Positions 1 to 64,000 of a DNA stretch of 64,000 nt are shown in pieces. The notes beneath the pieces are model-generated. The model was not told the origin of the DNA and searched no databases. It saw nothing but the letters and a program-made list of their open reading frames with translations. The DNA is taken from the IMG/VR virus record IMGVR_UViG_2799112954_000004, positions 1 through 64,000 of that record; one strand, given 5' to 3'. A program made the translations under genes and the position numbers. This DNA is from a virus (Duplodnaviria; Caudoviricetes). Numbering within the stretch: position 1 is the stretch's first letter; every line of letters begins with the position of its first letter.

Positions 1-221
1 TCTCTCCTTCCTATGTGCCAGCATCCGCAGAAGCCGCAGACGTATGGCACATATCCGTTTCTCATGAAGTAATCGTGCATGGCAATATAGTTGGCCGCAC
101 TCGCCTCATTCTCGAACGGATGCTTGGGTTTCCACGATCCTCTCTTTTTCGTGAAGTGTTCTCTTGGTATGGAGCCGCGCTGCCGTGGCTCCTTGTCTAC
201 GTACAATCTCTTTCTGCCCAT
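1..221 (-). CDS. Small putative Zn-binding protein, partial (runs off left edge)
   Basis: Not in ORF track; ATG at 221 reads MGRKRLYVDKEPRQRG...YVPYVCGFCGCWHIGRR with no stop before base 1; YxCxxCxxWHIG motif; starts 2 nt after stop of upstream gene. Confidence 0.7.
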   Translation of the reverse strand, partial: MGRKRLYVDKEPRQRGSIPREHFTKKRGSWKPKHPFENEASAANYIAMHDYFMRNGYVPYVCGFCGCWHIGRR

Positions 222-223
222 AT

Positions 224-760
224 CTATTTGAGTAGGTTAAACGTTACACCAATGCCGACATACGGCTGAAAGCCTTTCGGGGTCATTCCATATCCTGCAC
301 TCACTCCCACGTTCCATCGGCGCGCCTTCTGCTTGATGGTGATGGTTGTCACCTTGTGCCTCACAGATATGGAGTCGAGCGAGGAATGATAGCCGGACAC
401 ATAGGCAGTGTAATCGGAGTCCTTATACACCTTCTGAGTGATGGGGATCACAACAGGCTGCGGAATATTTTCCGCGCTTTTCAGCGTGTCTTCCCAAATC
501 TTTTCGGCCTTCTGTGGAATATTTTCCGCACTTTTGTTGCCGGATTTTGGAATATTTTTCACCTCTTTGTTGTCTGGCCAAATGGTGTCATAGCGGACAA
601 CGTTGCTGTCGGATGGCACCGGAGCATGATGAGACTCCGAGACATACTCGACGCTGGTATGAACATCGCCCACATCGCATTTGTGGACTTTGCTCTCTAC
701 CAACATTCCAAGTACGAAGCTCACGATGACGGCCAGCAGGATGAGTACAGCCTTCTTCAT
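224..760 (-). CDS. Lysis-cassette accessory/spanin-like membrane protein (DUF6808-like)
   Basis: N-terminal hydrophobic anchor, C-terminal WNVGVSAGYG...YVGIGVTFNLL beta-hairpin typical of Bacteroidetes phage lysis-region proteins. Confidence 0.55.
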   Translation of the reverse strand: MKKAVLILLAVIVSFVLGMLVESKVHKCDVGDVHTSVEYVSESHHAPVPSDSNVVRYDTIWPDNKEVKNIPKSGNKSAENIPQKAEKIWEDTLKSAENIPQPVVIPITQKVYKDSDYTAYVSGYHSSLDSISVRHKVTTITIKQKARRWNVGVSAGYGMTPKGFQPYVGIGVTFNLLK

Positions 761-1206
761 TTGTACGTGATGTTTACGCTCTCCCCGCGTTTCAACGCTT
801 TGTCGATTGCGGCATAGAGCAGGTTGAACCAGTACTTAGAGTTATTTACTCTCCCTTTTGCAGTATTCTCGCCTACCAAGATGCACCCATCTGTGTCCGC
901 AGCCGTGTTACCCGGATGTATTCGCACACCCGAATAGCCGGGGACGTTGTTTAATAGCGGCAGCGTGCGATTGAAATGCGGGGAGTATGTTGCAGTTATC
1001 TGGTATCTACCCGTAGGGATAGCCGTAATGTGCGGCTTCTTCATAAATAATATTTTATTCATCGGCATCTTGCTGTCAAGCCCTCTGTCCGTGTCCTCTA
1101 ACGTGCAACAGTAATGCTTCCCATCGCCAAACCGTTTACCGTTAATGCTCAGCGTACCGATGGTATATCCATCCCGTTTCCACTTTCTTTCAACTGTTAT
1201 TTCCAT
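757..1206 (-). CDS. DUF5675-family putative endolysin/peptidase
   Basis: CCTLED...TAIPTGRY...LPLLNNVPGYSGVRIHPGNT..DTDGCILVG motifs; likely start MEITVERK at 1206 rather than 1236. Confidence 0.75.
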   Translation of the reverse strand: MEITVERKWKRDGYTIGTLSINGKRFGDGKHYCCTLEDTDRGLDSKMPMNKILFMKKPHITAIPTGRYQITATYSPHFNRTLPLLNNVPGYSGVRIHPGNTAADTDGCILVGENTAKGRVNNSKYWFNLLYAAIDKALKRGESVNITYK

Positions 1207-1211
1207 ATCAT

Positions 1212-1616
1212 TTACTCCTTCTCCATTAAATCCCAACCTTGTGCCACGGCCTTTGCGTCCGCAACCTCTCCATTCTCCACGTAGCTCATAGCTGCCACTA
1301 TTGCAGTCATCTCGCCCATACTGAATGACAGCTTGCGCCCCGAAGGTATCTTGCTCCTTCGACTAACCGTAGCGATATAGTTAGTTGTATTGTTTTCCGT
1401 CGGTGGTGCCCAACGCTTGATAATCTTCCCTACCGTGTTGCAGCCGTACTTCTTGAAATATGTCCGCAAGATGACAAATGCCGCCCGGTAGCCATACGCC
1501 ATCGTCTTGAATGTCTTAAATGAAACGTCGTTCCCGTTCGTCTCACCGACAAATTTCGTCGATGACTTCCGAATGTTCAGCGGATTGTTATTCCTCAGTC
1601 CTCTTGATATTGCCAT
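1212..1616 (-). CDS. Lysozyme-like virion/cell-wall hydrolase (RNNNPLNIR family)
   Basis: SRGLRNNNPLNIR...IIKRWAPPTENNTTNY...MSYVENG motifs. Confidence 0.7.
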   Translation of the reverse strand: MAISRGLRNNNPLNIRKSSTKFVGETNGNDVSFKTFKTMAYGYRAAFVILRTYFKKYGCNTVGKIIKRWAPPTENNTTNYIATVSRRSKIPSGRKLSFSMGEMTAIVAAMSYVENGEVADAKAVAQGWDLMEKE

Positions 1617-1630
1617 GATTACCTCCTATG

Positions 1631-2218
1631 TTATTTTTCTGATTTCTTGTTTTCTGCTTCATTAAACGCCTCCTCGACAGCCTCGCCTACTTGCTCGCCA
1701 GCCTTCTGCCGGGCAAAAGCCACGGCCAAGGCCTTGACAAAAGCAAGCGCATAGCCCTTGACGTTCTTCTTCTCCACCTGCACACCATGAATGTAGAGGA
1801 AATGCCCACACGCGCTGCTTATTTCACAGCCGCAGGCAATCAGACCGCCAGCCCAAGCTCCGTAGATATACGGCACACCAATATAAGGTAGAAATGCCGC
1901 ACCGAAGGCCTCGGACACCATCATCAGCAGTACATAGTCCACAAATTTGTTTGCTGATCGCCTTATCGCCCGTGAGCGATGAAAGCGGTAGAGGTCGCTC
2001 AGCATCGTGTTTCCCTCCTTGTCAGCCGCCTCTTTACGCTTGGAACTCTCCTTGCACCCAAGGCGAAAATCAAAAATACAGAAAAGCACGACGGCCACCA
2101 ATATCCATCTGCTGTCGATAATCATCTGCGTGATTTCCGAGTAGAATATCGTTACCCCCGCCGCGCGTGCGCCCGTAGATATACCGTTACTTGATAAGTT
2201 AAGTATATTGCTTCCCAT
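1631..2218 (-). CDS. Putative holin
   Basis: Several hydrophobic segments, DFRLG..ES and SRAIRRS.NKFVDY motifs, adjacent to endolysins. Confidence 0.65.
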   Translation of the reverse strand: MGSNILNLSSNGISTGARAAGVTIFYSEITQMIIDSRWILVAVVLFCIFDFRLGCKESSKRKEAADKEGNTMLSDLYRFHRSRAIRRSANKFVDYVLLMMVSEAFGAAFLPYIGVPYIYGAWAGGLIACGCEISSACGHFLYIHGVQVEKKNVKGYALAFVKALAVAFARQKAGEQVGEAVEEAFNEAENKKSEK

Positions 2219-2268
2219 CTGTCAATCTTTTAGGCCGTCTGCAACACTCAGTCGCAGACGGCAAGTTA

Positions 2269-2568
2269 TTAAATCAAAAACATCAATGCTCCAATCACTC
2301 CACCAATGACGGTGAACAGCCAGTCCTTTGCGTCGAAAGGCTTGTCACGGAAGAAGTCAACGACCTCCTTAATGAAGCCGACGAACACCGACGCAATTAC
2401 ACCGCATACAGCGCACACGGGCTTGGTCGCTCCCATGGTGGTGAGCATAAATGCCCATGACACCGCGAAGCTGATCACCAAGCCAAAAAGCAAATGCACA
2501 TACTTGTCGCTGTCGAAGCTGCAAAGCCACTCAGCAACACGGTCATAAACACTAAAAACTTTCTTCAT
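2269..2568 (-). CDS. Small three-TM membrane protein (DKxxH...KE..D...D motif, VanZ/YfiM-like)
   Basis: DKYVHLLFG...GFIKEVVD...FDAKDWLFTVIGG; three hydrophobic helices. Confidence 0.55.
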   Translation of the reverse strand: MKKVFSVYDRVAEWLCSFDSDKYVHLLFGLVISFAVSWAFMLTTMGATKPVCAVCGVIASVFVGFIKEVVDFFRDKPFDAKDWLFTVIGGVIGALMFLI

Positions 2569-2655
2569 AATCTAAACATTTTAAGTGAAACTTATTTTTA
2601 ACGACGAGTTATAGCTCGCCGAACAGAACTATCAAGAATTGCTTATCATCAAAGC

Positions 2656-2946
2656 CTATCTGTCGTATCTGTAGAACGCCCATCCGAACATGCGAACAAG
2701 CAGGAAATACAGGTAAGCAAAAAAACGCTGTATAGAAGTCTTGGCCACCCTCAGACACTCATAGAGGAACAGCAGATCATCGAGTTTTCTCGCCCATCCG
2801 TCGCCTTTCGCGTCGTACCAGTAGTCATGCGTCCTTGCCGCCGCGTCAAACGTCTTGCGGTAAGGCAGCAGCAGACGCAGCCACATAGGACCCACGCCGA
2901 GACCATTACTACCCTTGTGCCATAAACAACCTCTTATACGCATCAT
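2656..2946 (-). CDS. DUF1353/phospholipase A2-like HD-motif protein
   Basis: SNGLG...AAARTHDYWY...RKLDDLLF...YLYFLLVRMFG pattern. Confidence 0.5.
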   Translation of the reverse strand: MMRIRGCLWHKGSNGLGVGPMWLRLLLPYRKTFDAAARTHDYWYDAKGDGWARKLDDLLFLYECLRVAKTSIQRFFAYLYFLLVRMFGWAFYRYDR

Positions 2947-3638
2947 TCCTCCGTTGTCGTAAATGAAAGTTTGTCAGGATAGCCGACTCTAAAGTCATAG
3001 CTTAGTATGTCCTCAATATCTGTCATTGAATGCACATTAGCCTTATGCGCAGCGGTGATGTCATAGCATTTGCAAGCGTATATCTCAATGGAATTAAGCA
3101 TGGGAAGAGCATCAGAAACTGAGAGGTTGAACTGTTCAGCACCATACCACAACGATGTATTCTTAATGCCGCTTGCCTGCTCAGCAATAAAGCGTTGACG
3201 AAGCGCAAGACGAGTGTCTTTGCTCAGCCAGATATTTTTGCCGTCGATGGTGAAACTGTTGACAGCATCAGAGGCATCATATACACTTATCTCTGCCAAC
3301 TTCTGCGCCTTGACATCAGACAATGATGGTTCCATGCCGAGAATCTTCTTGGCATAGATGGTACAGTTAGCAGTGAACAACGCAAGCGTTATCTTCTTGT
3401 CATCGTCAGATGCCATCTGAATCTGCGTGGCTTTGTCGTACTTATCGGCTTTGAGGGTAGCAGTCAGCTCATCCACGCTCATATTGACACTTGGCAGTTC
3501 AAGCATACGGTAGACATAGACGGTGCTCTTCGTCCCGTTCATATCCTCACGCTGCTCTTCCTGCACATCATAGTTAATTCTCACAAGACCGGGGTATCTC
3601 TCGACCAACTGCGGCTTAACATTACTTTCTGCTTTCAT
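2943..3638 (-). CDS. DUF4376-domain protein (tail-fibre assembly-like)
   Basis: C-terminal YDASDAVNSF...WLSKDTRLAL...IEIYACKCYDITAAHKANV...SYDFRVGYPDKL; typical position downstream of DGR RT. Confidence 0.6.
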   Translation of the reverse strand: MKAESNVKPQLVERYPGLVRINYDVQEEQREDMNGTKSTVYVYRMLELPSVNMSVDELTATLKADKYDKATQIQMASDDDKKITLALFTANCTIYAKKILGMEPSLSDVKAQKLAEISVYDASDAVNSFTIDGKNIWLSKDTRLALRQRFIAEQASGIKNTSLWYGAEQFNLSVSDALPMLNSIEIYACKCYDITAAHKANVHSMTDIEDILSYDFRVGYPDKLSFTTTEE

Positions 3639-3647
3639 ATCCTTATC

Positions 3648-5015
3648 TCATTCAAAATAATAATCAACCTTATTTCCATTCAGAGCCCGTCTCTTAAACG
3701 TAGCTTCAAAAGGAAAGGCATTCTGCTCACGACACTGGTTGAGCACATCCTTCATGCGAGGATTGTTCGTGAGGAACTTACACTCACTGCCGCCTTCCTC
3801 AATGAGCACGACATAGCGACCATCGCCATTGCGCGTCTTGACATTCGTTTGAAAATCCTTCACAATAATCTTACGGCCTACGAGGAAACCACAACTGACG
3901 ATAGGAACCTCATAATAAATCTCTCCATTCTTGCCTTTTGCCTGACTGGAGATGTTCAAATCTGAAAATTTATTCATGCCTGTTATCTTTCGGAATAAAG
4001 TTATACCATTACTGTGCATGAGCCAACCTTTATAGCTGCAAAGCGTCATGCGTCGCTTTGCAGTCATATCCTTACCTTCACTCTCTTTCTTGTCGAAGTT
4101 GCGCAACTTACGTTTCATGCGCAACTTCATCTTCTTGCGGATGAGCGTGTAATCCTTAAAGAACTGATAACCGACAAAATCAAGCGGAACATCGTTTGTC
4201 AGATGCTCCACATTGACATTTGTATGCAGTGGCTGTCGAAGGATGTCTTTCGCATAATACCTAATCATGCTTACCGCGTCCCATATCGTTTTCGTGTCAA
4301 ATCCTAACAGCACGATGTCGTCGCAGTATCTGACGAGGAACACCGCCTTACCAAACCTCAGACCTATCATCCTGTCAAGACGGTTTAGGTAGAAGTTGGC
4401 GATAGGCTGTATCGGGTACAGTCCAATACCCAATCCCTCACTAATAGCCGTCACGACTTCTTTCAGCAACCAACGGATGCCATCATCATGGTACATCTCG
4501 CAGAGTGCGGCATAAATCTTCTCCTGCTTGATGTTCTGATAGAACTTCGTGAAGTCGAGTTTGGCAAACACGATGTCAGCATTTCTATGCCGGTCAATCC
4601 AGTGTCGCACCCTCCGCCTTGCCATCTCGGTGCCACGTCCTTTGATGCTCGCATAGCTGTTGGCATAATAGCTTGCGTTCATCGTGGGACCTATGACCTG
4701 CATCAAAGCGTGATGGATGATATGGTCGGGATCGTAAGGCAATTTAGTGAGTTTGCGCACCTTTCCGCAAGGGCAATAACGCATCTCTATCTTTGGCGTG
4801 GAAGTGTGGTAGGTACGCTCACGGAGCATCGTCTGTATCTTCAGCAGATTACCCGTGCGGTCCTTGTCGAACTTCCTCACGCCATACTTATTGCCTTTGC
4901 CACGACGCGCCTCCTTGTCGGCACGGATAAGATTATCCATGGCGTACACCTGTGAGAGCTTCACGTCTCGGTGCTTCCCTCGTATTGCCTTTATGTCAAC
5001 ATCTAACTCTGCCAC
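3648..5015 (-). CDS. DGR reverse transcriptase with ~110-aa C-terminal extension
   Basis: RT motifs GKVR, PDHIIHHA, KLDFTKFYQNI, GLGIGLYPIQPIANFYL, RYCDD, LDFVGY; GTG start; adjacent TR/VR pair. Confidence 0.95.
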   Translation of the reverse strand: MAELDVDIKAIRGKHRDVKLSQVYAMDNLIRADKEARRGKGNKYGVRKFDKDRTGNLLKIQTMLRERTYHTSTPKIEMRYCPCGKVRKLTKLPYDPDHIIHHALMQVIGPTMNASYYANSYASIKGRGTEMARRRVRHWIDRHRNADIVFAKLDFTKFYQNIKQEKIYAALCEMYHDDGIRWLLKEVVTAISEGLGIGLYPIQPIANFYLNRLDRMIGLRFGKAVFLVRYCDDIVLLGFDTKTIWDAVSMIRYYAKDILRQPLHTNVNVEHLTNDVPLDFVGYQFFKDYTLIRKKMKLRMKRKLRNFDKKESEGKDMTAKRRMTLCSYKGWLMHSNGITLFRKITGMNKFSDLNISSQAKGKNGEIYYEVPIVSCGFLVGRKIIVKDFQTNVKTRNGDGRYVVLIEEGGSECKFLTNNPRMKDVLNQCREQNAFPFEATFKRRALNGNKVDYYFE

Positions 5016-5018
5016 TAC

Positions 5019-5098
5019 TTATCAGTTCAAAAACTTAAAAATTTATCAATTCAAAAACTTGTTTTAACTACTAACTCCTAACTCCTAACTTCTAACTT
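5019..5098. repeat. Two 18-bp direct repeats plus a 5x heptamer tandem array
   Basis: ttatcagttcaaaaactt (5019-5036) and ttatcaattcaaaaactt (5043-5060); ttaacta-ctaactc-ctaactc-ctaactt-ctaactt (5064-5098). Confidence 0.9.
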
Positions 5099-5283
5099 AG
5101 GAAAGGCTTTCTCTCTACGCTACTTACTTTCAGTGTTACCCTACTTGTATGCCCCATACTACGGTGGGTTGCAGTTATGTTTCGCATGTTCAGCTCACGT
5201 CTGCCATTCAGACGATGCTTCCCAGTTGCGAGGTTTTCTTGGGCGGTTGTGTATTGCCTTATAATATTTAACGAGAAAAAGAT

Positions 5284-5393
5284 AGGCGAGCCCCGATGTT
5301 ACCGTTCGCGTTCCCGAAGCCGTTATTCGAATTCGAAGCCGAAAGACCGCAAATCGAGCCGTTGTTCGCATTGCTGCCAACGTACAGCAACCT
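5284..5393 (-). ncRNA. DGR template repeat (TR)
   Basis: 110-bp copy of VR, offset exactly 300 bp; 23 coding-strand adenines, AAC/AAT-rich; lies between target gene and RT. Confidence 0.95.
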
Positions 5394-5464
5394 CGTCCAA
5401 TCAACCTTGTGCACCTCACGGCGGTGCCTTGTTATGTTGTTTCTTCATTTTGTCTTGTTTTTTT

Positions 5465-5514
5465 TGCTGCCATAAATGGCAGCACATGGTACGGGTGCGC
5501 CGCCTGCGGCGGCG
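5465..5514. promoter_or_regulatory. Two hairpins downstream of DGR target (candidate retrohoming cruciform)
   Basis: cgccgcc-tgc-ggcggcg (5498-5514; GCA triloop on coding strand) and tgctgccat-aa-atggcagca (5465-5484). Confidence 0.75.
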
Positions 5515-5531
5515 TCGAACTCGTGCGTCCG

Positions 5532-8500
5532 TTATTCGAGTAATTTCGAGCCTTCGATCTCGACAGGCCGACCTGAGAAAGCCAGGCGAGCCCCGATGTT
5601 ACCGTCCGCGTACCCGAAGCCGTAATGCGAAGCCGAAGCCGAAAGACCGCAAAACGAGCCGTTGTTCGCAGCGCCGCCAACGGACAGCAACCTTCCATTC
5701 GTATTGGCCCAACAGCCATCGCAATAGCCAGTGACGGAAGAGCCGCCGACTAACCTCGGTATCATGTCGAAGTGCTCACCGGCAACCATCTGACGCACAT
5801 AGCTACTATTAGCATTGTTGACGGAATACGGAACGGTATAGTCGGCCTTATGCGACTCGCTCCATGTGTCGTCATCCCAAATATAGATGGTGCTTTCATC
5901 ATGTCGGTAGCCGATGACAAACTCCCAAATCAGTTCTCCGAGGCCTTCGATGTGGAAGAAGTTAAGGGCGTTAATCGCATTTCCTGCACTATCCACGCAC
6001 GGACGTGTGCCATAGAGCTCATCCGTGCCTATCATCGGAAGCGTGAAGCCTGTGACACTATTTCGAACGTTATTATAGTTGTTGATGCGTCCAGTGCCGA
6101 TATTCACCTCGTAGTTCGTGTTGCCGAACCACGACAGATGCAGTGCGTTCTCCTTGCACCAGTCTTTGTACGACCACTGAGTATAACCCGTTCCACCAGC
6201 ATTTGCAAGGGCTTGATAGGTGGCGATGGTACGATTACCGTCACAGATACGTCCAGGCTGCGACTTCAATACGTTGTTCTGCACATAGCCTTTGAACATA
6301 CCGATGAACTTCTCACGGAACGTAATACCTCCGTCAATGGGAATTTTCCCTCCTTGTTGGAGAATCTCACGACCAGCATCGTCCGTGAAGCTCTTGATGT
6401 GCATGGCAGGACGATAGACCATGAAGTTACAGCCTGCATCGTTTAGCGTTCTTATGTCTACCGTCGTGCCATCCTTGAACGTCACAGTGCCTTTTGTCAT
6501 CGTGTCATACGTTCCCTCGAAAGTGGCAGATTTTATCTCTGCCATCTTCGTACCTTTAGAGTTGAACACGTAGCACTTACAGTCGGCAACGTAATCGTTC
6601 AAGGCTGACTTCAAACTATCTACATTCTCTTGTTGAAGTACGCTAGCGTAAGTGGATGGATTGATAACAGTCTGGCCGATAGTCTTGACGTTCCAGTAGA
6701 ACGCATAGTCGGAAATCTTATATCCCGTTGTAGTGAATGTCGTGCAAGCCTGCGGAACGGCGACGATTGTCTGCTCATCCGTTCGATAGAGGATTGTGTT
6801 CTCCGCCTTGAGGATGGTCGTACCGTCATTGCGCACTGCATATTCTATAAGGCTTTGACAGTTCTTGAACGCCATGCCCCATGTGAGGAAACGTGAACTG
6901 CTGACCGTCACCTTTGTCAGTTTCTGACAGTTGTCGAAAGCGTCGAGGGAGATGTTCGCCATGTTAGGACCAAACGAGAGCTCGGTAATCTGAGCGTCGC
7001 TCAGTATCTCCGTACCGATTGTTGTCAGCGCATCACCAGTCTCAAAGGTCGAGATATTGCTGCAACCTTTGAACGCGCCATCGTCGATAGTAACGACATA
7101 AGGGATAACAAGCGATGTCAATGCCGCACAGCCGTTGAACGCATCCTTGCCTATCTCCGTAACAGTCTGTGGAAGTATAAAGTCAGCCAGTTGCGAACAA
7201 CCTTTGAAAGCTCCGTCCGCAATCTTCTTTAGACCTGTGAAGTATTGCAGTTCAAGGAAGTGTTGCAGAAGAAGATTACCTGCGAAAGCAGTACCCAAGT
7301 CTTCTACTGCCTCACACTCCGAACGCAACATGTAATTGGCGTTTGCCGCCCATCCTTGCTTGTAGCACACAGCCATGACAGCCGCATTGCTGGAGCTGGT
7401 AATGACCGGCTGCTCTTGCGAATAGAACACATCCTTCTGCTTCGTGAAGGAACTGCCGTTGCCACATGTTGCCGTGGCTCTCAGAACGAGTTTGTTGAAG
7501 TTGACAGGAACGGAACCAGTGACCTTCAACGTGCACTCATTGCCGTTGCTGACGAGCGTCATACCATCCGTCGTGCCACTCACGATGTCCCACACGACAT
7601 CAACCTTACCAGTATAGACCACAGGCATGAGCTGAGCTTTGTAGGTGTATTCTCCAGTCTTGGTGATAGCCTCTGCACCTTGGATGGAGCGTATCTCCTG
7701 CGGATAGGTTGTCTTGCCGATGTTCACATCCATATCGTTGTGTCCGTCCTTGGAGTAATAACCCTGCACCTTGACAGCCACATCGTTTATACTCTCGTCA
7801 GTCGTCAAGTGACCTGTGCGGCCGTTGATATGAGCGACACCCTTGTTGTAGATAGTATCTCCATCCGTTTTCGTTGTCGATTCATAATCCTGCAAGCTGT
7901 AGGTCGGTGTATAGTCGGAACGTGGAATAACAATCATCTGATAGTCAGCCGTACCACCCGATATGACGTTCTGCGGACCCGTGAGGAAGTTTCCGCCACT
8001 CGTCTTGACGTAGAACGGAGCATCATCGTAGAAGCACTCCACACCGAGGATGTCCGACACGTTCTGTACCGAGGCAGGGGTGAGCTGTGAGCTGACCGTC
8101 ACATGACCTGTACCCTTGAACGTCTTTTTAATCATCCACAAGAGAACCGACATCACGAAACTCACATCCCATTCTACGTTATCAAGCTCAATATCCATAT
8201 CCTGTGTGGCAGAGGAAGCGCAGAGTGTGACGAAGGGAACAATGGCATCGTCGGGCGTGTTCTTGCCAAACTCCAACGTCTTGATGTCGGCATATCCCTC
8301 AGCCGTGAGCGTCTGAAGATTACCTTGATTAGGAAGCGACACTCCCGTGATTGTATCAGAGAGTTTCACCGTCTCAAGCGACATCGTTTCGGGGAACTCA
8401 ACCGTTGACACTTTCGTCTGCTCCGTGTTAATATCCACAAGTCGTGTACAGTCTTTCAGGTTGATGTCACCCTTGAGCGTCGTCAGTCCGTGGAGATCGA

Positions 8501-11500
8501 GATGCTGGATGTTCTTTGCCGTACCTATGGAGAAACCATTGGGGCGGAAAGCCAACGTCTCGGCTCCCGTCTGCTTGTCAACATACTTGTTGGCATTGTC
8601 AGGATTGACAACAAACTCCGTCAAGCGTGTGCCATTGAGAATAAAATCCGTAGCAAGCGAGATGTTGGCGAGGTTGCCGAAACTACGGTAATAATTGCGA
8701 AGATAAACATAGAAGTAAGTATCTTTCTCAAACGTGTTTGTACCGAGTGACAACGTGTATTTCTGTCCGGCACGCACACGCACATGCGGGTCAATGGTAG
8801 CACCTGCAGCACCAGACACGTTACCCGTAGGATAGATAGTCTGATGAGCCGTGACCTCCACTTCGAGTTTTACGCTCTGCGTGCCATCAGGCAGCATCGT
8901 ACCCATCATGGCAAAGCCGCCTTCGTCAGCATCGGGAATACCGGTATTGCCTCCCTTCCCGGCAGGACCCCACGCAGCATAGCTCACCATATAGACAATA
9001 CGGCGCATCATAAACTCCAGTTCGTACTGATCCATACTTCCCTGACTCATCCAGATAGGCTTAACCTGGCGGGCGGTCACGAAGCCGAGCGTTTCCGGGT
9101 ATTCATAACGGATACGTCCCTGCTCGTTGTAAGCACTCATCGGGAAATAACTCTCGATGAAGAAGATATATTTCCACAATGCTCCGAGAACGGTAGCCTG
9201 CTGAGACTTCTCATAAGGCCATCCGGGGATATTATCCCGCTCCGTAGCCAGCGTACACATGATAGTGAATATCTGAGCCATCACGGTGCGGAGCGTGTTG
9301 TCCGTATCGCTGTCCCATGCCTGCTCACAGAGATTAAACAGCACGTTGTTCATGCCCGAATAAGTAGGAGTCGTTGTCGCATCATCCTTATTGTACGGGT
9401 GCATACGGTCAACATCATAGTCATGTGTCACACGTCCGTTGTTATCAATAGCCATCGTGGTATCGACATCATCCGAGTGCATCTCGAAACGGCATACACC
9501 CGTATGCGTCTCCTGCGTACCATCAGGAAGCGTTATCTGAATATCGCGGTCAAACTGCGAGAGGACAAAGTACGTGTTCTTACCGCAGTTATCCGTACCG
9601 CAGAAGAAATGAATCTCCAAGTCGTAATAAGTCTGCAACGATTTCGGGTCCATGTAAAGCGGCAGACGGGCCTTGAAGTCATCGACCACACCTTTCCGCA
9701 GCATCTCGTTCAACTTGTCTGGGAGTGAAGCGTAAGTAGTACCGAACTTAGAGAAAGCATACTTGAACGGCTCCGAGCTGTTCACATAGACAGCATCCCA
9801 TCCATAGGAGCCATCCGACTTCTGCACCCATAGACCGGCATCGACCCAGGCAGCCGCACCGAAGGAGTAGCGATAGAGACGATAGCGGTCATCGCCTTGT
9901 GTCATCCAATACTTCGTATAGTAATCCTTTGCCTGATCCGAAGTGAGGAACGACGCGAGCGTACCGTCGCCCTGCGTGTAAGCCTTGATAGCGGGGTTGT
10001 GGAGATAGACAAAGTTATGGAACGCGGCAAAAGCACTGACAATATCCTCCGTAGGATAGTCTGCCTTATGCGTAGCATCCGCCAGCTCATCATCGGCACT
10101 GTAAGTAGCTCCGCCGTCGAAGTCCCAGCACTGCGACCATTTGCGGTCAGTACCCGTTCCCTCACTGACACCGAAGCCTTCGTCGTCCGTTGAATAAGTC
10201 ATCTCATCTGGACAACTGCCCTGTGGCTTCCAGATAAAAGGCACACGGAAGTCGGTACCCGTGAGCGAGTTGTCGGAGCCCTCGAACATACAGAACTTCT
10301 TGATGCTCTTCAGACCCTTAAACTTCTTTGCGTAGCCCCACGTAGCTTTATCCATCTTGCCACCGCCGAAGGTACAGCCACCACGATAAAGAATATCGCT
10401 ACCGTCATCCGGCTTGAAGAAATAGAAGAAAGGCTCCGTGTACTTAGAGACACGGACATTCTGACCGTTTGCAGCACCGAGACGCTGGAGATCATTCTGC
10501 CCCACGATAGCCGTATGGAGGTCGTTGTAGATGTTGTTCACACCTGCGAGATGCGACTGCTGACAGGAAGCATTGTTAATCTTATTCACGAGCTTCTGGC
10601 AGAACGGAGTTCCATCGGCTACCTGATAGCATGGGCCACGATAATAGCCCGTACCGTCCACGGTCTCCTCGTCACCATTGCTGTGCCATATTGTGCCACG
10701 CTGTCCGATAAAAATACCATTGCCGTCAATCCAACCGTCAGGAACCTCAATCAATCCCGTTGTCGTGTCGATGGGATATTGCTTCGGAGTGTTGCCAAGC
10801 GGGAAGTCAGCGCCAAGGTCGCCTCCGTAAATCTCCACCACCGTAGAGCCATCGTCGAGCGTCTTGGTATCAGAGATAACGATGCTGCTGTCAAATGCCG
10901 AGCGAGGAATACGAATGGTAGCCTTGAACTTCGACATATCGAACTGCTGATTCCAGTCCCAATAAGTCTTGGCAGATGAGCCCTGTGCCTTAGAGAACGG
11001 GAACGCCGATGCTTTAAGGCTCTTGTTCCATTCGGAAATGTTACCCGAAAGAATCTCTATACCCGTGGTACGGCAGAGCGAGCCGGAATGTTTCGGCAGG
11101 AAGTTACCGTCCGCATCATATTTCTTAATTTCAAACCATCCGTTGGCATTAGCCGTCTGCAAGAAATACGTCTCCTGGCCGTGCCATAAAAGCGTGTTCT
11201 TGCCATGCTTCTGCACTTTGTCGATACTGATAACCTTACCCGACTTGCCTACCTCGTCCGTGTAGATGTCGTTGTCGTCCGCAAGTTGTTTTTTCTCCAC
11301 CGTAGTGGAACGGGAAGCAATGTAGTTGGTCTGAGCATCAGCATCCGAAAACTCCTTATTGGCATACATACGCAGCGAATACAGATTAATATCCGCTCCC
11401 GTTGTACCTATCACGATGCCACCATTAGACATGGCACCCGTGCAGAACTCGTCACGATCCTCCGTGTTGAAATGAATCTCACGCTGCTTGTTACCATTGA

Positions 11501-13637
11501 TAAACACCTTAACCAACCCTATGGTCGTTGTGCTTGGGTCTTTATAGTATTGACTCGTAGTACCTGGGATATGCACATCCGGTGTGCCATACTTGACACC
11601 GTACTTAACGGGATTGACATTGGCGCAGAACGCAATCGTAAGGTGAATCTTGTTACCCTCACACCAGCCATAATCAATATCCTGATGATGGTCGCCGTAT
11701 GACTTCACCCAGAACTCGCCTCTCATAGGATAGATGCGCAAGCCACGGAACACACCGCTCACCGTCTCGCCGAGTTCAAAGATAGGATCGTCCTCATTGA
11801 CGACATTCTCGACATCGAAATCCATCTCCATCACCATTGATGACTTAGGATTGACACGGAACTGCGAGAGGGGATTGGTCTTGATTGTCAGCTTACGCCC
11901 GGAAGGGATATGGAGCATCTTCGCTGTACCCTTCGACATCCAACCGTCCGTCTGAAAGTCGAAATTATCAAACACAGAGTCCACAACACTGTTGTCAACC
12001 GTATTGATAATACGGGCAGGCTCCTTCTCCGTATTGTTACGTGTGCGAGGATTGAGCAGGAATGTCGTGCCACTGACAGGAGCATAGCTTTCACTGTTAT
12101 CAATAGCGATGCTGTACATCGGAACATTGAACGAATTGAGCAGGAAGTCCTTGAGCGTCCCGTCTGTGTCAGTGAACCATACATGCAGATAAGCATAGAG
12201 CGAGGTAGAAGTGGAGTCAATCTCCACGGATGGCACAAACTGCTGCATCTGCGAGCGTGAAGCCTGCAGATTCTCTTGTTGCTCCACGTACATCTTTACA
12301 CCGTCAGCCGTAGGAGTCCAGTTGCCGGAGATGTAATTGGAAAGATAGAACGTTACATCCACCTTCGTATCTACATCCACGATGATGTTTCCCTGCTCAT
12401 CTTTCGTAGGCACGAAAAGCGCATAGTCAAAGATTTTGCCCTCCGTGTAGTTCGTGAACTTATCGAAATAGGTCAGTTTCTCTGCGTCAGAGAGTGCCGA
12501 CATCTTATCAGCCGGGATAGCCTGTTGCAAGAGGAAAGCACGCTTATTCTCTATTCCTTTCGTCTTGGCATCAGCCTCGTTGACAACCATAAAACGGTTG
12601 ACGATGCCATTACTGTAGATAACACCACCCATGCCGTCCTCGGCAGTGAGATAGACAAGCACCGTCTTGACTCCATGCGTAAAGAGCTGGGGATTATCCG
12701 TGTCGTTGCCTACATTCAGGTTGACGATACTTCCGTTGCTCGTGATACCCGTCTGCACACCGTGCAGCACCTCTGTATTCGTCTCATCATAGATAGCATA
12801 ATGAAGCGTCTTAGCCACATTACCATTGCAGACATACGACAACGGGAACTTACGTGCACCGGCAGTTCCGAGGTTGTTGACCCAAATAGGCGTATAAGGC
12901 TGTTGGTTCGTGGATAGCTCAATGCTCAGTGACGTGCGGTTGATACTATTACCGACAGCCACCCACGTAGACGTGACCTGTTTCTCCGTACCATCATCGC
13001 CGGTATATTTGAACGATGCACGCATACGGATTTTCTGCGTTCCCGACGTGAGATACTTACCGATGTTGACCTTATCATAATTCGTAGAGGACGTATTGTA
13101 ATCATGACTCGGAAGGATGCCTGTAAGCGTATCGACATTGCTCCACGTAGAGCCACCGTCACTGCTTCGCTGGATAGTCAACGAGCCGTTGGCACCGAAG
13201 TTCAGTCTTTCTCCCGATGACGTGCGCACAGCCGAGAAACGCACCTTCACGTTGAAGTCGTTGCCATTCACAACATAGTCGGTACCTACCTTCACATCGG
13301 AGAAGAGATAAGCTGCATAACTGTCACCCTGTATCGTAGAGATAGGCAGTGCCTCGTTGACCAACAACAACGATGCGTTAGCCTCCGGGTCTGACTTATA
13401 TTTTGTACAGTCATCCTCGGACGCGAAGCCCCAAAGATGATAAAAATTGCTTGCGTCGATGTTCGTTGACCAGCACAAAAAACCGACTTTTTTCTTGATG
13501 TCGCTGTCAAGAGACTTCATCTTGTCCTTGATGAACGTCTGTACCGCCTGCCCAGAATATGGCAGTCCGTTGCTTGCATCCTTGCCCCAGTCCGCGTTGA
13601 TGTCGGGTATCGCGTTCTCGCTTATTTTCTTAGCCAT
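5532..13637 (-). CDS. Giant (2701 aa) tail/receptor-binding protein, DGR target: LamG-like, CotH-kinase-like, LRR, Ig-like, BspA LRR and C-terminal CLec domain
   Basis: DINLYSLRMY (LamG-like), KAQGSSAKTY/KINNAS/GTDNCGKNTY/DDVDT (CotH-like), IADGAFKGCSQL repeats (BspA LRR), C-terminal GGxANNGSxCG...NIGARL containing VR. Confidence 0.85.
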   Translation of the reverse strand: MAKKISENAIPDINADWGKDASNGLPYSGQAVQTFIKDKMKSLDSDIKKKVGFLCWSTNIDASNFYHLWGFASEDDCTKYKSDPEANASLLLVNEALPISTIQGDSYAAYLFSDVKVGTDYVVNGNDFNVKVRFSAVRTSSGERLNFGANGSLTIQRSSDGGSTWSNVDTLTGILPSHDYNTSSTNYDKVNIGKYLTSGTQKIRMRASFKYTGDDGTEKQVTSTWVAVGNSINRTSLSIELSTNQQPYTPIWVNNLGTAGARKFPLSYVCNGNVAKTLHYAIYDETNTEVLHGVQTGITSNGSIVNLNVGNDTDNPQLFTHGVKTVLVYLTAEDGMGGVIYSNGIVNRFMVVNEADAKTKGIENKRAFLLQQAIPADKMSALSDAEKLTYFDKFTNYTEGKIFDYALFVPTKDEQGNIIVDVDTKVDVTFYLSNYISGNWTPTADGVKMYVEQQENLQASRSQMQQFVPSVEIDSTSTSLYAYLHVWFTDTDGTLKDFLLNSFNVPMYSIAIDNSESYAPVSGTTFLLNPRTRNNTEKEPARIINTVDNSVVDSVFDNFDFQTDGWMSKGTAKMLHIPSGRKLTIKTNPLSQFRVNPKSSMVMEMDFDVENVVNEDDPIFELGETVSGVFRGLRIYPMRGEFWVKSYGDHHQDIDYGWCEGNKIHLTIAFCANVNPVKYGVKYGTPDVHIPGTTSQYYKDPSTTTIGLVKVFINGNKQREIHFNTEDRDEFCTGAMSNGGIVIGTTGADINLYSLRMYANKEFSDADAQTNYIASRSTTVEKKQLADDNDIYTDEVGKSGKVISIDKVQKHGKNTLLWHGQETYFLQTANANGWFEIKKYDADGNFLPKHSGSLCRTTGIEILSGNISEWNKSLKASAFPFSKAQGSSAKTYWDWNQQFDMSKFKATIRIPRSAFDSSIVISDTKTLDDGSTVVEIYGGDLGADFPLGNTPKQYPIDTTTGLIEVPDGWIDGNGIFIGQRGTIWHSNGDEETVDGTGYYRGPCYQVADGTPFCQKLVNKINNASCQQSHLAGVNNIYNDLHTAIVGQNDLQRLGAANGQNVRVSKYTEPFFYFFKPDDGSDILYRGGCTFGGGKMDKATWGYAKKFKGLKSIKKFCMFEGSDNSLTGTDFRVPFIWKPQGSCPDEMTYSTDDEGFGVSEGTGTDRKWSQCWDFDGGATYSADDELADATHKADYPTEDIVSAFAAFHNFVYLHNPAIKAYTQGDGTLASFLTSDQAKDYYTKYWMTQGDDRYRLYRYSFGAAAWVDAGLWVQKSDGSYGWDAVYVNSSEPFKYAFSKFGTTYASLPDKLNEMLRKGVVDDFKARLPLYMDPKSLQTYYDLEIHFFCGTDNCGKNTYFVLSQFDRDIQITLPDGTQETHTGVCRFEMHSDDVDTTMAIDNNGRVTHDYDVDRMHPYNKDDATTTPTYSGMNNVLFNLCEQAWDSDTDNTLRTVMAQIFTIMCTLATERDNIPGWPYEKSQQATVLGALWKYIFFIESYFPMSAYNEQGRIRYEYPETLGFVTARQVKPIWMSQGSMDQYELEFMMRRIVYMVSYAAWGPAGKGGNTGIPDADEGGFAMMGTMLPDGTQSVKLEVEVTAHQTIYPTGNVSGAAGATIDPHVRVRAGQKYTLSLGTNTFEKDTYFYVYLRNYYRSFGNLANISLATDFILNGTRLTEFVVNPDNANKYVDKQTGAETLAFRPNGFSIGTAKNIQHLDLHGLTTLKGDINLKDCTRLVDINTEQTKVSTVEFPETMSLETVKLSDTITGVSLPNQGNLQTLTAEGYADIKTLEFGKNTPDDAIVPFVTLCASSATQDMDIELDNVEWDVSFVMSVLLWMIKKTFKGTGHVTVSSQLTPASVQNVSDILGVECFYDDAPFYVKTSGGNFLTGPQNVISGGTADYQMIVIPRSDYTPTYSLQDYESTTKTDGDTIYNKGVAHINGRTGHLTTDESINDVAVKVQGYYSKDGHNDMDVNIGKTTYPQEIRSIQGAEAITKTGEYTYKAQLMPVVYTGKVDVVWDIVSGTTDGMTLVSNGNECTLKVTGSVPVNFNKLVLRATATCGNGSSFTKQKDVFYSQEQPVITSSSNAAVMAVCYKQGWAANANYMLRSECEAVEDLGTAFAGNLLLQHFLELQYFTGLKKIADGAFKGCSQLADFILPQTVTEIGKDAFNGCAALTSLVIPYVVTIDDGAFKGCSNISTFETGDALTTIGTEILSDAQITELSFGPNMANISLDAFDNCQKLTKVTVSSSRFLTWGMAFKNCQSLIEYAVRNDGTTILKAENTILYRTDEQTIVAVPQACTTFTTTGYKISDYAFYWNVKTIGQTVINPSTYASVLQQENVDSLKSALNDYVADCKCYVFNSKGTKMAEIKSATFEGTYDTMTKGTVTFKDGTTVDIRTLNDAGCNFMVYRPAMHIKSFTDDAGREILQQGGKIPIDGGITFREKFIGMFKGYVQNNVLKSQPGRICDGNRTIATYQALANAGGTGYTQWSYKDWCKENALHLSWFGNTNYEVNIGTGRINNYNNVRNSVTGFTLPMIGTDELYGTRPCVDSAGNAINALNFFHIEGLGELIWEFVIGYRHDESTIYIWDDDTWSESHKADYTVPYSVNNANSSYVRQMVAGEHFDMIPRLVGGSSVTGYCDGCWANTNGRLLSVGGAANNGSFCGLSASASHYGFGYADGNIGARLAFSGRPVEIEGSKLLE
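5584..5693 (-). repeat. DGR variable repeat (VR)
   Basis: Differs from TR at 11 of 110 positions, all T on + strand (A on coding strand) in TR; followed by IMH diverging from IMH* (CCTGGCTTTCTC vs CCTATCTTTTTC). Confidence 0.97.
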
Positions 13638-13649
13638 AGTATTATCGTT

Positions 13650-13820
13650 TTAATTTTTCCAACCGTCCGTATTTTTCCATGCTCGCAAGTTCAGCCACAT
13701 ACCGCTGCCGAAGCAGGAGCTGATAGCCTCCCACACGAGCTTTGCTCCCTTGTACACCGCTGTCACCGCTTTCAAGCCATAATAGCGGGCGCTCATCTCT
13801 ATGCCACCCTTGTATATCAT
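13650..13820 (-). CDS. Small conserved-type tail-region protein (56 aa)
   Basis: Below ORF-track cutoff: MIYKGGIEMSARYYGLKAVTAVYKGAKLVWEAISSCFGSGMWLNLRAWKNTDGWKN; ATG overlaps upstream stop. Confidence 0.7.
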   Translation of the reverse strand: MIYKGGIEMSARYYGLKAVTAVYKGAKLVWEAISSCFGSGMWLNLRAWKNTDGWKN

Positions 13821-14116
13821 TCCTCCAAGATGTTATAGTAAGTGTCTGCGTCAACGGTTCCTGCCGTTACAAGCGCGTCGTAGGCCTCTTGTGTCAGCGA
13901 GACCATCTTCACCATGTTGGCATTGAGCGTCTTGATGTCCTGCCCTTGCAGGTTCTGCGCCTTCTGCACACCCTCCACGGTCTTACCCATGTTGGTGTAG
14001 TTCGTGCCGAGCGTGTCTACCGACCTCTCGTTGTCCTTGATGGCCTGCACCACAGCGTTGAACTCCGTGGCCGTAAGCAGGTCGCCATCCCTCTTCGTTA
14101 CTATATCCAGTGCCAT
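13817..14116 (-). CDS. Tail-region hypothetical protein
   Basis: MALDIVTKRDGDLLTATEFN..., C-terminal TQEAYDAL..GTVDADTYYNI motif seen in phage tail accessory proteins. Confidence 0.65.
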   Translation of the reverse strand: MALDIVTKRDGDLLTATEFNAVVQAIKDNERSVDTLGTNYTNMGKTVEGVQKAQNLQGQDIKTLNANMVKMVSLTQEAYDALVTAGTVDADTYYNILEE

Positions 14117-14117
14117 G

Positions 14118-14402
14118 TCATACCAGTTTTAGCATCCCGTGGTCTTCGAGGTTCATGTCAAGCATGTACGGGAATCCGTGACCCTGCGACAGCTCGAACG
14201 GGAACGCATAAGTGAAACCTCGTTGTATCTTTGGGTCTATCATGCCGCTTGCCTTGATGGAGTTGAGGATGATAGGCATCTCGTTCGTCTTCACCATTGC
14301 TTTGCTGCTGTTGAGCATCCTTATGGTGAGACGAACGTGCCCGTCAGTCACATCCTTGCGGTCTACGATGAACCCTATCTTCTCCTTACTCGCCATTGCC
14401 AT
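14118..14402 (-). CDS. Hypothetical tail-region protein
   Basis: Tightly packed ORF; GFTYAFPFEL motif. Confidence 0.6.
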   Translation of the reverse strand: MAMASKEKIGFIVDRKDVTDGHVRLTIRMLNSSKAMVKTNEMPIILNSIKASGMIDPKIQRGFTYAFPFELSQGHGFPYMLDMNLEDHGMLKLV

Positions 14403-14670
14403 TGAGCCGCTTTATCAGCTCCCTCTTGATTGTGGCCATGAAAGGACCGTCGTTGATTACCTGCATCATCGGGCGGATGTACTCGGCAGGGATCTCCACC
14501 GGACCGTCCGAGAAGTAGATGGTCTCGGCCAGCTTGTCAAAGCCGATGTCGCCGACTACCGATCCGGTGTACTTCATCGCGTTGCCCAGCACCTTTGCAA
14601 TGCTGAATACCTTCTCGCTCCCGTTGAACGAAACCGGAACCTTGAACTTTGTGAAATTAATCTTTGCCAT
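14386..14670 (-). CDS. Hypothetical protein
   Basis: Likely start MAKINFTKF at 14670; operon packing. Confidence 0.6.
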   Translation of the reverse strand: MAKINFTKFKVPVSFNGSEKVFSIAKVLGNAMKYTGSVVGDIGFDKLAETIYFSDGPVEIPAEYIRPMMQVINDGPFMATIKRELIKRLNGNGE

Positions 14671-14681
14671 ATATCTTAGAT

Positions 14682-15008
14682 TTATAAAAAGTGAATCCAT
14701 GAGTAATGCTTTCGCACGTCGAGATAGAACCACGCACCTTGATTGGCATAGGCCTCACGCTCAAAGGAGATGTTTCTGTATGCCTTATGCCAGTTGCGCA
14801 TAACGAGAAGCCGGATTAAGAACTCCAGTACGTACAGAAGGTAGAAGCCGACAAAGGCCAGCTCCTTCTCCTGCTCCCAATGAATGTTTTCATGATTGAC
14901 ATCTTCCATGGTCATATCACAACCCTTGCGGACGAATATCACATTCAAGATGGTTATCGCCTTATATCCCTTTGGAGGGAGTATGTTGCTATGAATTATT
15001 CTCATCAT
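14682..15008 (-). CDS. Small HExxH zincin-like membrane protein
   Basis: NHENIHWEQ (HExxH) followed by hydrophobic FYLLYVLEF and AYRNISFEREAY. Confidence 0.65.
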   Translation of the reverse strand: MMRIIHSNILPPKGYKAITILNVIFVRKGCDMTMEDVNHENIHWEQEKELAFVGFYLLYVLEFLIRLLVMRNWHKAYRNISFEREAYANQGAWFYLDVRKHYSWIHFL

Positions 15009-15020
15009 AATCTTATATTT

Positions 15021-18000
15021 TTACCAATCACGTGGATTCTTCCATTGTACCCAACAACCTTTGAACGTCTTGGAACCGCCACTATACTTTTTGTCATAAA
15101 CTGTATATTGAAGCGATTTGAAGAAAACAAAGGTCATTGCATCAGACTCGCTACCCAACTTTAAGTTTGCATCAGCTATATACTGTTGGTCGTTCACAAG
15201 CATAAACGTGTCGTTTGTCTCTGTGGAGTAAGTGACACTAAAGCCTGATGAGCTCGAAACAAGTTTCTTGTATTTGCCGGGGCACACATAAACACTATTT
15301 CCGCCCTTTCCTCTTTTTATCATCAGTACGTGACCATCATCAGCATCCGTCATTTCCGGAAGGGTAATATATCTGTCACGTGAATATGTAGTGTAGTCAT
15401 CAGTGGCCTTTGCACGATAGGAGAACTGAGTATTTACCAACACTGCATTCATGTACTTTGTGAGAGTGTTATAAACTGGAATATTATCCAAATTCGTTTT
15501 TACTCCATTGTACATCTGTTGAAAAGAACTATTTGTTATCTCTTCAAGACCCAAAGACTGAGTATGGATGGCCAACCCTGATATACACCCACCTTGTAGT
15601 TTAAGGGCGATATTTTTATCCATTGAACCACTAACATCAATAACAACGCCTGTCTTAGACATCAAGCTGTTGCTGTCGTTGTCTTTGAACCATCCAAGAT
15701 AGTCATACCCAAGTGAGCTAAATGGCCCTACAACAACCTGTCTGCCGTTATTGTTAAAGCCTATCTCATCGTCAGTGAGCCACATACCGTCATTATTGGT
15801 GTTACTGAGCCCGTCAGTGAGACCAAGATAACCTCCGTTAATCTTGAAGTTACCTATCTTTCCACTCGTAGCATTGATAGTGCCACTAATGGTTGCATTA
15901 GCAGCCTCTATACTCCCATCTTCAAGTACCTTAAAGTAGGAGTTAGCCGTAACCAACCCCTCCAGCTCGATGTTGTCCGCCTTGATTTTAGCATTTGAGA
16001 TATAATTGTTGCCGTCTTTAGTAACATATACACTCATAGAAGCAGTCTTGACGATAGTCCCGTCAGCTTCTACAGCCTTGGCGTACATTCCCGCAAAGGC
16101 AGACACATCAAGTTTATCGTCAAGTAGTCCTTTCAGCTCTCCGTTTTTCCATGTATCAAAGTCAGTGGTAGCAACAAGCCCACTCTTGCTAACGTTACTC
16201 ACGTTTCCATCGCTGTCAAGAGTTACCTTTTCCGAGAACAGTTCGCTGAACATCGTCCTCGTGATAAGTCCACTCGCATCCGTCGCACCCTTACCGTCAG
16301 AGCCGAATACTACAAGCCTCAGCTCATCACCGAGGTTGTCGATGATTGCACGAGTGCATTCTTTCAGCGTCTCCCAACTCTTGCCGTTGTACATCAGCAC
16401 CTCTACGTTGCCATCCACGGTCTCATCCTTGAACGGGTCGTGCCACTTGATATTCCGCAGCACAAGGTCGTAGAGCTTCATGTTCTGTGTCTGCACGGAA
16501 CTGAAACAGGTGAGCGTCTGTTGGCCAACGATGTCAAACACCGTCTTGAACGCCCCCGCGTAGCTGTCTGAGTCGATAATCGACCATGAGGAAGAGACGT
16601 ACCTGCGCAGGTTCGTACCGTCAAACCATAAATCTCCGTCCGTAGCTGACGCTGGCTGATTGCTGGAGAACGCCACGGCAATCTTCCCGTGGTTTTGAAT
16701 GTAACCGCCCGACAGCTCGTATATCTTGTCACCAAGCATGGCCAGCTGGATGCGTGGGTCTTGCTTCGTCGACAGCTCCGAGAGGTCGGTCCAGTCTTCC
16801 AACCGTTCAAGGCTGCTCGTTGTGTCGCCGCTCTCCCGATCCACAAGACTTATCATCACATTGTTGCCGTTGCCGGTCTGTATCCACATGTCGCCTTTCT
16901 TGTAGGGAGGTGTAGGCACGGCTTCGGTGACGAACGTCTGTACCTTCTCATCTGCAGAAGACTGGGCGTTATCTGCAAGCTCCTTGGCGTACTTAGACAG
17001 CAGGGTGATGTACGCAGACTTGGCCGCACACATATTAGACCATGCCGTTCTGAATGAATCAGCGTCGATGGTGCTTGTGTCAGTGATGTACTCCTTGGTG
17101 TCAGTAAATGAACGCATAACAGGCGGGTCTTGCAGCCATTGCGGAAGGATGAGCTCCGAGTTGCTGTCTAACTGAATCGTCCATCCGGTTGAGGTGGAAG
17201 CAGTCGTATTCATCAATGAGCCGACGCCTTGGAAGCAAACCTCAACATTGTTGAAAGCATCTTTGATGTCGTCATTATAGAATTTGCCATCACTGTCCTT
17301 ACCCTTATCTTGAAGCCCATTGTTGTCATATAGCTCATGGTAGAAAGCAAGGAAATCACGTTTGATGATAATCTTCTCGCTTGGGTCGAGCTTACCGTCT
17401 GAAACGATGTCATCAATTCTCTCCTTCTGTTTGTCTGCAGTGGACTGAGCATTGTCGGCCAATTCCTTAGCTTTGGCAGAGATCATCTTCAGTACTGCGG
17501 CAAAGGCAGTGTAGTAGGCAGTCCATGTATTCCTATAGGTGACTGCATTAATCGTAGGTGTCTTGCTGAGGTCAGTGTCAACGGTCACGTCAAGCCAAGA
17601 GGGAGTGGTCCCGCTGCTGAGGTCGCTTGATGTGTAGCTGGTGCCATTGTTTAGCATGGTGGCCACTGCGTAGAAGGCAGTTTTGTACGTATTCCAAGTT
17701 TCCTCGCCCAGCAGTGAGTAGTCATCTGCCTGCTCGTAATACTTGTTATAGTTGCTCACTGCCTTGCTCCACTCTATCAATAGCTCTGACTTCTCAGAGC
17801 CACGACTGATGATTCCGTCTGAAACGATGTCGTTGACCTGATTCTGCAGGTCTCTCGCTTTCTCCAGTGCGTCGATGGTGTCTTGGTCGGTCACTTCCTC
17901 CCAATAATAGGTCGTAGTGGTCGTAGTCGTCTCACTAATCCACCTCCAAGCACGGCCACCGTCAGAGGCAGGGGCAATGTCTGTGTCGTAGAACAGGTCC

Positions 18001-20819
18001 TGCACGTGAAGCGCCTTCAGAGCATCGGTTTTCCACTCGCTTGCAGGATAGTTTGCGGTCGAGAAATCCTCGCCCTTCAACGGATGTGGAGCGTAGGCCT
18101 CAAAGTAGATGTCGAATTTCTTGTCTGCCTGAGCTTGAATCTCGGCTATTTGCTTCATCAGGGCCTCTATCTGCTCGTCGATGCTCTTGCCGTCGGGGTA
18201 GGTAGTGGTGTCGTTCACCGAGTGGAACTCGCCGTAGATGATGTTCCCCTTGGGCGACAGCTGGAGCGTCGGCTTGGTCAGCATGAAGTGCTTGCCGTTG
18301 GCTCCGAGGTCGCTGTACTCCATGATGGCAGGGGCACTCTCGCCCTCTACCATGAGGTAGATGGCTCCTTGTCTTGCCGAGTTCGTCCAGTTACCGAGCT
18401 GTACGATGGTGTCGTTAGCCTCCGGATAGTCCGATTTCTCGTCGCAGTCGTTCATCGAGATGTCAACATACTGATACTCCGTCTTGTCCGACAGTGCCGC
18501 GATAGCTCCTTTCCCAACACCCGTGGCGCGCCGCCACCAATATTTGTTGGAGACATTCTTGTGTACACCCTCGTCAATGTTGAACGTCTTGCAGATAACC
18601 TGATCATCGGCGGCAAAATAGTTCATCGTCGCTGTGGTGCCATTGTCCGAGTACAAATAGCATCTGAAGGTGTATGCCTCGCTCGCTTGGTGACTGCTCT
18701 TGTCAAGCACGACCCCGTTAGCGTCCAACCATTCCACATAGTATATCTTCCCTCCGGCAGAGCTGAAAAGATAGTTGCCACCAACATAGCTGATCTTCCG
18801 TATCTCAAGCTCTGCAAAGAAAGCCTTCACTCGCACAAGAAGCTCGTCAACCTCCAAACGGCTGCGCTTTCCGCCGTTATTGGTGGTACGCTCTATCAAC
18901 TCGAAGCCACTGCCAAATAGATTGTCTTCGTTAACTTTATTTCTGTATTCGTAAGTCTGAAGGCCGCGACGAGCACCGTAACCGTTCGTGAATGTCCACA
19001 GACTGGAGATGTTGTCATTCTTGCGCTTGTGGGCAAAGTCTCTCTCAGTTCTGAGTGCAGACAAGACGTTCCTATCGGTTGGGGTGGTGACATCGGTTGT
19101 TGTAATCACATACAGATTACTACCTCCATTGCCACTACCATTGTTGTTGTATGTTCCGCCCCTAAAATTGATAGAGTCAAACTTTGTGTTTACCGTAGCC
19201 TCCAAATCCTTTCGGTATGAGTATGCGGTATTCTCGCCAATGATGACCTGGAAGCTATCGTATGGGAAATCAAGCTTATACTCAAAGCCAATAACTCTCG
19301 ACTCTCGTGAGCCAGTCTTCAGAAATGCTTCGCTCTTAAGCAGTACACGCTGACCAATGGAGAACTTTCCTACCATGGAGTAATTCTCGTCCTGCTGACC
19401 GTCGTTCAATCCGTACATATAGTCCGACATCATCGTGCATGTGTACGTACTCGGATCTATCTGCAGTTTCTTGGCGTATTCCTTAGTCCTCTCGAGCAAT
19501 GCCTTTTCAGCATCCTCGATGAGTCCGAGTTTATCCATCTTTGTAGCATCCCATCCAATAAGCACGAACTTATCGCCTTCGGCCGGCTTCAGCGTATCGT
19601 TGGGGAGGTCAACACCGTATGTATTATTTCTCACCAACTCAAACCACTGAGAGTCAGCGTTCACAGATGTGGTCTTTGTTCCATCGTCAGTCGTGATCTC
19701 TACAGTCTCTGATTCCCCGTCTGGATTGAAAGCAAGGTCAAAAACCATTCCTGCTAACTTTCCAGTGGAAAATACAGCCTGCAACGTAACACCTTCAAGA
19801 ATATACTCTTTCTTGAACGAGAGCGAAGAATCCTTAATACGGTATATGTTTACCTTGGTGGTGGTCGATGTCTCATCAGTCGCATCTGTTGTGGTTCCTG
19901 CATCCGCCTCGATGGTGTCTGTTGCATTGATAGTCTTCTCAACAGCCTTTACCTCTGTCACCTTATTATCCATTTTCGGATACACGTCATCAAAGGTAAC
20001 GATACCTTCAACAGACTCCTCGATATGGGAAACGCCATCAATCTGCACGTAAGGCGTTCCTTTAGGCAGCATAAGCCTTTTCTGAACAACACCATTCAGA
20101 AGCACCTGGCTGTCACTCTTGCGGTAATTGGAGGGGAGGTTGTTAGTGGAACCGAAAGCGTACAGAGTGGTAACGTATGACTGTGATGAATTGCTTGCGC
20201 TAATCTTCTCAACGTTCACGCCTTGCTCCAATTCGATGTCACTGCCAAGCTCTACACGACCAAGGGTGATGATGTTGTCAGATACAATCCACTCAGTGTC
20301 AAATGCCTCAGCAATCTTTGTCAGAGCATCCAAGATGCTGATATTATCGAACTGGATATATATACTCTTCGTGGCATTTACCACATCCTTGATGTTATAA
20401 GTAAAATCCCACCCGTAGTAGGCGAGATTTCTTATTAGCACCTCCATGTGGTTTGCCAAGGTGTCGGTGAGGGCCCATGATGCTTCAAAACGATCGTTCT
20501 TTGGCTCGTACTTATACTTCTTGTTTCCCCACTTATAGCACTCAGCATTGAACTGCAGCTCATAGCTATATGAGCCAGTCTCGGTGTCGTAGGTGGGCTT
20601 CTGGATTTCGGTTATCTCGAACTTCTGCTTACCGCCATCGCTTTGGAGATAGATATAGTCACCCAAGCCGAACGATTTTTTGTCGTACAGCTTGAAACAT
20701 AGCTTCACGTAATCGTACTTCATAAGCTCAACGTGATAGACTGAGTTTTCCTCAGCTACCACCTTGCACTTCTCGGTTCCGTCTATGTCGTATATTGAGT
20801 ATTCAGCTATTGAGTCCAT
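15021..20819 (-). CDS. Tail hub/central fibre protein (1932 aa)
   Basis: Follows TMP and Dit-like gene; N-terminal tail-spike-like domain (VTRLYAFGS..NLP-type motif, FDDVYPK), long fibre-like C-terminus. Confidence 0.8.
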   Translation of the reverse strand: MDSIAEYSIYDIDGTEKCKVVAEENSVYHVELMKYDYVKLCFKLYDKKSFGLGDYIYLQSDGGKQKFEITEIQKPTYDTETGSYSYELQFNAECYKWGNKKYKYEPKNDRFEASWALTDTLANHMEVLIRNLAYYGWDFTYNIKDVVNATKSIYIQFDNISILDALTKIAEAFDTEWIVSDNIITLGRVELGSDIELEQGVNVEKISASNSSQSYVTTLYAFGSTNNLPSNYRKSDSQVLLNGVVQKRLMLPKGTPYVQIDGVSHIEESVEGIVTFDDVYPKMDNKVTEVKAVEKTINATDTIEADAGTTTDATDETSTTTKVNIYRIKDSSLSFKKEYILEGVTLQAVFSTGKLAGMVFDLAFNPDGESETVEITTDDGTKTTSVNADSQWFELVRNNTYGVDLPNDTLKPAEGDKFVLIGWDATKMDKLGLIEDAEKALLERTKEYAKKLQIDPSTYTCTMMSDYMYGLNDGQQDENYSMVGKFSIGQRVLLKSEAFLKTGSRESRVIGFEYKLDFPYDSFQVIIGENTAYSYRKDLEATVNTKFDSINFRGGTYNNNGSGNGGSNLYVITTTDVTTPTDRNVLSALRTERDFAHKRKNDNISSLWTFTNGYGARRGLQTYEYRNKVNEDNLFGSGFELIERTTNNGGKRSRLEVDELLVRVKAFFAELEIRKISYVGGNYLFSSAGGKIYYVEWLDANGVVLDKSSHQASEAYTFRCYLYSDNGTTATMNYFAADDQVICKTFNIDEGVHKNVSNKYWWRRATGVGKGAIAALSDKTEYQYVDISMNDCDEKSDYPEANDTIVQLGNWTNSARQGAIYLMVEGESAPAIMEYSDLGANGKHFMLTKPTLQLSPKGNIIYGEFHSVNDTTTYPDGKSIDEQIEALMKQIAEIQAQADKKFDIYFEAYAPHPLKGEDFSTANYPASEWKTDALKALHVQDLFYDTDIAPASDGGRAWRWISETTTTTTTYYWEEVTDQDTIDALEKARDLQNQVNDIVSDGIISRGSEKSELLIEWSKAVSNYNKYYEQADDYSLLGEETWNTYKTAFYAVATMLNNGTSYTSSDLSSGTTPSWLDVTVDTDLSKTPTINAVTYRNTWTAYYTAFAAVLKMISAKAKELADNAQSTADKQKERIDDIVSDGKLDPSEKIIIKRDFLAFYHELYDNNGLQDKGKDSDGKFYNDDIKDAFNNVEVCFQGVGSLMNTTASTSTGWTIQLDSNSELILPQWLQDPPVMRSFTDTKEYITDTSTIDADSFRTAWSNMCAAKSAYITLLSKYAKELADNAQSSADEKVQTFVTEAVPTPPYKKGDMWIQTGNGNNVMISLVDRESGDTTSSLERLEDWTDLSELSTKQDPRIQLAMLGDKIYELSGGYIQNHGKIAVAFSSNQPASATDGDLWFDGTNLRRYVSSSWSIIDSDSYAGAFKTVFDIVGQQTLTCFSSVQTQNMKLYDLVLRNIKWHDPFKDETVDGNVEVLMYNGKSWETLKECTRAIIDNLGDELRLVVFGSDGKGATDASGLITRTMFSELFSEKVTLDSDGNVSNVSKSGLVATTDFDTWKNGELKGLLDDKLDVSAFAGMYAKAVEADGTIVKTASMSVYVTKDGNNYISNAKIKADNIELEGLVTANSYFKVLEDGSIEAANATISGTINATSGKIGNFKINGGYLGLTDGLSNTNNDGMWLTDDEIGFNNNGRQVVVGPFSSLGYDYLGWFKDNDSNSLMSKTGVVIDVSGSMDKNIALKLQGGCISGLAIHTQSLGLEEITNSSFQQMYNGVKTNLDNIPVYNTLTKYMNAVLVNTQFSYRAKATDDYTTYSRDRYITLPEMTDADDGHVLMIKRGKGGNSVYVCPGKYKKLVSSSSGFSVTYSTETNDTFMLVNDQQYIADANLKLGSESDAMTFVFFKSLQYTVYDKKYSGGSKTFKGCWVQWKNPRDW

Positions 20820-20823
20820 GTTG

Positions 20824-20854
20824 CAAATTTAACTAAAAGTATTTGAAACACAAA
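20824..20854 (-). promoter_or_regulatory. Class II promoter (Bacteroidetes -33/-7)
   Basis: TTTG-N19-TAAATTTG with TTTGTGTTTCAAA motif, upstream of tail gene. Confidence 0.6.
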
Positions 20855-20871
20855 TACATTTAACATCTAAT

Positions 20872-21294
20872 TTACGTTCTATCGTCCGGATTCGGCTCAT
20901 TGAGTTTGAGAGAGAACGAACCATACCCTTTGAGAAATTCTCCGAACTGAGTGCAGGAGAGATAGATGCACTTATACACATCTCCCGAATAGCTTGTTGA
21001 TATTTTCAGCAAGTCCGGCTTTTTTAGCTCTTGACAGAACGAAGAGAACTTGGTCATAAAGTCCGAAGTATCTTTTGCCACGAGATGGAGAGGTAGCGTA
21101 ATGTCTCTCGCTTCATACCGAGGCTGTTTGTTCACAACACGTTTTCCGTGCTCCAGTCTTGATTTGCTCTCGACAACGCTCTTCATGGGAGGTGGAGCAA
21201 TCAAAGCGGTTATTCCAGTTTGTTCCAGGCTGATGCCCCACGTAGTGAAAGCGTCTTGGCCATTGATATATAATACTCCTTTAGGCATAATCAA
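20872..21294 (-). CDS. Distal tail protein (Dit)-like
   Basis: LYINGQDAFTTWGISL...KLNEPNPDDR; immediately after TMP. Confidence 0.7.
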   Translation of the reverse strand: MIMPKGVLYINGQDAFTTWGISLEQTGITALIAPPPMKSVVESKSRLEHGKRVVNKQPRYEARDITLPLHLVAKDTSDFMTKFSSFCQELKKPDLLKISTSYSGDVYKCIYLSCTQFGEFLKGYGSFSLKLNEPNPDDRT

Positions 21295-24200
21295 AGATTT
21301 TTTGTATTGTTCACTATACTGTCTAACTTACTCGTCCATTCGTTATAGGACTTACGTGTGTACTTTACCATATCCTCCATATACGAATTGCTCGTAATCA
21401 TAAGGTTACGTATCTCCAACACAGCACCATTCGTGGAGGTGGATATGGCTAACATTGAGTTTATCACCGTGAGCCCAGCAAGGACGGACTCAGATATACG
21501 CTCGTTGGACTCCTGCAAGGCCGTGAAGCGTCCGTTCAGCTCATCACCGGTCTCTTGCGACATACTCTGCCATGCTCCGCTCGAAGCGTCCTGCGAATAG
21601 GCGGAGTTGTAGCCAGTGATGGAGTCGATTGTCTTAACGTCCTCTTGCGCTTGCTTAGCCAAATCTACATATTGCTTGCGCAACTCGTTGATACGCTCCT
21701 GCGTGAGTCCTTCGTCGGTCTTCGCCCACTCTCTTGCTTGATCATACAGCTTCTTAATCTTATCCTTATATTGCGATGCCACAAGGTTCTTGATGAGAGC
21801 TTTGCGCATATACTCAGCGAAATTGTTGGCAAAGTCAGCATTCGTGTTGTCGAGATCTGAAATCAAGTCCACATAATCATCGTAGAAGTCATCAAAAGAC
21901 ACAGACAACAGAGACTCAAACTCTTTCGCTTGGTCATCCTGCATATCCTTCAGCTTGGAGGCGTAGTCAACGATGGCTTGGGATAGATTGTCACCCAACA
22001 GAGCCAATGCCTTGGTGTCCTTGGAGAGCTTCAGCAAGTCTTCATCCGACAAACGCCAAATCCAGTCGAGACGACCGAACTGCTTCACTGAACTTGCGTA
22101 TTGGCCATATACCTGCTTGTAATACTCATTCAGCGAGTTGTAGCCTTCCTGATAGAATTTCCTCACCTCGTCATTGCCTGACCTCAAGTCTTTCTGCATC
22201 TGCTTGACTATCTTCACGCCTTCAGATGATTTGGAGCCTATTCCGAGAAAGCCTTTGCTTGCACCACTGTTCAGCCACACCTGCGATTGGGACTTGATGG
22301 CAGTCGCAGACTCTTTTTCCAAAGCTACCAACTGCTCATAATAGGCGATGGTATCCTTCATTGAGTTTTTTGCGTCTGTCATTGAATCGTTAAGGCTACT
22401 AATGTCATCCTTCAACAGATTGATGTAGGTGTCCATGGTACTCACATAATCCGTAAGGGTGGTATCTTCCTTGCCGCCAAAGAGCTGAGTGATGACTTGG
22501 ATGGCTTGCAGTGCGGCCTCAATGATGGCGAGTATAGCAACAGACTTCTCGAGATTGCTTGCTGCCGTCTTGAAATCATTGATACCTTTTGCCATACCGA
22601 GACCTGCAGTGATGGCACTCGAAGCGAGTTTCAAACACTGGCCGGCTGCACCTCCCATAACGTCTCCAGCGTCAGATAGGGCTTGCGCATACTGGTTGAT
22701 GACGTCAGTCGTCTTGGAAAAAGATTTCTTCTCCTTGTTTTGCGCCTTGGTCATCTTCTGTGAAGCCTTCGACATGGTAGCAGCAGCAGATTTTTGCCCA
22801 GCAACATCTCCATTGTCCTTTGCAGTGTTGTACTTCACCTTAGCATCATCGAACTCCTTTTTCGCTGCTTTGAACTCGCTACGCGCCTCCTTGATGGTTT
22901 TCAATGGAGTGGAGAGGTCGAGTTTGTTCTGTATCTGCGTCATGGCGTCAACAAGAGCCTTCATCTGATCCGGACTAAGGTCTTTCTCAGTGTCCACGAG
23001 TTGCTGGAGCTGATCTTTCACAACAGACAATGTATCGAGGTCAACGTTGTCAAGGTCGCCAAAGATATAGTCCCAGTTGATGTTCAACTTCATCTGATTA
23101 AGGTCGAGGTCATTCAACGCCTTTTGCAAGCCGGCACGAATAGACTTTATCTGAGCATCCTTATCTGCTGCTGTGAAATCAGCATTCTCATTGATTTTCT
23201 TAATCTTATCCTCAGCTTCTTCAGTTAGGGCAACCTTCTTTTCTTCGTAGGTGCCATACTCCTTAAGGTACGATTGGATTGAAGCACGCTCAGACTCATT
23301 CTGCTTATTTCTGATGTCAGTTACCTTACGGTTGTACTCTTCCTCATTTGCTGTGTTTTTGGCATTATTCTCAGCAATCTCCGCTTTCGTGTAAGAGGTA
23401 TCGACAGACGCAGGGTTGAACAGCTTTTTCTTATTCTTCGGGTTTGCGTTGAATAGCTGTTTGGCCTTTTTGATTTTCTCGTCTTTCAAGTCCTCATAGC
23501 CACGTCGGATTTCCTCTTTCTGTTTATCGAAGTCCAGCTTTGCCTGGTCGAGTTCCTTCTGAGATGAGTCCTTACGAGCATCGAGGATAGCTTGCCGTGT
23601 ATCAAACTCCAAATCTATGGCATCACGTTGCTTCTGCTTCTCAGCCTCAGCCAACGTCTCCTTGTATTCTGCAGCGTCCCTGGCGGCTTGCAGCTTATCA
23701 TCCTTGCCAGTGGCCTTCTTAGGAGTAGTTTTCTTCTTGGTTGTCTTAGGCTTGTTAGATGCAGCCTCTTGCTCCTTCTGTTGCTTCTGGCGTGCTTGGA
23801 TGGAGTATTGACCAGCTAATAGCTGCTCCTGACGCTCATCGGTATATCCTCCATGACCATTCGACATTACAAGACTGTGACCCGTCTGCTGCTTGTGCTG
23901 GCGCATTCTATCAGCGCGCGCCTGGTGGTAGGCAGCGAGGTTGTTCAACTGCTTTGAACTCATACGGTCGGCAACACCTTTCATCCATGCTGGTGGAGAG
24001 TTCAGCTCCGTATAAGTGATGTTGAGGTTGATGTTGCTATCGTTGTACGCCTTAATCAGCTCATCAATGGTGGTTCCTAACGTCTCCACGTCCTGACTGC
24101 TGAGTTTGGTTCTGTCAGCAAGCTCACGCTGTGATTCAGTCATTCCATCAGTGGCCAGTATTGCGCTGTTCGTAGCGTTGGCAGCGTCTATGGTGGCTTG

Positions 24201-26750
24201 GATGGTCTTCTCCTGCTCCAAACGGTTATTGGCGAGAGCATACGACTGCTTGTTTACGGCTTGTTGGGCTCCGATGATGGCAGACTTAGACACGCCGAGC
24301 TTTTCACCGTAGATACCGATTTTGGTAGTAAGGTCGGACACAGCCTTGTTATAGGCAGTAATCTGATCTGTCGAGAAGCGAGAGTTCCACGAGCCAGTCT
24401 TCTCTACGGATTCTGCGGTGGCTTTGTTCATCGCCTCCAGCTTATTCTTCAAGTTCTCGATATCCTCGTCTGAGATAAGGTTCACGAGCTGGTTCTTCTG
24501 AATATCACTGAAGTCGTCGGAGAGGCTGTCCTTGATGTCATTCTTAATGTCCTCTACCTGCTTCTCGTAAGAATCGGTGGCAGACTGAATATCGTTGGCT
24601 TTCTGACGCTCCACTGCTTCTTCCTTGATGAGTCCGATGAGCTCCTGCTTCTTCTCAATGAGCTGAGAGGTCTTGTCTTTCTCGTCGTCGAGCTTCAAGC
24701 CATACTCCTGCGCAGTCTGTGTCAGTTGTTCGAGAGCATCCTTGTGGACCTTAGAGGTTGCGCTGGAGCTTTCCAACACGGCATAGAGGGAGGTTACGTT
24801 CGCAGACGCCTTAGTCATACTATCTCCGAATCGTTGGTTAGCGTCAGTGGCTTCATCCTCACTATCGGCAAAGGACATAAACAAGCTAATCGCTACGGTC
24901 AATCCTGTGAGGATGGCACCAATCGGGTTGGTCGCCATAGCTACCTTTAGTCCCTCCCATGCGGCTCGCACAGTGTTAACGGCTGCTGCAAAGAGACCTT
25001 GCACGATGGTTGCGGCTTGCGTCTGAATCATGTTCAGCCTCATCATTATGGTATTAGCGCCGGTAGCTGCTGTGTTAGCCTGCTCAGCTACGGTCTTTGT
25101 GCCAGTAACGGTGGCATTGGTTCCTTTCGTTACAGCGTTAAGCTCGTTCTGTGCTGAGTTGGCAGCCTCAGCCGTGGTATTCATCTCAGTAGACGCAGTG
25201 GAGACGTCGGAAGATGCTGCTTTCAGTCTCTCGGCTGCAGCGTTTTCTTCATCGCACGCGGTCTTCAACTGAGTATGGGCTGCAGACTGAGCGTCAGCGT
25301 CTCCAGCTTCAAGGGCTGAGTCGAGCGCTTCCTTTGCGGCTTCGACCTTTGCCTGGGCGTTCTCTAAGTCCATGGAGGCTGCAGCTTGGTTCTGTACGGC
25401 AGCATCATAGGTTGCTTGTGCTTCCTGCGCCTTTGCTTGGAGGTTAGCAACACGCGCCTCGGCTTCTTGCTGCAATGCTGCAAGGGCTTCACGCTTGGTA
25501 GCTATCTCGGCAGCTTGAGCTTGCGTGAGGGTTCCTTCAGCAACGGCTTCTTGCAGATCAGCGTTGATGACCTGCTGCTTCACTGGCTGGAGTGCTTCGA
25601 GGGCTGCAGTCTGAGCGTCAAGCTGCTCTTTCATCTGAGTATAGTTGGCATCCTGCTTGGCGAGAGCCAGTTCCTCACGCTTCTGAGCAATTTCCTCGGC
25701 TTGTGCTTGGGTGAGTTGCTTCTTTGCTACCATCTCCGCAAGGTCTGCGTTTTTCAATGCGCCCTTTGCCGTATAGAGGGATTTGGTTGCAGCAATCTCA
25801 TTCTCTAATATCTCCAGCTCCTTAGAATAGGTGAGCTTCTGTCTCGACTTCTCTATCGCTATGGTGGCGAGGAGCGTTCCCTTATACAGTCCGTAGGCAG
25901 TGATGACGGTACCGATGGCTTGCGCTATCTGCTGCCAATGGTCAACAGCCGTAGAGGTCAGAGAGAGCACGTCGTTGATTATGCCCTCGTTCTGTTGACC
26001 AATATCGTTGAACATCATATCAATGCTGTCCTCGATGTTCGAGATCTGACCCGTAATGGTGTGAGACTGAGCTTCCATCAGTCCGCCGAACTTACCGCCC
26101 TCATTTGTCAAGTCCTCGATGACCTTCTGGACTTGTGGGAAACCGACCTTGCCTTGCTCAACGAGGTCTTTCACCTGACTCTCAGCAACACCAAACTGCT
26201 TTGCAAGCTCACTTATCATAGGAATGCCTCGGCCGGTGAACTGGTTTAGGTCTTGCGTGTACATACGACCCTGCGCCATCGTGGTGCCGTAAAGGTAAAC
26301 AATATCGCCAAGAGGAATAGAAAGGCCTGCTGCTACGTCTCCCAGTCTTCTCAGAGTATCGATAACCTTATCAGCGCTCATTCCATAAGCAAGAAGTTGC
26401 TTCGCTCCTCCAGCCACACCTTTCAAATCGAATGGAGTGGTAGCGGCGAGCATCGTTGACTGCTGCATCATCTTCTTTCCTTTCGTGGCTGAACCTAACA
26501 TGGTGTTGAAAGCCACCTCCAACTGCTGAAACTCTCCACGTGTCTCAGCTATCGTCTTCACTACCTGGGTGGCAGAGAAACCAGCGAAAGCAGTGGAAGC
26601 GGCTATCTTAATACGGTTGAATGCGCTCTCAATATCTCCACCTGCGCTCTCAACAGTCTTAGCGGTACTGCGGACTCCATTCTCCGCTCCACGTAGCGCA
26701 GAGAGGAAATTCTGATTGTCTCCGGTTATATCGAATTTTATTCCTGCCAT
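21291..26750 (-). CDS. Tape measure protein
   Basis: 1819 aa, N-terminal tape-measure domain (TPFDLKGVAGGAKQLLAYG, FTGRGIP), long Ala/Lys/Glu-rich helical body. Confidence 0.92.
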   Translation of the reverse strand: MAGIKFDITGDNQNFLSALRGAENGVRSTAKTVESAGGDIESAFNRIKIAASTAFAGFSATQVVKTIAETRGEFQQLEVAFNTMLGSATKGKKMMQQSTMLAATTPFDLKGVAGGAKQLLAYGMSADKVIDTLRRLGDVAAGLSIPLGDIVYLYGTTMAQGRMYTQDLNQFTGRGIPMISELAKQFGVAESQVKDLVEQGKVGFPQVQKVIEDLTNEGGKFGGLMEAQSHTITGQISNIEDSIDMMFNDIGQQNEGIINDVLSLTSTAVDHWQQIAQAIGTVITAYGLYKGTLLATIAIEKSRQKLTYSKELEILENEIAATKSLYTAKGALKNADLAEMVAKKQLTQAQAEEIAQKREELALAKQDANYTQMKEQLDAQTAALEALQPVKQQVINADLQEAVAEGTLTQAQAAEIATKREALAALQQEAEARVANLQAKAQEAQATYDAAVQNQAAASMDLENAQAKVEAAKEALDSALEAGDADAQSAAHTQLKTACDEENAAAERLKAASSDVSTASTEMNTTAEAANSAQNELNAVTKGTNATVTGTKTVAEQANTAATGANTIMMRLNMIQTQAATIVQGLFAAAVNTVRAAWEGLKVAMATNPIGAILTGLTVAISLFMSFADSEDEATDANQRFGDSMTKASANVTSLYAVLESSSATSKVHKDALEQLTQTAQEYGLKLDDEKDKTSQLIEKKQELIGLIKEEAVERQKANDIQSATDSYEKQVEDIKNDIKDSLSDDFSDIQKNQLVNLISDEDIENLKNKLEAMNKATAESVEKTGSWNSRFSTDQITAYNKAVSDLTTKIGIYGEKLGVSKSAIIGAQQAVNKQSYALANNRLEQEKTIQATIDAANATNSAILATDGMTESQRELADRTKLSSQDVETLGTTIDELIKAYNDSNINLNITYTELNSPPAWMKGVADRMSSKQLNNLAAYHQARADRMRQHKQQTGHSLVMSNGHGGYTDERQEQLLAGQYSIQARQKQQKEQEAASNKPKTTKKKTTPKKATGKDDKLQAARDAAEYKETLAEAEKQKQRDAIDLEFDTRQAILDARKDSSQKELDQAKLDFDKQKEEIRRGYEDLKDEKIKKAKQLFNANPKNKKKLFNPASVDTSYTKAEIAENNAKNTANEEEYNRKVTDIRNKQNESERASIQSYLKEYGTYEEKKVALTEEAEDKIKKINENADFTAADKDAQIKSIRAGLQKALNDLDLNQMKLNINWDYIFGDLDNVDLDTLSVVKDQLQQLVDTEKDLSPDQMKALVDAMTQIQNKLDLSTPLKTIKEARSEFKAAKKEFDDAKVKYNTAKDNGDVAGQKSAAATMSKASQKMTKAQNKEKKSFSKTTDVINQYAQALSDAGDVMGGAAGQCLKLASSAITAGLGMAKGINDFKTAASNLEKSVAILAIIEAALQAIQVITQLFGGKEDTTLTDYVSTMDTYINLLKDDISSLNDSMTDAKNSMKDTIAYYEQLVALEKESATAIKSQSQVWLNSGASKGFLGIGSKSSEGVKIVKQMQKDLRSGNDEVRKFYQEGYNSLNEYYKQVYGQYASSVKQFGRLDWIWRLSDEDLLKLSKDTKALALLGDNLSQAIVDYASKLKDMQDDQAKEFESLLSVSFDDFYDDYVDLISDLDNTNADFANNFAEYMRKALIKNLVASQYKDKIKKLYDQAREWAKTDEGLTQERINELRKQYVDLAKQAQEDVKTIDSITGYNSAYSQDASSGAWQSMSQETGDELNGRFTALQESNERISESVLAGLTVINSMLAISTSTNGAVLEIRNLMITSNSYMEDMVKYTRKSYNEWTSKLDSIVNNTKNL

Positions 26751-26903
26751 TTCTGTCTTATCTTTTTATGCCATTTATAGGCGTTTTCTCGGGAATTTAC
26801 CCGAATCGTGTTAAAATAATTCTGAATTGTTACAGCCGCCTCGTAGTGGCTGATTTTCAAGGTATTCTTTTTAGGGAGTGACAGGCAACGCTTTTTTGCT
26901 CAA

Positions 26904-27629
26904 TTATTTGCTCTCCTTCTCGAACTCAGCCTTTATCTTCTCCCAATTTCTCGGGTCATCAGCAGATAACCTATCACGGTCATTAGTGACACTGCAACGC
27001 TTTCTCTCGTCGTCTGAGAGACAAATGTCCTTCGTTGCATCGGCCAACAACAGTTTTAGGTTGGTGTAACTGATCTCCCACACCACGTAATCGAACGTCC
27101 AGTGGTACTTTGAACACGCTGCATCAATGAGACTGCCGTAGATGGATAACCCGCCAAACACATAGACGTTCTTGGAGCTTTTCACTTTCATCACGCTATT
27201 CATACGCTCTTGCTCCTTGTCTAACTTCAGATGGTGCATAAACGCCTCAGTCTTATCGGAGGTGAGGACGGTGATGAGCAATGTCTCCAAGTCCTCGTCG
27301 TCGCAATGCTCTGACAGGTACTTGTTTCTTGCCTCTACGTACTCATAGTCGAAAATCTTTGCTTTGGTCCTTATTGTGTGATAGGTGATGATGCGGACTA
27401 CCTGCTCCCTATTCTCCTTTACTAATCGTATTGCTTCCAAATAGGGGTTGGTTTTTAGGATGTCTTCGTTTATCCCGAGGCTCTTTATCAATCGTCCCAA
27501 TAGGAACATTTTACCAAGCGTCACGGGATATAAATAAAAATGCCGATTACCACAAGTGAAACCATACGGTCTGTCTATAATGGCATCGGCTAAATCCTTT
27601 TCTAAGTCTTTGTTCAACGTTTTATCCAT
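26904..27629 (-). CDS. Tail assembly chaperone
   Basis: Between major tail gene and TMP; YLYPVTLGK, GGLSIYGSLID..CSKYHWTFDYVVWEISY motifs. Confidence 0.7.
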   Translation of the reverse strand: MDKTLNKDLEKDLADAIIDRPYGFTCGNRHFYLYPVTLGKMFLLGRLIKSLGINEDILKTNPYLEAIRLVKENREQVVRIITYHTIRTKAKIFDYEYVEARNKYLSEHCDDEDLETLLITVLTSDKTEAFMHHLKLDKEQERMNSVMKVKSSKNVYVFGGLSIYGSLIDAACSKYHWTFDYVVWEISYTNLKLLLADATKDICLSDDERKRCSVTNDRDRLSADDPRNWEKIKAEFEKESK

Positions 27630-27649
27630 AGGACTTGCTATTGTGATAG

Positions 27650-27733
27650 CGGAGAGCAGTGTACTCGAAACACATCCGTTGTCCGGACCCTTGGTTTAGC
27701 AATCCAGCCCACATCCTCTGTGGTTTACTCTCC
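27650..27733 (-). tRNA. Degenerate tRNA-Ser(GCT)-like element
   Basis: GGAGAGT/GCTCTCC acceptor, G73, CCAC/GTGG D-stem, loop TTGCTAA, long variable arm TCCG/CGGA, T-loop TTCGAGT; anticodon stem has 2 mismatches; 3' end GCTA not NCCA. Confidence 0.55.
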
Positions 27734-27809
27734 AATTGCAGGTTTGTTTGGGACCCGAAACCTGCAAAGGGTGAATATATATGGATAAACAGCACGCTAC
27801 GATACGTCC

Positions 27810-28265
27810 TTACGATCCACTTGTTGTTGTTCCTGCGGTGATGCTCACCTGATCCTTGCCATCATTGTCGAGTGAATCGAAGGTATAGACGCGGATGAGA
27901 CCATCTGCTGCCGTGTAGGTATCCTCATACGAGCATACGGCACGCGCCATGGTAAAGCCGGGAGCACGCTTGTCTTCCGGAGTCAGCGTTACAGAATACT
28001 CGCCAGGCACGACACCGTTAGTACCTGCAATAGGCATTGTACGGCCGGCACCCTGACGAACGCTGCATTTGAACGTATATTTGCTATCCTTGTAACGGAC
28101 AGCCTCAGCAGCTCCACCCTCAATGTTGGCTTCTACCTTATCTCCCTTTTCGGTCGACAGCTCAGAAGAATCCTCTACGGGAGTAGGAAATGTACCTACG
28201 GTCACTGCGCCAGTGTCGGCAACAGCAGCAACCACAATAGTTGGTTTACCCCAAGATAGTATCAT
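27810..28265 (-). CDS. Major tail protein
   Basis: LSWGKP...TPVEDSSELSTEKGDK.EA..EGG motif; position in tail operon. Confidence 0.75.
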   Translation of the reverse strand: MILSWGKPTIVVAAVADTGAVTVGTFPTPVEDSSELSTEKGDKVEANIEGGAAEAVRYKDSKYTFKCSVRQGAGRTMPIAGTNGVVPGEYSVTLTPEDKRAPGFTMARAVCSYEDTYTAADGLIRVYTFDSLDNDGKDQVSITAGTTTSGS

Positions 28266-28269
28266 AATT

Positions 28270-28665
28270 CTATTCGTTATTAATTTTGTAATTCAGTCTG
28301 TTGTTTATGACGTGCCAATCGATACCCTCAGCCTCATAGACTTTCTGTTGCTCGAGATAGACTACCGCCCCTCCTACAGTGAATGACTCCAGTATGGAGG
28401 AAGCAAGTTCAGACAGCTCACCAATTCTTGCAGAATCTTCTTCCGCCTGCCCATCGATAATATTGTCCTCAACGTAGATATTCACGTTTACAACGGCTTC
28501 TTGATTTTGTCCGTTCACGTTGGATAGCACTGAGATGATGATGTCCTCCTTGGTCGAGTTCTTGGGCCTGCTCGTCTTCTTCAGCAAGCCAGTAACCTCA
28601 TTGACCAGCTCGGACTTCATCAAGTAGTTGTAGATATCCGTTTTTATCGCGTACTCGGTTTTCAT
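28270..28665 (-). CDS. Tail terminator/completion protein
   Basis: Position and RPKNSTKEDIIISVL...VNVNIYV motif. Confidence 0.6.
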   Translation of the reverse strand: MKTEYAIKTDIYNYLMKSELVNEVTGLLKKTSRPKNSTKEDIIISVLSNVNGQNQEAVVNVNIYVEDNIIDGQAEEDSARIGELSELASSILESFTVGGAVVYLEQQKVYEAEGIDWHVINNRLNYKINNE

Positions 28666-29153
28666 ATCTGGATGGAATTTATCTTTTTCGTTGCCTTATC
28701 TACGGCTTTTTGGATATACTCATCAACTTTCCCCCTTGCCCAGGTTTCAGTCGATGCAAGCACATCTTTGTTTTTAAGAGCCTCAACGTAATCTGCATAA
28801 CTCATGGCAGCGACCACCACCAACGCATAGGTGTTGGAATACTTGGAGGCTAACTCCTCGACCATCTTTCTACCCTCACTCTGTCCTTTAGAACCTTCCT
28901 TAACTACAGCAAAGGCAGACTGCATGAGCGCCTTGCCGTGATTGTAGATGGAATAACCTACGGAGCTACGGAGATTTCCGGTGTGGTCTATCCAGCTCTC
29001 TTCGCTACTTCTATCTCTGATTTTGTTCAAAGAGGTCTCTCCCATATAAGCCAAGGCACTGAAAATCTCGTCATTGAGAATACGTGCAGCAGTCTTTAAG
29101 AAAGCATCTACTGCCTCTTTCGGAGTTACCATCTTTATCTCCATCAGATCCAA
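28662..29153 (-). CDS. HK97 gp10-like neck protein
   Basis: WIDHTGNLRSSVGY...VVVAAMSYADYVE motif. Confidence 0.75.
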   Translation of the reverse strand: MDLMEIKMVTPKEAVDAFLKTAARILNDEIFSALAYMGETSLNKIRDRSSEESWIDHTGNLRSSVGYSIYNHGKALMQSAFAVVKEGSKGQSEGRKMVEELASKYSNTYALVVVAAMSYADYVEALKNKDVLASTETWARGKVDEYIQKAVDKATKKINSIQI

Positions 29154-29476
29154 ATTTTACATTGATGCTGGTAACGGTGAAATCCCTTAACCTCAAACTC
29201 CTTCTCGTCTGAGCCAAAGAAAGCAATTTTTATCTTATCGCCTCGCTTGAACTCACGGCAGTCTGGAGGGAGATTATACACGGTGTACTCGTAATAGCCT
29301 GACGTTCCATCGTCATACGTTATCACATTCTCCTTGCCCGATGGAACCACATCGCACCTGCAGTAGTTATCTACCCATTCGGTACCGCCTTTGTGGTAGT
29401 CACCGTTTTCATCGGTATAGCCTTTGCTGCTGATGCAATAGGATAGGAGGTGTGGCGCAAAATCCAAGACAGCCAT
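29144..29476 (-). CDS. Head-closure/head-tail joining protein
   Basis: Position; GYTDENGDYH..., GFHRYQHQCKIWI. Confidence 0.6.
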   Translation of the reverse strand: MAVLDFAPHLLSYCISSKGYTDENGDYHKGGTEWVDNYCRCDVVPSGKENVITYDDGTSGYYEYTVYNLPPDCREFKRGDKIKIAFFGSDEKEFEVKGFHRYQHQCKIWI

Positions 29477-29477
29477 A

Positions 29478-29804
29478 TTAATCGAGTATTGTTACCGTCG
29501 GCTCACCATCGTCAAACGTAGGCTCGCCAATCTCACCGTATAGTTTGTTAGCTCTCTTCAGTATCAGCTTTCTTTGCTCGTCCGTGAGCGTTCCAATGCT
29601 CTTGTCCGACTCGGAAAACTGAATCGCTCCCACGAGAGAATAAAGACAGTCCGCAACAGCACCCTTGTAGGCATCGCTATCCATGGTAGGCTTATCGACG
29701 TCCTTGGTGCCATCAAGTTCTCGTTTGATGAGGATGTTCTCAATATACCCTACTGGGATAGGATAATGAACCTCGTCTCTCAGTGCTTGCAATACTGTCT
29801 TCAT
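29478..29804 (-). CDS. Head-tail adaptor (DUF6706-like)
   Basis: Follows capsid gene; YKGAVADCLYSL...FSESDKS motif. Confidence 0.6.
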   Translation of the reverse strand: MKTVLQALRDEVHYPIPVGYIENILIKRELDGTKDVDKPTMDSDAYKGAVADCLYSLVGAIQFSESDKSIGTLTDEQRKLILKRANKLYGEIGEPTFDDGEPTVTILD

Positions 29805-29816
29805 TCTCTGTTACGT

Positions 29817-31115
29817 TTAGGATGCTGGAGTGAGGGCATTCTTCAGAGTTTCCTCATCCTCCTCGCTCAGTTCGTTAATCTTACTAATCAGCGTATTATC
29901 GCCAATGTTAGAAGCAACACGGTTGCCAGTAATGGCAGCAAGCTGCTTGATCACGTCAGCCTTTGTGTACTTCTTGCCCCATACCGTGATATAGGTGTCG
30001 GAAGTATCAGCCTTCTCAGCAGTCTCGTCAACCTCCTCAGAGAGAGTGAGGTCAAGCACATACACCTGGTCAACGTCTTCGATGACAGGTGCTGCCAAAG
30101 CCTGACCGCCAGTAACCTCACGGAGAGGATTGGTCAGAGAGTACTCAGAAATCAGCTTATAGTCGTCAATAAGGCTGTAGGTCACGCCATCGACGTGATT
30201 GGTAGCCTCAGCAAGCTGACCATAAACGAAGGAGCCAACCTGCTCATTGCACTCGAAGATGATACGGTTGTTGTTCCAAGGCTTCTTAGAGGTCTTCTTG
30301 CCATTCTTCTCGAACAGAACGGTACGGTTGATTACCTGGAACGTTGCACCAGTGTCATCGGTGAATGCCTCATTGAAACGCTTTGCTGTAGGAACCGGCA
30401 GCGTGGTGTCCTCAGTGTAGGACTGACCATTATAACCTGCAACGAGCTCACGAGCCTCACGTGTCAGACGCAGTGCATCATAGGTAGTCTTGGAAATCCA
30501 AACCTTGATGACGGTGTTCTGGTCACGAGAGTCGGCAGTGGAAATAACATGCTTGATATCGGAGAGAGAGATAACACCCTTTGTAGTTGCGCCAAAGGTG
30601 TTTGCAGCAAGGTAGCCATAGTTAAGGCGCATCAGACTGCCTTCCTTATCAGCATCCGGCATTGCGACATAGCCCTCGCAGAGACCAAAGAGGAACGAAT
30701 ACTCCATGAGCTCGTCGAGACCGACATTACAAGCCACAGGGTCGTCAGCAAGTTTCTTTCGGATACGGGCTGCGTTGCCTCCCTGCTTCTCCATGATGTT
30801 GAGCTGAGTAATATCAGACTCTTTCAGCTTCTTGGAGATGGCAGACTTAGGCAGCTTGCCATTAGCCGAAGCAATGCTGTCACGAGACTTGATGGGCAAC
30901 TCGGAGTCCATGGCTACGAAATCTGCAGATACGTAGGTAGTGTTCACACTTGTGGACTCCCACTTGTTGTCCGGAGAAAACACTTTCTTAAGGATAGTTG
31001 TATCCTTATGCAGATAGGTCAGCGTGCCGTTTCTCTTTCCGTTGATTTTCTCAATGAGAGTGGTCAACAGAGGGAAAAACGAAGCGACCCATTTCAAAAA
31101 CAAAGATTCATTCAT
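29817..31115 (-). CDS. Major capsid protein
   Basis: 432 aa after scaffold and decoration genes; ADFVAMDSELPIKSR..GKLPK motif of Bacteroidetes siphovirus capsids. Confidence 0.8.
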   Translation of the reverse strand: MNESLFLKWVASFFPLLTTLIEKINGKRNGTLTYLHKDTTILKKVFSPDNKWESTSVNTTYVSADFVAMDSELPIKSRDSIASANGKLPKSAISKKLKESDITQLNIMEKQGGNAARIRKKLADDPVACNVGLDELMEYSFLFGLCEGYVAMPDADKEGSLMRLNYGYLAANTFGATTKGVISLSDIKHVISTADSRDQNTVIKVWISKTTYDALRLTREARELVAGYNGQSYTEDTTLPVPTAKRFNEAFTDDTGATFQVINRTVLFEKNGKKTSKKPWNNNRIIFECNEQVGSFVYGQLAEATNHVDGVTYSLIDDYKLISEYSLTNPLREVTGGQALAAPVIEDVDQVYVLDLTLSEEVDETAEKADTSDTYITVWGKKYTKADVIKQLAAITGNRVASNIGDNTLISKINELSEEDEETLKNALTPAS

Positions 31116-31141
31116 AATTACCTAATTGAAGATTGAAGCGG

Positions 31142-31540
31142 TTACTCGTCATGGTCGAAACGAAGCGTAGGTACGGCCTTCACGATAGCGTCCTTGATGG
31201 AATCTACAGCGTAAGGGCTTGCTACGTCATTCACTTCGCCAGCATACATGATAGCTACGAAAGGCTCAGCGGTGGGCACAGTGCTTACCGCAACGCCTAC
31301 ATATACACAATTCTCCGGCAGCGACTCATACGCGTCGCCAGCCTCATTCACTGGCATGGGCAGATACTCCCCAGTGGTAGTGTTCTTGATAATCACATGG
31401 CCGGCGCGGATAAACTCCTGCTTGTAATTATCAACATTGAGCACTTTGCCACCTTTGATGCCTGCGGTATAATGGCGGATAACCACAGGGTCGTTACCGA
31501 AGCCAAATGCCGCCTTTGTACCAACATCTACTACACTCAT
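31142..31540 (-). CDS. Head decoration protein
   Basis: Between scaffold and capsid; GIKGGKVL..., IRAGHVII. Confidence 0.6.
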   Translation of the reverse strand: MSVVDVGTKAAFGFGNDPVVIRHYTAGIKGGKVLNVDNYKQEFIRAGHVIIKNTTTGEYLPMPVNEAGDAYESLPENCVYVGVAVSTVPTAEPFVAIMYAGEVNDVASPYAVDSIKDAIVKAVPTLRFDHDE

Positions 31541-31562
31541 TTTTGTTGTCTTTTAAGATGGT

Positions 31563-32357
31563 TTAGAACTGATCGGCCAAATCGTCAAGTTCCTTATCAG
31601 TTAACTGTTTGGGTTTGTCGTCCCCATCGGAGTCATCTTTCTTGTGGGTGCCAGCCGTTCCTGCCTCGGAAGGTCCGAGCTTCTTCAGACCAGCATCTGC
31701 TCGCTCCTGATTGTACGACTCCAAATCCTCGGTCACCTCGTCAAGATAGTCCTGGAAATCGTCTTCAGACTTGAAAGTGCTGGCAATTCTGTCAAACTCT
31801 CTCAATCGTCTCTCGCCGAATTTACCGGTGTCTTTGAGGATGGCTTGCAGTTTGGCTCTGCGGCCATTCGAGACATTTCCCTGCTTCAGTCTGGAAACCT
31901 CATCGCTCAGCTTATTCACAGAATCAGCCAAACTCTTTGCCCACGCCGGAGTAGCGTCCTTGTCATCATCATTTTCCTTCTTGGATTTGGCGCGACGTTG
32001 CTGACCATTCTTCTTACGGCCTGCCTTTCCTTCATCGCCATCGGGATCGTCATCACCGTTAGCGGAGTCGTCCGGCTCATCGTCATCATCGTCGTCTTCG
32101 TCTTGGTCGTGCTCTTGCCGATACTTGGCAATAGTACGCTGTGCGGAAATCTGTCCGTACTTGAGGAGTTCCGTTGCCTTTTCGATGGCTTCATCAATGG
32201 CACCGTCAACGTCCTCGTCGGAGGCATTATCTTCGACATCAAGGTTATCGGCAATCTTAGCAGCGATACCCTTAATCTCACTACGACTGAAACCGAGCGC
32301 CTTTACATCCTTACTCGTTTTCAGCTTCTTCAGAACTTTTTGAAAATGTTTGTTCAT
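31563..32357 (-). CDS. Capsid scaffolding protein
   Basis: Highly acidic helical protein (poly-D run), PAWAKSL motif, upstream of capsid genes. Confidence 0.7.
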   Translation of the reverse strand: MNKHFQKVLKKLKTSKDVKALGFSRSEIKGIAAKIADNLDVEDNASDEDVDGAIDEAIEKATELLKYGQISAQRTIAKYRQEHDQDEDDDDDDEPDDSANGDDDPDGDEGKAGRKKNGQQRRAKSKKENDDDKDATPAWAKSLADSVNKLSDEVSRLKQGNVSNGRRAKLQAILKDTGKFGERRLREFDRIASTFKSEDDFQDYLDEVTEDLESYNQERADAGLKKLGPSEAGTAGTHKKDDSDGDDKPKQLTDKELDDLADQF

Positions 32358-32473
32358 TACTATTATAGTTTAATGTGAGTTATCGCAGTCGTATGCGAAC
32401 AGACTTTCTCAGAACCATATAGCAAGAGCAATGTTTCAACTAAGTTCTGTTGCGCACGTCTTACTACGCATCG

Positions 32474-32503
32474 CAAAAATACGAAATATATTTGAAAGAC
32501 AAA
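32474..32503 (-). promoter_or_regulatory. Class II promoter for head operon
   Basis: TTTGTCTTTCAAATATATTTCG-TATTTTTG. Confidence 0.7.
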
Positions 32504-32554
32504 TACTTTAATGAAGATTTAACAATCGTTATACATTCTGCGCTACGCATAACG

Positions 32555-32589
32555 AAAAAGGAGCCGACGGTATGGAAACCGCCAGCCCC
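32555..32589 (-). terminator. Intrinsic terminator
   Basis: GGGGCTGGCGGT-TTCCAT-ACCGTCGGCTCC followed by TTTTT on minus strand. Confidence 0.75.
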
Positions 32590-32620
32590 TAAGAAACATA
32601 TATGAGCAATGAAAAATTGC

Positions 32621-33529
32621 CTAATCGAAATTGTGCTCCTGCTTGTACTTGGCTATTCTCTCCAGCTCCTTGGAGCAATAGTCCTCATCGTACCGCATCA
32701 GCATATCATAGCACCACGCTGCCGTTATCGACTCCTCTGATCCATCGAACACCTTGATATCCTCCTTCCTCGGTAGATTGTGGATGAAGACGTCACGACA
32801 CAGCTCCCACTTCCCGCTTACCATCGTATAGCCGTCAGATTTGACAATCCATGTCCGGCTCACCGTCTCACTGATGGAGATACGACCGCCATTCCGCTTC
32901 ATAGCGTCAACGACCATGTTGGCTTTCTCGGAGCTATGCTCATAATGGTACTCGGAGCATTGGTGGAGCAGTCTCAGCTTCAGCCAAAGAGAGCTAATCA
33001 ATGGCTCAGCGTCCTGGAATGAGAAACTCCACATCTCACCACAGCACCTGCACTCAATGAGCACCTTCAACTCGGTCTCGGTGTTCTTGACTCCGCACAC
33101 ATAGAGGGTGTCTCTCAGACCATTATAGCCATAGTTCACCAAAAATCCCTTCTCGCTTGGCTTACCGAATTGCTTATCAAGCGGAAGGCCGTGAGGGCAA
33201 CGGACGTTAACAAGCAATCCCATTTCTTCGCTTTTTAGCTGCATGGTGCCACACTTCATCATGTCTTCTATATCCTCAGCTTTCAGCTTGTAGACGTTGA
33301 CACGGAGCATATTGGGGATGAACTCACTCTGACCTATAGGACTCGGAGTGGTGAAGTCTCCAACCTCTATTCCGTCCTCGTCCGGCGTAGAGATGCGCCA
33401 ATAGCAATTCAGAGGACTTCCATTGTAAAGGATGTCCATCAACTGCTCATAACGGCAGTAATACATACTCTCGCAGCTGCCTATCTTGACACGCTGTCTG
33501 TCACTCTTTCTAATTGCGTACTCTCCCAT
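32621..33529 (-). CDS. Hypothetical protein, Cys-rich (302 aa)
   Basis: ORF track; CRCCGEMW and other Cys motifs; no family recognised. Confidence 0.7.
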   Translation of the reverse strand: MGEYAIRKSDRQRVKIGSCESMYYCRYEQLMDILYNGSPLNCYWRISTPDEDGIEVGDFTTPSPIGQSEFIPNMLRVNVYKLKAEDIEDMMKCGTMQLKSEEMGLLVNVRCPHGLPLDKQFGKPSEKGFLVNYGYNGLRDTLYVCGVKNTETELKVLIECRCCGEMWSFSFQDAEPLISSLWLKLRLLHQCSEYHYEHSSEKANMVVDAMKRNGGRISISETVSRTWIVKSDGYTMVSGKWELCRDVFIHNLPRKEDIKVFDGSEESITAAWCYDMLMRYDEDYCSKELERIAKYKQEHNFD

Positions 33530-33532
33530 AGC

Positions 33533-33826
33533 TTACAAACAGATTAAACGGTTCTTTGTTTCTGCATACTTCATAGCTCTCTCGATTCCGTCTTTCTGGC
33601 CGTTGAGTTTTGCGATTACTCTTTCTACCTTCTCAACCTCTGCCAGGTCCTTAGCGAACAATTCTGCACCGCACTTGACGGTGTTCATTCGCTTATTGAG
33701 GGAACGGATCTGCTGCTTTACCTTACGGCTGTTGATGTACTGACCAGCGTCTATGAACGCGAACAGCTTGTTGGCCATAGAGTCGGAACTGGTCTGCTTG
33801 ATTTGCAGTAACTCTTTTGTTTCCAT
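33533..33826 (-). CDS. Hypothetical coiled-coil protein
   Basis: Likely start METKELL at 33826, preceded by shared leader GTAAATAAGAAAC...AAAAGCA. Confidence 0.65.
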   Translation of the reverse strand: METKELLQIKQTSSDSMANKLFAFIDAGQYINSRKVKQQIRSLNKRMNTVKCGAELFAKDLAEVEKVERVIAKLNGQKDGIERAMKYAETKNRLICL

Positions 33827-33855
33827 TGCTTTTAACTTTATGCGTTTCTTATTTA

Positions 33856-34125
33856 CTACTTCCAAGGATAATCCATCTCGAACTTCATAGCAACCGTCTC
33901 GCTCTTCTTGAACGATACGCTGCAAATCCCGTAATTCTTATCGCTACGATAGATGATTTTGCCGAGGCCCTTAACAAAGGCTCTGTGGCCAACGCTCATA
34001 AGGTAATCAATAGCGTCTCTCACAGTTCCGAAAGACTTGACGACCGATACCTCTGTCTCCTCCATCTTCTTAGCCTCGTTATTGAGGTGGGAGACTGTTC
34101 TGACGATTTTCACTTCCTTTTCCAT
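33856..34125 (-). CDS. Hypothetical early-type protein
   Basis: First gene after class I promoter copy 1. Confidence 0.65.
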   Translation of the reverse strand: MEKEVKIVRTVSHLNNEAKKMEETEVSVVKSFGTVRDAIDYLMSVGHRAFVKGLGKIIYRSDKNYGICSVSFKKSETVAMKFEMDYPWK

Positions 34126-34142
34126 TGCTTTTGGTGTTTATA

Positions 34143-34239
34143 ATGTTTCTTATTTACAAGTGTAAAGGTAGTTATTTTCACCGATTTATGCAAACAAAGT
34201 GCCGATTATTTTCTTTCTCGAGAACTAAAGAAACTTAAC
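34143..34239 (-). promoter_or_regulatory. Class I repeated promoter/leader, copy 1
   Basis: GTTAA...TTTG-N20-TACCTTTA-CACTTGTAAATAAGAAACAT. Confidence 0.8.
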
Positions 34240-34278
34240 GAGAAATGGCACCCAAGTCTCTGCTTGAATGCCATTCTC

Positions 34279-34503
34279 TTACTTGTACTTACTCAGCCAA
34301 AACGCTTTGTACTTCATAGCTTGCTCTACGGATATTCCGTACAGCTTGCACTCGTATGAGAGCTGAGTCTTGTCGTTCGTCATCTTCTCACGATAAAGCA
34401 TTCCCCAAACACATCCTGCACGATGCTTAATCTCTGTTTCTGCACTAACCGTGAATTCGGAATGCATCTTCGTGGTCAGTTCTTCCTTCAATTCGTGTTC
34501 CAT
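34279..34503 (-). CDS. Small protein downstream of MuF, candidate immunity/antitoxin
   Basis: 74 aa; own -7 box TATCTTTG (34508-34515) abutting the MuF stop. Confidence 0.55.
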   Translation of the reverse strand: MEHELKEELTTKMHSEFTVSAETEIKHRAGCVWGMLYREKMTNDKTQLSYECKLYGISVEQAMKYKAFWLSKYK

Positions 34504-34515
34504 AATGCAAAGATA

Positions 34516-36249
34516 CTAATCTACTTCGGATAATCCAACATAATCGTGGAGATAATTCAACTGGGGCAGATCATTAAGCCGCAGAAAGCCGTTCCAGTGA
34601 GTTCCAAGAAGCATTTCCTTTCCAAAGTCCAAAGATGCAATGTAATTCATCGGAGTAACATCACCCATCTTTTTCAGCCTGGAGGTGACGATATTGTATT
34701 GCTCCTTTGTTATCACTTTGTCATCATAACGCATTTTGGCGAGGTCTTGTATCTCCGAGGTCTTAGCACAGAAACCATATTTGGCCCAGCAATAGCCTCC
34801 GACATCGATATTGGCTTTCACCCTTACTTCATCAACACCCATATTCTCATACTCAGAGAACAGGCTTCTGAAGATGGCTTTTGAAATTCCCTTCCCCTGC
34901 AGTTCCTCTGGGAGGTCAAACAACGCGTGGTCGACAATAATGCGATTACCCTCCTTAAAAAAGACTCTGTTCAGTTCAACGTCTTCGTCATCAGAACTCA
35001 GCCCTTTATAATTCATGGAGACTGAACCGTTATCCAAGAACGAAATGGTCTTTCCACTCCAATAAATCTCGTGCTTGTCTCCAATCTTCTCCATACTCTC
35101 ATCGAAGCCTTTGAGGTTGAAGCCTTTCATAGCTGAATGGTTATACCTATCAGCATCAAATCGGTTGAAGTTGAGCGAATGAAGCTCCTCAACAAGCTCT
35201 TTCGACACAAGGAACGTTCTCGCTTTCTCCTTCTCCATCTCTTCCTTATACACCTTCTTGTTGTCTCTAAGGAAATATGGGAGGGTGCCCTTTCTCTCCG
35301 AGGCTTTGATAGTATCCTCGTTTTTGACCAGCCATTGGGAAAACCTCCTTGGATAGCCTTTGGGAGCGTTGACGCTTGTAGTGCTATCACTCCAAAACTC
35401 TTCTTCCGTTTTGAGCACTGGGATGCAGTAACAAAAGCAATTAGGGTGCCAACCCGTGAACTTGAAATCTTTCGGGTAAACGCCTTGCAGGTCGTCACAG
35501 ATGTCCTGCCGAGGATGGGACTTGCTGAGCTTTATGCGGTAACCTACCACAAAATCCAGTTTCTTCCAACGCTCCTGCTCTGCTGTTCTGTAAGCCATAT
35601 TGATCTCCGTCCGGGCAAGTCGGATGGAGTTATACTCACAGTTATGGCAATCGGTTGCCTTGCCATACTTCTCCTTATAGTCTTTCTTAAGACTCTCGAA
35701 GTTCTGAAGATATTTGCTCAGACGCTTACTGAGGGTAACAGCACTAATTCCTTTCTCAATGCCACTCGACAAAGCATTTTCAAGCTCAGTCTTATACTCG
35801 CCTGACTGCTTCCAAAGTTTTTCAGAGAGGTTCATTCCTTTATCCCTCCTTCTTTGGAATGCTTTCAGCGCGTCGCTGTTCGGGTCGTAATAGACCTTAT
35901 GCTTCTTGCCTCCGGCCTTACTGCCATAATACTTCAGCATCTTATTCACAAGCAGGTCTTGGAGCAAGTTGCTCTCCTTCCATTCCTGCGATGTGCCAGT
36001 GTATATGACGGCTCGGATATTGCTGACAAACGCACTTCTCAGCTTATTCACAGCGTCTGCGGTCTGAGGATAATTCGAGAACGAAAACGGCGTGGCTTGG
36101 GACCCATCGTAATCAGTCCTTAGAGCGATTTGCGACGCTTCCAAATTCAGCATATCGTAAATTTGCTGCACCATGATGGAGTATTTGTTTATCCTACTCC
36201 GTAGCGCAGCGTATGCCTTTTGCTGGTTAGGTGTTCTGGGTTTGGCCAT
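34516..36249 (-). CDS. MuF (gpF-like minor head protein) fused to C-terminal GNAT-like domain
   Basis: RLARTEINMAYR, DICDDLQG.YPK.FKFTGWHPNCFC (MuF); LQGKGISKAIF and ANIDVGGYCWAKYGF (GNAT-like). Confidence 0.8.
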   Translation of the reverse strand: MAKPRTPNQQKAYAALRSRINKYSIMVQQIYDMLNLEASQIALRTDYDGSQATPFSFSNYPQTADAVNKLRSAFVSNIRAVIYTGTSQEWKESNLLQDLLVNKMLKYYGSKAGGKKHKVYYDPNSDALKAFQRRRDKGMNLSEKLWKQSGEYKTELENALSSGIEKGISAVTLSKRLSKYLQNFESLKKDYKEKYGKATDCHNCEYNSIRLARTEINMAYRTAEQERWKKLDFVVGYRIKLSKSHPRQDICDDLQGVYPKDFKFTGWHPNCFCYCIPVLKTEEEFWSDSTTSVNAPKGYPRRFSQWLVKNEDTIKASERKGTLPYFLRDNKKVYKEEMEKEKARTFLVSKELVEELHSLNFNRFDADRYNHSAMKGFNLKGFDESMEKIGDKHEIYWSGKTISFLDNGSVSMNYKGLSSDDEDVELNRVFFKEGNRIIVDHALFDLPEELQGKGISKAIFRSLFSEYENMGVDEVRVKANIDVGGYCWAKYGFCAKTSEIQDLAKMRYDDKVITKEQYNIVTSRLKKMGDVTPMNYIASLDFGKEMLLGTHWNGFLRLNDLPQLNYLHDYVGLSEVD

Positions 36250-36442
36250 TTCTTCTCAATTTGAATTTGTCTGAGCAACCATCCATGGAAAGCAGCTTGC
36301 AGTATTCAGCAAACTTGCACCGACATAAAATCGGCTCTCCTTTGAGACTCATGGAGTGATAGTCGTAGGCATTCTCGCAATCACGACAATGCCCGAAATG
36401 TTTGGGCTGAGGGCTACTTGCCTTCCGTCTTTTCGTCACCAT
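36227..36442 (-). CDS. Small Cys-rich protein
   Basis: HCRDC...CRC...C...C in 71 aa. Confidence 0.55.
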   Translation of the reverse strand: MVTKRRKASSPQPKHFGHCRDCENAYDYHSMSLKGEPILCRCKFAEYCKLLSMDGCSDKFKLRRNGQTQNT

Positions 36443-36746
36443 GGATATACATATTTAAGCTACCCTCGACAACGGTAACATCGCCTGAGCGTCTTACCTT
36501 GTACTCGATATGAGATTTCAGCGCTCTGAATATTGCCAGGGCGACGCGGTTCTTGGTGTCTTTTAGGATAGCTTTATTTGCTACCCGTTGAGACATTTTA
36601 TACTCCTTTTGCCACTTTTTACGGTCTTTCTTAGTATAAGTAAGGCCAATGCCAACTTTCTTAACATCGTAGCCGTACAGTGCCTTTTCCTCGCCCAAAA
36701 TGCGCTCTCCTGCTTTGATAAGGAGATAACCTAATTTCTTGATCAT
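36414..36746 (-). CDS. Hypothetical protein
   Basis: Likely start MIKKLGY overlapping upstream stop. Confidence 0.55.
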   Translation of the reverse strand: MIKKLGYLLIKAGERILGEEKALYGYDVKKVGIGLTYTKKDRKKWQKEYKMSQRVANKAILKDTKNRVALAIFRALKSHIEYKVRRSGDVTVVEGSLNMYIHGDEKTEGK

Positions 36747-36952
36747 ATCTCTACCTTTGATTCTACTGCGTAACAAATACTCACGACCATTCCGAACTCG
36801 TTTGTGCACTCTCTACGGACAAACTCGATGGACGAGACAGGTAATCCAGTCTCGTCCTCAAACTGATGGAGCTGTTCGGAAATACTTTTCTCCAGCAGGA
36901 ATTTCTTGTCTCTAATCTCTGAAACGTCCATACTACTCGGCTCCTTCATCAA
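36743..36952 (-). CDS. Hypothetical protein
   Basis: 69 aa, operon packing after portal. Confidence 0.55.
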   Translation of the reverse strand: MMKEPSSMDVSEIRDKKFLLEKSISEQLHQFEDETGLPVSSIEFVRRECTNEFGMVVSICYAVESKVEI

Positions 36953-38351
36953 AGACGTTATTCATTCTCGTAGCAGTGGACGACGCCTCCTCTTGCTGAA
37001 TTTGCTTCAGCGTCTCTTCCGGATCATCGCTTTCTCCAAATGCCTTGATGGAGTCAAGCTGACTCATAACAGCCTTACCGCCATTGCCGGCAGTCAACGT
37101 TTCGATGCGTCTTTTTTTATCGTTCTGAATGAATGGAGTGATGACGTTCTCGATATCCACGTTATCGACCTCCTTAGCCCACTTCACATTCATCACTTTC
37201 AAAAACGCCTTGACAACATTATTCTCTCGCTCAAAGAACTCAAGCCATGGACCCGACTCATCACCGATTCTCAGATGGGCATCCATCAGCATGGTCATTC
37301 TCGCATCGTAACCGATATTGCCGAGCGCTTTCATATTCTCGAAACTGATGTCCGGCATTTGCGACTGCATGAAAAACAGCTTCAACAGCGTATCAACCTG
37401 GTACTTCAAAGCATCTATCGCCTGATTCCAAGAAACGTACTCAATCTTACCGCCATTGGAGAGCTGCCAAACACGCTTTGTCTCGCCTTTCTTCTCGTTG
37501 CCCTGCAATGCTCCAGTAACAGCAAGGATAGGCGAAGCGTTATACGCCAAGATATTGCTCTCTCTCGATAAGCCATATTCAATCTCCTCACGCAACACAG
37601 AAAGGCCATCATAGACTGGCCGAGGGCGCCAATTATACACACCTGGAATCTTCAAAATGATGATGTCCTCACCTCCTTCCGGAGTCTCATCGACCCATCC
37701 ACCCTCGTTTCCATCATTCTTCCACTTGAAATGCTTGTTCTCAGAGAACGTCTCGAAGAATGTGTACTCTGTGTCCTTAACCTTACGCTTGTACTCATAG
37801 GACATTCCTATCATATCGCCAAGCTCGTCAAGCAACGGATACAGCTTCACGCCGTCCATGGGAGAGAAAGTCTTGCACTTCAGCTTATACATCGACGGAA
37901 AGCCATAGAGGTCATTGGGCTTCTCCACGACATACCACAAGGTGAATATCTCGCAAGACGCATAGTAAGCAAGCCCACGCTTGATGTTCTCGCTGTCGAT
38001 ATGAGCATACTTATAAATCTTCTCGATAGCTGCGGCAATCTGCTGGCGGGTCTCATTACCGTCAATGTTTGAATACACTCGCTTGACTGGTATGGAAAAC
38101 GTGAACTCAGTAATACGCTTGGAGATAAGTTTCTCCAAACCTACGGTTATTCTTGCCGATGGCTCTTTGACTCCATCGCTTCTGATCTTATCCTCCAGCC
38201 TTTGCTTATCAGTAAGAATGTGATGAAACTTCGGCTCGTAGTCCTGCAATAGCACCGACCATGACGGAACGGTTACGGATTTTTCTTTCAGTGAGCTAAT
38301 GCGGTCAATAATCGACCTATCTAAGCTAAGAATATCATTAATATCTTCCAT
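36933..38351 (-). CDS. Portal protein (SPP1 Gp6-like)
   Basis: ARITVGLEKLI...F.FSIPVKR, YDAR...DAHL motifs; true start MEDINDIL at 38351 because the ORF-track start runs through the promoter. Confidence 0.85.
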   Translation of the reverse strand: MEDINDILSLDRSIIDRISSLKEKSVTVPSWSVLLQDYEPKFHHILTDKQRLEDKIRSDGVKEPSARITVGLEKLISKRITEFTFSIPVKRVYSNIDGNETRQQIAAAIEKIYKYAHIDSENIKRGLAYYASCEIFTLWYVVEKPNDLYGFPSMYKLKCKTFSPMDGVKLYPLLDELGDMIGMSYEYKRKVKDTEYTFFETFSENKHFKWKNDGNEGGWVDETPEGGEDIIILKIPGVYNWRPRPVYDGLSVLREEIEYGLSRESNILAYNASPILAVTGALQGNEKKGETKRVWQLSNGGKIEYVSWNQAIDALKYQVDTLLKLFFMQSQMPDISFENMKALGNIGYDARMTMLMDAHLRIGDESGPWLEFFERENNVVKAFLKVMNVKWAKEVDNVDIENVITPFIQNDKKRRIETLTAGNGGKAVMSQLDSIKAFGESDDPEETLKQIQQEEASSTATRMNNVFDEGAE

Positions 38352-38372
38352 CTTTATGCTTTTTATTTTGCA

Positions 38373-38403
38373 CAAAGATAGGCAAAAGTATTTGAAAGAC
38401 AAA
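38373..38403 (-). promoter_or_regulatory. Class II promoter for portal operon
   Basis: TTTGTCTTTCAAATACTTTTGCC-TATCTTTG. Confidence 0.75.
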
Positions 38404-38519
38404 TGTTTTTAGCAACTTTTTTGCCGCCAACGAAACATTTTGCACTTTCTACTAACTTTTGCCTTCAAAAGTAAATAAGAAACTGCCTCTGCAGAAAAAA
38501 CTATTTTCGACTGATGGAG

Positions 38520-39026
38520 CTAACCTCTATAATTCTCCATTATCCATGTCAGCATTTTGTTCTGGAGCCCTCTGTCAAGCTCAGTGAAAAACACATTGAA
38601 GTCACGTCCGCACGTCTCGAACTTCTGCCAAAGGTGATGTTCCAATCCAGTGCCTGCAAACACCTTGTCTATCCAGTAAGACGGAGAGTTGAACGTGAAC
38701 ATAATGTACTTCCTCATAGCATCCTTCTCTCTGTCGAGCTTATCAACAGCAATCGGTTTCACCTGCCGCCACCCTTTTGTGACTCCACGGATGATAAGGT
38801 TCGTCTCCAGCTCATAGTCCGGATGGTAGCCAATATGGTTCGGGTGCCCGTAGGCATCATTCATCGAACGAAAGATATTGCTCGGGTTGGCGAACGGTCT
38901 TCTGTCATAGTCAAGGATACCGCCCTTAGTCAGCACCAATCCCTCGTCCTGCAGAGCCTTCAAAACTCCGTCGGGGTTTTCCTTTGAGCCTCTGCACCAC
39001 ACTTTGATTACTTTTTCTTCTTCCAT
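38520..39026 (-). CDS. Hypothetical protein
   Basis: ORF track, 168 aa, no family recognised. Confidence 0.65.
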   Translation of the reverse strand: MEEEKVIKVWCRGSKENPDGVLKALQDEGLVLTKGGILDYDRRPFANPSNIFRSMNDAYGHPNHIGYHPDYELETNLIIRGVTKGWRQVKPIAVDKLDREKDAMRKYIMFTFNSPSYWIDKVFAGTGLEHHLWQKFETCGRDFNVFFTELDRGLQNKMLTWIMENYRG

Positions 39027-39049
39027 AGTCCTTATGCTTTGATGTCCAG

Positions 39050-40009
39050 TTATTCCTCGTACAAATACTTGAAAGCCGCCTCTATGATGGAGGGGTAGGC
39101 CATATCCTTATACTTTCCGAAATGCCACAGATAGGTTCCATAGGTCCGTGCTATCTGACCAACAGTCATATTCATGATTCCTCGCTTCACTATCTCGGTC
39201 TCAGTATCGGTAGAGATCTCCACTCTCTCAAAGACTGCCTCCTGCACATTGCCATCCTTGTCTTCAATGAGAGCTGTCTTACTGGTGTGGACGTAGCCAC
39301 TCCAATCTCTGAAATTCTTCTGCTTGTAGCCTACCAGGTTGCCCTCGCCACGGAACTTACGGCCAGTGGTCACCTTACAAGGGATGGAAACCTTGCAGTC
39401 GAACTTACCAAAGAACATCGACGGACAAGACACGTTCTTGGAGAAATACTCAGCCGAAAACTTCTTAAAGTCCTCAGCACAACTGTCCGGCATCTTACTG
39501 ATGTCGTTATTCTCCCAACATGGGAGCATCTCGTTTCCATGACCGCTATCCCAATCAACGAACACCTTTACCAACCGATGGCAGATGGAGTCCCAGCCGA
39601 GGTAATCAAAGCAATCTCCACCACCGCCATTGCCTATGTAGTACACCGGATTCTTCTTTCGGTTAGCTTCTTTCTCAGCCTGCTCAGCCTTATACTTAGC
39701 TTCCTCAGCCGCTTTCTGTTTCTCGATTGTGTCCTTTGTACACTTCAAGAAGTATTCCGAGTAAGTATTAAGGACTTCCTCGAGAGCCTTAATGGTGCCA
39801 TTGTTCATAGCCTTTACCTCGGCTGGAGTCATCTTTAGGGTGATGGCATATTGCTTCACCTCATCCTCAGATAATCCATTCAGAGAGTCGATAATTTTCT
39901 GATACGTCTCCGGACTCTTAACCTTCTGACTGGTTATGGAATCCACACACATCTGCTTGCAGGAAGTGTAATACTTCTCCTCTACAGCTACTAATCCTTT
40001 CTTAGTCAT
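39050..40009 (-). CDS. Hypothetical early-type protein
   Basis: 319 aa, directly after class I promoter copy 2. Confidence 0.7.
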   Translation of the reverse strand: MTKKGLVAVEEKYYTSCKQMCVDSITSQKVKSPETYQKIIDSLNGLSEDEVKQYAITLKMTPAEVKAMNNGTIKALEEVLNTYSEYFLKCTKDTIEKQKAAEEAKYKAEQAEKEANRKKNPVYYIGNGGGGDCFDYLGWDSICHRLVKVFVDWDSGHGNEMLPCWENNDISKMPDSCAEDFKKFSAEYFSKNVSCPSMFFGKFDCKVSIPCKVTTGRKFRGEGNLVGYKQKNFRDWSGYVHTSKTALIEDKDGNVQEAVFERVEISTDTETEIVKRGIMNMTVGQIARTYGTYLWHFGKYKDMAYPSIIEAAFKYLYEE

Positions 40010-40020
40010 ACGCTTTATTG

Positions 40021-40117
40021 ATGTTTCTTATTTACATATGTAAAGGTACTGAATTTCACTGAGTTACGCAATCTTTTGGGCTTTTATTTCCTTCTCTAAA
40101 AGCTAAAAAAACTTAAC
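40021..40117 (-). promoter_or_regulatory. Class I repeated promoter/leader, copy 2
   Basis: ATTGCGTAACTCAGTGAAATTCAG-TACCTTTA-CATATGTAAATAAGAAACAT. Confidence 0.8.
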
Positions 40118-40120
40118 TCA

Positions 40121-40487
40121 TTTTTCAACCTTTCCTGCAACTGGAGGAAAGGAAAAATGCGCTTAGCGTTGTCGCCCAACGGGTTCTCGGTGTGCCGCCC
40201 AGTCTTAACGTTAGCCCTCAACGTGTTTCCTTATTTTACATCGGTAACACCCGAATCTCACATTTATGGTAGTGGGCCATATTTCTTACACATTTCGCCG
40301 TGCCAGTGCCGCTTGATAGGGACAACCAGGAAACCCTCACTCTTTCAAGTTCCTTTTTTGTTTCTGAGGTAGAGAGCAACTTCAAAGGCTCAACCGAAAA
40401 TGCGGATAACTCTACCTGACGCTAATGATGCGTTTGTGGGCGTGTGGTACTCGCAACCACAGGTGGCGGCTTCAACCGCACTCGCCC
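40121..40487 (-). ncRNA. Candidate large structured ncRNA
   Basis: ~370 nt with no minus-strand ORF of 60 aa or more; multiple stems including GGGCG/CGCCC three-way junction with T-loop-like TGCGAGT, AGGTAGAG/CTCTACCT, CGTTG/CAACG, CCTTTCCT/AGGAAAGG. Confidence 0.5.
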
Positions 40488-40493
40488 TATATC

Positions 40494-40892
40494 TTACAGC
40501 TTGTTTACCATCCAGTCTATCTCCTCGTCTGAGAGAGCGATACCGTTAGCCCGCTTCGTCTTGATGATGAAAGCGTAATCAAACTCCTGCTCGATCACAG
40601 CATCGAGGTTCCCTTTGTGATGAGCTACGAGGACTTGCTCAGCGAACTCACGCTTTTGGTTCTGGTAATCTGCTGCGAGAGCTTCAATATCTGACTCCAG
40701 CTTAGCCACCTTCTTGTTGAGGGCCGCTTTCTTATCTTCCATAGCCTTCATGTAGGGCGTTCCCAACATCACCGGGATGTCATTCTTGATATTCTCGCAC
40801 ATCGTATCGATGGTCTCAGTTCCAAACTCGTCTACCAAATAGCTGTCAGACTTCAACGACTTCAACAACTCGATTTCCTTAGCTTTTTCCAT
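40494..40892 (-). CDS. Hypothetical coiled-coil protein
   Basis: 132 aa after class I promoter copy 3. Confidence 0.7.
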   Translation of the reverse strand: MEKAKEIELLKSLKSDSYLVDEFGTETIDTMCENIKNDIPVMLGTPYMKAMEDKKAALNKKVAKLESDIEALAADYQNQKREFAEQVLVAHHKGNLDAVIEQEFDYAFIIKTKRANGIALSDEEIDWMVNKL

Positions 40893-40920
40893 TGCTTCTA
40901 ACCTTTAAGATGATTAATTT

Positions 40921-41015
40921 GTTTCTTGTTTACATATGTAAAGGTAGTGATTTTCACTTGGTTGCGCAAACAGACACCCAATTATTTTTCATTCTAAAAA
41001 CTAAAGAAACTTAAC
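40921..41015 (-). promoter_or_regulatory. Class I repeated promoter/leader, copy 3
   Basis: TTTGCGCAACCAAGTGAAAATCAC-TACCTTTA-CATATGTAAACAAGAAAC. Confidence 0.8.
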
Positions 41016-41244
41016 GTGGATAGCGTTCAAGAAGCAAGGTCTTTGCCTTTTCCAATTCCAGCCTGGTATCGATACCTATCTGATGATAGAAGTCTCCATT
41101 TCCATTCAGCACCTCGCTCGCAATCTGTATGGATCTGCGTTCCTCATTCGTGAACCCTATCCTAAACGTCTTGAAGATGGAGAGGGCTTTTTGCCACTCC
41201 CCACTTCTCATATAAGCTACCGCCTTTGAAGTCTTTGTCTCCAT
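41011..41244 (-). CDS. Hypothetical protein
   Basis: 77 aa, coupled to ArdC stop. Confidence 0.65.
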   Translation of the reverse strand: METKTSKAVAYMRSGEWQKALSIFKTFRIGFTNEERRSIQIASEVLNGNGDFYHQIGIDTRLELEKAKTLLLERYPR

Positions 41245-42245
41245 TATGCTTCCTGCTTAACTTCAACACCAACTCCAATCTTCTCGAGTATCAGCTTGGA
41301 TGCCTTGGAAACGTCCGACATTACCGATACGATGAAGTTAGGCTCTTTCTTCAGAACCTTGCACCAGCCTTCAAGATACTTGGCGTTATCGTCTCTGATG
41401 CAAGCGTCGAAGCCTAACACTGATCCACAAAGTGCTGCAGTAAGCTCTGCCACGAGCTCTTCCTTTGCGTACTCTGCTTGCGAATACTTGCCACCTCCGA
41501 TTCTTTTCAGCAAACTCTCATGGCCAGTGCTGTGAGCCATCTCGTGGATGAGCGTATCGTAGAACCTCTGACCGGACAGGTAAACCTCCTGCTCTGTATC
41601 TCCGACCTTGAACTGAGTCTTCATCGGGACCACAATCTCGAATGAACGGCACTTGTAATACGCCTCGTCAGACAACTCCTGATACTTGATCGGGCAGTAC
41701 CAACGCTGCATCGCCAGCATATCATCGATTTCAGCGTTCTCATACATTCCGAAGGTGTCCTTGGCTATCTCACGCTTGGTGAACTGTCCTTTCAGCTTCT
41801 CCACTTTCTTTGGCGCAACCTCTGCCAAATTGGTCTGGTCGAGATTGAACACGAGATAGCTCTTAAGGAACGGAGAATAGCTGTACTTCTTCTGCTCGTC
41901 TCTTCCCATAGCCTCATAGTCTTCCTCGTCAACTCGCTTACCATCCTCGTTCTTGTAGCTCGCTTTCCAAAACACTACGGGGAACGACTTGGAGCCTTTG
42001 TTCACACGGCCACCCAACTTGTTGATTTGCTTGATGGTAGCATACACCGGCAACTCAAACTTATTCATCATCGTGTTCACCAGCAGGAAGAAATCGTTCA
42101 TGCCCGAATAGTGACCACCGTTTATGTTCATCGGAGAGCCGCCGAATGATGATGTCACCCAAGGCTGCTTCCAGTCTGTGCCTACAGCTTTCATGCGCTC
42201 AATCATAAGATCGCAGAACTTCTCGATAACTAAATCTGTTTTCAT
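41244..42245 (-). CDS. ardC: ArdC-family ssDNA-binding/zincin anti-restriction protein
   Basis: WKQPW...PMNINGGHYSGMN, YATIKQINKLGGRVNKGSK, FNLDQT, HEMAHSTGH, YAKEELVAEL; true start MKTDLV at 42245. Confidence 0.85.
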   Translation of the reverse strand: MKTDLVIEKFCDLMIERMKAVGTDWKQPWVTSSFGGSPMNINGGHYSGMNDFFLLVNTMMNKFELPVYATIKQINKLGGRVNKGSKSFPVVFWKASYKNEDGKRVDEEDYEAMGRDEQKKYSYSPFLKSYLVFNLDQTNLAEVAPKKVEKLKGQFTKREIAKDTFGMYENAEIDDMLAMQRWYCPIKYQELSDEAYYKCRSFEIVVPMKTQFKVGDTEQEVYLSGQRFYDTLIHEMAHSTGHESLLKRIGGGKYSQAEYAKEELVAELTAALCGSVLGFDACIRDDNAKYLEGWCKVLKKEPNFIVSVMSDVSKASKLILEKIGVGVEVKQEA

Positions 42246-42275
42246 ACTTAGCCTCCTATTGCTTTTAACTTTAAT

Positions 42276-42366
42276 ATGTTTCTTATTTACGTATGTAAAG
42301 TTAGTAATATTCAGCGTATTACGCAAACTGGGAGCCGTTTATTTCCTTGCCTAAACAATGTTTAAC
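42276..42366 (-). promoter_or_regulatory. Class I repeated promoter/leader, copy 4
   Basis: TTTGCGTAATACGCTGAATATTAC-TAACTTTA-CATACGTAAATAAGAAACAT. Confidence 0.75.
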
Positions 42367-42381
42367 TCGTACTCATAGAGC

Positions 42382-42484
42382 AAAAAAATGTGCTGGCTAC
42401 TTTCACAAGCAAACCAGCACACCATCTACAAGTGGGTTAGCCAAAAGCAATGAAGGCATCGCCCAACTGTAAATAAGAAACATT
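42382..42484 (-). ncRNA. Candidate trans-acting antisense sRNA targeting class I leaders and start codons
   Basis: -7 box TATCTTTG at 42486-42493; 5' seed AUGUUUCUUAUUUACA; loop seed UUCAUUGCUUUU closed by GCC/GGC; GUGA-capped terminator hairpin plus U7. Confidence 0.7.
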
Positions 42485-42537
42485 GCAAAGATAAATATAT
42501 TATCTCAATAGACCTAAACAATTTAGAAGTTTTTGCA

Positions 42538-44076
42538 TTATAAAGCGTCATTCGCTATCTGTTGTAACTCACGCTCATTGGTGGAGTATGGGTAGAACGT
42601 GTTGGCCACAGCATCCATCTTATCTGGTGAGCGCTTTATCTTCTCCTTTATGTCATCCTTGGACTCTATGATAATCTTGCCATTGCTTTGGAACTTCCAT
42701 TTCGTGGACGTGACCTCCTCCATAAACTGATCATCGGGAGGCACCGCTGGCTGGAAATTATTCTTCGGGTTAAGCCACTCTCTCATTTTCCAGTGGAGAT
42801 AGGCTCGCATATTAGCAAACTCGTATTGGCCAGTGAGGTCATGCAGATTGGCTGCGCTCTCAGAGAACTTACAAGAGATGGCGTTATCGCAGCCAAGCTC
42901 TATCAACCTGGAATAGACTCCAGCTCCCTCTCCGATGGTATCTATGAAAGCACGCGCCTTGCTATTATAGAGATATACTCTCACCATGCCAGCGACCAGC
43001 ATGTGGTCTGCCTTTCCTCCCGATTGGTGCACCTTGAACTCCGGAATGTAGTTGCCGTAGCGAGGGCAGATAACGGATGAGTCTCGACCCATACCAGCAA
43101 CATCGACACCGAGCCTTGCAGACTTTCTCGGCTTGAAGTTCTGAGCATGAAGCACTTTCCACCTCTCGTTGGCAAGCTCAACCCACTCGTATGGGATGAG
43201 GACGTCCTCAGATACTCTCGGGAACATACCTCGCACTTTCACTCGGAACAGATCATCCGGACGATACACGCCTCCTTCCCATTTGAAGTCTCCTTGCCCC
43301 TCATCGTAATCTGACGGCTCTATCTTCTCGCACCACGTCTCGACCTTATCCTTTACCCATTCATAGTCCACCTGGCCCTTGATAACGACTTTCTTCTTCA
43401 CGACGTTCTCAGCATTCAGACTGTCAAGCCTAAACTTGTTGAAACGAGTGGAGCGCATAGCATTAGCCGCATATCCCATGGTAACGTTAGGGTTGAACAC
43501 AAGAAGCAACCTCGAATTGTTCTGCAAGTTGCCCTCGATAGCGTCATAGATGGTCTGTGAGATACCCGTTGCCTCGGTCACAACGAACATAATGTTGGAA
43601 GCATGGAGACCCGACCACGCCTCGGTGTTGTCATCATCAGCCTTGAAGCCAGTGAGGAACCATTCCTCATAGTCGGTACGAATATCGTTTCCGACCAAAC
43701 GGCCAGGGCAGGAGAATGGAAAACGTATCTTTGCCGACCGAATGAGTCTGCGGATCTCCGGCGTCATAATATTCTTCACCTGACGGTCCGTAGGGGCAGT
43801 CATAGCAACCTTGGTGTTCTCTACCATCACTCCGTTCTCAAAACGTGGGGTGAGGTATAGAAAACACAAAGCACAGCAAGCTGCAACGAAATCCTTACCT
43901 CTTGCTGTGCCACTTGCCACTGCGGTCATCTTATTGTTCTGGACTGACTCGACGATGGCTTGCTGCTCTTTATCAAGTCTTACTCCAAGCACATCTCTAC
44001 AAAACGCATTCCAATCCTTTCTCCAATATTCGACCGCCTTATTTATCAGCTCCTGCCTTTCCTTTTTGGTCATCTT
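42538..44076 (-). CDS. Terminase large subunit
   Basis: VASGTARGKDF (Walker A), VVTEATG (Walker B), LLLVFNP, LGVDVAGMGRDSS, RSPDKMDA; likely start MTKKERQ at 44076. Confidence 0.9.
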   Translation of the reverse strand, partial: KMTKKERQELINKAVEYWRKDWNAFCRDVLGVRLDKEQQAIVESVQNNKMTAVASGTARGKDFVAACCALCFLYLTPRFENGVMVENTKVAMTAPTDRQVKNIMTPEIRRLIRSAKIRFPFSCPGRLVGNDIRTDYEEWFLTGFKADDDNTEAWSGLHASNIMFVVTEATGISQTIYDAIEGNLQNNSRLLLVFNPNVTMGYAANAMRSTRFNKFRLDSLNAENVVKKKVVIKGQVDYEWVKDKVETWCEKIEPSDYDEGQGDFKWEGGVYRPDDLFRVKVRGMFPRVSEDVLIPYEWVELANERWKVLHAQNFKPRKSARLGVDVAGMGRDSSVICPRYGNYIPEFKVHQSGGKADHMLVAGMVRVYLYNSKARAFIDTIGEGAGVYSRLIELGCDNAISCKFSESAANLHDLTGQYEFANMRAYLHWKMREWLNPKNNFQPAVPPDDQFMEEVTSTKWKFQSNGKIIIESKDDIKEKIKRSPDKMDAVANTFYPYSTNERELQQIANDAL

Positions 44077-44521
44077 TCTCGTATCCGTCAACCATGGACT
44101 GGAGGGCACTTACCCATTCATCACTATCAACTTTCACATCTTGTCTGTCACGCCAAATGTCCGGGCGACGATTCTTCAGCCAAAAGATAGCAGCCGTAGT
44201 GTCTGGCGGTATCGGGTCCTCAGTGGTCTCCACCTTTGCTGGTTTCTGATTGCCGTTCTCGTCCATCTCCACAATAATCTTCTTATGCTTGATGACGATA
44301 TTACCAACAGCACGATTATAGAGGGACTTTGTCACCTTTGCGTCTGCAACGGATTTTCCCTCTTTCAGCGAGTCCAACAATGAGCTGTATTTCTTTTTCC
44401 ATCTATGGAACGTTCTTACAGTTATTCCAAGGATGTCTGCTATCTGCTCGTCTGTCTTTCCTTCTACGGCGAGTGCCCACACAATATGGTCATGAGTCTT
44501 TGGATTATACGTTGTTGCCAT
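44039..44521 (-). CDS. Terminase small subunit
   Basis: N-terminal HTH (TDEQIADILGITVRTFHRWKK), SLYNRAVG, PPDTTAAIFWLKNRRPDIWRD. Confidence 0.9.
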   Translation of the reverse strand: MATTYNPKTHDHIVWALAVEGKTDEQIADILGITVRTFHRWKKKYSSLLDSLKEGKSVADAKVTKSLYNRAVGNIVIKHKKIIVEMDENGNQKPAKVETTEDPIPPDTTAAIFWLKNRRPDIWRDRQDVKVDSDEWVSALQSMVDGYEKDDQKGKAGADK

Positions 44522-45419
44522 ATTTCTCTAACGCCTTTACAAGTCCTAACCAACGTTTCTTCGGAGGAATGATGCCATCTTTCTCCATGTTGTCAAGAGC
44601 CTCTTTCACTTTCTGAGCATCCTCAACAGGTATTGCACCGGCACCGAACACTCTCGTGAGTGGCACATACTCTTGCGTGGAGTCGAAATCTGCGTCAGCC
44701 ATTTTCTCCTCAGCACATTTCACCATCATATAGATGGCTTGGCCAATATTCTTTACGTTCTCAAACTCCTTGAATTTCTCGAGAGTCTGGAGCAATTTCT
44801 CATACTGATCGATGTAAGCGACACCGATGAAGTCTCTGCCGCTTGCTTTCTTGACGAGAGCTTCCAAATCCTTCACCTGATAGGGCAGGAAAAGGAACTC
44901 CATCTGCTGCCAATCGAAATCCGTCTTCGGGTCGAGCAACTTCTCAATGGTGAGCTTTGGCTCCTCGAACAAATCCTTGCCGCCATAAGACTCAATCTTA
45001 TCATCAACATCGGTAATCATCTTTGCGATTTCCCGAAGCGTGTCCTTGTCATCGTAGCCATCGATGGCATTATGGGCCAGTTGCTTTGCAGCCTTTTGGG
45101 AACGGTTGAGCCCCGATAAGTCAAGCAGGACGTACACGAACTTCAGTCCTGCGGCTTTGGCGGCTCTTATCCTATGGTGGCCACTGATGATCTCTACACG
45201 GCCATTGAAATACACGCAGAACGGAACGGACTCCAGCTGACCACGATGCTTGATATTCTCAGTCAGTTGGTTCATCATTTCGTTTGGCTGAATACGGGCG
45301 TTCTTATCCTGCTCCTTGATGATGGATATTTCAACTTTTGAAAAGACAATGCCAGTGCCCATGTCGACAAGGTACTCAACACCGTCTATTTTTGGTTTTT
45401 CTGTCTGTTCTGTTGCCAT
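44505..45419 (-). CDS. ParB/Srx-like N-terminal domain protein
   Basis: NAR...QLTENIK.RGQLESVP...EIISGHHRIRAA...QLAHNAIDG. Confidence 0.8.
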   Translation of the reverse strand: MATEQTEKPKIDGVEYLVDMGTGIVFSKVEISIIKEQDKNARIQPNEMMNQLTENIKHRGQLESVPFCVYFNGRVEIISGHHRIRAAKAAGLKFVYVLLDLSGLNRSQKAAKQLAHNAIDGYDDKDTLREIAKMITDVDDKIESYGGKDLFEEPKLTIEKLLDPKTDFDWQQMEFLFLPYQVKDLEALVKKASGRDFIGVAYIDQYEKLLQTLEKFKEFENVKNIGQAIYMMVKCAEEKMADADFDSTQEYVPLTRVFGAGAIPVEDAQKVKEALDNMEKDGIIPPKKRWLGLVKALEKYGNNV

Positions 45420-46801
45420 AGCTTCTCTTTCTTTAGAAATTCTTTCAATATCTCGTAAGGCTTTTTGTCGGTTAGCTCAGCACGATACTGGAGTTTATAA
45501 CCGATCTTCGACTTATCCTTATTGTAGCACTTCATAACACCGCGCATCTCCTTGCTCTCCGGATACTTGGTAATCATAGAAGTTTGCATATACTTGTAAT
45601 TCTTCATCTTATCTGCTGCAACGTATGGAGCAATGAGAGGCTTGCTCATACTCAGCATTACCATCAATCTGTGAAGTCTAAGATACGCGTGCTGTGGAGT
45701 GATACCGTAGATGAGCATCATTTGGTCTCCAGCAACGGAAGCAGGAGGCTGCAATGCTATTCCCATTACTCCCCAAAGCAAACCGTCAGCAAAGAGAGCG
45801 AAGTCGAGATTGACCATACCGCCACCACCTTGAAAATTGTGAGTCCACAGGTTGCGGTAATATTTTGCGATGGAGGCTGTAATCTTCTTGATTCCGATTT
45901 TGGTCTTCTCTGTTATCTCGTAATCAAGCGGCATGATGGAACAATTTAGTTTTTGCGTTTTATCCTCATTCGCCCTCGATATCATCGTGCCATTGGATAA
46001 CTGGAGGGCAACCTCCGGCTTATTCGTGGTCTGATAAACGTTGAAGTCTCCACGGCTGTTATGCCGACAGAAGATGGGGAAGCCAGCAGTTTCTCCCACC
46101 TTACATTCCTCGTAAGCGAGGATCAACGCATTCGCGTCTCCCATCAAGTCAACCATAACGTCTCTTCTTCCAGTCTCTGGGTCAAAGATGTTGTAGCTCG
46201 GCTCTTTCCACGTCACCATATCTCCAAAATTGAACTGTTGCTCGTAGCCTCCTTTGTAGGTCGGCAGCTGAGCAACAATAAGCGTCTTCTCGTCATCCTT
46301 TACTTCGTTCAGATGGTCTATCAAGTCCAGTGGTCGATAATTGATGCCGTGGAGTATTTTCTTTGCATGGTCGAGTGAAGTTTGGAAATCCTTAATGTGG
46401 CTCACTCTATTCAACTCCATATCTCTCAGCATGGAGTAGCCATAATCGTTTCCAGCCGATTTGCGAAGCCTATGGTACAGCATAGCGTAAAGCACCGTTG
46501 CTGGGTCCTTGCATTCCTCATCTGTAAAGCCCTCGATATGTATCTCTAAATCATCCAAAGGCTTGTCCATGATGGCATATCCGAAAACTGAGGAATAGAG
46601 GGTGACGTCGCTCGCTTCAATCTGATCAGGCTTGAACCCTGCTTGAACCGCTAAATTTGACATGGCGAAAGAACCAGCGCACGGCTCGACTATTCTTGTG
46701 AAACCCTGCGCTTTTGCGTTTATCATTATCTGCTTGATAAACTTCTGCTGATCAGAATGCACCTGACCAATAAACAAACTTCCTGGGGACGCAAAAATCA
46801 T
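45386..46801 (-). CDS. Adenine methyltransferase-like protein with C-terminal Mom/GNAT-like domain (putative DNA modification enzyme)
   Basis: Motif I-like IVEPCAGSF, degenerate motif IV AQLPTY; C-terminal LWTHN...FALFADGLLWGV pattern. Confidence 0.55.
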   Translation of the reverse strand: MIFASPGSLFIGQVHSDQQKFIKQIMINAKAQGFTRIVEPCAGSFAMSNLAVQAGFKPDQIEASDVTLYSSVFGYAIMDKPLDDLEIHIEGFTDEECKDPATVLYAMLYHRLRKSAGNDYGYSMLRDMELNRVSHIKDFQTSLDHAKKILHGINYRPLDLIDHLNEVKDDEKTLIVAQLPTYKGGYEQQFNFGDMVTWKEPSYNIFDPETGRRDVMVDLMGDANALILAYEECKVGETAGFPIFCRHNSRGDFNVYQTTNKPEVALQLSNGTMISRANEDKTQKLNCSIMPLDYEITEKTKIGIKKITASIAKYYRNLWTHNFQGGGGMVNLDFALFADGLLWGVMGIALQPPASVAGDQMMLIYGITPQHAYLRLHRLMVMLSMSKPLIAPYVAADKMKNYKYMQTSMITKYPESKEMRGVMKCYNKDKSKIGYKLQYRAELTDKKPYEILKEFLKKEKLWQQNRQKNQK

Positions 46802-46826
46802 ACACGAAAAAACAATGTTTCTCTTG

Positions 46827-46898
46827 TCCGGAGGGACAGTTTCGCTCTACCACCTCCTTAGCCCCTTGCTAAGTGCTCTATCATTAAGCTACCTCCGG
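46827..46898 (-). ncRNA. Degenerate tRNA-Pro(AGG)-like cloverleaf
   Basis: 72 nt with canonical arm lengths: CCGGAGG/CCTCCGG, GCTT/GAGC, CTTAG/CTAAG, variable GAGGT, GGTAG/CTGTC; loops CAAGGGG and AGCGAAA non-canonical; ends ACAA. Confidence 0.75.
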
Positions 46899-46910
46899 TT
46901 TTTCTACTCG

Positions 46911-46940
46911 CAAAGATACGAAATATATTTGAAAGACAAA
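46911..46940 (-). promoter_or_regulatory. Class II promoter for modification/terminase operon
   Basis: TTTGTCTTTCAAATATATTTCG-TATCTTTG. Confidence 0.75.
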
Positions 46941-46972
46941 TATCATTAACAAACTTTAGCAATCATCCACAC

Positions 46973-47009
46973 AAAAAGAGGCAGAGGGCTGGCACGCTCC
47001 CTCCACCTC
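46973..47009 (-). terminator. Intrinsic terminator after luxS
   Basis: GAGGTGGAGGGAGC-GTGCCA-GCCCTCTGCCTC followed by TTTTT. Confidence 0.7.
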
Positions 47010-47056
47010 AAGCAACATTACAAACCAAAAACATTATACTCGTGTCTGAATGCTAT

Positions 47057-47530
47057 TTAGTCGTAGCTCATATTCTCCGGCTTGATATTGTCGAGAACAT
47101 TCAGATACCTCTTCGCTATGCTCCTTGCTTCTTTCAGCGAATGGAAATGAGTGTTACCACACTCTTCCTCAGTAGCACCAGGTATATCTGTATCCCATTC
47201 TCTGACCGCCACAAACATACGATGGATGAGATTCAAAATCTGAGCACTGTCGTAGTCACCTTTCACAATCAGATAGAAACCAGTGAGGCATCCCATCGGC
47301 CCAAAATAGATGATGCTGTCTTTCCATTCATCATCATTTCTAAGGAATGTGGCACCAATATGCTCAATGGTGTGGGCTGCTTCTGGGAGCATATAATCTA
47401 CATTCGGCTTTTCCACTCTTATGTCGAAGGTGGTGATGATGTCTCCCGATGGCGTCCTATCCTTCCTTGACACATAGATGCCGCACTGCAGCTTCTTGTG
47501 GTCAACTTTGAAACTTTCTATCTTTTCCAT
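47057..47530 (-). CDS. luxS: S-ribosylhomocysteine lyase (AI-2 synthase)
   Basis: ESFKVDH, TTFDIR..KPN, HTIEH metal motif, GPMGCLTGFY catalytic Cys, ECGN. Confidence 0.95.
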   Translation of the reverse strand: MEKIESFKVDHKKLQCGIYVSRKDRTPSGDIITTFDIRVEKPNVDYMLPEAAHTIEHIGATFLRNDDEWKDSIIYFGPMGCLTGFYLIVKGDYDSAQILNLIHRMFVAVREWDTDIPGATEEECGNTHFHSLKEARSIAKRYLNVLDNIKPENMSYD

Positions 47531-47532
47531 TT

Positions 47533-47790
47533 TTACTCCTCCACTTTATCGTAGGTCTTCTTAAAGGCTTCGGGCTTGCAAGGGTACAGCTCACCGAGGA
47601 CCCCCTTGATGATATAGTCTCCTTTGCTTGCGTGCATTTCACCTTCGAGGGTGGGGATAACAAGTTTGTCACTATTCTCAGAAAGAAGCGAGACCTCACC
47701 ATTCGAGAACTTGGATATTTCATCAAAATTACGGCCATCCCATTGAACAGCCGTAACTTGAACTCTTTTCTTAATATACTTTCCAATCAT
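47533..47790 (-). CDS. Conserved small phage protein
   Basis: IPTLEGEMHASKGDYIIKGVLGELYPCKPEAFKKTY motif. Confidence 0.75.
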   Translation of the reverse strand: MIGKYIKKRVQVTAVQWDGRNFDEISKFSNGEVSLLSENSDKLVIPTLEGEMHASKGDYIIKGVLGELYPCKPEAFKKTYDKVEE

Positions 47791-47795
47791 AATGA

Positions 47796-49052
47796 TTACA
47801 AGCCAAAAGTCTCTCTCAGATAGTCTGCAATATCAGTCTTCTCCCAAGTGAACAGATCCACCTGCATAGTCTTCTCGGGATTATACTTGCTCTTAAAGAC
47901 CTTCGTGACCGTCCTCGGCTCACGTCCAAAGTGACCGTAGGAGGCTGTCTCAAAGTACATAGGCTGTCTCAGCGAGAACCTTTGCTCAATGAACTTCGGG
48001 CGCAAATCGAAGAAATTTCTGATGTACTCAGCAATCTCTCCGTCAGTCTTATCAACGTGGCTCTTTCCATAGGTGTTGACGAACACACTGACAGGCTGAG
48101 CAACGCCAATGGCATAAGCAAGCTGAACGAGCATTTCATCAGCAACTCCTGCAGCAACCATATTCTTGGCAATCCAGCGAGCCATATAAGCGGCAGAACG
48201 GTCAACCTTACTTGGGTCCTTGCCGGAGAAAGCACCACCGCCGTGCGCTCCACGGCCGCCATAGGTGTCAACGATAATCTTACGGCCAGTCAAACCCGTG
48301 TCTCCATGAGGACCACCGATAACGAACTTTCCAGTAGGGTTGACGTACAGCCCGAAGGCACCACTAAGCAAGTTCCGAACGTTCTTGTCCTTGATTCTCG
48401 AACGGACTCTCGGAATGAGGATGGTACGAACGTCATTCTTGATCTGCTCCTGCATAGCCTCATCTGAGCCGAACTCATCGTGCTGGGTGGAGATAACGAT
48501 ATTGTCAATGTGCAATGGCGTACCATCATCTGAATACTTAACCGTCACCTGACTCTTCGCATCGGGACGGAGGTAGGTCATCACCTTACCTTCCTTTCTG
48601 ATTGCAGTAAGTTCCTCCATCAGCAGGTTTGCCAAATAGATGGGCGTAGGCATATACGTCTCGGTCTCATTTGTTGCGTAACCGAACATCATACCTTGGT
48701 CTCCTGCTCCTTGCTCCATTACGTCTGCTGTTTCAACACCACGATTGATGTCGTCACTCTGCTCATGGATGGCATTGATGATACCACAAGAATCGTAATC
48801 AAACTGGTATTCTGCTTTCGTATAGCCTATGCGTCTGATTACTTCTCTCGCTACAGCTTGCAGGTCAATATATGCGTTGCTTCTTACCTCTCCTGCGAGA
48901 ACTACCTGCCCTGTGGTGCAAAGGGTTTCAACTGCGACATGTGACTTTGGGTCATACGCCAAAAACTGGTCTAAGATTGCGTCTGAAATCTGATCCGCAA
49001 CCTTGTCTGGGTGTCCTTCTGATACGGACTCCGAAGTGAATAAATAAGCCAT
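47796..49052 (-). CDS. metK: S-adenosylmethionine synthetase (Bacteroidetes type)
   Basis: [55 protein letters not shown]; true start MAYLFTSE at 49052. Confidence 0.97.
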
Positions 49053-49073
49053 ATAAACTAAAATAATATATTG

Positions 49074-49173
49074 CACCCGTCTTCGGATTCGGACCGAAAC
49101 TCCCGTGCGCATGGGACTCCACGTTCTATACGGCATCGCCTGCTGCCTTTTGCACTACCGTACAGGGACGGGT
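49074..49173 (-). ncRNA. tRNA-like structured element in metK leader
   Basis: ACCCGTC/GACGGGT 7-bp acceptor-like stem stacked on TTCGG/CCGAA 5-bp arm with loop TCCGAAT; three internal hairpins; ends GCAA. Confidence 0.65.
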
Positions 49174-49179
49174 TAATGC

Positions 49180-49581
49180 CTACATATCGAAAAGACTCAA
49201 CTGCTTGTACTTTGGCTCCTTGCTCTTGCCGAACTCCTCAACTCCGAGATTCAGCTTCTCATTGAGCCAGTCTGCAAGAAGATGGCGATGGCAGAAATCG
49301 TCCGGCTTCTCAAAGCAACAGAGAGCAATGTCTCTTCCGCCACTGACCTCCTGCAGCTTTCTCAGCACCTCATTAGGATTGAGGCGACCAAGGACTTCTC
49401 TCTTATACCGCGCTGTATAAACGTCCAAATCCTGCTCGTTCAGAATGGAGTAGGTCGGCGCCAGCTCTTTCAGAGATAAACCGTAATACCACTGTGGAGG
49501 ATATAAAGCTACTCCTACCATCTTAACTCCGGCTTTCTTCAGCTTCTTGCCGTTCGCGAAATATGACGTGTAAACTTTCAT
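49180..49581 (-). CDS. DUF488-family protein
   Basis: YTSYF, LAPT, LCCFEKPDDFCHRHLLADWL. Confidence 0.8.
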   Translation of the reverse strand: MKVYTSYFANGKKLKKAGVKMVGVALYPPQWYYGLSLKELAPTYSILNEQDLDVYTARYKREVLGRLNPNEVLRKLQEVSGGRDIALCCFEKPDDFCHRHLLADWLNEKLNLGVEEFGKSKEPKYKQLSLFDM

Positions 49582-49600
49582 TTATCTTTGTTTTCTTATG

Positions 49601-49630
49601 TAAAGGTAATAAAAATAATTGAAAGACAAA
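49601..49630 (-). promoter_or_regulatory. Hybrid promoter for DUF488-metK-luxS operon
   Basis: Class II -33 region TTTGTCTTTCAA joined to class I -7 box TACCTTTA. Confidence 0.65.
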
Positions 49631-49667
49631 TACTTTACCCCCAATTATTTTCCCATCTAAACTAAGT

Positions 49668-50432
49668 TTAACTTATCCGTATTGGGTTGAGGGTTAGGTT
49701 CTCGAGATTGAGGAAAGCTCCCTGCGTGTCAAGTACTCCGATGGTAAACATCTTCCAAAGCAAGGCGCATCCTACGTTTGCAAGCGTAGAGTTGATAAAC
49801 AGATCCTGCTTGCTAAGAGCCTCGGCAAGTGAGCAACTGGGACCGCTTTCTCTCTCATTAACCTTATCGAGGTCAAACACCTCATCAACGTCCTTCAATC
49901 GTGAAACGCATCCCTTTCCTCTATTCGGCTGCTTCACCTTGTTGCCAAACGAGCCAAGGACAACCTGCCCTCGGTCTGTCATGTTGCCGAAGTCCAGCCA
50001 GTAGTAAACTCTATCGGTATCGATGGAGAAAACACCGTACTCTTTGCCGGAGGCTATCTCTTTCCTCGATTTCAGCGTATCAACACAACTGACGATGATG
50101 TTGGAGGTGGTATTGTCTTTCTCGTACATCTTAGGTACACACTCCCAATCAGTGCCAAAGAACCTATTGAGCTTCGTTATCAGCACCTCGGCTTTGTTCA
50201 GCCCTATCTCAGTCTCAGAGAATAGCTGCCTACCGCAGTTGGCTTCTGTTATGATGTCTCCATCGTACGCCTTTACGAACAGTCCAGGATGCCCAAGTCT
50301 TTGCAGCGCATAGTTCATTCTGCCCAGTGAGGTGAGAACCTGTGAGCCGGTGCCTCCGCAGCCTACCAAATCTACCGTCAGCTGATGCTGTGGCGATAGA
50401 ATGTAATTTGCAACATAATGCTTCTTCTTCAT
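49668..50432 (-). CDS. PRTRC system ThiF-family (E1-like) protein
   Basis: LVGCGGTGSQV, DGDIITEANCGRQ, WLDFGN, GPSCSLAEALSKQDLFIN. Confidence 0.9.
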   Translation of the reverse strand: MKKKHYVANYILSPQHQLTVDLVGCGGTGSQVLTSLGRMNYALQRLGHPGLFVKAYDGDIITEANCGRQLFSETEIGLNKAEVLITKLNRFFGTDWECVPKMYEKDNTTSNIIVSCVDTLKSRKEIASGKEYGVFSIDTDRVYYWLDFGNMTDRGQVVLGSFGNKVKQPNRGKGCVSRLKDVDEVFDLDKVNERESGPSCSLAEALSKQDLFINSTLANVGCALLWKMFTIGVLDTQGAFLNLENLTLNPIRIS

Positions 50433-51142
50433 TTCAACAAATCATTAAGTTTAAACTTTGCCTTGATCAACACGTCTGTGGGGAACTGCTTGCCAGTGGC
50501 GATACATTCCTTCGTCACGGTCGCAAGGTTGCCATTGATGGGGTTGCCGCCAAGCAGATGGACGAACTCAGACTTCCAAAACATTTCCTCCCAATAAGCT
50601 ATCCACTTATCGAAAGTTTGCTCACTCGGTTTCTTGACTCTCGCACTGCCTAAGCAAACTCCATCCTCTCCAGTGTTGAAGAAAGGCGCACGATATAGAA
50701 TCGACTTCGGCTTGTAGCCCTTGAAAGCATACACTTTCAGCTTGCTGCCATCAGAGGAATACACCAAACCTGGGACCCACATTTCTCCATTCGGTATGTC
50801 AAGACCCTTTGTGAAATACATCATCCGCTTCTCCGGCTTGCGATACCAAACAATCTTATACTTATCGACGTTGGAGCTCACATACAGCAAACATTCCGGC
50901 ACTCTGCCATGGATAGACACAAACGAGGTATTGCCCTTGATGAACTTATCCACGGTCTTCATCAGACTCGCTATGGTGGAGAGTTTCAACGGCTTTCCTG
51001 CTCCCATGGCACCGTCCTTGATGGAGCGATGTTCTATATACGCCAAATCGCTCGTCTCCACGTCATGCACTTTACCCTGATAGAAAATCAGCGCATCGGT
51101 AGGGACAATCTCGGCGTTTAGCAATTCCTTAAAGTTTTCCAT
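50429..51142 (-). CDS. PRTRC system protein B (prokaryotic E2-like)
   Basis: YIEHRSI..GAMGAGKPL, WYRKPEKR, LYRAPFFN...VCLG, WEEMFWKSEFVH. Confidence 0.85.
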   Translation of the reverse strand: MENFKELLNAEIVPTDALIFYQGKVHDVETSDLAYIEHRSIKDGAMGAGKPLKLSTIASLMKTVDKFIKGNTSFVSIHGRVPECLLYVSSNVDKYKIVWYRKPEKRMMYFTKGLDIPNGEMWVPGLVYSSDGSKLKVYAFKGYKPKSILYRAPFFNTGEDGVCLGSARVKKPSEQTFDKWIAYWEEMFWKSEFVHLLGGNPINGNLATVTKECIATGKQFPTDVLIKAKFKLNDLLK

Positions 51143-52271
51143 TCTCTATGTCGCTAACAAATTTCATAAATTCATCATTCCAATCCAAGAACCTCTTACC
51201 ACGTTCCTTGCACTCGAACAACTGGTTAACGCTCTCCTTAGTGATACAGTCCTCTCTGATCGGAACCGCATAATTCCAACCAGTTACTTCAATTCCCGAC
51301 TCAACATCCGAGTTGATGATGCTCAGATATTCATCGGTCAGACCATCGTCTGGGCTGTAGAAGATTGCCGTTAACGTTGGGCTGTCTAAGGATAACTCGT
51401 CACGGTCAAATATACCATCATTACTCGGGTCGAAGCAAAACTCTTGGGTGTTGAGGTTGGCTACGTCTAATCCTCTTTCAAGACAAAGCATGAAGTTGGC
51501 CAGAAGACTGGACTCACAGCTATCTCTGAACTCTCTGATTTCGACTTTCAACTTATCGGGCGAGGTATAGGGTAGGCTTTTAATCTCCTCGAAAATCTCA
51601 TAATACTCGTTGCCTTTCTGATAGCCGGCAAGCTGAGGGTCCAAGTCTTCCGTGTCCTCCATTTCCATACCTAACATTTCAAGATAGCCACTCTCGCTGT
51701 CTCCAACACCAAAGTTGATATTCATATCTTCGCTGATGGTTCTCATGAAACGCATAAACAGCTCCCTTGCCTTGTCTTTCAGATAGGAGGCAGGGGAACA
51801 ATAGAGGACGACCACGGTAAAATCGAAGCAGTCCATATTGGAATACACAACCAAATCCAAATTCTTGCAATCCTCGTCATAAGGATCTCGTCTCTGCACC
51901 ACCAAACTGAGCTGCTTCTTGGATAGGACGCTCTCGAGCTTATTCAGCATGCCGTTGATAGCCTCTCCGTTTGAGGCAATGGGAGACAGGCTGATTCTTT
52001 CGCTCTCTCCCAATTCCTCCAACAGCTTGTTGGCTCCAGCGAGCATTTCCTTATAGCTGTCACCGAGGTCCAGGTTAAAGGCGAGCTCCAGCTCCTTGTC
52101 TGAGATTCGCCTGCTTTCAAAATGGGCGTTCAGAAAAGCAAAGGGCTGGCCTTTGGCACCAGCCTTTGCTCTGACGTGTCCTGCGAAACGTGGTACATGC
52201 TTCTCTCCTCGTTCTTTATAACCGAGTAGAGGGCTCTGTAAAACGCTTGCTGTTGCTTCTGCGACTCGCAT
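51129..52271 (-). CDS. PRTRC protein F-like acidic protein
   Basis: Occupies protein-F slot between C and B; assignment mainly positional. Confidence 0.5.
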   Translation of the reverse strand: MRVAEATASVLQSPLLGYKERGEKHVPRFAGHVRAKAGAKGQPFAFLNAHFESRRISDKELELAFNLDLGDSYKEMLAGANKLLEELGESERISLSPIASNGEAINGMLNKLESVLSKKQLSLVVQRRDPYDEDCKNLDLVVYSNMDCFDFTVVVLYCSPASYLKDKARELFMRFMRTISEDMNINFGVGDSESGYLEMLGMEMEDTEDLDPQLAGYQKGNEYYEIFEEIKSLPYTSPDKLKVEIREFRDSCESSLLANFMLCLERGLDVANLNTQEFCFDPSNDGIFDRDELSLDSPTLTAIFYSPDDGLTDEYLSIINSDVESGIEVTGWNYAVPIREDCITKESVNQLFECKERGKRFLDWNDEFMKFVSDIENGKL

Positions 52272-52275
52272 TCTT

Positions 52276-52485
52276 TCATCCCTTCGTTCCTACAGTGGTC
52301 TTGAACTCGTAAACAGCCTTGCCGCCCTCAATCTTTGGTCCGTGGACGTTGCTTGTCGTCAACTCGGGGTAGGTTCCTGCGTAGAACGCCATAACTTCAT
52401 CCGGCGTCATGTTCTTGTTAGGATCATCCAAGGTTCTGTTTCCATACTTGAACACTCTCTTTAGTCCAGTTATATTCAATGCCAT
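52276..52485 (-). CDS. PRTRC system protein C (ubiquitin-like)
   Basis: RVFKY...LDDPN..MTPDEVMAFYAGTYPELTT..V.GP, C-terminal VGTKG. Confidence 0.9.
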   Translation of the reverse strand: MALNITGLKRVFKYGNRTLDDPNKNMTPDEVMAFYAGTYPELTTSNVHGPKIEGGKAVYEFKTTVGTKG

Positions 52486-52487
52486 AC

Positions 52488-53090
52488 TTAATCCTCCGTT
52501 TCTTCATCTTCGGTTTCCTCACTATCTTCTGAAGGGTTCGGCTTAGAGGTGTCAGCCGTATCCTTGCCATCACTCAAATCCTCAACAGCTCCAAACATAC
52601 TTCCGAAGCCGCTGGTCTGGTCGATTTCCTGCTCGACTTTCTTGATGACGCTCTTTTCAGCCATTGGAAGCGCTGCAGCCTTGACAAGGACTTTCTTCGC
52701 GTCCTTGAACTTGTGAGCCTCGTTATTCTTGCGAGCGAGGTCAACGAGCTTCTTGAACTCGTCCTTCTGAGATTTCTCCTCGGCTTTCTTCTTCTTCTCC
52801 ATGTCTGACTCAGCCTTGGCTTTCTCAACGCTCTCCTCGTACTCCTTAACATTGGAGACGAACGAGCTCTCCTTCAGCACTGGCTTAAGCGCATCCTCGA
52901 AGTTAGCCTCGAAGTCATCCGGTGTGCCACTGAGGACCAACGGCTTGATGTTGTCCTTAACCCCTTTGTCCTTTAAGGAGGTGAGGTCTGTTACTAAACT
53001 CATGGTCAGCTCCTGACCGGTTCTGCAGATGGTGATGTTCACTTGCTCACCATCGTGCAGACTCTGAAACATTGTTTTGAAAAACTCCAT
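52488..53090 (-). CDS. PRTRC system protein E
   Basis: IKPLVLSGTPDDFEANF motif, acidic tail, immediately upstream of protein C. Confidence 0.8.
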   Translation of the reverse strand: MEFFKTMFQSLHDGEQVNITICRTGQELTMSLVTDLTSLKDKGVKDNIKPLVLSGTPDDFEANFEDALKPVLKESSFVSNVKEYEESVEKAKAESDMEKKKKAEEKSQKDEFKKLVDLARKNNEAHKFKDAKKVLVKAAALPMAEKSVIKKVEQEIDQTSGFGSMFGAVEDLSDGKDTADTSKPNPSEDSEETEDEETED

Positions 53091-53096
53091 AATCGA

Positions 53097-53588
53097 TTAT
53101 TTATGTTCAACTTGCTTGACTATATTCTCAACTGGTACCTGACAGAGGATCCATTCACGTCCGTCTTTCAGATAGCTGATGTCGTATACCACGCAGTAGT
53201 CTGTGAATCGGACTTCCTTACTGAGCACCGTTCCCTCGCAGATTACCTTTCCGTTCTTGGCGACCTTAACCTTATCGCCCTTCTTGAACTCGCTCGTGAA
53301 GTAGCAGTAATCAACCAGCCAGGGCTTCTCACCGTACATATACCAATCAAGGCGTACGCAGCTATCGCTACCGTCGAGGCAGGAGCCGAACAATGAGCTT
53401 CCACCCATCTCCGCATTGAAATACTTCGCTCTACTGCTCACTGAGTAGCTTCTGGAAGTCTCCGAGTAGTGCACGTTGAAAGATTCCTCCTTGAATACTA
53501 CCACGCCTTTAAGAGGCTCGTTGTCACCTGGGACCATGTTGTACTGCTCCATCTTCTGACAGAACTCCGAAAAACTCATCTGTTTCAT
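53097..53588 (-). CDS. Hypothetical protein heading the PRTRC operon
   Basis: GVVVFKEESF...YSETSRSY...GSSLFGSCLDGSD..VRLDWYM; follows class I promoter copy 5. Confidence 0.7.
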   Translation of the reverse strand: MKQMSFSEFCQKMEQYNMVPGDNEPLKGVVVFKEESFNVHYSETSRSYSVSSRAKYFNAEMGGSSLFGSCLDGSDSCVRLDWYMYGEKPWLVDYCYFTSEFKKGDKVKVAKNGKVICEGTVLSKEVRFTDYCVVYDISYLKDGREWILCQVPVENIVKQVEHK

Positions 53589-53604
53589 TGCTTTAATCTT
53601 TAAT

Positions 53605-53695
53605 ATGTTTCTTATTTACAAGTGTAAAGGTACTGAATTTCACTGAGTTACGCAAGCGTTCACTCAATTATTTTTCCTTCGCTCAAAGTTTTAAC
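53605..53695 (-). promoter_or_regulatory. Class I repeated promoter/leader, copy 5
   Basis: CTTGCGTAACTCAGTGAAATTCAG-TACCTTTA-CACTTGTAAATAAGAAACAT. Confidence 0.8.
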
Positions 53696-53739
53696 TTTAT
53701 CTATAGACAGGGAGGGGAAACTCCCACTACAGCCGACCC

Positions 53740-54081
53740 TTAGAATGATTCAAGGAACTTCTGCAGGTAAACGTCGCTCTTGATGTCCTGCAACTTGAGA
53801 GGCTTGAAAACGATGTCCCGCTCAACTGAGAGCCCCATACTGCTGCGTAGGGACTCGAGCTCTTGGAGGGTGAAGTAGCCTAACTCGCCATCACCATATC
53901 CATTGATCGCAACCCCGAAAAGCTCACCCGTCTCGAGGTTGGCTTCGGTAACGTACCACGTCCAGGCACCTTCTGGAAGGAAAAACTTTACTGAGCATAC
54001 AGCCGACTTCACGTCTCCGTTTTGTGAACGGAGAGGGTACTTTTGCAAGCGCTTCTTAACTTCTGCTGTCATTAACTTCAT
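53740..54081 (-). CDS. DUF2958-family protein
   Basis: KFFLPEGAWTWYVTE, GELGYFTLQELE, VERD..FKP. Confidence 0.85.
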   Translation of the reverse strand: MKLMTAEVKKRLQKYPLRSQNGDVKSAVCSVKFFLPEGAWTWYVTEANLETGELFGVAINGYGDGELGYFTLQELESLRSSMGLSVERDIVFKPLKLQDIKSDVYLQKFLESF

Positions 54082-54097
54082 AATTCTCTTGTTTTAT

Positions 54098-54188
54098 ATG
54101 TTTCTTATTTACAATAGTAAAGGTAGTGAATTTCACTGAATTACGCAAACGAAGCAACAGGTTTTTCCTTGTTCTGGAAATATTTAAC
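54098..54188 (-). promoter_or_regulatory. Class I repeated promoter/leader, copy 6
   Basis: TTTGCGTAATTCAGTGAAATTCAC-TACCTTTA-CTATTGTAAATAAGAAACAT. Confidence 0.8.
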
Positions 54189-54246
54189 TTTTACACTGAA
54201 AAAGGACCGCGCGGCTATTCCACGCAGCCCTTTTCTTGATCGCCAG

Positions 54247-54840
54247 TTAATACTTCTTGCCTCCGTGATGGTAGGGGCGCAATTCGTTGTAGTGCATCTT
54301 CTGCTTAATGTGCCACTCCAAGTCAATTCCGTGGATTCTTGCGATGGAGTGCAGGCACTGAAAGACAATCGCAATGTTATCCAACGGCTCACGCTTTTCT
54401 GACACGAGTTGCTTGACTGCAAGCATACTGATTTCTGTCAGCGTCTTACCATCGAGAGCTTCCTTGATTTCTTTGTCGGACTTCAGATTGCAATCAAATA
54501 CTACCAACTTTACAACGAAATCATCCGCCGTGTATAGCTCTCCAGCCATATCCATTATGCGGATACAGATGTCGCTTAGCTCATCCTCTACCGAATCCTT
54601 GATGCTTGCCTTGAAAGCATAGATGAAATCAGTATCATCAGCCCCAGGCTCCTTCATTCGTTTAATGAACCAATCTTTGTTAGCACGTTTGCCTTTTCGG
54701 TCTGCCTCAACCATTTCGCAGATCTCGGTAATAATCATCATCAGCCAATGGTCGGCAGATAGTTTCTTCTCGTGCCATCCATGACGGACAGCATTTTCGT
54801 GAACTCGGTTAACGAGCTTCATAAATTCTTCTTTATCCAT
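54247..54840 (-). CDS. MazG-like all-alpha NTP pyrophosphohydrolase
   Basis: LMMIITEICEMVEADRKG, VEDELSDICIR, KMHYNELRPYHHGGKKY. Confidence 0.75.
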   Translation of the reverse strand: MDKEEFMKLVNRVHENAVRHGWHEKKLSADHWLMMIITEICEMVEADRKGKRANKDWFIKRMKEPGADDTDFIYAFKASIKDSVEDELSDICIRIMDMAGELYTADDFVVKLVVFDCNLKSDKEIKEALDGKTLTEISMLAVKQLVSEKREPLDNIAIVFQCLHSIARIHGIDLEWHIKQKMHYNELRPYHHGGKKY

Positions 54841-54853
54841 TTTTCGTTTGCTC

Positions 54854-55135
54854 CTATACCCAGTCGATATGGTTCTCAGTTATGAAATAGTGACTCTTGC
54901 ACGGCAGGTTGTCACTTAAGATTGAGGGGCGTATTGTCACCTTACCGTCCTTGTCTATGATATTCCACAGGTACTTATTGAAAGCGATGTGGATCTGATT
55001 GCCACAACCGCACGGGCAGAGGTATGTGGCGCAACTGAACTCTCTGCTGATGTACAGCTTGCCGTGTTCCAACTTCTCCTTGTAAGGTAACTCGCCTTTC
55101 ACGAATACCGGCTCAAACTTTTGTAATTTATTCAT
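54854..55135 (-). CDS. DUF6527-like small Cys/His protein
   Basis: LCPCGCG...W...DGKVTIRPSI...CKSHYFI....IDW; true start MNKLQ at 55135. Confidence 0.75.
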   Translation of the reverse strand: MNKLQKFEPVFVKGELPYKEKLEHGKLYISREFSCATYLCPCGCGNQIHIAFNKYLWNIIDKDGKVTIRPSILSDNLPCKSHYFITENHIDWV

Positions 55136-55427
55136 TGTTATTGTTTTTATGCTTTCTTCTTGTTTCGGCTCTATGCTGTGCGTCATACTTATTGTGACAA
55201 CGCTGACAGAGAGCACGGAGGTTTTCTGGTCGGCAGTCTTCGGGCGTATGATTGAGGTGGGCTATTGTAAGCACAACCTTTATCATCTTTCCCTGGTCGT
55301 TCTTTACTATCGAATGGTTCAAACGCCCGCAGAACTCGCAACGGTTATTAGCACGCTTTAGGATGGCCTCACGTATCTGCTTCCAGTTCTTTGGATAGCG
55401 TGCCTTGTTTTCCGGTCTTATTGGCAT
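55128..55427 (-). CDS. HNH-like Zn-binding protein
   Basis: RYPKNW, CEFCG, VVLTIAHLNH.PEDC..ENLRALCQRCH. Confidence 0.8.
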   Translation of the reverse strand: MPIRPENKARYPKNWKQIREAILKRANNRCEFCGRLNHSIVKNDQGKMIKVVLTIAHLNHTPEDCRPENLRALCQRCHNKYDAQHRAETRRKHKNNNNE

Positions 55428-55558
55428 GGCTTATCTCCTTCCTCATCTTGAGTTTCGTCGAGATTGTCACGCGCATTGACGAGCATACAGACCGTCATTC
55501 CACCTAAGAAGACACCAACAAATACACCGAAAGCGAACGGAATGATAAAATCTACCAT
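55418..55558 (-). CDS. Small single-TM protein (46 aa)
   Basis: Not in ORF track: MVDFIIPFAFGVFVGVFLGGMTVCMLVNARD...; overlaps both neighbours. Confidence 0.6.
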   Translation of the reverse strand: MVDFIIPFAFGVFVGVFLGGMTVCMLVNARDNLDETQDEEGDKPCQ

Positions 55559-56451
55559 ACCTCACCTCCTTCCGGGAACTTAGGAATACGCTTCCAATAC
55601 TCAACCTTGTAGTTCGGTTCCATCTTGTTGCGTCTGTGCTCAAAGCCATTCTCGTCAACGAAGTCAGATGGCTTAGCTTGGTAGCCATTAGACGGATCAT
55701 TGGCGAGCGACACCATTTTCTCAAGCCTCTCGTCAGTTAATCTTCGGCTTATGTAAACGCCTTTATTCTTTCCGCCATTTCCATCATCATAAACGAAGCC
55801 AACAATTACGTTCTCTCCTTTCTTAGGCAGCTCCTTATCAACGCTCTTCCATTTGAGGACTTCGATACCGCCCTCGCATTGGCCGAGCAGATAAAACAAC
55901 CTTTCTCTCTCAGTGTTAAAGCTGGCCTTTGGCTGTCCGTTATCGCCTTGGCCCTGCATTTCTTGCTCGCCCTTTGGCCTTATTGGAATCGGCATCCAGT
56001 AATCAACGCCATACACGTTCCCATCAAACTGACATGGGTAGGTTCGAAATCCATTCTCGTCTGTGTCGTAGTCTCCGACTTTGTTTGCAGCAATCGTGTC
56101 AACGTTGTAGCTCATCCCGTAGTGGCTAACCAACACGAGTTGGTCTTCCTTTGGCAGGCGCTCCTTAACGCTTATCCAACGGCTGTTGGAGTGGGCTTTA
56201 AGGTAATCTTCCTCGTGAGCATTATACACTTTCTCGTCAATCTTCCATAAGTCTGTTATCTGACCCTGCAGATACTCAACACTGATGGAGTCGAGTTTGT
56301 TCTTTCTCGCATAGTCCAGCAGGTCGAGCAATTCCATTCTGGTTGCCATAACCATCGCCTGAGAGACAATCGTAGCAGACTCGGTGCCGGGCAGGAAAAT
56401 CTTTTGTTCTTCGCTCATAATGAAATCCCCGTATTGCCGATAGGTCAGCAT
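55552..56451 (-). CDS. Protein with two DUF551-like domains
   Basis: WISVKERLP...YWMPIP and WKSVDKELP...YWKRIP. Confidence 0.7.
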   Translation of the reverse strand: MLTYRQYGDFIMSEEQKIFLPGTESATIVSQAMVMATRMELLDLLDYARKNKLDSISVEYLQGQITDLWKIDEKVYNAHEEDYLKAHSNSRWISVKERLPKEDQLVLVSHYGMSYNVDTIAANKVGDYDTDENGFRTYPCQFDGNVYGVDYWMPIPIRPKGEQEMQGQGDNGQPKASFNTERERLFYLLGQCEGGIEVLKWKSVDKELPKKGENVIVGFVYDDGNGGKNKGVYISRRLTDERLEKMVSLANDPSNGYQAKPSDFVDENGFEHRRNKMEPNYKVEYWKRIPKFPEGGEVW

Positions 56452-56488
56452 TTAGAATGGCTACCGTTTATAGCAGTAGCCTTTGAGT

Positions 56489-56611
56489 TTAACCTTCGCA
56501 GATGATAGCAAGCTGACCGCAAGCGGCACCATTCTCAATCTCTGCCTTTGTTGCAATGGCTACAGCATAGTCATAGCCCATCTTCTCGAGCATTTTCTTA
56601 ATTGCTTCCAT
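56489..56611 (-). CDS. 40-aa peptide carrying the RlmN/Cfr C-terminal AACGQL motif
   Basis: Not in ORF track: MEAIKKMLEKMGYDYAVAIATKAEIENGAACGQLAIICEG, 59 nt after radical SAM stop. Confidence 0.75.
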   Translation of the reverse strand: MEAIKKMLEKMGYDYAVAIATKAEIENGAACGQLAIICEG

Positions 56612-56670
56612 ACTAATTAATTTTTAATTGAACAATGTTTATAAAATGCAGAATAGTCTGCGTCTCTTTA

Positions 56671-57456
56671 CTATACTAAATTAACTCCTTCGACAACACC
56701 TTTACCGCATCCATTTTTTTCAGACACTTCGTTAGGGTTAATGGGAGACAGCTTCACGAAGAAATACTCCGGATCGAAATACTTTCTCAACTTATCGCCA
56801 TCAAAATCGCTCTCGTCGATGAGCGTTAGGTTGATGGTGGTCTTTAGATTGCTCTTTGTGCGTATCTGCCCAAGTTCCTCAATACTCATCTTCTTTTTCA
56901 GTGGGATGAGCCAGTCTCTGTGCTTCTCGTCAAAGCTATGCAAGCTGATCTGCAGCGTCACATTACCTTCTACAAAAGAAAAGTCGCTACCCTTAATTCC
57001 TATGGTTGAAACGTAATGATGGGTGTTAGGGTATTTCTCGGAAATACGCTTAATCGCTTCTTTGACGGCCTCGATATTCAAGAACGGCTCTCCCATTCTT
57101 GTATAATTGATTTTGAACTCCTTAGCATCTAAGGGATTGCAGCCCGCATTATCGATAGCGAACTTAACTTGCTCTACAATCTCGTCGGCAGAAAGATTGC
57201 GCCAGTGCTGTTTCATGTTTCCAGTTGCGCAGAACTTGCAGTGTACCGGACATCCACTCATGGTTGAGACTCCTATCATCCATCGTTCTGAACGGTCTCC
57301 AAGGTTCTCATTATCCAATTTGTTCTGCTTTCTACCAATAGCGTCTTTCGTGTAGTACGGCAAGAAGGTGTCGGTGGTCTCAATCAGCTTGCCGTCATCA
57401 AGCTCCAGCGCGTATACAACGCCATTCTTAAACTTTTTGAATCTTTTTACTTTCAT
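56671..57456 (-). CDS. RlmN/Cfr-like radical SAM protein, C-terminally truncated
   Basis: GCPVHCKFCATG (CxxxCxxC), RNLSADEIVEQV, MGEPFLN, VSTIG, LQISLHS. Confidence 0.85.
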   Translation of the reverse strand: MKVKRFKKFKNGVVYALELDDGKLIETTDTFLPYYTKDAIGRKQNKLDNENLGDRSERWMIGVSTMSGCPVHCKFCATGNMKQHWRNLSADEIVEQVKFAIDNAGCNPLDAKEFKINYTRMGEPFLNIEAVKEAIKRISEKYPNTHHYVSTIGIKGSDFSFVEGNVTLQISLHSFDEKHRDWLIPLKKKMSIEELGQIRTKSNLKTTINLTLIDESDFDGDKLRKYFDPEYFFVKLSPINPNEVSEKNGCGKGVVEGVNLV

Positions 57457-57468
57457 AATCTTTATCTT

Positions 57469-58296
57469 TTAAAGTTGATAGTCAATGCCACATGCCATAG
57501 CAAACTGGTTGATATAGTCTCTCACCTGACCTATGACCAATTTGGCGTTAGGGTGAGGTCTGCCAGTCGTTCCGTAATAACGGAGGTTGATGATATGTTT
57601 CCAACGTCTTACACTGTAAGTGTAAACGACTTTTGTGGCTGTGTCGAGAGGGAGGACACCACGTGCGTCCTCGGGCTTCACTCCAGCTGCAAGTAACTGA
57701 AGATAGATTCCCTCCGAACCTTGCATTGCAGCAAGATATAGCTCACGCTTCTCCGTCTCTATATCCTCGTCCCAATACCAAGGCTTGCATATTTCCAGTC
57801 CGTATTTAGAGGCGCAATAGCGAGTGGAGCGTTCTGCAATGTTGTTTGGGCTCACTCTGTTCAGCTCTCTGCTTGTACTGATCTGCGTAGTGATGCAGAA
57901 AGTCATTCGGTATATATCGAACAGGCTTGGGTCACTTTTACAGAAATTAAGTATCTCGGCCGGAGAGAATTTCTCTCGAACTTGCTTCTCAAAAGCAAAC
58001 TGGCCATTGGTGGAGAAATAATAATCACTTTCATCTCCCCAAACAATCGAATCTACAAACTCGCTGCGCATACAATCCGGCACTCTCTCACAAGTATAGC
58101 TGCCATAGATGGAACTATGCCTTAGCATGCTTACATGGCCACGCTTGATTAAACCGTCATATAGCTTATCGTCTTCTTCTCCGGAGTGAAGTTTGCCTTC
58201 TCCTCCATAACAGACTCTTGCACATCTTGCAATGTGCTGTGATGGAGCAAGGTCTATCTCGCTCCAAAACTCAACTTTCGGATCAATCAGTTCCAT
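57469..58296 (-). CDS. thyX: FAD-dependent thymidylate synthase (divergent)
   Basis: ARCARVCY, GHVSMLRH, SRELNR...ERSTRYC, DARGVLP, HPNAK; RHRxxS motif altered to RVSPNN; start MELID at 58296. Confidence 0.75.
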   Translation of the reverse strand: MELIDPKVEFWSEIDLAPSQHIARCARVCYGGEGKLHSGEEDDKLYDGLIKRGHVSMLRHSSIYGSYTCERVPDCMRSEFVDSIVWGDESDYYFSTNGQFAFEKQVREKFSPAEILNFCKSDPSLFDIYRMTFCITTQISTSRELNRVSPNNIAERSTRYCASKYGLEICKPWYWDEDIETEKRELYLAAMQGSEGIYLQLLAAGVKPEDARGVLPLDTATKVVYTYSVRRWKHIINLRYYGTTGRPHPNAKLVIGQVRDYINQFAMACGIDYQL

Positions 58297-58906
58297 TTCT
58301 AACGATTTTATTATATGCCCATTGGACTGCCTTGATGCTCCACTCGCAATCTGCAAGGGCGTTATGTACTGTACCTTTGGTATCTATAAGGGAGTATGGG
58401 TCTTCTACGTTTGGCTCAAATACACGGGCGGTTTCCAAGAAATAGGTCCTCGCGTCTCGGACGTTGCGGAAGTGCCAGGGGATGGACTTCTCGTCACCAA
58501 ACACAACTCGGTAGGCATTTCTCAGCACTGCTATATCGAAGTCGGTTCCTTGCGTCCATATCATCAGCTCATCCGCCTTGCTATCCTTTTGCCATTGTTC
58601 CAGCCACTCGTTGAACTCTGACAGCACGTATGAGATTGGCTCTCCCCACTCAGTTTTAAAGTTCTCTTTAGCCTCCTGCTTCGACCACCACTCAATCGTT
58701 CCTTGATCGAACGACATACCGTACATTGCGCAAGTGGTAGCGTTGACATTCTTGACGAAATGAGACTCCGTCTTCTTATCGTCGGTAAACTGCTTAGTCT
58801 TGGAACCATCAAGCGTGAACGTCTTTGCAGCAATCTGGATAATGGCTGCTGTGGAGCGCAAGGACAGCGTTTCCACGTCGACCAACACGTCTAAATACTT
58901 TTTCAT
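58283..58906 (-). CDS. DEDD 3'-5' exonuclease (Rv2179c/DUF5051-like)
   Basis: VDVETLS...AAIIQIAA, TIEWW, WTQGTDFD, RDART, HNALADC. Confidence 0.85.
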   Translation of the reverse strand: MKKYLDVLVDVETLSLRSTAAIIQIAAKTFTLDGSKTKQFTDDKKTESHFVKNVNATTCAMYGMSFDQGTIEWWSKQEAKENFKTEWGEPISYVLSEFNEWLEQWQKDSKADELMIWTQGTDFDIAVLRNAYRVVFGDEKSIPWHFRNVRDARTYFLETARVFEPNVEDPYSLIDTKGTVHNALADCEWSIKAVQWAYNKIVRNGTD

Positions 58907-59412
58907 TTATCGCCTCCTTTCTGCTCATCGCTGTTGGCTACAACCTTACCAACGACCAAATCTTTTGCGTTCATGGCTGCTCTCACGATTGCGCTGTCAA
59001 CAGATGCTTTGGCTTCGCTCAGTCTCTCTATCTCGTTTTTCAAATAGTCAATCGCTTTCGTGAGGTCTTTAACCTCATCCTCGCCTGGTTTCCGGCCGGC
59101 CCGACAGATGTATTTCAGCGCATTCCCTTTGTTGAAGCTGAGGTATCTGCAAACGTCTTCAGCTTCTACCCCGTTCGGGAATGAGTAATAACTCTGTTTG
59201 TGGATGCCCTGCTTTTTCTCTGCGAAGACGATGGTCTCCTCATGGTGCTCGAAGTGGAAACCATCGGAGCAATAGAGGCCCTTGCCGTCGATGTTGCAGC
59301 CTCCAGTCTTCTCGTTGTAGAATGCACAAAGTCCGCATCTATCATCCTCGTTGTAAACGACATCATATTTCGTACCGTCAATGATGGCGTATGTTTCTTT
59401 ATTCTGCTCCAT
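58903..59412 (-). CDS. DUF3310 (SaV-like) domain protein
   Basis: FNKGNALKYICRAGRKPGEDEVKDLTKAIDYL. Confidence 0.8.
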   Translation of the reverse strand: MEQNKETYAIIDGTKYDVVYNEDDRCGLCAFYNEKTGGCNIDGKGLYCSDGFHFEHHEETIVFAEKKQGIHKQSYYSFPNGVEAEDVCRYLSFNKGNALKYICRAGRKPGEDEVKDLTKAIDYLKNEIERLSEAKASVDSAIVRAAMNAKDLVVGKVVANSDEQKGGDK

Positions 59413-59435
59413 AGCTTTTAACTTATTTTGGTAAC

Positions 59436-59460
59436 CTTGCGGCCTTGAAACGGCCGCAAG
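59436..59460. promoter_or_regulatory. GC-rich hairpin after DUF1566 gene
   Basis: cttgcggcc-ttgaaac-ggccgcaag, 15 nt after stop, no U-tract. Confidence 0.7.
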
Positions 59461-59475
59461 TATAAAGGGAGAAGG

Positions 59476-59913
59476 TTAAAGGTTAAACGCCGTGCAAGGT
59501 CGAACGCAGTAGTCGCCGGACTTATAGTTGTTGATGTAGACGTCGCCGTCACCGAAGTTCACGCCCCAACTGTAGTTCGCATTGACCTCGCTACTACTCC
59601 AATAGCACTCATACGTATTCAGCGGCTCGCCGCCCGTATCTTTCAGTGCTTTGTTCAGAACGTCACGATAGAGCCACATGGCAGCAAGCTGACCGGCTGT
59701 AGGGATGAACGCATCGTCATCCAACTCGAAAGCAAGGCCAGCCTTGCGGAGGTGAGCTGTGCAAGACTCCATATCGAAGTCATTCAGGGCCTCAATCTCA
59801 GCCTTGTAGAATGGAGAGCCGCTTTCTCTATCTGCATCCTCTTTCAGAAGCGTAGTTTCTCCACACTCAGCGTCACGAGGAGCGACAATCCAACTGTGGT
59901 CACGATAGATCAT
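59476..59913 (-). CDS. DUF1566/CLec-fold protein with VR-like C-terminus
   Basis: IPTAGQL, NKALKDTGGEPL, YWSSSE...SWGVNFGDG...VRPCTAF. Confidence 0.8.
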   Translation of the reverse strand: MIYRDHSWIVAPRDAECGETTLLKEDADRESGSPFYKAEIEALNDFDMESCTAHLRKAGLAFELDDDAFIPTAGQLAAMWLYRDVLNKALKDTGGEPLNTYECYWSSSEVNANYSWGVNFGDGDVYINNYKSGDYCVRPCTAFNL

Positions 59914-60131
59914 CAGTACCTTGGCTCGTTATACTCGCTGACAGGCTTAATCTCACCGGATGAGAATACAACATAGACTCCATCTTCAAGGGAGGTCTTG
60001 ACTTCTACACGCTTGCTCTCTGCAGGCTTTTCATCCTTGGTGATGAAATCCAACAGCGACTTAACCTCGGCAGTGCAGCTTGCATTGTTGGCTGCAACAC
60101 GCAACAATTTTAATTTTAATGATTCTTTCAT
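59913..60131 (-). CDS. Possible N-terminal half of the DUF1566 gene (frameshifted) or coupled small ORF
   Basis: TGATG overlap; LEDGVYVV motif; downstream frame reads AKVLMIYRDHSW upstream of its ATG. Confidence 0.55.
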   Translation of the reverse strand: MKESLKLKLLRVAANNASCTAEVKSLLDFITKDEKPAESKRVEVKTSLEDGVYVVFSSGEIKPVSEYNEPRY

Positions 60132-60151
60132 AAGTTATGAATTTAATTCGA

Positions 60152-60374
60152 TTAATAAAACCTTGCACCTGGTATCATCGTGTCTTCCATCGTCTTTACC
60201 CGATGCCATTTCTTTGGTCTGTCTCTTCTCATTTCGTAGTGGGCCTTGAAGGCGTTCATAAAATGACTACAGCCTTCTTGGCCGTCATCTACCAAAGTCC
60301 CGTGGTAGATACTTTTCTGGCACTCACATACCCCCCCCCGATGAGCAACTTAGACACTCGTCGCAGATCTTCAT
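60152..60374 (-). pseudogene. Cys-rich ORF interrupted at a G9 tract
   Basis: With G9 (60331-60339) stops after 16 codons; with G8 reads 73 aa MKICDECLSCSSGGVCECQKS...GARFY. Confidence 0.6.
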
Positions 60375-60517
60375 TTCTTACCTCTCTTTCCTTTCAGTTC
60401 AAGTGGAGCATACTTCTGACAGGTGCCGTTAAACAAGCCATCACCACACTCAATCATGCCGTTGAACATAACAGCATTGGTGCAGCTCTCGCACAAACCG
60501 TAATACTTATCTTCCAT
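60371..60517 (-). CDS. Small Cys-rich protein (48 aa)
   Basis: MEDKYYGLCESCTNAVMFNGMIECGDGLFNGTCQKY...; stop overlaps next ATG. Confidence 0.6.
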   Translation of the reverse strand: MEDKYYGLCESCTNAVMFNGMIECGDGLFNGTCQKYAPLELKGKRGKK

Positions 60518-60540
60518 ATCTCAGACTCTCTATGGTTGGA

Positions 60541-61122
60541 CTACAACGAAAGGCCAAAAGCCTTAATGCACTTCTCGAAAATCGCCTGGCACAGCTCAAT
60601 GTCGTAATTGGCATTATGGAGCTTATCCTCAGCGACCGTTACTCCAAGGTACTGGGCTACCGTGCTCTGCTTGAAGTTTGGCATTTGCGAACGCTTAGGA
60701 GCAAGCAAGGCTGATGCAAATATCATACAGTCCATGCTGTCGCTCCAAAAGTAGCTGCCGAAGTAATGGTTTCCATTCCTCTCAAAGAACGCACGGAAGA
60801 AGTCGTTATCAAACCGCACGTTGTTGAAGCCGACCAGGTACATCTTATCGGTCTTATCAAACTTATTCACGTACTTACTGAGGATGGCCATCACTTGCTT
60901 GTACGCCTCGCTTTGAGGCTGGTAGGAGGCAATCTGCCCACGTGTCACATTGCCGATTCTCAAAGCCTCGTCAGATATTTCGGCACCTGCAAACGGCTGC
61001 ATGTGGATGTCGAAAGTCTCTTTCACTACTCCGTCAATAATCACCTTACCGGATAACTGGTGGATGGCGTTTTTCGCACTACTCAGTCCAGTGGTCTCTA
61101 AATCATACAAAAAATACTTCAT
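60541..61122 (-). CDS. DnaQ-like DEDDh 3'-5' exonuclease
   Basis: YDLETTG, VGFNNVRFD, LHNANYDI. Confidence 0.9.
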   Translation of the reverse strand: MKYFLYDLETTGLSSAKNAIHQLSGKVIIDGVVKETFDIHMQPFAGAEISDEALRIGNVTRGQIASYQPQSEAYKQVMAILSKYVNKFDKTDKMYLVGFNNVRFDNDFFRAFFERNGNHYFGSYFWSDSMDCMIFASALLAPKRSQMPNFKQSTVAQYLGVTVAEDKLHNANYDIELCQAIFEKCIKAFGLSL

Positions 61123-61132
61123 GCTGTTATTT

Positions 61133-61717
61133 CTAATCGTTAAACTTTTCCATGTTCTTACCCCAATCCTTGGAGGCTCTTTTGCGGAGGATGCTCTTAG
61201 CCTTATTCTTCATCATGTCGTACATATCATCGCATTTGTACGCCCAGGCCAAATCTTTCATCAGCTTGGAGTTCTTGGAGAGGAAACGCAACTTCTCCTT
61301 GGCGCTCTTAGACAGATTTCGAATGTCGTCAAACTGCTCCATAACAAGCGTGTCGTCAACACGTTTCAGTACGTCATTGAAATCCATCGTTGCCGACTCG
61401 ATGATGTCGCAAGCCATGAACAACGTTACGATGAGCGTGTTGATCTCGGCTTTGTCCTCCTTGGAGATATTCAGAGTTCCGATGTCGATTCTCTCGGCTT
61501 CCTCGTTAGCTTCTTTCAGATACTCATAGACGACCTTTGAGAACAACGCCTCTATCGTCTGACCGATTTGCAACGCAGCCTGGAGGTTGCCTTGTCTCAC
61601 AAGAACTTGCTGATGGGTACGCATTTCAATTATTCTGGAGTCCATATCAAACTGCCTCCGCATCTGCTCCATCATCTCGCTTGGAACGTCACTTGCTTCA
61701 AGTTGGTTATTCTTCAT
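61133..61717 (-). CDS. Hypothetical helical protein
   Basis: Likely start MKNNQ at 61717 overlapping upstream stop. Confidence 0.65.
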   Translation of the reverse strand: MKNNQLEASDVPSEMMEQMRRQFDMDSRIIEMRTHQQVLVRQGNLQAALQIGQTIEALFSKVVYEYLKEANEEAERIDIGTLNISKEDKAEINTLIVTLFMACDIIESATMDFNDVLKRVDDTLVMEQFDDIRNLSKSAKEKLRFLSKNSKLMKDLAWAYKCDDMYDMMKNKAKSILRKRASKDWGKNMEKFND

Positions 61718-61884
61718 CTCTTGCTTCCTCCATACTCGTAATACTCTTCCTTGTAGCTCTTGCATTTGTAGTCACCACAAGCATCACCGGTAAGCTGGCA
61801 TCTCCAGTCCAGCTTATTTGCTCTGTTCGCCTCATAATTGGCGCAATAACGACAACTCCTGCAACGTTGGTTCTTATTCTCCAT
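61714..61884 (-). CDS. Small Cys-rich protein (56 aa)
   Basis: Not in ORF track: MENKNQRCRSCRYCANY...CQLTGDACGDYKCKSY... Confidence 0.6.
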   Translation of the reverse strand: MENKNQRCRSCRYCANYEANRANKLDWRCQLTGDACGDYKCKSYKEEYYEYGGSKR

Positions 61885-61937
61885 GCTCTTTGAACTTTAG
61901 AGGGAGGGAGGCTCGAAGCCTCTCTCCTAATGGTTTG

Positions 61938-62708
61938 TTACTTATCGGAATCGATGTCATAGACTCGGTCCAGTGCCAGCTCTCCCTCGCCTCTTTCAAG
62001 ATAGAACTTCTTGATGGCGTCAGAGATGCGCATTACCGTAGCCTTGCGGTAGATCTCACCGACTGGCAGGCCTTTCTTTGAGAGGTCGAAGTTACCGGGC
62101 TTTCGCTGAGAGACGATGTTGTGCTCCTTAGCTGCCTTGCTTGCGTCATCCCACTTATCGTAGCCTTCACAAGCTGAGCTGAGCCACATTGAGATTCTGC
62201 GGATAGCTTGGTCGTCGCTGACCTGCTCGAAGTATTCCTCGATGATGCAGAACTTAGCGAACACCTGCTGCGACTTGTCAGCGATGGCTTCCTCAATCTG
62301 CTGGCGGTTGAACTCGGTGCCGATGGTGAAGTGGAACTGAGGCTTCTCGGCCGGCTCTGACTTCTCATCCTCTTCTACTGGCTCTGCTTCTGTCTCGACT
62401 TCTATTTCGGTCTCGACTTCAGCATTTGACTCGGGCTTTACTTCGGTCTCGCTCTCAGCTTCGTTATCAGCCTCTACCTGGGAATTGCTCTCTTCCTCGG
62501 CCGGAACGATGGCTTCAGCAACTGGTTCTGCGGCTGCTTCCATCTCCTCGCGCTCAGACTTCTTGCGGTAGTAGGCAATCACAGCGTTAAGACTGCGGCG
62601 ACCGTGGACGCGCTCATACTCAGTGAATAAACTCTCGTTGGCTTTCAGAGCCTCATTGAATGACAAACTCTCGAAATTGCTCTTGATCTGTGACTTCAGA
62701 CTTTCCAT
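61938..62708 (-). CDS. Acidic hypothetical early-type protein
   Basis: Glu-rich linker EAETEVKPE...; follows class I promoter copy 7. Confidence 0.7.
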   Translation of the reverse strand: MESLKSQIKSNFESLSFNEALKANESLFTEYERVHGRRSLNAVIAYYRKKSEREEMEAAAEPVAEAIVPAEEESNSQVEADNEAESETEVKPESNAEVETEIEVETEAEPVEEDEKSEPAEKPQFHFTIGTEFNRQQIEEAIADKSQQVFAKFCIIEEYFEQVSDDQAIRRISMWLSSACEGYDKWDDASKAAKEHNIVSQRKPGNFDLSKKGLPVGEIYRKATVMRISDAIKKFYLERGEGELALDRVYDIDSDK

Positions 62709-62732
62709 TGCTTTTGAATTTTAGTGAATAAT

Positions 62733-62823
62733 ATGTTTCTTATTTACAAGTGTAAAGGTAGTGATTTTCACTGGGTTACGCAAACTTTTGAACTTGAAAT
62801 TTAACACCTAAACATTGTTTAAC
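62733..62823 (-). promoter_or_regulatory. Class I repeated promoter/leader, copy 7
   Basis: TTTGCGTAACCCAGTGAAAATCAC-TACCTTTA-CACTTGTAAATAAGAAACAT. Confidence 0.8.
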
Positions 62824-62835
62824 TTTGAAACATTC

Positions 62836-63240
62836 TCACCCGACTAATCGGTAGCCAAACGCACCAATAGCTTTCAGCGCCAGCAATACAGACAACAGCA
62901 GGATGCTCGTTATAGTGTTGAGCTTCACTTTGCGTACTGACGTTGCTGGTATGACAAAAGTGACTATCATGAGCAATGCCACGATGTACCAGTAGCTTGT
63001 GCAGAGTCCTACAAACCACCATAGGCAATAAACGATGTCGATGCTCGCTAACGTTTTCATCCATGGAGAGTAGTAGGAGATATTCTTCATACCTACCTCT
63101 CGGAGAATTTTCTGACCTTTGACAAGTCTTTCAGCATTGAGGTACAGGTATTCCTCGTAGCCTATGAAAGCAAACGCAAAAACGTAGAACAGCACCTCGG
63201 CTATATCTTTAACGACATAAATCATAAACAGTCCTCCCAT
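62836..63240 (-). CDS. Multi-TM membrane protein
   Basis: Three to four hydrophobic segments. Confidence 0.65.
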   Translation of the reverse strand: MGGLFMIYVVKDIAEVLFYVFAFAFIGYEEYLYLNAERLVKGQKILREVGMKNISYYSPWMKTLASIDIVYCLWWFVGLCTSYWYIVALLMIVTFVIPATSVRKVKLNTITSILLLSVLLALKAIGAFGYRLVG

Positions 63241-63244
63241 CGCC

Positions 63245-63556
63245 TTATATTTTCGCTTTGTGGGTGAGAGCGAAGTTCTGACGGAGCTTATTAAGCACTA
63301 TTCCTGCTTCCTCAACGGTCACAACGCCTAAATCAACGTTCTTGTCGATGTCGTACACTTTGGTCCCATCAATGGCTATGATGGGATGGACGCTGCCGTT
63401 AATGTCAACCTCGTCCGTGAAATACACATGGTTCTTTGCGTTGGCCAGTCGGTCTGCATAGTCCTTTTTACGCTTTTTGTCTGCTCTCGCCAAGCGAGAA
63501 GCACCGTCTGTGGCGAAATTCGATTCAAACCACTTCTTCAAACTTTCGATTAACAT
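63245..63556 (-). CDS. Hypothetical protein
   Basis: ORF track, operon packing. Confidence 0.6.
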   Translation of the reverse strand: MLIESLKKWFESNFATDGASRLARADKKRKKDYADRLANAKNHVYFTDEVDINGSVHPIIAIDGTKVYDIDKNVDLGVVTVEEAGIVLNKLRQNFALTHKAKI

Positions 63557-63557
63557 A

Positions 63558-63743
63558 TCACTTAAATCTTGAAATTATACTTTTCCGTTTCATGTTGGCA
63601 TAATACTCTCGGTCGGCTGTGGTTTGCTTGCCAGCCCATTGGATAGCACCTGCCATCGCATTCTTAGCTATTGTCTTTTCCTCGATGGTGGAGAATATCT
63701 CATCATCATCGACAATCTCTAATGCCAGTCTTGCTAAGTTCAT
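63558..63743 (-). CDS. Hypothetical protein
   Basis: ORF track, operon packing. Confidence 0.55.
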   Translation of the reverse strand: MNLARLALEIVDDDEIFSTIEEKTIAKNAMAGAIQWAGKQTTADREYYANMKRKSIISRFK

Positions 63744-63747
63744 ACGC

Positions 63748-64000
63748 TTACTCTTTTTCTTTCGTTGTCAATCGGTAGGAGCCATCCTGGAAGATGACCT
63801 TATCGAACATTTCATTGAGCCTATCCGCTATGCGGTCCCCATAATGGGATCTCATCTCCTGCGGTTTCAGATTGGTCGTCACGATGGTGTATAGCTGTTG
63901 GTCGTACCGATACTCCAGCAAATCGACTATCGGACTGAGGACGTTGCCGTAATCAAGCGTCTCGGCCGGCTCTCTGCCTATATCCTCGATGGCGAGCATT
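63748..64000 (-). CDS. DnaC/IstB-like ATPase, C-terminal part (continues beyond window)
   Basis: LAIEDIGREP, LLEYRY...TIVTTNL..., YGDRIADRLNEM. Confidence 0.85.
   Translation of the reverse strand, partial: MLAIEDIGREPAETLDYGNVLSPIVDLLEYRYDQQLYTIVTTNLKPQEMRSHYGDRIADRLNEMFDKVIFQDGSYRLTTKEKE

Follow-up and report, generated by a model that had tools for sequence, protein, structure and literature searches.

The question raised by this locus is whether the short minus-strand unit that follows the large terminase gene (terL) encodes a regulatory RNA, and which genes such an RNA would control. The window, that is the whole 64,000-nucleotide stretch, was analysed together with the rest of its prophage and with related phages. 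The candidate, termed RNA1 here, most probably acts in trans as an antisense translational repressor of the phage's own tagged non-structural genes, as judged from sequence comparison. Sequence, conservation, structure covariation, RNA-target co-variation and strand and start bias were observed; from these we infer transcription, in vivo pairing and repression.

The prophage and the candidate RNA gene behind terL

The window (G000:C95:14215-78214) is contained in a Bacteroidales prophage of about 76 kb at tRNA-Ser, which runs from the tRNA-Ser and a tyrosine integrase gene (C95:12970-14214) to a partial tRNA-Ser copy near C95:89150. The prophage carries two Cro/CI-type HTH genes, an HTH_17 (xis-like) gene, an AAA_24 ATPase gene and a helicase-like gene, as well as terL, an SPP1-type portal gene and long tail genes. 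The phage is a temperate phage of the rumen, and the sequencing runs containing its DNA were bovine gut samples. The terL-based relatives were prophages of Bacteroides, Parabacteroides, Prevotella and other Bacteroidales, while the GenBank phage collection held no close relative (best terL match 30%). LoVEphage was considered as a related group and the link was not established. Upstream of the terminase genes, positions 44505-49136 carry ParB-N, DAM-like/GNAT fusion and SAM synthetase genes, which suggests a DNA-modification module. The cro-side (L612:8440-8540) and xis-side (L612:10790-10870) early promoters have a near-identical leader of about 35 nt in common, and the repeated AGCTA elements upstream of both are probably CI operators.

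The features of the RNA1 locus are as follows.

42538..44109, minus strand: terL (phrog_2, E 3e-30), with RNA1 as its immediate 3' neighbour
42486..42493, minus strand: Bacteroidetes -7 promoter box of RNA1, TAnnTTTG, conserved in 22 of 23 aligned homologues with unchanged spacing to the RNA 5' end
42382..42483, minus strand: RNA1, candidate sRNA of about 100 nt directly after the terL stop (42540-42538), from sequence, predicted fold and homologues
42468..42483, minus strand: seed 1 (RNA1 nt 1-16, of which nt 1-8 are unpaired), which is antisense to the dispersed cassette leaders at their 5' end
42443..42454, minus strand: seed 2 (nt 30-41), the anti-start-codon seed with the family-invariant core CATTGCT
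42413..42428, minus strand: seed 3 (nt 56-71), extending into the terminator 5' arm, with a 16-nt exact complement in the xis-operon leader (L612:10710-10725, minus strand, outside the window)
42382..42422, minus strand: predicted GUGA-capped intrinsic terminator with U7 (42388-42382), in which 9 of 12 pairs show compensatory changes in 18 homologues

The -7 box at 42493-42486, the RNA start at 42483 and the U7 tract were all borne out where an earlier sequence-only reading had placed them, and 21 nt further upstream a -33-like TTTA was located at 42518-42515. The GUGA-capped terminator that it described is also present, but a simple terminator scan makes no call there because the stem has an internal mismatch. 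The proposal that the 12-nt seed 2 forms the apical loop was upheld in the MFE and centroid folds (z = -4.75), with an unpaired probability of 0.99; mean values for the seed were 0.43-0.99. Searches of Rfam with RNA1 of the window and of relatives gave no gathering match, the best E-value of 2.5 being to an unrelated snoRNA. Metatranscriptome contigs from four studies covered RNA1, ardC and terL alike, and such contigs may be DNA.

The unit of promoter, seed and terminator was found after terL in most of about 200 relatives from viral, genome and metagenome collections, among them many of gut and rumen. Prevotella vespertina A2879 and Prevotella sp. KH2C16 are among its carriers (L091, L093). 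The family RNAs are 70-100 bases long and consist of the TAnnTTTG box, a variable 5' hairpin or single strand, the seed with its CATTGCT core and the GUGA-capped terminator. The seed is invariant while the flanking stems vary with compensation, and in two relatives (L081, L273) the seed and terminator are all that remains behind the terL stop. A kissing-loop mechanism had been proposed from the fold of the window RNA. This mechanism is unsupported, as the relatives have the seed in a single-stranded linker between two hairpins and the target leaders are A-rich and without structure. The long basal stem that places the seed in a loop is confined to the window phage and its 99% twin, and for this reason the kissing-loop picture is not general. 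A scan of viral contigs with a 15-nt seed returned chance matches apart from the twin phage.

Some variants of the unit were also observed. In one human-gut lineage (L006:6803-6822 and kin) the stretch from the terL stop to the -7 box contains a 13-nt complement of the cassette leaders that is not part of the predicted RNA; this fits either a longer form derived from the terL 3'-UTR or an operator. About 1.65 kb downstream of terL in the L370 genome (L529) a further seed and GUGA-terminator unit is possibly a duplicate of RNA1. At L038:11540-11640 the interior of the terminator is inverted relative to close kin, probably an assembly artefact or a hairpin inversion.

Predicted target leaders and their co-variation with RNA1

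The target leaders in the window, identified by complementarity, are listed below.

62704..62748, minus strand: leader (seeds 1 and 2) of the 256-aa gene starting at 62708
54098..54113, minus strand: leader (seed 1) of the DUF2958 gene starting at 54081
53584..53620, minus strand: leader (seed 1 and 11/12 of seed 2) at the head of the PRTRC cassette
42255..42291, minus strand: leader of ardC (15/16 of seed 1, and in front of the AUG at 42245 a partial seed 2)
40888..40934, minus strand: leader of a 132-aa gene (14/16 of seed 1, 15/16 in the twin phage L001; 11/12 of seed 2)
40021..40036, minus strand: leader (seed 1) of the 319-aa gene starting at 40009
34121..34158, minus strand: leader (seeds 1 and 2) of an 89-aa gene
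33822..33856, minus strand: internal target (13 nt of seed 1, and seed 2) of a 97-aa second gene with no promoter box in front

The claim that the first 16 nt of RNA1 are exactly complementary to five leaders was reproduced at 34143, 40021, 53605, 54098 and 62733, as were the partial complements at 42276 (15/16), 40919 (14/16) and 33844 (13 nt). Eleven matches to seed 1 were obtained at no more than three mismatches against 0.74 expected, and no shuffle reached 11. The 13-nt core of seed 1 occurs in 11 copies in the prophage and in none in the remaining 2.75 Mb of the genome; the U-tract of a small terminator probably accounts for the plus-strand 13-mer at 38471. The start-codon complements reported for seed 2 held only in part. 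They are exact at 33826, 34125 and 62708 (with one G-U pair), whereas 53588 has only 11/12; the partial site at 40892 has 11/12 as had been indicated. The leaders of 54081, 40009 and ardC have no seed 2 site at the AUG, and the ATPase and helicase starts are untagged in the window phage. Seeds 1 and 2 do stand in permuted order compared with the dispersed leaders, and on one cassette leader they cannot pair together without crossing helices.

The scan of the whole prophage placed the strongest target outside the window, in the leader of the xis operon; neither this site nor the third seed is in the sequence-only reading.

L612:10690-10725 = G000:C95:88690-88725, minus strand: two-seed target in the xis-operon leader, about 10.5 kb past the window end

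This leader holds a 16-nt complement to RNA1 nt 56-71 and, after 5 nt, a 15-nt complement to nt 1-15. The seed order is collinear with RNA1, and the middle hairpin is predicted to be looped out as a three-way junction. The cofold gain was -21 kcal/mol for the xis leader and -8 to -11 kcal/mol for the cassette leaders, against -1 to -4 kcal/mol for portal, scaffold, capsid, terS and the untagged ATPase. RNAduplex energies calculated without accessibility were uninformative. The site, 32 kb from RNA1, overlaps the stop of a 21-codon uORF and precedes a hydrophobic ORF of about 70 residues without a Pfam match, a kil/icd-like arrangement. Similar sites were located upstream of xis in L087 (25 + 16 nt), L331 (2 x 18 nt) and L372 (15 nt), and none was found in L309 and L311. 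A 14-nt complement of seed 1 also lies on the plus strand about 100 nt upstream of the integrase start, between tRNA-Ser and int (L613:852-865; G000:C95:12852-12865 region); int may be a target, and the match may be real or due to chance.

The co-variation of RNA and gene starts was scored as exact complements of at least 12 nt, for every RNA against every genome near ORF starts, in 17 whole or near-whole phages. One record (G168, L331) has two terL regions and may be chimeric, and its RNA was taken from the other terL. The cognate RNA ranked first in 10 of the 17 phages and among the top four in 15, with a trace permutation p = 5e-5 that is overstated because several of the 17 are close kin. 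The window phage was the clearest case: its RNA scored 41 on its own genome and 0-3 on the others, and the other RNAs scored 0-1 on the window genome. The poorest cognate fits were L095 (rank 13) and L072 (rank 10 by exact matches). Cognate matches of at least 12 nt numbered 166 on the sense strand against 12, and 155 of the 166 lay near ORF starts; shuffled RNAs gave less than one match per genome. The seed of the window RNA complements AAAAGCAATG, the counterpart of which in most relatives is AAGAGCAATG, and the start tags of the window have changed accordingly. At the AAA_24 ortholog start, perfect in-register helices of 16-20 bp were found in L087, L309, L311, L359 and L091/L093, with five distinct sequence states, and their distal half pairs with the phage's own terminator arm. 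The helicase start behaves in the same way, and in the relatives perfect complements of 16-25 nt extend into the terminator arm. The 5' seed matches its own leaders best in the window phage, L084, L331, L372, L370 and L072 and is absent in others. The test proposed with the original idea, namely that seeds should co-vary with their leaders across relatives, was therefore passed, which supports a trans-encoded multi-target antisense RNA. RNA1 agrees with the general class of trans-encoded base-pairing sRNAs in being a separate, putatively transcribed non-coding gene with limited, co-varying complementarity to several mRNAs.

The pattern of start codons, sense strand and co-variation is that expected of RNA-RNA pairing across the start codon, and it does not fit a DNA operator. 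The operator alternative holds that a phage protein binds the repeats as DNA sites, of which one lies inverted over a promoter after terL, and that the hairpin is only the terL terminator. It draws on the position of seven of nine sense seed 1 sites in the window phage at about +1 of a promoter, on one lineage with a leader complement between the -33 and -7 boxes, and on the short inverted repeats between the boxes of the cassette promoters. The invariant seed is centred on the AUG, however, and 164 of 253 start tags are at internal genes while 89 have a promoter box within 65 nt; tail regions have almost no tags. The sites are non-palindromic and almost all on one strand, the co-variation reaches into the terminator stem arm, L072 pairs through a bulge and L370 has a seed 1 site inside a coding region. 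The operator alternative is hence considered improbable, and a repressor could act in addition to RNA1. The cassette promoters themselves (34160-34200, 40038-40080, 40936-40980, 53622-53665, 54115-54160 and 62750-62795) have a conserved spacer in common; the short inverted repeat that it holds between the -33 and -7 boxes may be the operator of a second layer of control, at the level of transcription.

A further alternative is that the tag is an efficient Bacteroidota start context spread by cassette duplication, with the complement behind terL as an inversion relic, or that the unit encodes a hydrophobic peptide of 26 residues on a leaderless mRNA. A start context finds support in the A-richness typical of Bacteroidota leaders and in the clear paralogy of the cassette leaders; a 26-codon frame is open from the first AUG of RNA1 in the window phage. 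This frame is not kept in the relatives. Few host starts (0.5%) have the tag, the seeds are permuted, the family seed is invariant between compensating stems, and the non-paralogous ATPase, helicase and xis-operon genes have long co-varying complements. Both forms of this alternative are very improbable.

Proposed working of RNA1 and a putative second RNA

RNA1 would be transcribed, most likely constitutively, from a host-sigma promoter of its own, and it may in addition arise as the 3' terminus of the late terS-terL transcript. It would pair with the translation-initiation regions of the non-structural genes and block 30S loading, the family-wide single-stranded seed covering the common start tag A-R-AGC-A-AUG. 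The private seeds of individual phages (5' end or hairpin loop, and 5' arm of the terminator) would give longer duplexes on the first gene of the xis operon, the AAA_24 ATPase and the helicase. In the window phage the 5' seed would carry most of the pairing, with the extra hairpin joining seeds 1 and 3 on the xis leader at the three-way junction. The cassettes with host-type promoters would be expressed briefly on entry into a naive cell and silenced once RNA1 accumulates.

The RNA may also pair without repressing translation, by activating or stabilising its targets, by triggering premature termination or decay, or by guiding a protein to DNA or RNA. The same co-variation data and the overlap of the xis site with the uORF stop agree with such a role, and the CI RNA of phage P4 acts through termination, which is a further point in its favour. 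The seed occludes the AUG itself, which argues against it. For protein guiding, no TnpB/Cas12f-like gene was found in the prophage and no adjacent motif was seen beyond the tag; PF07282 (the criterion for TnpB/Cas12f-type proteins, including TldR and dCas12f) had no match on the prophage contig, its sole match being a broken copy on another contig. Pairing of this kind is regarded as unlikely, and translational repression is retained as the preferred reading.

As to the purpose of the repression, silencing in the lysogen was given an even chance, and the other half was divided equally between an early-to-late shut-off and a combined or dose-limiting role. Lysogen silencing with a short entry burst is favoured because the targets include excision and replication genes and cassettes with host-type promoters of their own. 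Given its position behind terL, RNA1 would also rise late in infection.

A second RNA with the same anti-start seed, absent from the sequence-only reading, was located before the head genes.

32357..32481, minus strand: RNA2 (RNA 32471-32357), head-operon leader with predicted structure, ahead of a probable scaffold gene at 32357; it has a -7-like box of its own, a P1 hairpin and a P2 loop bearing the anti-start seed at 32433-32424

RNA2 had no Rfam match. Four phages without RNA1 (L069, L074, L085, L357) keep 6-13 start tags, and all four have RNA2; its seed is present in most other phages and in the window. The seed is lost in some RNA1-bearing phages (L049, L084, L095, L370, L372), and L097 has neither RNA and untagged cassette starts. 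The P1 hairpin co-varies, and the terminator hairpin is strong in the relatives and degenerate in the window phage. Between the P1 3' strand and the inner terminator arm, 73% of cells were paired in a hand-chosen register against 21-48% in other registers, which suggests that RNA2 may be an attenuator with a terminator/antiterminator switch. The RNA2 seed of the window matches the family tag and not the local variant; with the degenerate terminator, this makes RNA1 the probable working regulator in the window phage. As a tentative reading, a circuit of two RNAs may govern the lysis-lysogeny programme in a large family of Bacteroidales phages. RNA1 and RNA2 would use the same anti-start seed against a matching tag on every non-structural gene to be silenced, private seed extensions would define phage-specific immunity groups, and the seed loop of RNA2 may let early mRNAs throw the switch that licenses the head genes.

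Comparison with known systems

A comparable antisense RNA of a temperate phage is the CI RNA of P4. In the C4 antisense RNA of phages P1/P7 (Rfam RF01695), two distinct seeds make the contact with early leaders, according to PMC8198154 after Citron and Schuster 1990. RNA1 likewise has two separate seeds, of 16 and 15 nt, on an early lytic leader, that of the xis operon, and its top target is an operon starting with a small hydrophobic ORF. C4 and CI are needed to hold lytic functions down and are processed from the leader of the one operon they control (icd-ant, kil), whereas RNA1 is a separate gene with a different fold, tens of kb from most of its 4-25 tagged targets. The Rfam C4 models had no match in the window or the relatives.

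GibS (RF04182) and FopS (RF04319) of Bacteroides thetaiotaomicron repress by covering the AUG, and GibS uses two seeds (PMC11697453). RNA1 has in common with them the sigma-ABfr -7 promoter, a single-stranded U-rich seed with CAU over the AUG and an intrinsic terminator. They differ in being chromosomal and aimed at glycan-use genes, and their R1 seed (from the supplement of that paper) departs from that of RNA1 after a common UUUUCAU. The RNA1 model cross-matches host GibS/FopS-like units, which were all that it returned from 150 genomes of the host family. Against the GibS/FopS models the phage RNA1 loci gave no match at E 0.1, whereas the host look-alikes matched at E 0.004-0.012; common ancestry is possible. 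Host units with promoter, U-rich tract and GUGA-terminator (L498 = G000:C54:67-154; L505-L510) were also noted, two of which score weakly as GibS/FopS and one type of which lies just upstream of tmRNA. No RRM_1 (RbpB-type) chaperone gene was found in the 87% complete host MAG.

The SAS repeats of Cluster K mycobacteriophages (11-19 copies) form an asymmetric tag of unexplained function at non-structural gene starts in one orientation, and four K1 phages have one copy in the opposite orientation (PMC3203893). SAS differs from the RNA1 tags in sequence and host phylum, and no cognate RNA is reported for it. For RNA2 the model is StxS, the lambda PR' type short RNA, in which a late-promoter leader terminated in the lysogen acts as an Hfq-dependent sRNA on stx1B and rpoS (PMC7547250); RNA2 has instead a phage anti-start seed and an apparent RNA antiterminator.

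The statement that no such system is described for Bacteroidota phages agrees with our literature searches, which found none; the candidate-RNA catalogue PMC8040213 gave no motif match in the first 200 of its 408 files, and a bare listing in this catalogue is possible. Known phage antisense RNAs control one operon, whereas RNA1 looks like the reader of a genome-wide regulon with a start-codon tag, in a widespread gut and rumen Bacteroidales prophage family whose hosts are without Hfq. Such a regulon would explain why the lysogen is not harmed by accessory cassettes such as anti-restriction ardC and PRTRC, which have host-type promoters and stand among late genes. The regulon of each phage would be readable from sequence, a testable explanation is offered for orphan start-associated repeats such as SAS, and a compact programmable repressor may become available for Bacteroides/Prevotella genetics. 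RNA1 resembles C4/CI and FopS/GibS in its working and is a member of neither group.

Follow-up and report, generated by a model that had tools for sequence, protein, structure and literature searches.

A phage proline-type tRNA gene that appears unfit for decoding accompanies a Dam-like/GNAT fusion enzyme and may serve it as an aminoacyl donor

Why a phage would retain every stem of a tRNA cloverleaf while the loops that serve translation depart from their decoding-competent form is the question raised by a 72-nt element on the minus strand at positions 46827-46898 of a 64-kb stretch of phage DNA, the whole of which was analysed and is called the window here. The window lies within a 2.85-Mb metagenome-assembled genome, and the same phage is also found on a 75.5-kb IMG/VR contig that carries an identical element. 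A preliminary description, in which the strand was not given, had drawn the element as a cloverleaf of perfect length with all stems paired, and the sequence bears this out with 21 of 21 stem pairs, three of them G-U. The 7-bp acceptor stem (CCGGAGG/CCTCCGG) is followed by U8 and A9, then by a 4-bp D stem (GCTT/GAGC) with the D loop AATGATA, which contains G18 and A19, a 5-bp anticodon stem (CTTAG/CTAAG) with the loop CAAGGGG (C32, A33, A34, G35, G36, G37 and G38), a variable loop of 5 nt, and a 5-bp T stem (GGTAG/CTGTC) with the T loop AGCGAAA, which begins A54-G55-C56. The gene comprises positions 1 to 73, with the pairs C1:G72, C2:G71 and G3:C70 at the acceptor end and the discriminator A73 followed by CAA, not CCA.

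The set of loop residues that marks a decoding-competent tRNA (U33, T54-U55-C56 and G18-G19) is absent, A33, A54-G55-C56 and G18-A19 standing in its place, and the gene reads as a non-decoding one of the proline type. The residues listed for these loops in the preliminary description (A33, A34, G35-G37, G18-A19 and AGCGAAA) are all correct. Prolyl-tRNA synthetase (ProRS) identifies bacterial tRNA-Pro by G35, G36, A73 and G72/C1; the element has this entire set, as had been proposed, and the same set occurs in the three tRNA-Pro genes of the host (CGG, UGG and GGG). The body of the element is unrelated to these three genes, yet C1:G72, A73 and G35-G37 are common to all of them. Derivation from a host tRNA-Pro was considered and rejected, the identity of 46/72 being equal to that with unrelated tRNAs. 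An ordinary bacterial tRNA-Pro is thus resembled in cloverleaf geometry, in the identity residues, in G37 and in passing the Rfam tRNA model RF00005; the differences lie in A33, A34, A19 and the T loop, and in rejection by ARAGORN.

The detection of the element depends strongly on the method. A geometric cloverleaf scan with stems of 7/4/5/5 bp, which allowed ten combinations of loop length, returned it as the sole site where 20 or more of the 21 pairs form across the 128 kb of the two strands, at a chance expectation that we estimate from pair probabilities at about 0.001 sites per window. ARAGORN called no tRNA in the window, the element included. Rfam gave no tRNA match at the gathering threshold on the 64 kb, nor at E values up to 10 on a 351-nt piece, because the speed (HMM) filters discard the element; on a 106-nt slice, RF00005 covers exactly 46827-46898 (model positions 1-71) with 38.1 bits against a gathering score of 29. 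A covariance model of the related tRNAs, R1, built without the element, matches it with 55.1 bits (E 1.4e-11) as its single match in the window, and by ARAGORN and R1 together it is the only tRNA-like gene in the 64 kb. Minimum free energy folding fails to return the cloverleaf, and the z-score of only -1.78 is uninformative, as such scores are for tRNAs. A chance cloverleaf is ruled out by uniqueness within the window, by the existence of homologues and by the RF00005 pass. Standard tRNA finders and filtered Rfam scans systematically miss genes of this kind, the copy in the window being invisible to ARAGORN.

The surroundings of the element place it at the start of a transcription unit. Promoters of Bacteroidota follow the consensus TTTG/TAnnTTTG, and a promoter of this type is predicted on the minus strand at 46911-46940, with TTTG (-33) at 46940-46937, a spacing of 18 nt, and TATCTTTG (-7) at 46918-46911. 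Between this -7 box and C1 at 46898 lie 12 nt, which agrees with the distance first reported. Upstream of the promoter, an 11-bp hairpin with a 10-nt loop (46973-47009, minus strand, -19.2 kcal/mol) runs into UUUUU and is likely to be the terminator of the preceding DUF488-metK-luxS unit. Because this putative terminator is located upstream of the element, the tRNA would head a new transcript, in accordance with its earlier placement as the first element of a modification/terminase transcript. A scan for sigma-70 promoters and simple terminators had found nothing, since Bacteroidota promoters differ from the former and the scan limited terminator loops to 8 nt, as against the 10 nt present here. 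The core of the promoter (about 35 nt, TTTG ... TAtcTTTG) recurs on the minus strand near 32471-32505 and at 38373-38419, and looks like a phage promoter class common to several transcription units.

Downstream on the same strand, and starting 25 nt after A73, is a gene at 45386-46801 for a 471-aa fusion of a Dam-like domain (PF22555, Dam-like-phage1) and a GNAT-phage-like domain (PF22559), which the preliminary description did not mention. It is followed by a gene for a ParB-N-like protein (phrog_7405, 44505-45419), which overlaps the end of the fusion gene, by an HTH protein (44039-44521) that is probably the small terminase subunit, judging by its position ahead of the large subunit, and by the terminase large subunit itself (42538-44109; phrog_2, E 2.9e-30).

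Loci encoding orthologues of the fusion, with identities of 34-100%, were drawn from viral, genome and metagenome collections, and in 163 of these 172 loci a family tRNA precedes the gene on its own strand. Of the nine exceptions, seven offer under 1.5 kb of sequence ahead of the gene and two offer under 400 nt. The gap between tRNA and gene has a median of 166 nt and ranges from 11 to 2055 nt, being mostly below 200 nt, and the hosts of the linked loci include Bacteroidota, Bacillota and Actinomycetota. In most viral and genome loci, ARAGORN itself calls an upstream, same-strand tRNA-Lys(CUU) or tRNA-Pro(UGG/CGG), and 23 of these calls served to build model R1. Since ordinary tRNAs of the host likewise reach 40-74 bits with R1, a match alone is no proof of membership, and membership in the family is founded on synteny together with a common signature. 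Because the family tRNA accompanies the Dam-like/GNAT gene almost universally, the two are best regarded as partners, and the roles initially put forward for the element, as a riboregulator, nuclease decoy or processing signal, are disfavoured as its main function. An order-level search of 401 genomes found the enzyme only in the window's own genome, and in the phage collection it occurs only in Faecalibacterium phage FP_Brigit (two records) and Microbacterium phage ValentiniPuff. A scan of viral contigs with a DNA pattern of the D arm and anticodon gave no match.

The family signature indicates which parts of the tRNA matter. Across 47 distinct rows, 96.1% of the cells pair and double changes are seen in 18 of the 21 pairs, compared with about 40% pairing in slid controls, so that the covariation which the preliminary description had proposed to look for in homologous loci is strong family-wide, and the stems show none of the random decay that it had named as contrary evidence. 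Near-invariance is found at the acceptor end, with C1:G72 in 41/43 sequences, C2:G71 in 43/43, G3:C70 in 43/45 and A73 in 48/51, and in the anticodon, with UU or GG at positions 35-36 in all of the 51 distinct sequences and C34 in 47/51. The acceptor pairs 4-7, by comparison, are free to vary across the family. The element in the window carries the full signature, with GG at 35-36. Most members are of the Lys type, and C1:G72 is not a feature of lysine tRNAs, the host's tRNA-Lys genes beginning with G. The residues important for translation are handled differently: A33 replaces U33 in 9/51, U37 replaces a purine in 19/51, the GG of the D loop is retained in only 19/51, and the T loop does not start with TTC in 10/51, with A33, U37 and the missing GG recurring in many independent lineages that retain the enzyme. 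As read from this alignment, the residues that persist are those which a synthetase and a reader of the acceptor end would need, and the residues that drift are those which the ribosome would need. Within the family, the copy in the window is the most degenerate among those examined. The loops that the preliminary description called disabled are in part a trait of the family, as A33 illustrates, and the anticodon loop of the closest relative is still canonical.

Further differences separate the members of the family. After A73, CCA is encoded in 34/51, which are Bacillota-associated, and CAA is found in 10/51, which are of the Bacteroidota type and include the window; most tRNA genes of the host likewise have no encoded CCA. 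In most Lys-type members the T stem has a 5' strand of six nucleotides, with a one-base bulge before G53 (for example L017:2253-2329), and the Pro-type members, that of the window among them, have no such bulge. Switches between the Lys-type and Pro-type anticodon occurred at least three times on the enzyme tree, a quick IQ-TREE version for which the count of three is provisional, and the switch at locus L071 took place with hardly any change in the tRNA body or the enzyme. These repeated switches would mean either that the enzyme tolerates different amino acids or that the role of the RNA is independent of the amino acid; for an amino-acid-specific enzyme they are awkward, because the switch in L071 involves so little change in the enzyme.

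The lineage of the window can be followed more closely through the nearest relative that was read, represented by metagenome contigs L098/L099, whose enzyme is 82% identical and which carry a homologous tRNA. Both lineages have the D loop AATGATA and the T loop AGCGAAA, while the variable loop is scrambled and the upstream and spacer flanks are unalignable. Both sides of the pairs 7:66, 51:63 and 52:62 have changed in a compensatory manner, and pair 13:22 has gone from G-U to A-U. The probability of retaining 21/21 pairs is 3.7e-4 after 13 random substitutions and 1.4e-4 after seven random substitutions placed in stems. In sequence terms, the structure is under purifying selection in the window's own lineage, which upholds the earlier claim of selection for shape and not for decoding. 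The anticodon loop of L098/L099 is the canonical CTCGGGG, with U33 and C34, and ARAGORN calls this tRNA as tRNA-Pro(CGG), Rfam likewise recognising a tRNA-Pro. Because the same odd D and T loops persist in L098/L099 while the flanks have diverged, the unusual elbow is, by this comparison, an old and selected trait of the clade, and A33 and A34 are younger and specific to this phage; the A33/A34 step could be recent damage. What the window adds to the family picture is compensatory evolution in a Pro-type lineage, together with the recurrence of A33 and of elbow loss across the family. It is highly probable that the element is a real, selected and non-decoding tRNA gene belonging to the Dam-like/GNAT kit.

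What such a tRNA might do is suggested by the structure of its partner. The AlphaFold model of the 471-aa enzyme (pLDDT 83) has two domains, of which the N-terminal one has the fold of DNA adenine methylases (E. coli Dam, Z 12.6; T4 Dam, Z 10.8). The C-terminal domain has a GNAT fold, and its top GNAT match is Mom of phage Mu (8bv8, Z 10.7, rmsd 3.1 over 139 residues), although generic GNATs follow at Z 10.5 and 9.9, within 1 Z of Mom, and are tied with it. The GNAT assignment agrees with the PF22559 match (E 4.9e-27) and with Foldseek and VIA matches to many GNATs, 8bv8 included. Alignment of the enzyme family with Mu Mom by hhalign gave a probability of 0.45%, and a profile of the enzyme family searched against PDB sequences returned nothing meaningful. 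In the enzyme of the window, motif I reads EPCAGS. Its motif IV (46250-46270, residues ~178-183) reads QLPTY, a form shared by relatives as far as 76% identity, and the relative at 62% and every more remote one have NPPTY. The shift to QLPTY, which could mean an altered or lost activity, matches the clade bearing the T loop AGCGAAA and also a very long branch of the enzyme tree.

To our knowledge, Mom, working on a borrowed host tRNA, is so far the only enzyme with a demonstrated tRNA-dependent modification of DNA. Mom transfers glycine from Gly-tRNAGly to the N6 of adenine in double-stranded DNA (PMC13219725), and the suggestion made in that work is that the acceptor end is the main part of the tRNA to be recognised (PMC13219725, Silva et al. 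2026). The likeness between the two systems consists of a phage-encoded GNAT fold, and from it the use of a tRNA donor and an N6-adenine target may be proposed for the enzyme of the window by analogy. The differences are considerable. Mom is a single-domain protein that uses the host's tRNAGly, whereas the GNAT domain of the window is fused to a Dam-like domain; no tRNA gene is present in a 1.7-kb right-end stretch of Mu, whereas the fusion family is almost always preceded by its own Lys-type or Pro-type tRNA. Sequence kinship between Mom and the enzyme is undetectable, the likeness being one of fold in a family known from sequence and predicted structure. The literature search found papers on Mom and, with subscription journals thinly covered, none in which a Dam-like/GNAT gene is accompanied by a dedicated tRNA.

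A second precedent concerns the tRNA and not the enzyme. In the T loop of the non-proteogenic tRNAGly species of Staphylococcus, TTC is replaced by TGC or TGT, and these tRNAs serve tRNA-dependent glycyl transferases of the cell wall (PMC7826273), and Fem-type peptidyl transferases are grouped with the GNAT superfamily (PMC13219725, Fig. 5). Like these charged tRNAs, which are diverted from the ribosome and have no pseudouridine 55, the element departs from TTC in the T loop, with AGC at the same place. The loss of U55 in the window copy, which has G55 as do the Staphylococcus TGC/TGT genes, would by the same comparison make a diversion from EF-Tu and the ribosome a putative property of the element. 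The Staphylococcus tRNAs, however, are chromosomal, carry glycine, act on the cell wall and have a normal U33, whereas the family considered here is phage-encoded, of Pro or Lys type, often without U33 or R37, and tied to an enzyme predicted to be directed at DNA.

Taken together, these comparisons suggest a pathway from transcript to modified DNA. From the phage promoter, transcription would begin a few nucleotides before C1 and continue into the genes for the enzyme, ParB and terminase, and host RNase P, a 3' nuclease and the CCA-adding enzyme would then release the 72-nt tRNA plus CCA. Host ProRS would be expected to charge it, because the proline identity set C1:G72, A73, G35 and G36 is intact, and general tRNA biology suggests that A33, A34, A19 and A54-G55 would bar the charged tRNA from decoding. 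By analogy with Mom, the nearly invariant acceptor end may give up its aminoacyl group to the GNAT domain, and the Dam-like domain may present the target adenine, the result being an amino-acid-derived N6 adduct on phage DNA before packaging. The complete proposal, a selected non-decoding proline-type tRNA acting as aminoacyl donor for the fusion enzyme, is an analogy to which we give even chances. A broader version is more tentative and in our judgement somewhat doubtful: that in many phages the sole function of a ribosome-excluded tRNA is to supply a Dam-like/GNAT enzyme with an amino acid, proline here and lysine in most relatives, from which the enzyme makes adducts on adenines of the phage DNA ahead of packaging, with repeated anticodon swaps on a constant acceptor end changing the adduct in the contest with restriction systems. 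If the donor role is true, there would be a widespread phage module with its own dedicated donor tRNA, new hypermodifications (prolyl- or lysyl-derived adenine adducts) would be expected in gut and rumen phages, and naturally ribosome-excluded tRNAs would be possible engineering parts.

The same observations can be given other explanations, which differ in how much of the evidence they accommodate. A cis-acting leader, in which an RNase P/RNase Z site sets the 5' end or stability of the mRNA or the cloverleaf is a regulatory mimic recognised by ProRS, TrmD or some other protein with affinity for tRNA, would account for the location of the element, about 12 nt past the -7 box and 25 nt ahead of the start codon with no terminator between, for the short same-strand distance (<200 nt) in most loci, and for a shape conserved while the loops drift. 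A cleavage signal, however, needs neither an encoded CCA, present in 34/51, nor the identity residues at 35-36, kept in all members, nor A73, kept in nearly all, and with gaps of 11-2055 nt no fixed leader geometry is conserved; we consider this explanation unlikely, a processing role being in any case compatible with a donor role. Rather improbable, in our estimate, is that an ordinary phage tRNA-Pro, once kept for codon supply, is being caught here on its way to a pseudogene. The combination of A33 and A34 is indeed confined to this phage, with a canonical, ARAGORN-recognised tRNA-Pro(CGG) in the closest relative and an ARAGORN failure on the window copy, but decay would hardly leave all pairs intact after 13 substitutions, with three compensatory pairs, nor preserve odd T and D loops across 18% protein divergence between randomised flanks. 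The recurrence of A33, U37 and the missing GG in many enzyme-keeping lineages also speaks against it, as do the linkage to one enzyme gene across phyla, which is unexpected of a codon-supply tRNA, and the status of the element as the only tRNA-like gene in 64 kb.

Two further explanations turn on the biochemistry of tRNAs. The tRNA could be the target or cofactor of the enzyme, being acylated or methylated by the GNAT or Dam-like domain or serving as a scaffold or guide. GNATs that act on tRNA exist (TmcA and AtaT/TacT, reviewed in PMC13219725), Lys/Pro switches with little change in the enzyme would fit a role independent of the amino acid, and C34 is present in 47/51. Against this, the fold of the Dam-like domain is that of DNA adenine methylases, the kit adjoins ParB and terminase, the usual site of DNA modification before packaging, and conservation is centred on the acceptor end and the synthetase identity positions, which leaves a target or cofactor role only a slim chance. 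Lysine tRNAs are frequent targets of tRNA-cleaving defences, such as anticodon nucleases, and with most family members of the Lys type a decoy or replacement against host defences of this kind could be imagined. Phage tRNAs that rescue from tRNA-cleaving immunity are on record (PMC12409363). A replacement, however, must decode, and most members are without U33, R37 or an intact elbow. A decoy should resemble the anticodon loop of the host, but it is in this loop that the family is least conserved, conservation residing in the acceptor end. As the strict linkage to the Dam-like/GNAT gene would also be left unexplained, a decoy or replacement is very improbable. Hardly credible as the principal explanation is a recombination or attachment site, with the tRNA kept as an integrase target. 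A classic breakpoint pattern does occur among six partial loci, where in the four that were read (L031, L037, L043 and L110) a 3' part of about 46-50 nt lies behind unrelated DNA. In the window, however, kit genes that have a promoter and a terminator of their own lie on both sides of the element, the full gene with its covarying 5' half is conserved in more than 150 loci, and any use as an attachment site would come second to its nature as a tRNA gene.

The partial loci were recognised as partial, low-scoring matches to the tRNA model at L043:2236-2329, L031:1-90, L037:32-90, L110:1236-1329, L163:1236-1329 and L114:1271-1329. In L031, L037 and L043, the 3' part of about 46-50 nt is kept to the CCA, starting from the anticodon stem or, in L037, from the anticodon loop, and the DNA upstream is unrelated, in L043 containing a Cro/C1 HTH gene. 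The anticodon loop of L110 is the same as that of the partial tRNAs in L031, L037 and L043. The breakpoints suggest site-specific recombination into the phage's own tRNA gene, as far as their sequences go.

The unit upstream of the terminator (47057-49581, minus strand) comprises DUF488-N3a (49180-49581), MetK (47796-49136), an 85-aa protein and LuxS (47057-47530). MetK and DUF488-N3a are also located ahead of the tRNA in L017 (3-2249), a Bacillota-type relative with 46% identity. Because these two genes precede the tRNA in both the window and L017, a supply of SAM seems to belong to the kit, and this gene order hints at a chemistry that uses SAM as well as the tRNA. Between DUF488 and metK lies a second structured RNA (49074-49173, minus strand; MFE -39 kcal/mol, z -2.2), which has no match in Rfam or to model R1 and whose fold is closed by a 7-bp stem resembling an acceptor stem and includes a hairpin resembling a T arm, with the loop UCCGAAU. 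In the host genome, a tRNA-Ser(GGA) gene on the contig that holds the window (C95:12748), about 1.5 kb before the start of the window, is a possible site of prophage integration.

Follow-up and report, generated by a model that had tools for sequence, protein, structure and literature searches.

The textbook enzymes for methylation through a protein-bound methyl-cysteine radical are RlmN, the C2-methyl synthase of 23S rRNA A2503 and tRNA A37 (TIGR00048; PDB 3RF9/3RFA, 4PL1, 5HR6/5HR7, and 6FZ6), and Cfr, the 23S rRNA A2503 C8-methyltransferase (TIGR04432; PDB 9P0P) and a clinically important resistance enzyme. Both are class A radical SAM enzymes made as single chains, and both of their catalytic cysteines are held to be essential. 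In RlmN, Cys355 (C338 in Cfr), located in a flexible C-terminal loop, carries the methyl group and forms the S-CH2 radical, whereas Cys118 (C105 in Cfr), located seven residues before the first cluster cysteine, is indispensable for resolving the covalent enzyme-RNA adduct, probably as the base that deprotonates C2 or C8 (PMC9692996). Loss of Cys118 stops turnover, and the C118A variant accumulates the protein-RNA cross-link (PMC9692996). The locus described here, on a crAss-like phage of the cattle gut, encodes a relative of RlmN as two proteins, namely a 261-residue body that lacks the counterpart of Cys118 and a separate 40-residue peptide that carries the counterpart of Cys355. A literature search, which left out most subscription journals, found no description of a split or Cys118-less RlmN-like enzyme, or of such genes in crAss-like phages. 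PHROGs contained no family for either protein beyond a weak hit to an unnamed one, and the automatic JGI label "adenine C2-methylase RlmN" on some cores and peptides was the only annotation.

The two-gene locus and its predicted structure

The window, i.e., the whole 64,000-nt stretch of DNA that was analyzed, is part of a 98,265-bp contig of phage size within a 2.85-Mb binned assembly. The nearest named phage is the crAss-like Kehishuvirus tikkala (OQ198717, 72% identical core), and the DNA runs that hold the stretch are mostly from cattle gut. The original prediction of two separate open reading frames, a core and a cysteine-bearing tail peptide, held for this locus (Table 1). The peptide is in a different frame from the core, has its own ATG, and ends in ...GAACGQLAIICEG.

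Table 1. Positions of the features in the window.
Feature	Position	Strand	Size	Remarks
Core subunit (ORF1)	56671-57456	minus	261 aa	RlmN/Cfr-like radical SAM barrel (predicted fold) without the RlmN N-terminal domain and without the C-terminal tail
Codon for Gly62	57271-57273	minus		Position of the resolving Cys118 of RlmN
Codons for C69-x3-C73-x2-C76	57229-57252	minus		[4Fe-4S]/SAM cluster motif
Codons for RMGEP	57085-57099	minus		Residues 120-124; the Arg switches together with loss of Cys118
Intergenic spacer	56612-56670	minus	59 nt	A/T-rich, no Shine-Dalgarno sequence
Hairpin GCAGA-CTAT-TCTGC	56648-56661	minus	5 bp	Followed by ATTTTAT
Peptide subunit (ORF2)	56489-56611	minus	40 aa	Helix, strand, then the Cys loop; counterpart of the RlmN C-terminal tail
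Codon for peptide Cys31	56519-56521	minus		Counterpart of RlmN Cys355 (methyl carrier)
TTA codon, first	56679-56677			In frame with the second, 59 nt apart
TTA codon, second	56620-56618			
RNA-library contig X18	56645-56870			Lies on the core

The core is a Radical_SAM protein (PF04055, 1.8e-9), and Pfam found only Radical_SAM and Fer4_12 in it. Its best NCBIfam hit was RlmN (TIGR00048), at 77.6 bits against a cut-off of 290, followed by the Cfr models at 47-52 bits. In contrast, a full-length RlmN of 350 aa encoded elsewhere in the same assembly scored 327.6 bits. An AlphaFold2 model of the core built on 16 homologues was confident (pLDDT 90.5), and its best Foldseek matches in the PDB were RlmN (6FZ6, 4PL1, 3RF9/3RFA, and 5HR6/5HR7; E 1e-11 to 1e-9) and then Cfr (9P0P), well ahead of other radical SAM enzymes. 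The core shares the radical SAM partial barrel, the CX3CX2C and MGEP motifs, and the beta-hairpin ahead of the cluster motif with RlmN, but is only 22-26% identical to it, has Arg before MGEP and other pocket changes, and lacks the N-terminal helical RNA-binding domain (RlmN residues 1-78), since the TIGR00048 match started at model position 67-102 and the structural alignment at RlmN residue 79. Cfr was a weaker match than RlmN. The charge and pI of the core were uninformative.

Gly62 aligned with Cys118 of RlmN in phmmer alignments (Cys in 6FZ6, Ala in the C118A structure 4PL1). It was Gly in all six aligned relatives and, like the cluster motif, invariant in two alignments of relatives, and no other cysteine of the core was conserved. 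The only conserved cysteine outside the cluster triad is Cys31 of the peptide, which was invariant in all peptides aligned and falls in an AACGQL motif, whereas the second cysteine of the window peptide (C38) was variable.

The similarity of the peptide to the RlmN tail was more than chance. A profile of 11 diverse peptides, aligned using hhalign against an alignment of RlmN-like single-chain proteins, landed on residues 309-343 of the 350-aa RlmN of the assembly, covering the helix, the strand, and the CG(Q/L)L loop (P 1.9e-4), although the match to canonical RlmN-like tails was modest (probability 47%) and a HMMER search of PDB sequences with the 40-residue profile alone did not reach RlmN. 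The link was much stronger through natural fused relatives. P0192, a single-chain protein of 347 aa, continues past the point where the phage core stops, with a linker of about 14 residues and then a segment that matched the peptide (probability 94%, E 1.6e-7), and P0135 (315 aa) carries the module within its N-terminal 40 residues instead (probability 96.5%, E 7.9e-10). P0192-type proteins occur in genomes of Peregrinibacteria and Altimarinota, and a second C-terminal fusion (L090) likewise belongs to candidate-phyla-radiation (CPR) bacteria; no relatives of P0192 were found in viral contigs. In a single-chain fold of a relative (L092) in which core and peptide are in frame and separated by one stop codon, read as Gln, the mean pLDDT was 84.7, with about 88 for the peptide helix, 72 for the strand, and 60 for the Cys loop. 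The model superposed on E. coli RlmN at Z 26 and rmsd 2.5 Å over about 260 residues (VIA-align), model residues 1-305/311 aligning with RlmN 79-360/365, and thus the peptide covers the RlmN tail that holds Cys355. The structural alignment with Cfr gave Z 18.4. However, this is a prediction on a chain joined through the native stop codon that leans on the knowledge AlphaFold has of RlmN, rather than evidence of binding.

Conservation of the split and loss of the resolving cysteine

The split is old and under selection. A total of 2086 core homologues were detected; those in the best-120 list were almost all 260-261 aa, and the five longer ones that were read were N-terminal over-calls, every one inspected ending at the same ...EG(V/I)NL(V/I) (...EGVNLV in the window). 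Relatives with one continuous frame had been named beforehand as the finding that would refute the split, but relatives across crAss-like, Moorella, Vibrio, Pectobacterium, and Yersinia phages contained the same two genes. The core was followed by a small ORF with the AACGQ motif in K. tikkala (43 aa, 2 nt downstream), in Moorella phage MTATph1 (40 aa, 15 nt downstream), in Vibrio phage D479 (a 93-aa ORF with two tandem copies of the module), and in Pectobacterium and Yersinia Ounavirinae, where the peptide lies two genes downstream. Among 80 close IMG/VR loci, 79 encoded the peptide, the exception being a contig that ends 936 nt after the core, and among 18 distant loci, 16 did. The gap was -32, -4, 2, 4, 8-20, 37, 59, 286, 317, 789, 1171, or 1221 nt, most often 19-20 nt, in relative frames 0, 1, and 2, and the peptide always began with ATG. 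Whole genes were located between the two in some phages, including a second radical SAM gene plus a small class I methyltransferase in 13 of 80 loci, a GIY-YIG endonuclease in one locus (L095), and an 84-aa ORF in another (L094). At least 2549 stand-alone peptides of 18-114 aa are on record, and over 34 distinct peptide genes pN was 0.083 against pS 0.70, giving a dN/dS of 0.044.

A quick maximum-likelihood tree of 74 relatives, rooted on the RlmN of the assembly as a single long outgroup branch, placed forms with both cysteines at the base and all forms without Cys118 in one clade (SH-aLRT 96). This clade contained 24 single-chain enzymes with Ile or Val at that position and a fused SNCGQ tail (such as P0196), and a 29-member group with Gly (Thr, Ala, Asn, or Tyr in a few members), mostly tail-less, that included the window, P0135, and P0192. 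On this tree, the cysteine was lost before the tail was detached. Its loss went with other changes near the active site, including Arg before MGEP (R120; Arg in 91-96% of forms without Cys118, Ser or Gly in forms with it), K205, K235, N240, and Tyr-to-Phe at position 210. This points to a clade-wide change in how the reaction ends, or in what it acts on, rather than to something peculiar to the split forms. The short single-chain members such as P0192, L090, and P0196 share the loss of Cys118 and the switched residues with the phage core, and P0192 has the same tail sequence pattern as the peptide, but they keep the Cys module fused, are found in cellular genomes, and are uncharacterized as well, so they give no function.

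Interpretation and alternative explanations

The pair is most likely a two-subunit version of a class A (RlmN/Cfr-type) radical SAM enzyme that would use the methyl-cysteine radical chemistry of RlmN but finish the reaction differently, a reading to which a probability of roughly 0.6 is given. The analysis itself establishes the genetic and structural part, which is almost certain: two genes, two polypeptides, a peptide that is the detached Cys tail of the family, and no Cys118. What follows is inferred by analogy with RlmN and Cfr from sequence and predicted structure alone, including binding of the two chains, catalysis, and the substrate. In this view, one SAM methylates Cys31, a second SAM is cleaved to the 5'-deoxyadenosyl radical, which turns the S-methyl group into an S-CH2 radical, and that radical adds to an sp2 carbon of the substrate. 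The adduct would then be resolved by another base or an outside reductant, in the manner of 1-Cys peroxiredoxins (Prdx6 type), which are unrelated in fold and chemistry but belong to a family that normally uses two cysteines, kept only one, and complete the cycle with an outside thiol. A working cycle without Cys118 is an assumption, given the effect of its loss in RlmN and Cfr, and its main support is that fused relatives without Cys118 would otherwise be single-use enzymes. The substrate may differ from A2503/A37 of RlmN, and an adenine in RNA is only the default guess.

The interpretation in the original prediction was partly supported. A genuine, conserved split of an RlmN/Cfr-like enzyme, a separately translated methyl-carrier tail, the absence of the resolving cysteine, and the low rank given to translational bypassing were all borne out. 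The proposal that the A/T-rich leader and the hairpin make the spacer organized was not supported, nor were phage tRNA mimics as a target, since no tRNA gene was found in the window and one tRNA-Ser(GGA) on the whole contig. With regard to the suggestion that the peptide may be a dissociable methyl shuttle or itself the substrate, the relatives with C-terminal (P0192) and N-terminal (P0135) fusions argue that the module normally works as a bound part of the enzyme.

An alternative that is possible but unlikely is a true RlmN or Cfr equivalent in two pieces, acting on C2 or C8 of 23S rRNA A2503 or on tRNA A37 in the infected cell. RlmN and Cfr are the closest families by sequence and by fold, and the JGI label agrees with this. 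However, the core scores far below the family cut-off, lacks the N-terminal domain and Cys118, and differs systematically in pocket residues, and the assembly that holds the phage contig, whether or not it represents the host, already has a full RlmN.

A slightly less likely reading is that of a natural cross-linker or consumable peptide, in which the reaction stops at the stage trapped in RlmN C118A. The S-CH2 bridge would then be the end product, and the pair would be a peptide-to-nucleic-acid (or peptide-to-metabolite) ligase that tags a host or phage RNA or DNA base with a 40-residue peptide, or that spends one peptide per methyl group delivered. The Gly at the Cys118 position throughout the clade, the cross-link of C118A RlmN, and the economy of placing the cysteine on a small, separately made peptide that would spare the enzyme are consistent with this, and the two-module tandem peptides (P0281, P0282, and L003; such peptides occur in Vibrio phages) fit a consumable at least as well as a subunit. 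On the other hand, relatives without Cys118 that carry the module fused to the enzyme (P0192, P0135, and the 24-member SNCGQ group) would be single-use enzymes, overlapping or closely spaced genes (gaps of -4 to 20 nt) suggest roughly equal amounts of the two products rather than an excess of peptide, and no adduct has ever been observed.

It is also doubtful that the peptide is the substrate, as a RiPP-like precursor whose modified form is the product. A small peptide gene does lie next to a radical SAM gene, some relatives add a second radical SAM gene and a methyltransferase around the peptide, and the tandem-module peptides resemble multi-core precursors. However, the peptide is homologous to the catalytic tail of an enzyme, is fused to the enzyme in relatives, and is highly conserved rather than variable; Pfam found no SPASM or recognition domain in the core, and no protease or exporter travels with the pair. 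A recently broken gene, a frameshift, or bypassing of the T4 gene 60 type is excluded, despite the small hairpin and the in-frame TTA codons (a coincidence in A/T-rich DNA), by the varying gaps and frames, the inserted genes, the constant ATG and core end, and the GTA between the TTA and the stop codon.

The system is a natural experiment on the RlmN/Cfr mechanism, repeated in thousands of phage genomes, in which the methyl-carrier loop is a free peptide and the resolving cysteine is gone. If the pair turns over, it shows another way to release the product, and if it does not, it is a natural cross-linking system. A two-piece enzyme would also be a convenient tool, because the Cys-bearing peptide can be synthesized, labeled, or mutated separately from the iron-sulfur core. 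The gene is one of the commonest unannotated enzyme genes of gut crAss-like phages, and K. tikkala on Bacteroides cellulosilyticus is a cultured system that carries the pair.

Spacer and neighboring genes

The hairpin in the spacer exists but was not distinguishable from chance. The spacer folded no better than shuffled sequences (z -0.41), terminator-like sites were not enriched (5 found against 2.9 +/- 1.9), and relatives mostly have a 19-20 nt A/T-rich spacer without it. Only short contigs from cattle-gut RNA libraries lie on the core and none covers the peptide; X18 happens to stop just after the hairpin, but such contigs cannot show transcript ends or expression. The spacer was also considered as a deletion scar of the cassette with a second radical SAM gene and a methyltransferase seen in locus L010, but 30 of 59 matches to the two ends of the cassette, reached by 12 of 500 shuffles, and nothing against locus L070, are too weak to claim this.

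The pair travels as a unit. The only recurrent companions were a MoaA/viperin-like radical SAM protein and the small methyltransferase, located between the two genes in two crAss lineages and after the peptide in L094. This hints at nucleotide-type chemistry, but both are absent from the locus in the window, and the second radical SAM gene was not found in the five named phage records in a search without a positive control. The flanking genes in the window, which encode ThyX, an Rv2179c-like exonuclease, and a DUF551 protein, accompanied the pair only in this phage, in 1 of 80 loci, and the thymidylate synthase next to the pair in the Moorella phage therefore looks coincidental.

Genes accompanying the core and peptide genes

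A second radical SAM protein (254-262 aa), whose N-terminal part was most like MoaA and viperin (about 50 bits), and a 148-150-aa class I methyltransferase (phrog_5399) were located between core and peptide in 13 of 80 close loci (including L010 and L070), and after the peptide in locus L094. The radical SAM protein contained CX10CX2C in L010 and CX3CX2C in L094. These proteins may be tailoring partners; they are absent from the window. A GIY-YIG-type homing endonuclease ORF was inserted between the core and the peptide gene in one distant relative (L095). In the window, the same-strand neighbors included ThyX, an exonuclease, a DUF551 protein, and an ORF judged HNH-like by eye. The ThyX ORF as listed overlapped the exonuclease ORF by 74 nt, so its real start is probably an internal ATG.

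Coordinates of the accompanying genes and related forms
Sequence	Position	Strand	Feature
L010	3289-4504		second radical SAM protein and methyltransferase
L070	3280-4468		second radical SAM protein and methyltransferase
L094	2724-3488 onward		second radical SAM protein and methyltransferase
L095	2292-3107		GIY-YIG-type homing endonuclease ORF (271 aa)
L003	2300-2581		peptide gene with two tandem modules
L090	5995-6990		C-terminally fused form (Ca. Altimarinota chromosome)
L114	5938-8349		three-gene row
L115	6173-8556		three-gene row
Window	57469-58356	-	ThyX (PF02511)
Window	58283-58906	-	Rv2179c-like 3'-5' exonuclease (PF16473)
Window	55552-56451	-	DUF551 protein (299 aa)
Window	55128-55427	-	HNH-like ORF
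Contig C95	12748-12836		tRNA-Ser(GGA), outside the window

Tandem, permuted and fused forms

In Vibrio-type phages (locus L003; proteins P0281 and P0282), the peptide gene encodes two complete tandem copies of the helix-strand-Cys-loop module. A relative, P0135 (315 aa), has the Cys module fused to the N-terminus of the core, a permuted single-chain form that was seen on at least three contigs. C-terminally fused forms without Cys118 occur in CPR bacteria, including L090 (Ca. Altimarinota) and L089 (Ca. Peregrinibacteria). In L090 the gene lies near an ATP-grasp protein, a B12-binding radical SAM protein, an AAA_28 protein, and a TPR-sensor protein. Protein P0244 shows Trp where Gly is expected, which suggests a genetic-code-25 organism translated with the wrong table.

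In two related genomes of the same phylum as the window's assembly (L114 and L115), a single-chain RlmN-like protein without Cys118 ("SNCGQ" tail) sits in a tight three-gene row, with a thioredoxin-reductase-like flavoprotein upstream and an isochorismatase-family hydrolase downstream. A third genome (L110) lacked the flavoprotein in the 1.5 kb available. In addition, a sister group (P0207, P0193, P0240, P0257, and others; 258-284 aa) with the motif KIGVSLxSGC has Gly at the Cys118 position and ends just after the tail's strand (GFxYAxR), with no Cys loop at all.

Genomic setting

The window's contig (C95 of assembly G000; 98,265 bp) is phage-sized, with a GC content of 47% against 50% for the bin, and sits in a 2.85-Mb, 123-contig bacterial bin; the phage is therefore probably binned with a bacterial genome rather than integrated. 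The contig has a single tRNA gene. Some identical peptides (P0314, P0336) were recorded on very long contigs (up to 2.27 Mb), and one is named as a Parabacteroides merdae protein, thus indicating that the pair also turns up in bacterial assemblies, as a prophage, an episome, or a mis-binned contig.
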